Of a stretch of 6,368 bases of DNA, positions 1-6,368 are shown one piece after another. How positions within the stretch are numbered: the first letter of the stretch is position 1; each line of letters begins with the position of its first letter. A program made the translations under genes and the position numbers. The DNA comes from an uncultured archaeon (GTDB taxonomy: Archaea > Iainarchaeota > Iainarchaeia > Iainarchaeales > JAAZKV01), in contig CAZKBG010000004.1 of assembly GCA_964551375.1 (NCBI GenBank), positions 1 to 6,368 on the forward strand, read 5' to 3'. A model generated the notes under the pieces. That model searched no databases, had not been told where the DNA came from, and was given only the letters and a program-made list of their open reading frames with translations.

Positions 1-26
1 TTAGTTTTTAGGCTTATTTTGCCTAT

Positions 27-66
27 GAAGCTGACGCTATAGATATGGGCGGTTGACGCGGAGGTG
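27..66 (+). promoter_or_regulatory. Candidate kink-turn stem-loop in the L7Ae leader, directly abutting the Shine-Dalgarno GGAGGTG (60-66)
   Basis: Non-bulged strand: G33 A34 followed by C35 G36 C37. Bulged strand: G49 C50 G51, a 3-nt bulge G52 U53 U54, then G55 A56. C helix: C35-G51, G36-C50, C37-G49, U38-G48, closed by a 9-nt loop (39-47). Tandem sheared pairs G55-A34 and A56-G33 are possible, followed by C57-U32, G58-C31 and C59-G30. The SD begins at 60 and the ATG is at 73. This is a pattern match only, with no covariation or experimental support. Confidence 0.35.
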
Positions 67-72
67 TGTATT

Positions 73-435
73 ATGGCGGATTATATAAAAGTACAGCTAA
101 CAGCAGAACTAAAAGATCAGACAGTTGATTTAATAGAAAAAACTGCTAAAAAAGGAAAAATAAAAGCAGGGATTAACGAAGTAACAAAAGCAATTGAAAG
201 AGGAACTGCAAAAATGGTTATAATTGCAGAAGATGTTAGCCCTAAAGAAGTAGTAATGCACTTGCCGGTTTTGTGCGATGAAAAACAAGTGCCATTCAGC
301 TTTATTGCTACAAGAAAAGATCTTGGCGAAAAAGCAGGGCTTAGAACAGCAACAGCATCAATAGCAATTGTTGAAACAGACGCTGAAGCTGATTTAAAAG
401 ATTTGGGCAAAAAAATCGCAGACTTGAGAAAGTGA
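73..435 (+). CDS. rpl7ae: 50S ribosomal protein L7Ae (k-turn binding; also a C/D and H/ACA sRNP component)
   Basis: ORF 64-435. The product matches archaeal L7Ae over its full length by eye (GINEVTKAIERGTAKMVIIAEDVSPKEVVMHLPVLCDEKQVPF...LG.A.G). ATG 73 is preferred over GTG 64 because GGAGGTG (60-66) lies 6 nt upstream of it. Confidence 0.95.
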   Translation: MADYIKVQLTAELKDQTVDLIEKTAKKGKIKAGINEVTKAIERGTAKMVIIAEDVSPKEVVMHLPVLCDEKQVPFSFIATRKDLGEKAGLRTATASIAIVETDAEADLKDLGKKIADLRK

Positions 436-450
436 AGGGGTTGACTTGAT

Positions 451-663
451 ATGGCTGATGAAAGAGGAACACCCGCAGAAGTAGTTGAAATAGTAAAAAC
501 AACAGGCGTTCACGGAGAAGTTACACAAATTTTGTGCCGAATCATGGACGGGCCTGAAAAAGGACGCGTAAAAAGAAGAAACGCGCGCGGAAGCATACAA
601 AAAGGAGACATAATCATTTTGCTGGACACAGAAAGAGAAGCAAAAGAGATTAAGTCAAGGTAA
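451..663 (+). CDS. rps28e: 30S ribosomal protein S28e
   Basis: 70 aa. GTPAEVVEIVKTTGVHGEVTQILCRIMDG...RNARGSIQKGDIIILLDTEREAKEI is the typical S28e sequence. An SD-like GAAGGGG (434-440) lies upstream, and the gap from the L7Ae stop is 15 nt. Confidence 0.95.
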   Translation: MADERGTPAEVVEIVKTTGVHGEVTQILCRIMDGPEKGRVKRRNARGSIQKGDIIILLDTEREAKEIKSR

Positions 664-677
664 GGGGGGCGGTAAAA

Positions 678-905
678 ATGGTTAAATGTAGTTTTTGCGG
701 TTCAGACCTTCCAGTTGGCGGAGGTAAGATGTACGTTAAAAAAGAAGGTACAGTATTTTACTTTTGCTCAAACAAATGCGAAAAGAACCAGATTGAACTT
801 GGAAGAAAACCAGTTAAAACAAAATGGACTGAACAGTACAATAAATTGAAGAAAACTTTGCTTTCGGCAAAGAAAGAAGGAAACGAGAAGGAAAAAGCAA
901 AGTAA
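678..905 (+). CDS. rpl24e: 50S ribosomal protein L24e, with a Lys/Glu-rich C-terminal tail
   Basis: 75 aa. It has the N-terminal zinc-ribbon pattern CSFCG...(17 aa)...CSNKC and GKMYVKKEGTVFYFCSNKC, both typical of L24e. A G-rich SD-like run (664-669) lies 8 nt upstream of the ATG. Confidence 0.93.
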   Translation: MVKCSFCGSDLPVGGGKMYVKKEGTVFYFCSNKCEKNQIELGRKPVKTKWTEQYNKLKKTLLSAKKEGNEKEKAK

Positions 906-918
906 AAACTTTGCTTTC
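852..918 (+). repeat. Exact 14-nt direct repeat AAAACTTTGCTTTC (852-865 and 905-918) flanking the L24e stop codon
   Basis: Read directly from the sequence. Both copies are complementary to AAAGCAAAG at 894-902. Confidence 0.9.
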
Positions 919-937
919 TCTTTATTTTTTTATTTTT
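891..937 (+). terminator. Hairpin plus oligo-T terminator candidate after the L7Ae-S28e-L24e unit
   Basis: AAAGCAAAG (894-902) pairs with CTTTGCTTT (909-917) as a 9-bp stem with the 6-nt loop TAAAAA, which contains the L24e stop codon. A T7 run (925-931) and a T5 run (933-937) follow. Oligo-T tracts are the known archaeal termination signal. Confidence 0.45.
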
Positions 938-942
938 ATAAA
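933..942 (+). promoter_or_regulatory. TATA-box-like element (TTTTTATAAA) upstream of ndk
   Basis: This is an AT-only 10-mer in the largest intergenic gap of the cluster. With the usual archaeal spacing of about 26 nt, transcription would start near 963-967, just upstream of ATG 973 and downstream of GTG 949. Confidence 0.4.
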
Positions 943-972
943 TTCCTGGTGGGAAAAAAGGTGAACAAAAAA

Positions 973-1491
973 ATGATTGAAAGGACATTAGTTTTGATAA
1001 AGCCTGACGGAGTTCAAAGGGGACTAACTGGCAAAATAATCAAAAGATTTGAAAACGTCGGAATGAAAATAGTCGGAATGAGAATGGTTTGGATTGACGA
1101 AGAATTTGCTTCAAAACATTATGCTGATGTAAGGAACAGAAAAGGAGAAACAGTGTTTAAGGCGCTGTTAAAATTAATCACAATGGGGCCGGTTGTTGCA
1201 ATGGTGCTTGAAGGAATTGACGCTGTAGAAGTTGTAAGAAAGATGTGCGGGCCGACAGAGCCAAAATCCGCCCAGCCTGGGACAATCAGGGGCGATTATG
1301 CGCATGTAAGCTACGCATATTCAGACATTGTGGGCGAAGCGGTTAGAAATGTAATACACGCGTCAGGCTCAAAAGAAGAGGCAAAAGTTGAAGTTGGCAT
1401 GTGGTTCGCTGAAAACGAGATACATGATTATGATTCAGTTCACGATTTGCACATACTTCATAGAAAAGTCGAGCCGAAAAGAAAAAAGTGA
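973..1491 (+). CDS. ndk: Nucleoside diphosphate kinase
   Basis: ORF 949-1491. MIERTLVLIKPDGVQRGL..., GPVVAMVLEG, VVRKMCGPT, GTIRGDY and RNVIHASGS...WF are the canonical NDK blocks, with the catalytic His and the Lys/Tyr/Arg/Thr/Arg/Asn positions intact. ATG 973 is preferred because NDKs start about 2-3 residues before the RT.V.IKPDG strand and because of the TATA position. GTG 949 remains possible. Confidence 0.93.
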   Translation: MIERTLVLIKPDGVQRGLTGKIIKRFENVGMKIVGMRMVWIDEEFASKHYADVRNRKGETVFKALLKLITMGPVVAMVLEGIDAVEVVRKMCGPTEPKSAQPGTIRGDYAHVSYAYSDIVGEAVRNVIHASGSKEEAKVEVGMWFAENEIHDYDSVHDLHILHRKVEPKRKK

Positions 1492-1502
1492 GTTTATTTT
1501 TT

Positions 1503-1510
1503 AGAGGTGA
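1503..1510 (+). promoter_or_regulatory. Shine-Dalgarno AGAGGTGA serving the TTG start at 1515
   Basis: It matches the GGAGGTGA-type SD seen before rpl7ae, with a 4-nt spacer to TTG 1515. An in-frame TAA (1512-1514) excludes any upstream start. Confidence 0.55.
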
Positions 1511-1514
1511 ATAA

Positions 1515-1988
1515 TTGAGGTCGCTCATAATAGCAAGACCAGCTGCGCTAAATCTTGGACAGCTCTGGAAAATTATCCGCGAAATAGAGGATAATAAACT
1601 CAAGATTATAGGGCTAAAAGAAGCGCGGCTTGACATTCACTTTCTATCAAGCAGAGCCAAGGAAGAAAAATATGCGGCAAGGGCTGATAAATTCGCCGAA
1701 GGCGAAAAAGTCCCGTGCGTATTAATTGCAGTTGAAGGGGAAAAAGCAGAAGACATTGCAAAAGAAATCCAGGACAAATATTCCGGACTAGTGCATATTT
1801 CCTTAAATTCAGAAATTGCAAAATATGAAATACAAAGATTTTTTACAGCAGAAGAGATTTTTAGTTTTGATGTAGTTGAAAACGAGGTATTCTGGGGAAA
1901 AGAGAGCAGACAGTGGAAAAAAATTGTGAATATGAGCGTTAATGAAGTTGCAGAGGAAAGAAAAAAAGATTTGAAAGTTAAAAATTGA
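1515..1988 (+). CDS. Divergent NDK-like protein (Kpn loop deleted, catalytic residues partly lost) with a unique C-terminal tail; function unknown
   Basis: 157 aa with a TTG start. There is no in-frame ATG, GTG or TTG for the next ~130 codons, and an in-frame stop lies immediately upstream. Hand alignment to the neighbouring NDK gave three collinear blocks with 13/43, 5/21 and 9/26 identities (details in findings). The homology is my own alignment and is not confirmed by a profile search. Confidence 0.6.
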   Translation: MRSLIIARPAALNLGQLWKIIREIEDNKLKIIGLKEARLDIHFLSSRAKEEKYAARADKFAEGEKVPCVLIAVEGEKAEDIAKEIQDKYSGLVHISLNSEIAKYEIQRFFTAEEIFSFDVVENEVFWGKESRQWKKIVNMSVNEVAEERKKDLKVKN

Positions 1989-2032
1989 ATGCTGGCATTT
2001 AAAGATTATGAGTTGAAGTAAAAATTGATGAA

Positions 2033-3793
2033 GTGAATGTTATGATAAGACAGCCAATAATTACGGTTTTAGGGCACGTTGATCACGGCAAGACATCGCT
2101 TCTTGATGCCATTAGAAACTCAAGAGTTGCGGCAAAAGAACCAGGTGCAATAACACAGCACATAGGAGCAACCGAAGTTCCAATTGATGTAATACAAACA
2201 GTTGCAGGCCCGCTAATTAAGAAATTTGGATTTACTCTCTCAATTCCGGGACTGCTTTTTATTGATACACCGGGACATGAGGCATTTACAAACCTTAGAA
2301 AAAGAGGAGGAAGCATTGCGGATCTTGCAATACTCGTAATTGACGCCATGCAGGGAATACAACCACAAACCGTTGAAGCAATTGAAATTTTGCGAGCATA
2401 TAAAGTTCCTTTTGTAATAGCAATGACAAAAATTGACATGCTTAATTTTTACTCTTCAAACGAAGGAAGCTTTTTAGAAAATCACAATAATCAAAATGAA
2501 AGAACAAAACAATTATTTGACGAAAAGCTTTACACGTTAGTCGGAAAGCTATACGAACACGGATTTGAAGGGGAAAGATTTGACAGATGCGCATTTGGAA
2601 AACAAATACCAATCGTTCCAGTATCAGCGAAAACAAAAGAAGGGCTTCCTGAATTATTAACTTTACTTGCAGGACTTTCACAAAAGTTTTTGGAAAAGAA
2701 ACTTGAAATCAGCGCTGAAGAAAGCGCAAAAGCGGCAGTGCTTGAGTCAAAAGAAGAAAAAGGGTTGGGAAAAACAATTGATGTAATACTTTATCAGGGG
2801 ACACTAAAAGTAAATGATGAAATTGCAATGCTTGGAAAAAAAGGAGTAATAACAACAAAAATAAGGGCGTTACTTCAGCCAAAACCGCTTCAAGAAATGA
2901 GAATGACAAAAGAAAAATTCAGCTCAGTAAAAAGCGTTTCAGCGGCATGCGGAGTAAAAATCTCGGCTCCTGGACTTGATGATGTTTTAGCAGGCTCGGT
3001 TTTAACACAAGTAAAAACTGGAAAAGAAATAGACGAACTAAAAATGGATATGAAAGATTTTAATTATGCTTCAGAAAATAAAGGACTCATTGTAAAAGCT
3101 GACGCAATCGGCTCGCTTGAAGCAATGATAAACCTTTTGAAAAAAGAAGGTTATGTTCTTAGAAAAGCAGAGATTGGGAATATTACAAGAAAGGATGTAA
3201 TTGAAGCATATTCCCTCTTTTGCGAAGACCCCTATCTTGGAGTAATTTTAGGATTTAATGTTGCAATAGACGCTGATGCGGCTGATGAAGCTGCTAAAAA
3301 AGGGGTAAAAATATTCAGCGAAAAAGTAATTTATCACTTGATTGAAGGATACAAGAACTGGATGGAAGAAGCAAAAAAAGCCCAGAAAGCAAACGAGCTT
3401 ATGTCGCTTGTATGCCCTGTTGAAATTGAAGTAATTCGGGGAAAAGTTTTTAGAAATACAAAACCCGCAATTGTCGGAGTAAGAGTAAACGAAGGAAGGC
3501 TCCGCAATGGGTGGAGACTGATGAATAAAGAAGGCAAATTAATAGGCAAAGTGGAAGGAATGCAAAACGAAGGAAAAGCATTAACTGAAGCCAAAAAAGG
3601 CGAAGAAGTGGCAGTTTCAATTGACGGCGCAAATGTGGGCAGAAACCTATTTGAAGGGGACTTGCTTTACGCATGCATTCCGCTAAAACACTACGCAGGG
3701 CTTGAAAAATACGCATGTGAATTTACTACAGGCGAAAAGGAACTCTTAACCGAGATTAAGTCAAAGCAAAATGAGGAAATAAGCGACGAGTAA
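2033..3793 (+). CDS. infB: Translation initiation factor aIF5B (IF2/eIF5B family GTPase)
   Basis: 586 aa. RQPIITVLGHVDHGKTSLLDAIR (G1), ITQHIGAT, FIDTPGHEAF (G3), a G4 motif that reads TKID, VSAKTKEGLPELL (G5), and C-terminal domains collinear with archaeal aIF5B. The start is GTG 2033 or ATG 2042 (MIRQPII...). No intein-like insertion is present. Confidence 0.95.
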   Translation: MNVMIRQPIITVLGHVDHGKTSLLDAIRNSRVAAKEPGAITQHIGATEVPIDVIQTVAGPLIKKFGFTLSIPGLLFIDTPGHEAFTNLRKRGGSIADLAILVIDAMQGIQPQTVEAIEILRAYKVPFVIAMTKIDMLNFYSSNEGSFLENHNNQNERTKQLFDEKLYTLVGKLYEHGFEGERFDRCAFGKQIPIVPVSAKTKEGLPELLTLLAGLSQKFLEKKLEISAEESAKAAVLESKEEKGLGKTIDVILYQGTLKVNDEIAMLGKKGVITTKIRALLQPKPLQEMRMTKEKFSSVKSVSAACGVKISAPGLDDVLAGSVLTQVKTGKEIDELKMDMKDFNYASENKGLIVKADAIGSLEAMINLLKKEGYVLRKAEIGNITRKDVIEAYSLFCEDPYLGVILGFNVAIDADAADEAAKKGVKIFSEKVIYHLIEGYKNWMEEAKKAQKANELMSLVCPVEIEVIRGKVFRNTKPAIVGVRVNEGRLRNGWRLMNKEGKLIGKVEGMQNEGKALTEAKKGEEVAVSIDGANVGRNLFEGDLLYACIPLKHYAGLEKYACEFTTGEKELLTEIKSKQNEEISDE

Positions 3794-3830
3794 GAGGCTT
3801 AAAAGCGTTGCGAATTAGGAAATAATTACG

Positions 3831-3846
3831 TTATATGTATAAATTT
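3831..3846 (+). promoter_or_regulatory. TATA-like element (TTATATGTATAAATTT) upstream of rps6e
   Basis: This is an AT-only stretch 18-33 nt upstream of the ATG ATG at 3864/3867. The spacing would give a leaderless or near-leaderless transcript. Confidence 0.3.
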
Positions 3847-3863
3847 CTCAAATGAGGGGATTA

Positions 3864-4340
3864 ATGATGAAAGTAGTAATAAGCGACCAAAAAACAGGAA
3901 AAGCATACATGGCTAACTCTGACAAGGAGCTATTTGTAGGCAAAAAAATAGGAGAACAAATAAAGCTTGACGAAGTAGGTTTAGCTGGATTTGAAGCAAA
4001 GATAACCGGGGGAAGCGATAAACAAGGATTCCCAATGAGTTCATCAATGCCAGGATCAGCAAGAAAAAAAATCTTTACTTCTGACGCTCCAGGATTCAAC
4101 GCTTCAAGAAAAGGAGAAAGAAAAAGAATCTCAATGAGAGGCGGAACAGTATCTAATGACACTGCTCAATTAAATGTTATTGTAACAAAAGCAGGCTCGG
4201 CAAATTTGGCTGAAGTATTGGGAAAGAAAGAAGTAACTCCTGAAGAAACAATGAGCGCAAAAGAAAGAATGATTAAGAAAAGTCTTGAAACAGCAGGCTC
4301 AGCAGAGCTTGGAAGCGGAGTAAAGAAACCAAAACACTAA
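3864..4340 (+). CDS. rps6e: 30S ribosomal protein S6e
   Basis: ORF 3852-4340. MKVVISDQKTGKAY..., ITGGSDKQGFPM and ...RKGERKR.S.RG are typical of S6e. The start is probably ATG 3864 or 3867, since archaeal S6e begins close to the KVV.SD strand and an SD-like TGAGGGGAT lies at 3853-3861. ATG 3852 is less likely. Confidence 0.92.
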   Translation: MMKVVISDQKTGKAYMANSDKELFVGKKIGEQIKLDEVGLAGFEAKITGGSDKQGFPMSSSMPGSARKKIFTSDAPGFNASRKGERKRISMRGGTVSNDTAQLNVIVTKAGSANLAEVLGKKEVTPEETMSAKERMIKKSLETAGSAELGSGVKKPKH

Positions 4341-4377
4341 CTAAAATGCAGTGAAACGCATTTGATTTAGTGAAGGA

Positions 4378-5820
4378 ATGAGACGAGCGGATTTGATGAA
4401 GAAAATAAAAGAAGCAAGAGAAATAGTTGAAGCAAAGACTGCTAAAAAAGTCCACTCTGAAGGAGAAGTTAAGGAAAAAAAACCAAGAGCAAAAAAAACG
4501 GCGGAACACAGTGTCGCAGTTTCGCCCCCTCAAGAAGAGAAAAAAGAAAAAACTCCTAAAGAAGAAACTCATTCCCACGCTCATGCTCCAAAAGCAAAAA
4601 AAGGCGCTCATGAGAAAGAAGCAAAAGAAGTTCTTCAATCCGAAATAAATATCGGAATGATTGGACACGTTGATCATGGCAAAACATCATTAACAAAAGC
4701 GCTAACAGGCAAATGGTGCGATACACACAGCGAAGAAATGAAAAGAGGAATCTCAATTCGTCTCGGGTACGCTGATGTAGTATTCTACAAATTAAAAACC
4801 GACAACGGAACTGTTTACTCAAACAAGCCTGAATATAACGGCAAACCTGCTGAAGTTGTTTCAAAAAGAAATGTGAGCTTTGTTGATGCTCCAGGTCACG
4901 AAACACTAATGACAACAATGCTTTCAGGGGCTGCTTTAATGAACGGAGCAGTGCTTGTAATTGCGGCAAACGAACCATGCCCTCAGCCAAGAACTGTTGA
5001 ACACTTAATGGCGCTAAAATTTGCAGGAGTGGAAAAAGTTGTTGTTGCGCAAAACAAAGTTGATTTGATTACAAAAGAGCAGGCAATAATAAACCATAAA
5101 GCAATACGCAACTTCCTAGACAGCTACGGCTATAAAGACGCTCCAATAATTCCAACAGCAGCAAACTTCGGGGCAAATATTGATTCTTTAATTGAAGCAA
5201 TTGAAACGCACATTCCCACTCCAAACTTTGACACTTCAAAGCCGCTAAAAATGTTTATTGCAAGAAGCTTTGACATAAACAAACCCGGAACAAAAATAAA
5301 AGACTTAAAAGGCGCAATAATGGGCGGAAGCATTTCCCAAGGAACAATAAATGTAGGCGATGAACTTGAACTTGCCCCAGGACTTGAAGGGCCGACAAGA
5401 ACAAAAGTAATAAGCATTTCAACCGACCACGGATTAATGAGCCAAGCTCATCCCGGCGGATTAATTGCTGTAGGAACAGACCTCGACCCAAGCATGGGAC
5501 AAAATGACAGACTAAGAGGACAGATTGTTGGAAAAGTCGGGACACTTCCTAAGCCAGTAAAAGAACTAAACCTAAAAGTAAATATGTTTGAAAGAATGCT
5601 TGAACAAAACAGCAAAGAAAAAACAGTAATAAAAGCAACTGATCCGCTTGTAATAACAATAGGGACAAACACAGCAGTTGGATTTGTGATAAAAGCAGAT
5701 TCAAAATCATGCCTTTTAAATTTGAAAAATGAAGTAATCGCCGAAAAGAATGAAAAAGTGGCTATCAGCAAAAACATTGCAGGGCAGTGGAGATTAATTG
5801 CATTTGGAGAAGTGCAGTAA
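4378..5820 (+). CDS. eif2g: Translation initiation factor aIF2 gamma subunit, with an N-terminal Lys/Glu-rich extension of about 80 aa
   Basis: 480 aa. The protein is collinear with archaeal aIF2-gamma from residue ~88 onward: EINIGMIGHVDHGKTSLTKALTG (G1), HSEEMKRGISIRLGYA, FVDAPGHE (G3), ANEPCPQPRTVEHL, QNKVDL (G4), ARSFDINKPGT, GGSI.QG, and IAGQWRLIAFG at the C-terminus. The only in-frame starts upstream of G1 are ATG 4378, TTG 4393 and ATG 4396. Confidence 0.93.
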   Translation: MRRADLMKKIKEAREIVEAKTAKKVHSEGEVKEKKPRAKKTAEHSVAVSPPQEEKKEKTPKEETHSHAHAPKAKKGAHEKEAKEVLQSEINIGMIGHVDHGKTSLTKALTGKWCDTHSEEMKRGISIRLGYADVVFYKLKTDNGTVYSNKPEYNGKPAEVVSKRNVSFVDAPGHETLMTTMLSGAALMNGAVLVIAANEPCPQPRTVEHLMALKFAGVEKVVVAQNKVDLITKEQAIINHKAIRNFLDSYGYKDAPIIPTAANFGANIDSLIEAIETHIPTPNFDTSKPLKMFIARSFDINKPGTKIKDLKGAIMGGSISQGTINVGDELELAPGLEGPTRTKVISISTDHGLMSQAHPGGLIAVGTDLDPSMGQNDRLRGQIVGKVGTLPKPVKELNLKVNMFERMLEQNSKEKTVIKATDPLVITIGTNTAVGFVIKADSKSCLLNLKNEVIAEKNEKVAISKNIAGQWRLIAFGEVQ

Positions 5821-5860
5821 GGTTAATTTTTAGCAAAGTTATAAAATTAGGCGCGATAAA

Positions 5861-6250
5861 ATGGCTGAAAAAGTCAAAGTAATGCTTGATACTAATTTTC
5901 TGCTCACGATGGTGAGGCACAAAATCCACGGATTTGACGAAATAAAGCAAAAACTCCCTTGTGAATTTTATATTCTAAGCAGAGTACTGTTTGAACTTGC
6001 GGGCTTAGGAAAAAGCGATAAAAAAGTGAAAAAAGAAGTCGCAATAGTTGAACAGCTTTTGAAGAACAACAATGTTAAAGTAATAGAAAGCAAACTTGAA
6101 AGCGTGGACACTGAACTAGTAGGACTCGCAGGCGAATACATTGTGGCAACCAACGATAAAGAGCTGCGAAGAAGGGTAAAAATCGCCGGCGGAAAGACAA
6201 TATTTATCAGAAGCCTAACTTACGTTGACGTGGAAGACCTTGTTGAATAA
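5861..6250 (+). CDS. PIN-domain endoribonuclease of the Fcf1/Utp24-like archaeal family (conserved neighbour of aIF2-gamma)
   Basis: 129 aa. VMLDTNFLL (first acidic residue), LFELAG, and IVATNDKELRRRVK, which resembles the Fcf1 CVAT.D..L+RR motif. Its position directly after aIF2-gamma matches the conserved archaeal arrangement. The start is ATG 5861, with ATG 5882 as an alternative. Confidence 0.8.
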   Translation: MAEKVKVMLDTNFLLTMVRHKIHGFDEIKQKLPCEFYILSRVLFELAGLGKSDKKVKKEVAIVEQLLKNNNVKVIESKLESVDTELVGLAGEYIVATNDKELRRRVKIAGGKTIFIRSLTYVDVEDLVE

Positions 6251-6268
6251 AATTGGCAGAATCTGGGA

Positions 6269-6307
6269 TTTTTAGCAGTTTAAGCAAGTTTAGGGCAACT
6301 AAATTTT
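6269..6307. terminator. Possible terminator region after the PIN gene (T5 run plus a weak AT-rich hairpin)
   Basis: TTTTT lies at 6269-6273, 19 nt after the stop. AGTTTAG (6287-6293) can pair with CTAAATT (6299-6305) as 7 bp including one G-U, with the loop GGCAA, followed by TT. The evidence is weak because the region is AT-rich. Confidence 0.25.
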
Positions 6308-6368
6308 AGACCAAAAGGCATGGTTTTTAAACATGGCGTTTAGATAATTTAATAATCCGCTCCTTAGC

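Follow-up and report, generated by a model that had tools for sequence, protein, structure and literature searches.

A conserved nucleoside diphosphate kinase paralogue without a Kpn loop in the L7ae translation cluster of Iainarchaeota

An additional reading frame in the L7ae cluster

The window, a 6,368-nucleotide stretch of an Iainarchaeota contig, carries a gene cluster on the forward strand in which Pfam identifies ribosomal proteins L7Ae (positions 64-435), S28e (451-663) and L24e (678-905), nucleoside diphosphate kinase (NDK; ndk, 973-1491), aIF5B (infB, 2033-3793; domains GTP_EFTU, IF-2, and GTP_EFTU_D4), S6e (3852-4340), aIF2-gamma (4378-5820), and a PIN_9/Utp24-like protein (5861-6250). 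The first-pass annotation regarded the cluster as otherwise canonical, and the Pfam order L7ae-S28e-L24e-ndk-infB-S6e-eIF2g-Utp24 agrees with the L7ae cluster as it has been defined (PMC10833476). Rfam and tRNA scans of the window returned no matches. The mechanically called ndk frame opens at GTG 949, but the gene most likely starts at ATG 973 (MIERTLVL..., 172 aa), because all orthologues start there. Its product matches the NDK family PF00334 at E=1.3e-46 and belongs to a group that we call type A, with a long Kpn-loop insertion, a His-rich tail (SVHDLHILHRK), and all active-site residues in each of 19 sequences.

Between ndk and infB lies a 157-aa frame (1515-1988, forward strand; TTG start, TGA stop) encoding an NDK-fold paralogue without a Kpn loop, hereafter pseudo-NDK. 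It begins 23 nt past the ndk stop codon (1489-1491) on the same strand, and infB follows immediately. A Shine-Dalgarno-like AGAGGTGA (1503-1510) stands 4 nt ahead of the TTG. Among 12 orthologous loci, most have a GAGGTGA, AAGGCGA, or GAGGCGA 5 to 8 nt before the start, and TTG is the start codon in 8, so that the translational credibility initially claimed for the frame is upheld. The NDK core (aa 1-115; 1515-1859) is organized as beta1-alpha0-alpha1-beta2-alphaA-alpha2-beta3-alpha3-beta4-alpha4 (DSSP on an AF2 model) and includes Arg8 at the position of Lys12 in human numbering, Pro9, and the beta2 dimer strand KIIGLK (aa 30-35). Gaps in BLASTP alignments place a short junction, QDKYSGL (aa 86-92; 1770-1790), where NDKs have the Kpn loop. 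In a superfamily alignment His94-Ile95-Ser96 (1794-1802) correspond to the catalytic His118-Gly/Ala-Ser120 of NDK. The protein (pI 6.8, near neutral) ends in a helical, K/E-rich tail (aa 116-157; 1860-1985) of 42 residues rather than the roughly 50 first estimated.

NDK fold without a nucleotide site

The window protein matches NCBIfam NDK at E=5.5e-6 and PF00334 at E=1e-5, the latter with 25.9 bits, just below the curated Pfam gathering score of 27 that it therefore fails; BLASTP aligns it with the neighboring NDK at E=3e-8 and 23% identity, with a large gap at the Kpn loop. PF00334 matches 16 of 16 sampled family members (best E, 1.2e-11), and precomputed matches exist for some relatives, with none for P0004. 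A profile of the family aligns with Pyrococcus horikoshii NDK (2cwk) at E=3.4e-21; the match is split into two collinear segments and leaves out NDK residues 95-109. Against the PDB the same profile reaches 113 distinct sequences at E<=1; all 60 matches listed are NDK or NME proteins, and the Mimivirus NDK structures 2b8p and 3b6b are among the profile's matches. AF2 models the window paralogue with a pLDDT of 87.6 and a pTM of 0.73; each 10-residue block of residues 1-110 scores at least 89, and the tail, at 70 to 81, contains three helices. The model has the ferredoxin-like alpha/beta fold with NDK topology, and all 50 Foldseek matches listed from the PDB are NDKs (E ~1e-7, probability 1.00); TM scores among these matches are 0.5 to 0.57 over the full length and reach 0.74 on the target. 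The profile search and the structure comparison had both been proposed as checks in the first-pass annotation; Pfam, family profile, AF2, and Foldseek now concur with its view of a degenerate NDK homologue lacking the Kpn loop. Its hand alignment of the two neighboring proteins was also reproduced exactly (13/43, 5/21, and 9/26 identities in three blocks, with 33 NDK residues facing QDKY between the second and third), and none of 20,000 shuffles reached the identity of the first block.

We compared active sites in a superfamily alignment of 27 paralogues and 32 true NDKs (human numbering; residue roles as in PMC7554756). The Kpn-loop columns of the phosphate-binding Thr94 and Arg105 are filled in 32/32 true NDKs and empty in 27/27 paralogues. 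None of the paralogues has Asp14, Tyr52, or an aromatic residue at the base-stacking Phe60; Arg88 survives in 1 and Asn115 in 5. Other positions are largely retained: Lys at K12 in 19/27 (Lys or Arg in 22/27), His118 in 23/27 (Tyr in 2, Phe in 2), Ser120 in 26/27, and Glu129 in 27/27. The window protein follows this pattern, with Arg8 for Lys12, Ala10 for Asp14, Lys83 for Arg88, Gly91 for Asn115, and neither Tyr52 nor the Phe60 aromatic, while His118, Ser120, and Glu129 are kept as His94, Ser96, and Glu105. The substitutions reported earlier (Lys to Arg and Asp-Gly to Ala-Ala within IKPDG, Asn to Gly before the His, and the His itself kept) are thus correct. All paralogues except that of locus L019 share the junction pattern (K/E)(F/Y)xxx-(V/I/L)H. 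Relative to the type-A neighbor the deletion at the Kpn loop is ~29 residues, and it is 19 residues relative to a second group of NDKs, here called type B. These occur in sister lineages (L037-L041; P0041, P0042) as the sole ndk in the slot between L24e and infB, with a Kpn loop that is short and complete and an intact set of active-site residues.

Because the nucleotide-binding loop has been lost, the paralogue is in all likelihood no longer a kinase, and we regard absence of NDP kinase activity as a strong prediction from these residue patterns. Of the features expected in a functional NDK (EC 2.7.4.6), His118, Ser120, and Glu129 are present, Thr94 and Arg105 are absent, and the nucleotide-site residues are mostly lost. 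Homology to an enzyme family, loss of catalytic residues, and purifying selection (below), combined with predicted inactivity, describe a pseudoenzyme, which among the options of the first-pass annotation is the best reading of the active-site comparison. The retained His/Ser/Glu with Lys or Arg at the K12 position leaves some chemistry possible.

Such chemistry is the basis of one alternative, that the protein is active through His94 as a phosphohistidine acceptor or carrier charged by the neighboring NDK or by NTP, or as a phosphohistidine phosphatase-like protein, using the His-Ser-Glu group and Lys/Arg8. The retention frequencies just given favor it, removal of the Kpn loop would expose the His as judged from NDK structure (PMC7554756), and NDKs are known to act as protein histidine kinases (PMC7461546). 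Against it, Asp14, which holds the His accessible (PMC7554756), is lost in 27/27, and two of the lineages with Tyr or Phe in place of the His, L010 and L042, keep the usual gene neighbors. The earlier suggestion of a His-phosphocarrier keeps in its favor the conservation of His in 23/27 and is weakened by its replacement with Tyr or Phe in four otherwise intact, syntenic members. In NDK, His, Ser, and Glu matter for structure and folding too, and their conservation could be explained without catalysis. We consider an active His94 unlikely.

Distribution, selection, and origin

The pseudo-NDK family comprises ~30 protein clusters from Iainarchaeota (Diapherotrites), a DPANN lineage. The search of related genomes proposed at the outset recovered the order L24e-ndkA-paralogue-infB in ~22 distinct loci, and a genome scan with a narrow alignment found the gene in at least 7 species, a lower bound because the scan was pattern-limited. 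The paralogue always accompanies a type-A ndk, and infB lies downstream in each locus that reaches far enough; L019 has a more divergent copy in a swapped gene order. Some members are annotated as nucleoside-diphosphate kinase in public records. This name is very probably wrong, and members so misannotated would inflate metabolic reconstructions.

Its position invites the alternative of an accessory to translation that, acting independently of the active NDK, uses its K/E-rich hairpin and tail to bind aIF5B, aIF2-gamma, the ribosome, or RNA. The gene stands invariably just upstream of infB in the L7ae translation cluster, the alphaA-alpha2 hairpin and the tail are both K/E-rich, and the tail is under purifying selection (pN 0.17 to 0.29 versus pS 0.74 to 0.79). 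However, gene order by itself is uninformative on function because it was inherited from the ancestral ndk slot; moreover, the tail is absent from whole subgroups of 119 to 128 aa, the pI of the window protein is near neutral, and a Pfam search found no RNA-binding motif or family match. On balance this explanation, like that of an active His94, is improbable.

Judged from substitution patterns, the paralogue is kept by selection. Its dN/dS is 0.07 to 0.18 in close pairs and 0.29 at 45% identity, core pN is, like that of the tail, well below pS, and no frameshift or internal stop occurs across ~25 distinct loci bearing the gene; the purifying selection that was to be looked for is thus present in both core and tail. 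A slowly decaying, functionless relic, conserved only through too little time or translational coupling, would fit the progressive erosion of the gene: the Kpn loop is gone, some subgroups have no tail and others no His, and L047/L048 lack the gene altogether (infB directly follows ndkA there, indicating that the gene is dispensable in some relatives). It would also fit a dN that is 2 to 4 times that of the neighboring ndk. We nevertheless consider it very improbable: at saturated dS, dN/dS stays far below 1, the frame stays intact at 25 to 45% identity, 12 columns are invariant in a 16-sequence alignment, and the Shine-Dalgarno-like motif is conserved. DPANN genomes are streamlined, and dead genes should therefore vanish fast.

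The paralogue derives from a type-B NDK and did not arise, as the first-pass annotation had proposed, by tandem duplication of the ndk that ends 23 nt before it. Recent duplication of the adjacent gene followed by degeneration, which our data contradict and which we consider very improbable, has in its favor that the two genes are adjacent on the same strand and similar at E=3e-8, but few NDKs resemble the paralogue less than the neighbor does, with paralogue-profile scores of 37 to 58 bits for type A, 98 to 122 for type B, and 79 for P. horikoshii NDK. Identity to type B (25 to 37%) exceeds identity to type A (21 to 28%) in 27/27 paralogues, and in our trees, all neighbor-joining on Kimura distances, bootstrap support is 52% for paralogue plus B and 0% for paralogue plus A. 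BLASTP matches to type B range from E=1e-22 to 7e-25; the alignment at E=1e-22 contains one 19-residue gap and extends to residue 155, so including the tail, and the tail alignment holds for P0011 too. The tail, which had been said to resemble nothing, in fact matches the C-terminal extension of type-B NDKs (..GKSVEEIE.A.KK..) and is never found in type A. Type B and the paralogue have in common the motif ..E(V/I)AKYEIxRFFxxEE.F.Y.., and Arg132 and Phe133, which type A never has, are present in type B as well as in 2 of 8 other NDKs. Tyr104 and Arg108 were considered as paralogue innovations and rejected, since type-B NDKs already have both. We are highly confident that the gene is a selected, type-B-derived NDK homologue without a nucleotide site.

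The type-A ndk carries a signature of horizontal transfer and shows disproportionate similarity to the NDKs of distant archaea: for L021, distances to the group are d=0.85 to 1.02 in ribosomal proteins but d=0.29 to 0.51 in ndk. The His-rich type-A tail was examined as a feature co-occurring with the paralogue and rejected, as the L021 NDK has the tail and no paralogue. Four arrangements of the locus occur in related lineages: type B alone, type A alone, type A followed by the relic, and the relic followed by type A. Rooting by L038, by midpoint, or by the L021 outgroup gives different polarities, and L038, a B-only locus, clusters with the paralogue-bearing L024/L025 at 88%. The outgroup attaches to the long-branch group. 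The order of events depends on the placement of the root, both for the priority of type A or type B and for a single versus repeated deletion. The locus is a clean natural example of in-situ displacement, in which a foreign-looking type-A ndk stands beside the resident type-B gene and the latter persists as a loop-less relic.

Oligomer surfaces, proposed role, and known systems

All 14 dimer-interface positions are present in the paralogue, with a BLOSUM score between paralogue and type B of 2.21 against 1.47 in the rest of the core, although beta2 belongs to the core as well, which confounds the comparison. At the trimer interface 13 of 27 positions are deleted, and the remainder score 1.16. 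Our preferred explanation as a whole, to which we assign a probability of roughly 0.6, is that the pseudo-NDK is a conserved, translated, catalytically dead, dimer-forming NDK-fold derivative of type B. The frame would descend from a type-B NDK in a lineage in which type-A ndk supplies the enzyme activity. In the type-B copy a deletion that looks like a single event would have removed the Kpn loop, and the nucleotide-holding residues Asp14, Tyr52, Phe60, Arg88, Thr94, Arg105, and mostly Asn115 would have gone as well. Under selection the NDK core would have been kept, along with the head-to-tail dimer surface of beta2/alpha1 and the buried cluster of His, Ser, and Glu; the tail would have been kept in most lineages. 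Such a protein could act as a non-enzymatic homodimer or as a heterodimer with the active NDK, and would be unable to build the trimer contacts of the Kpn-loop hexamer. Its non-catalytic role may be protein-protein interaction in the ndk/aIF5B/aIF2-gamma context, a role that the ancestral type-B NDK would already have held. The specific mechanism of a dimer-forming adaptor is put forward tentatively, with the odds somewhat against it. More speculative still, and improbable on present evidence, is the idea that the pseudo-NDK is a dedicated non-catalytic partner pairing with active NDK through the conserved beta2 dimer surface, its exposed His/Ser/Glu face or type-B tail tethering or gating local GTP regeneration, or a phosphohistidine relay, for aIF5B and aIF2-gamma; if true, it would represent prokaryotic NDK-to-GTPase coupling made from a displaced enzyme.

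Few housekeeping enzymes are as uniform as NDK. The literature searched contains no description of a stand-alone prokaryotic, catalytically dead NDK and no paper mentioning both Diapherotrites and NDK. Selection on this gene inside a core translation-factor operon of a streamlined DPANN lineage suggests that the NDK fold has a task other than catalysis, and this could be dissected in a very simple system.

Compared with canonical NDK (PF00334, EC 2.7.4.6; P. horikoshii 2cwk), the paralogue shares fold and topology, collinear homology, the beta4 His, Ser120, Glu129, Pro13, and the beta2 strand, and its position in the archaeal L7ae cluster is that of ndk; it differs in lacking the Kpn loop, Asp14, Tyr52, Phe60, and Arg88, and mostly Asn115, in the deletion of nearly half of the trimer-interface positions, and in scoring below the Pfam gathering threshold. 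The undescribed type-B NDKs of Iainarchaeota-like lineages are its closest relatives, with the same motif, Arg132/Phe133, tail, and L24e-infB slot, but they are the sole ndk and have a complete loop, whereas the paralogue is 19 residues shorter there and sits beside a type-A ndk. Human RP2 (XRP2) ends in a domain of NDK-like fold that lacks the catalytic residues and serves as an interaction module; the paralogue resembles it in combining such a fold with the loss of catalytic residues. Mimivirus NDK has a naturally shortened Kpn loop (PMC7554756) but is an active hexameric kinase with altered nucleotide specificity, unlike the paralogue, which lacks the entire loop and the phosphate-binding residues. 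In the eukaryotic group II proteins NME5, NME7 (domain B), NME8, and NME9, NDK domains without activity are kept for interactions, and domain B of NME7 is required for binding the gamma-tubulin ring complex (PMC13256974). We saw no evidence of descent shared with these proteins beyond the NDK superfamily. The likeness lies in an inactive NDK-fold domain kept, in the paralogue presumably, for a non-catalytic interaction role; the group II proteins are eukaryotic, mostly multidomain, and retain the Kpn-loop region, whereas the pseudo-NDK is a stand-alone prokaryotic protein from which the loop has been excised.

Gene order and conservation of the paralogue

All genes of the window lie on the forward strand, in the order L7Ae (64-435), S28e (451-663), L24e (678-905), an intact type A nucleoside-diphosphate kinase (NDK; mechanical ORF 949-1491), the 157-aa paralogue (1515-1988), aIF5B (2033-3793), S6e (3852-4340), aIF2-gamma (4378-5820), and a PIN_9/Utp24-like protein (5861-6250). 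The first-pass annotation had described a canonical archaeal cluster with an inserted ORF, and the order is indeed that of the published L7ae cluster (L7ae-S28e-L24e-ndk-infB-S6e-eIF2g-Utp24; PMC10833476), the extra ORF being the one exception. G+C content is 38%. The mechanical ndk ORF begins at GTG 949, but the true start is most likely ATG 973 (172 aa), because every orthologue opens with MIE(R/K/Q)TL. The ndk stop is followed 23 nt later by the TTG start of the paralogue, and AGAGGTGA lies 4 nt ahead of that TTG. Two antisense ORFs in this region (1343-1636 and 1606-1821, minus strand; 97 and 71 aa) are most likely shadow ORFs, since conservation and low dN/dS sit in the plus-strand frames.

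Five close clusters (47-100% identical, 157-161 aa, indel-free) emerged when 5.8 billion proteins were searched by word index, exhaustive phmmer against 1.84 billion representatives extended membership to about 30% identity, and a profile search brought the family to ∼30 clusters, below which scores fall to ordinary Kpn-loop NDKs. Named members derive from "Candidatus Diapherotrites" or "Candidatus Iainarchaeum" MAGs. Among 48 recovered gene contexts, with genes classed by HMMs, L24e-ndk-paralogue-aIF5B occurs in about 22 distinct loci (the window and about 21 others; ndk-to-paralogue gap, -4 to +67 nt), so the ORF is present between ndk and infB in relatives. An SD-like motif precedes the paralogue in most of 12 representative, diverged loci, of which 8 use TTG as the start codon (window 1515; L004:6001; L006:952; L009:5001; position 4001 in L013-L015 and L017). 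This conserved weak start may hold the level of the paralogue below that of NDK.

Elsewhere in the cluster, the aIF2-gamma of the window opens with roughly 85 aa of K/E-rich sequence ahead of the G domain (4378-4640), an N-terminal extension whose length differs between relatives (products of 426-517 aa). In the close relative L004 (paralogue 72% identical to that of the window), aIF2-gamma contains an intein that bears a LAGLIDADG homing endonuclease (8843-12352; 1169-aa product); the aIF2-gamma of the window is intein-free. In L013, a GTDB MAG locus, aIF5B appears as two ORFs (4548-6300; 427 and 88 aa); a frameshift, misassembly, or sequence masking could account for this.

The paralogue is under purifying selection: among closer pairs, Nei-Gojobori dN/dS is 0.07 to 0.18 for the paralogue and 0.05 to 0.07 for both ndk and aIF5B, and the paralogue reaches 0.29 at 45% identity, all rough values because dS is saturated. 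Paralogue dN is 2 to 4 times that of ndk, and pN is well below pS in the core and, separately, in the tail.

An NDK fold with a degraded active site

The hand alignment of the paralogue with the neighbouring NDK was reproduced exactly, with identities of 13/43, 5/21, and 9/26 in its three blocks and 33 NDK residues facing only QDKY at the Kpn loop; the block 1 identity was reached in 0 of 20,000 shuffles. The two proteins match at E = 3e-8 (BLASTP), and the paralogue matches the NCBIfam NDK model at E = 5.5e-6. The predicted match to the Pfam NDK profile was obtained (E = 1e-5), its 25.9 bits falling below the gathering score of 27. The family profile matches Pyrococcus horikoshii NDK at E = 3.4e-21; the match consists of two collinear segments, with enzyme residues 95-109 left out between them. 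An AlphaFold2 model built from a 16-sequence alignment (pLDDT, 87.6; pTM, 0.73) has its secondary-structure elements in NDK order, with pLDDT of at least 89 in each 10-residue block of residues 1-110 and 70 to 81 in the tail; among the Foldseek PDB matches listed, 50 of 50 are NDKs. By homology and fold, the paralogue belongs to the NDK superfamily.

We aligned 27 paralogues with 32 true NDKs across the superfamily and scored the canonical positions, which are numbered as in the human enzyme and have the roles given in PMC7554756. Asp14, Tyr52, and the aromatic at Phe60 are retained in 0 of 27 paralogues, and Thr94 and Arg105 are deleted in all 27. Lys12 is K in 19, R in 3, T in 4, and S in 1, Arg88 is R in 1 and K in 15, and Asn115 persists in 5; His118 is H in 23, Y in 2, and F in 2, while Ser120 is kept in 26 and Glu129 in 27. 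The paralogue thus departs from functional NDKs in the features that define them: the Kpn loop, Thr94, Arg105, Tyr52, Arg88, and Asn115. In NDK the nucleotide is clamped jointly by the alphaA-alpha2 hairpin and the Kpn loop; in the paralogue, variable K/E-rich sequence replaces the hairpin and the loop is absent, from which we strongly infer loss of NDP kinase activity. The name "nucleoside-diphosphate kinase," given automatically to some Kpn-less members (P0036/NMA44568.1/UniRef100_A0A7K4BZA8, HNV01545.1, and the JGI proteins P0012, P0016, and P0024), is probably a misannotation, because active-site residues are missing from them.

Relationship to type B NDK and history of the locus

In sister lineages the slot from L24e to infB is occupied by one ndk, of a second intact subtype, type B; this holds for metagenome loci L037-L041 (five loci) and for the database proteins P0041 and P0042. 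Type B NDKs have a complete short Kpn loop and every catalytic residue, and score nearly equally on the paralogue profile (98 to 122 bits) and the type A profile (122 to 130 bits); type A NDKs score just 37 to 58 bits on the former. Type B and the paralogue have in common the motif ..E(V/I)AKYEIxRFFxxEE.F.Y.. and, at the C terminus, a K/E-rich extension that ends in ..GKSVEEIE.A.KK..; they also share Arg132 and Phe133, residues absent from type A and present in 2 of 8 other NDKs. For the window paralogue against type B, E is 1e-22; the alignment spans 177 columns at 28% identity, contains one gap, of 19 residues, at the loop, and extends to residue 155. The corresponding value for P0011 is E = 7e-25. 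All 27 paralogues are closer to B (25 to 37%) than to A (21 to 28%). In a neighbor-joining tree (132 shared columns, 200 bootstraps), paralogues grouped with B in 52% of replicates and with A in 0%, and paralogue monophyly had 87.5% support with the divergent L019 copy left out. On average, the paralogues lie 1.58 from B and 2.09 from A.

The proposal of a tandem duplicate of the neighbouring ndk does not fit these data (E = 1e-22 to type B versus 3e-8 to the neighbour; no bootstrap support with A). Likewise, the tail, estimated at about 50 aa and said to resemble nothing, measures 42 aa and aligns with the type B extension. As judged from sequence, the paralogue is a loop-less type B NDK adjoining a type A NDK, its tail inherited from type B. 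The junction pattern (K/E)(F/Y)xxx-(V/I/L)H is common to all paralogues except that of L019, which suggests that the loop was lost in one deletion event.

All arrangements of the locus occur among relatives. In L019/L045, on one contig, a more divergent Kpn-less 127-aa copy (L019:3565-3948) lies upstream of ndkA, in swapped order; the paralogue profile gives it 51 bits and the type A profile 17, and it has HVP in place of HVS, a longer junction, and no tail, and could represent independent degeneration or a rearrangement. In the related lineage L047/L048 (4001-6337), the cluster is canonical, infB beginning 15 nt after type A ndk with no paralogue between them, so this lineage either can do without the pseudo-NDK or never had it. 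In L021 and on the P0149 contig, which come from more distant organisms, an A-like ndk precedes aEF-2. Ribosomal proteins of L021 are at d = 0.85 to 1.02 from the Iainarchaeota-like group (within-group, 0.13 to 0.41), yet its NDK (4001-4498) is at just 0.29 to 0.51 from group NDKs such as that of the window (973-1491), which is the within-group range; types A and B differ by 1.04 to 1.14. Type A ndk thus looks horizontally exchanged. Type A NDKs also end in a conserved tail rich in His, (S/N)V(H/N)D(L/I)HILH(R/H/K)K (window 1408-1491; L001-L034, L021, L047); a link to the pseudo-NDK was rejected, as L021 has the tail and no paralogue.

In a flanking-marker tree, L038 (B only) clusters with paralogue-bearing L024/L025 (88%) and L047 (A only) with L007/L029/L019 (100%). 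In the simplest history, type B would be the resident gene, type A would then be acquired, B would lose its loop once, and later changes would remove the tail, the His, or the whole gene, or swap the gene order. This history needs a root on the L038 branch or close to it; the sole outgroup at hand joins the long-branch group instead, an attachment that may be an artefact.

Proposed role and comparison with known systems

Mapping Mycobacterium tuberculosis NDK interface positions (PMC7554756) onto the alignment, we found all 14 dimer-interface positions present and B-like in the paralogue. Their mean BLOSUM score against B is 2.21, versus 1.47 at other core positions, although beta2 doubles as a core strand; at the trimer interface, deletions remove 13 of 27 positions, and the remainder are relaxed (1.16). 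The M. tuberculosis sequence used was checked against the nine residues that this review numbers. The paralogue is most likely a non-enzymatic NDK-fold protein for which the universal head-to-tail dimer would still be possible and hexamer contacts would not. It would dimerise with itself or with NDK-A, and would be retained for a non-catalytic role already held by type B NDK.

An alternative is that the paralogue is a translation-factor or ribosome accessory, for which genomic context is the sole support. A phosphohistidine role is weakened by replacement of the His with Tyr or Phe in 4 of 27 members and by loss of Asp14. Neutral decay is contradicted by the selection data, although the loss in L047 shows that some lineages can do without the gene.

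The original observation of a Kpn-less NDK homologue is thus confirmed, and its reading as a pseudoenzyme is supported by an NDK fold without an NDK active site under purifying selection; the origin is corrected to type B. Our literature search found no description of a Kpn-less archaeal NDK-like family. Functionally, the family comes closest to the inactive NDK domains found in group II NME proteins of eukaryotes (PMC13256974). The Kpn loop of Mimivirus NDK is shortened, but that enzyme is still active.
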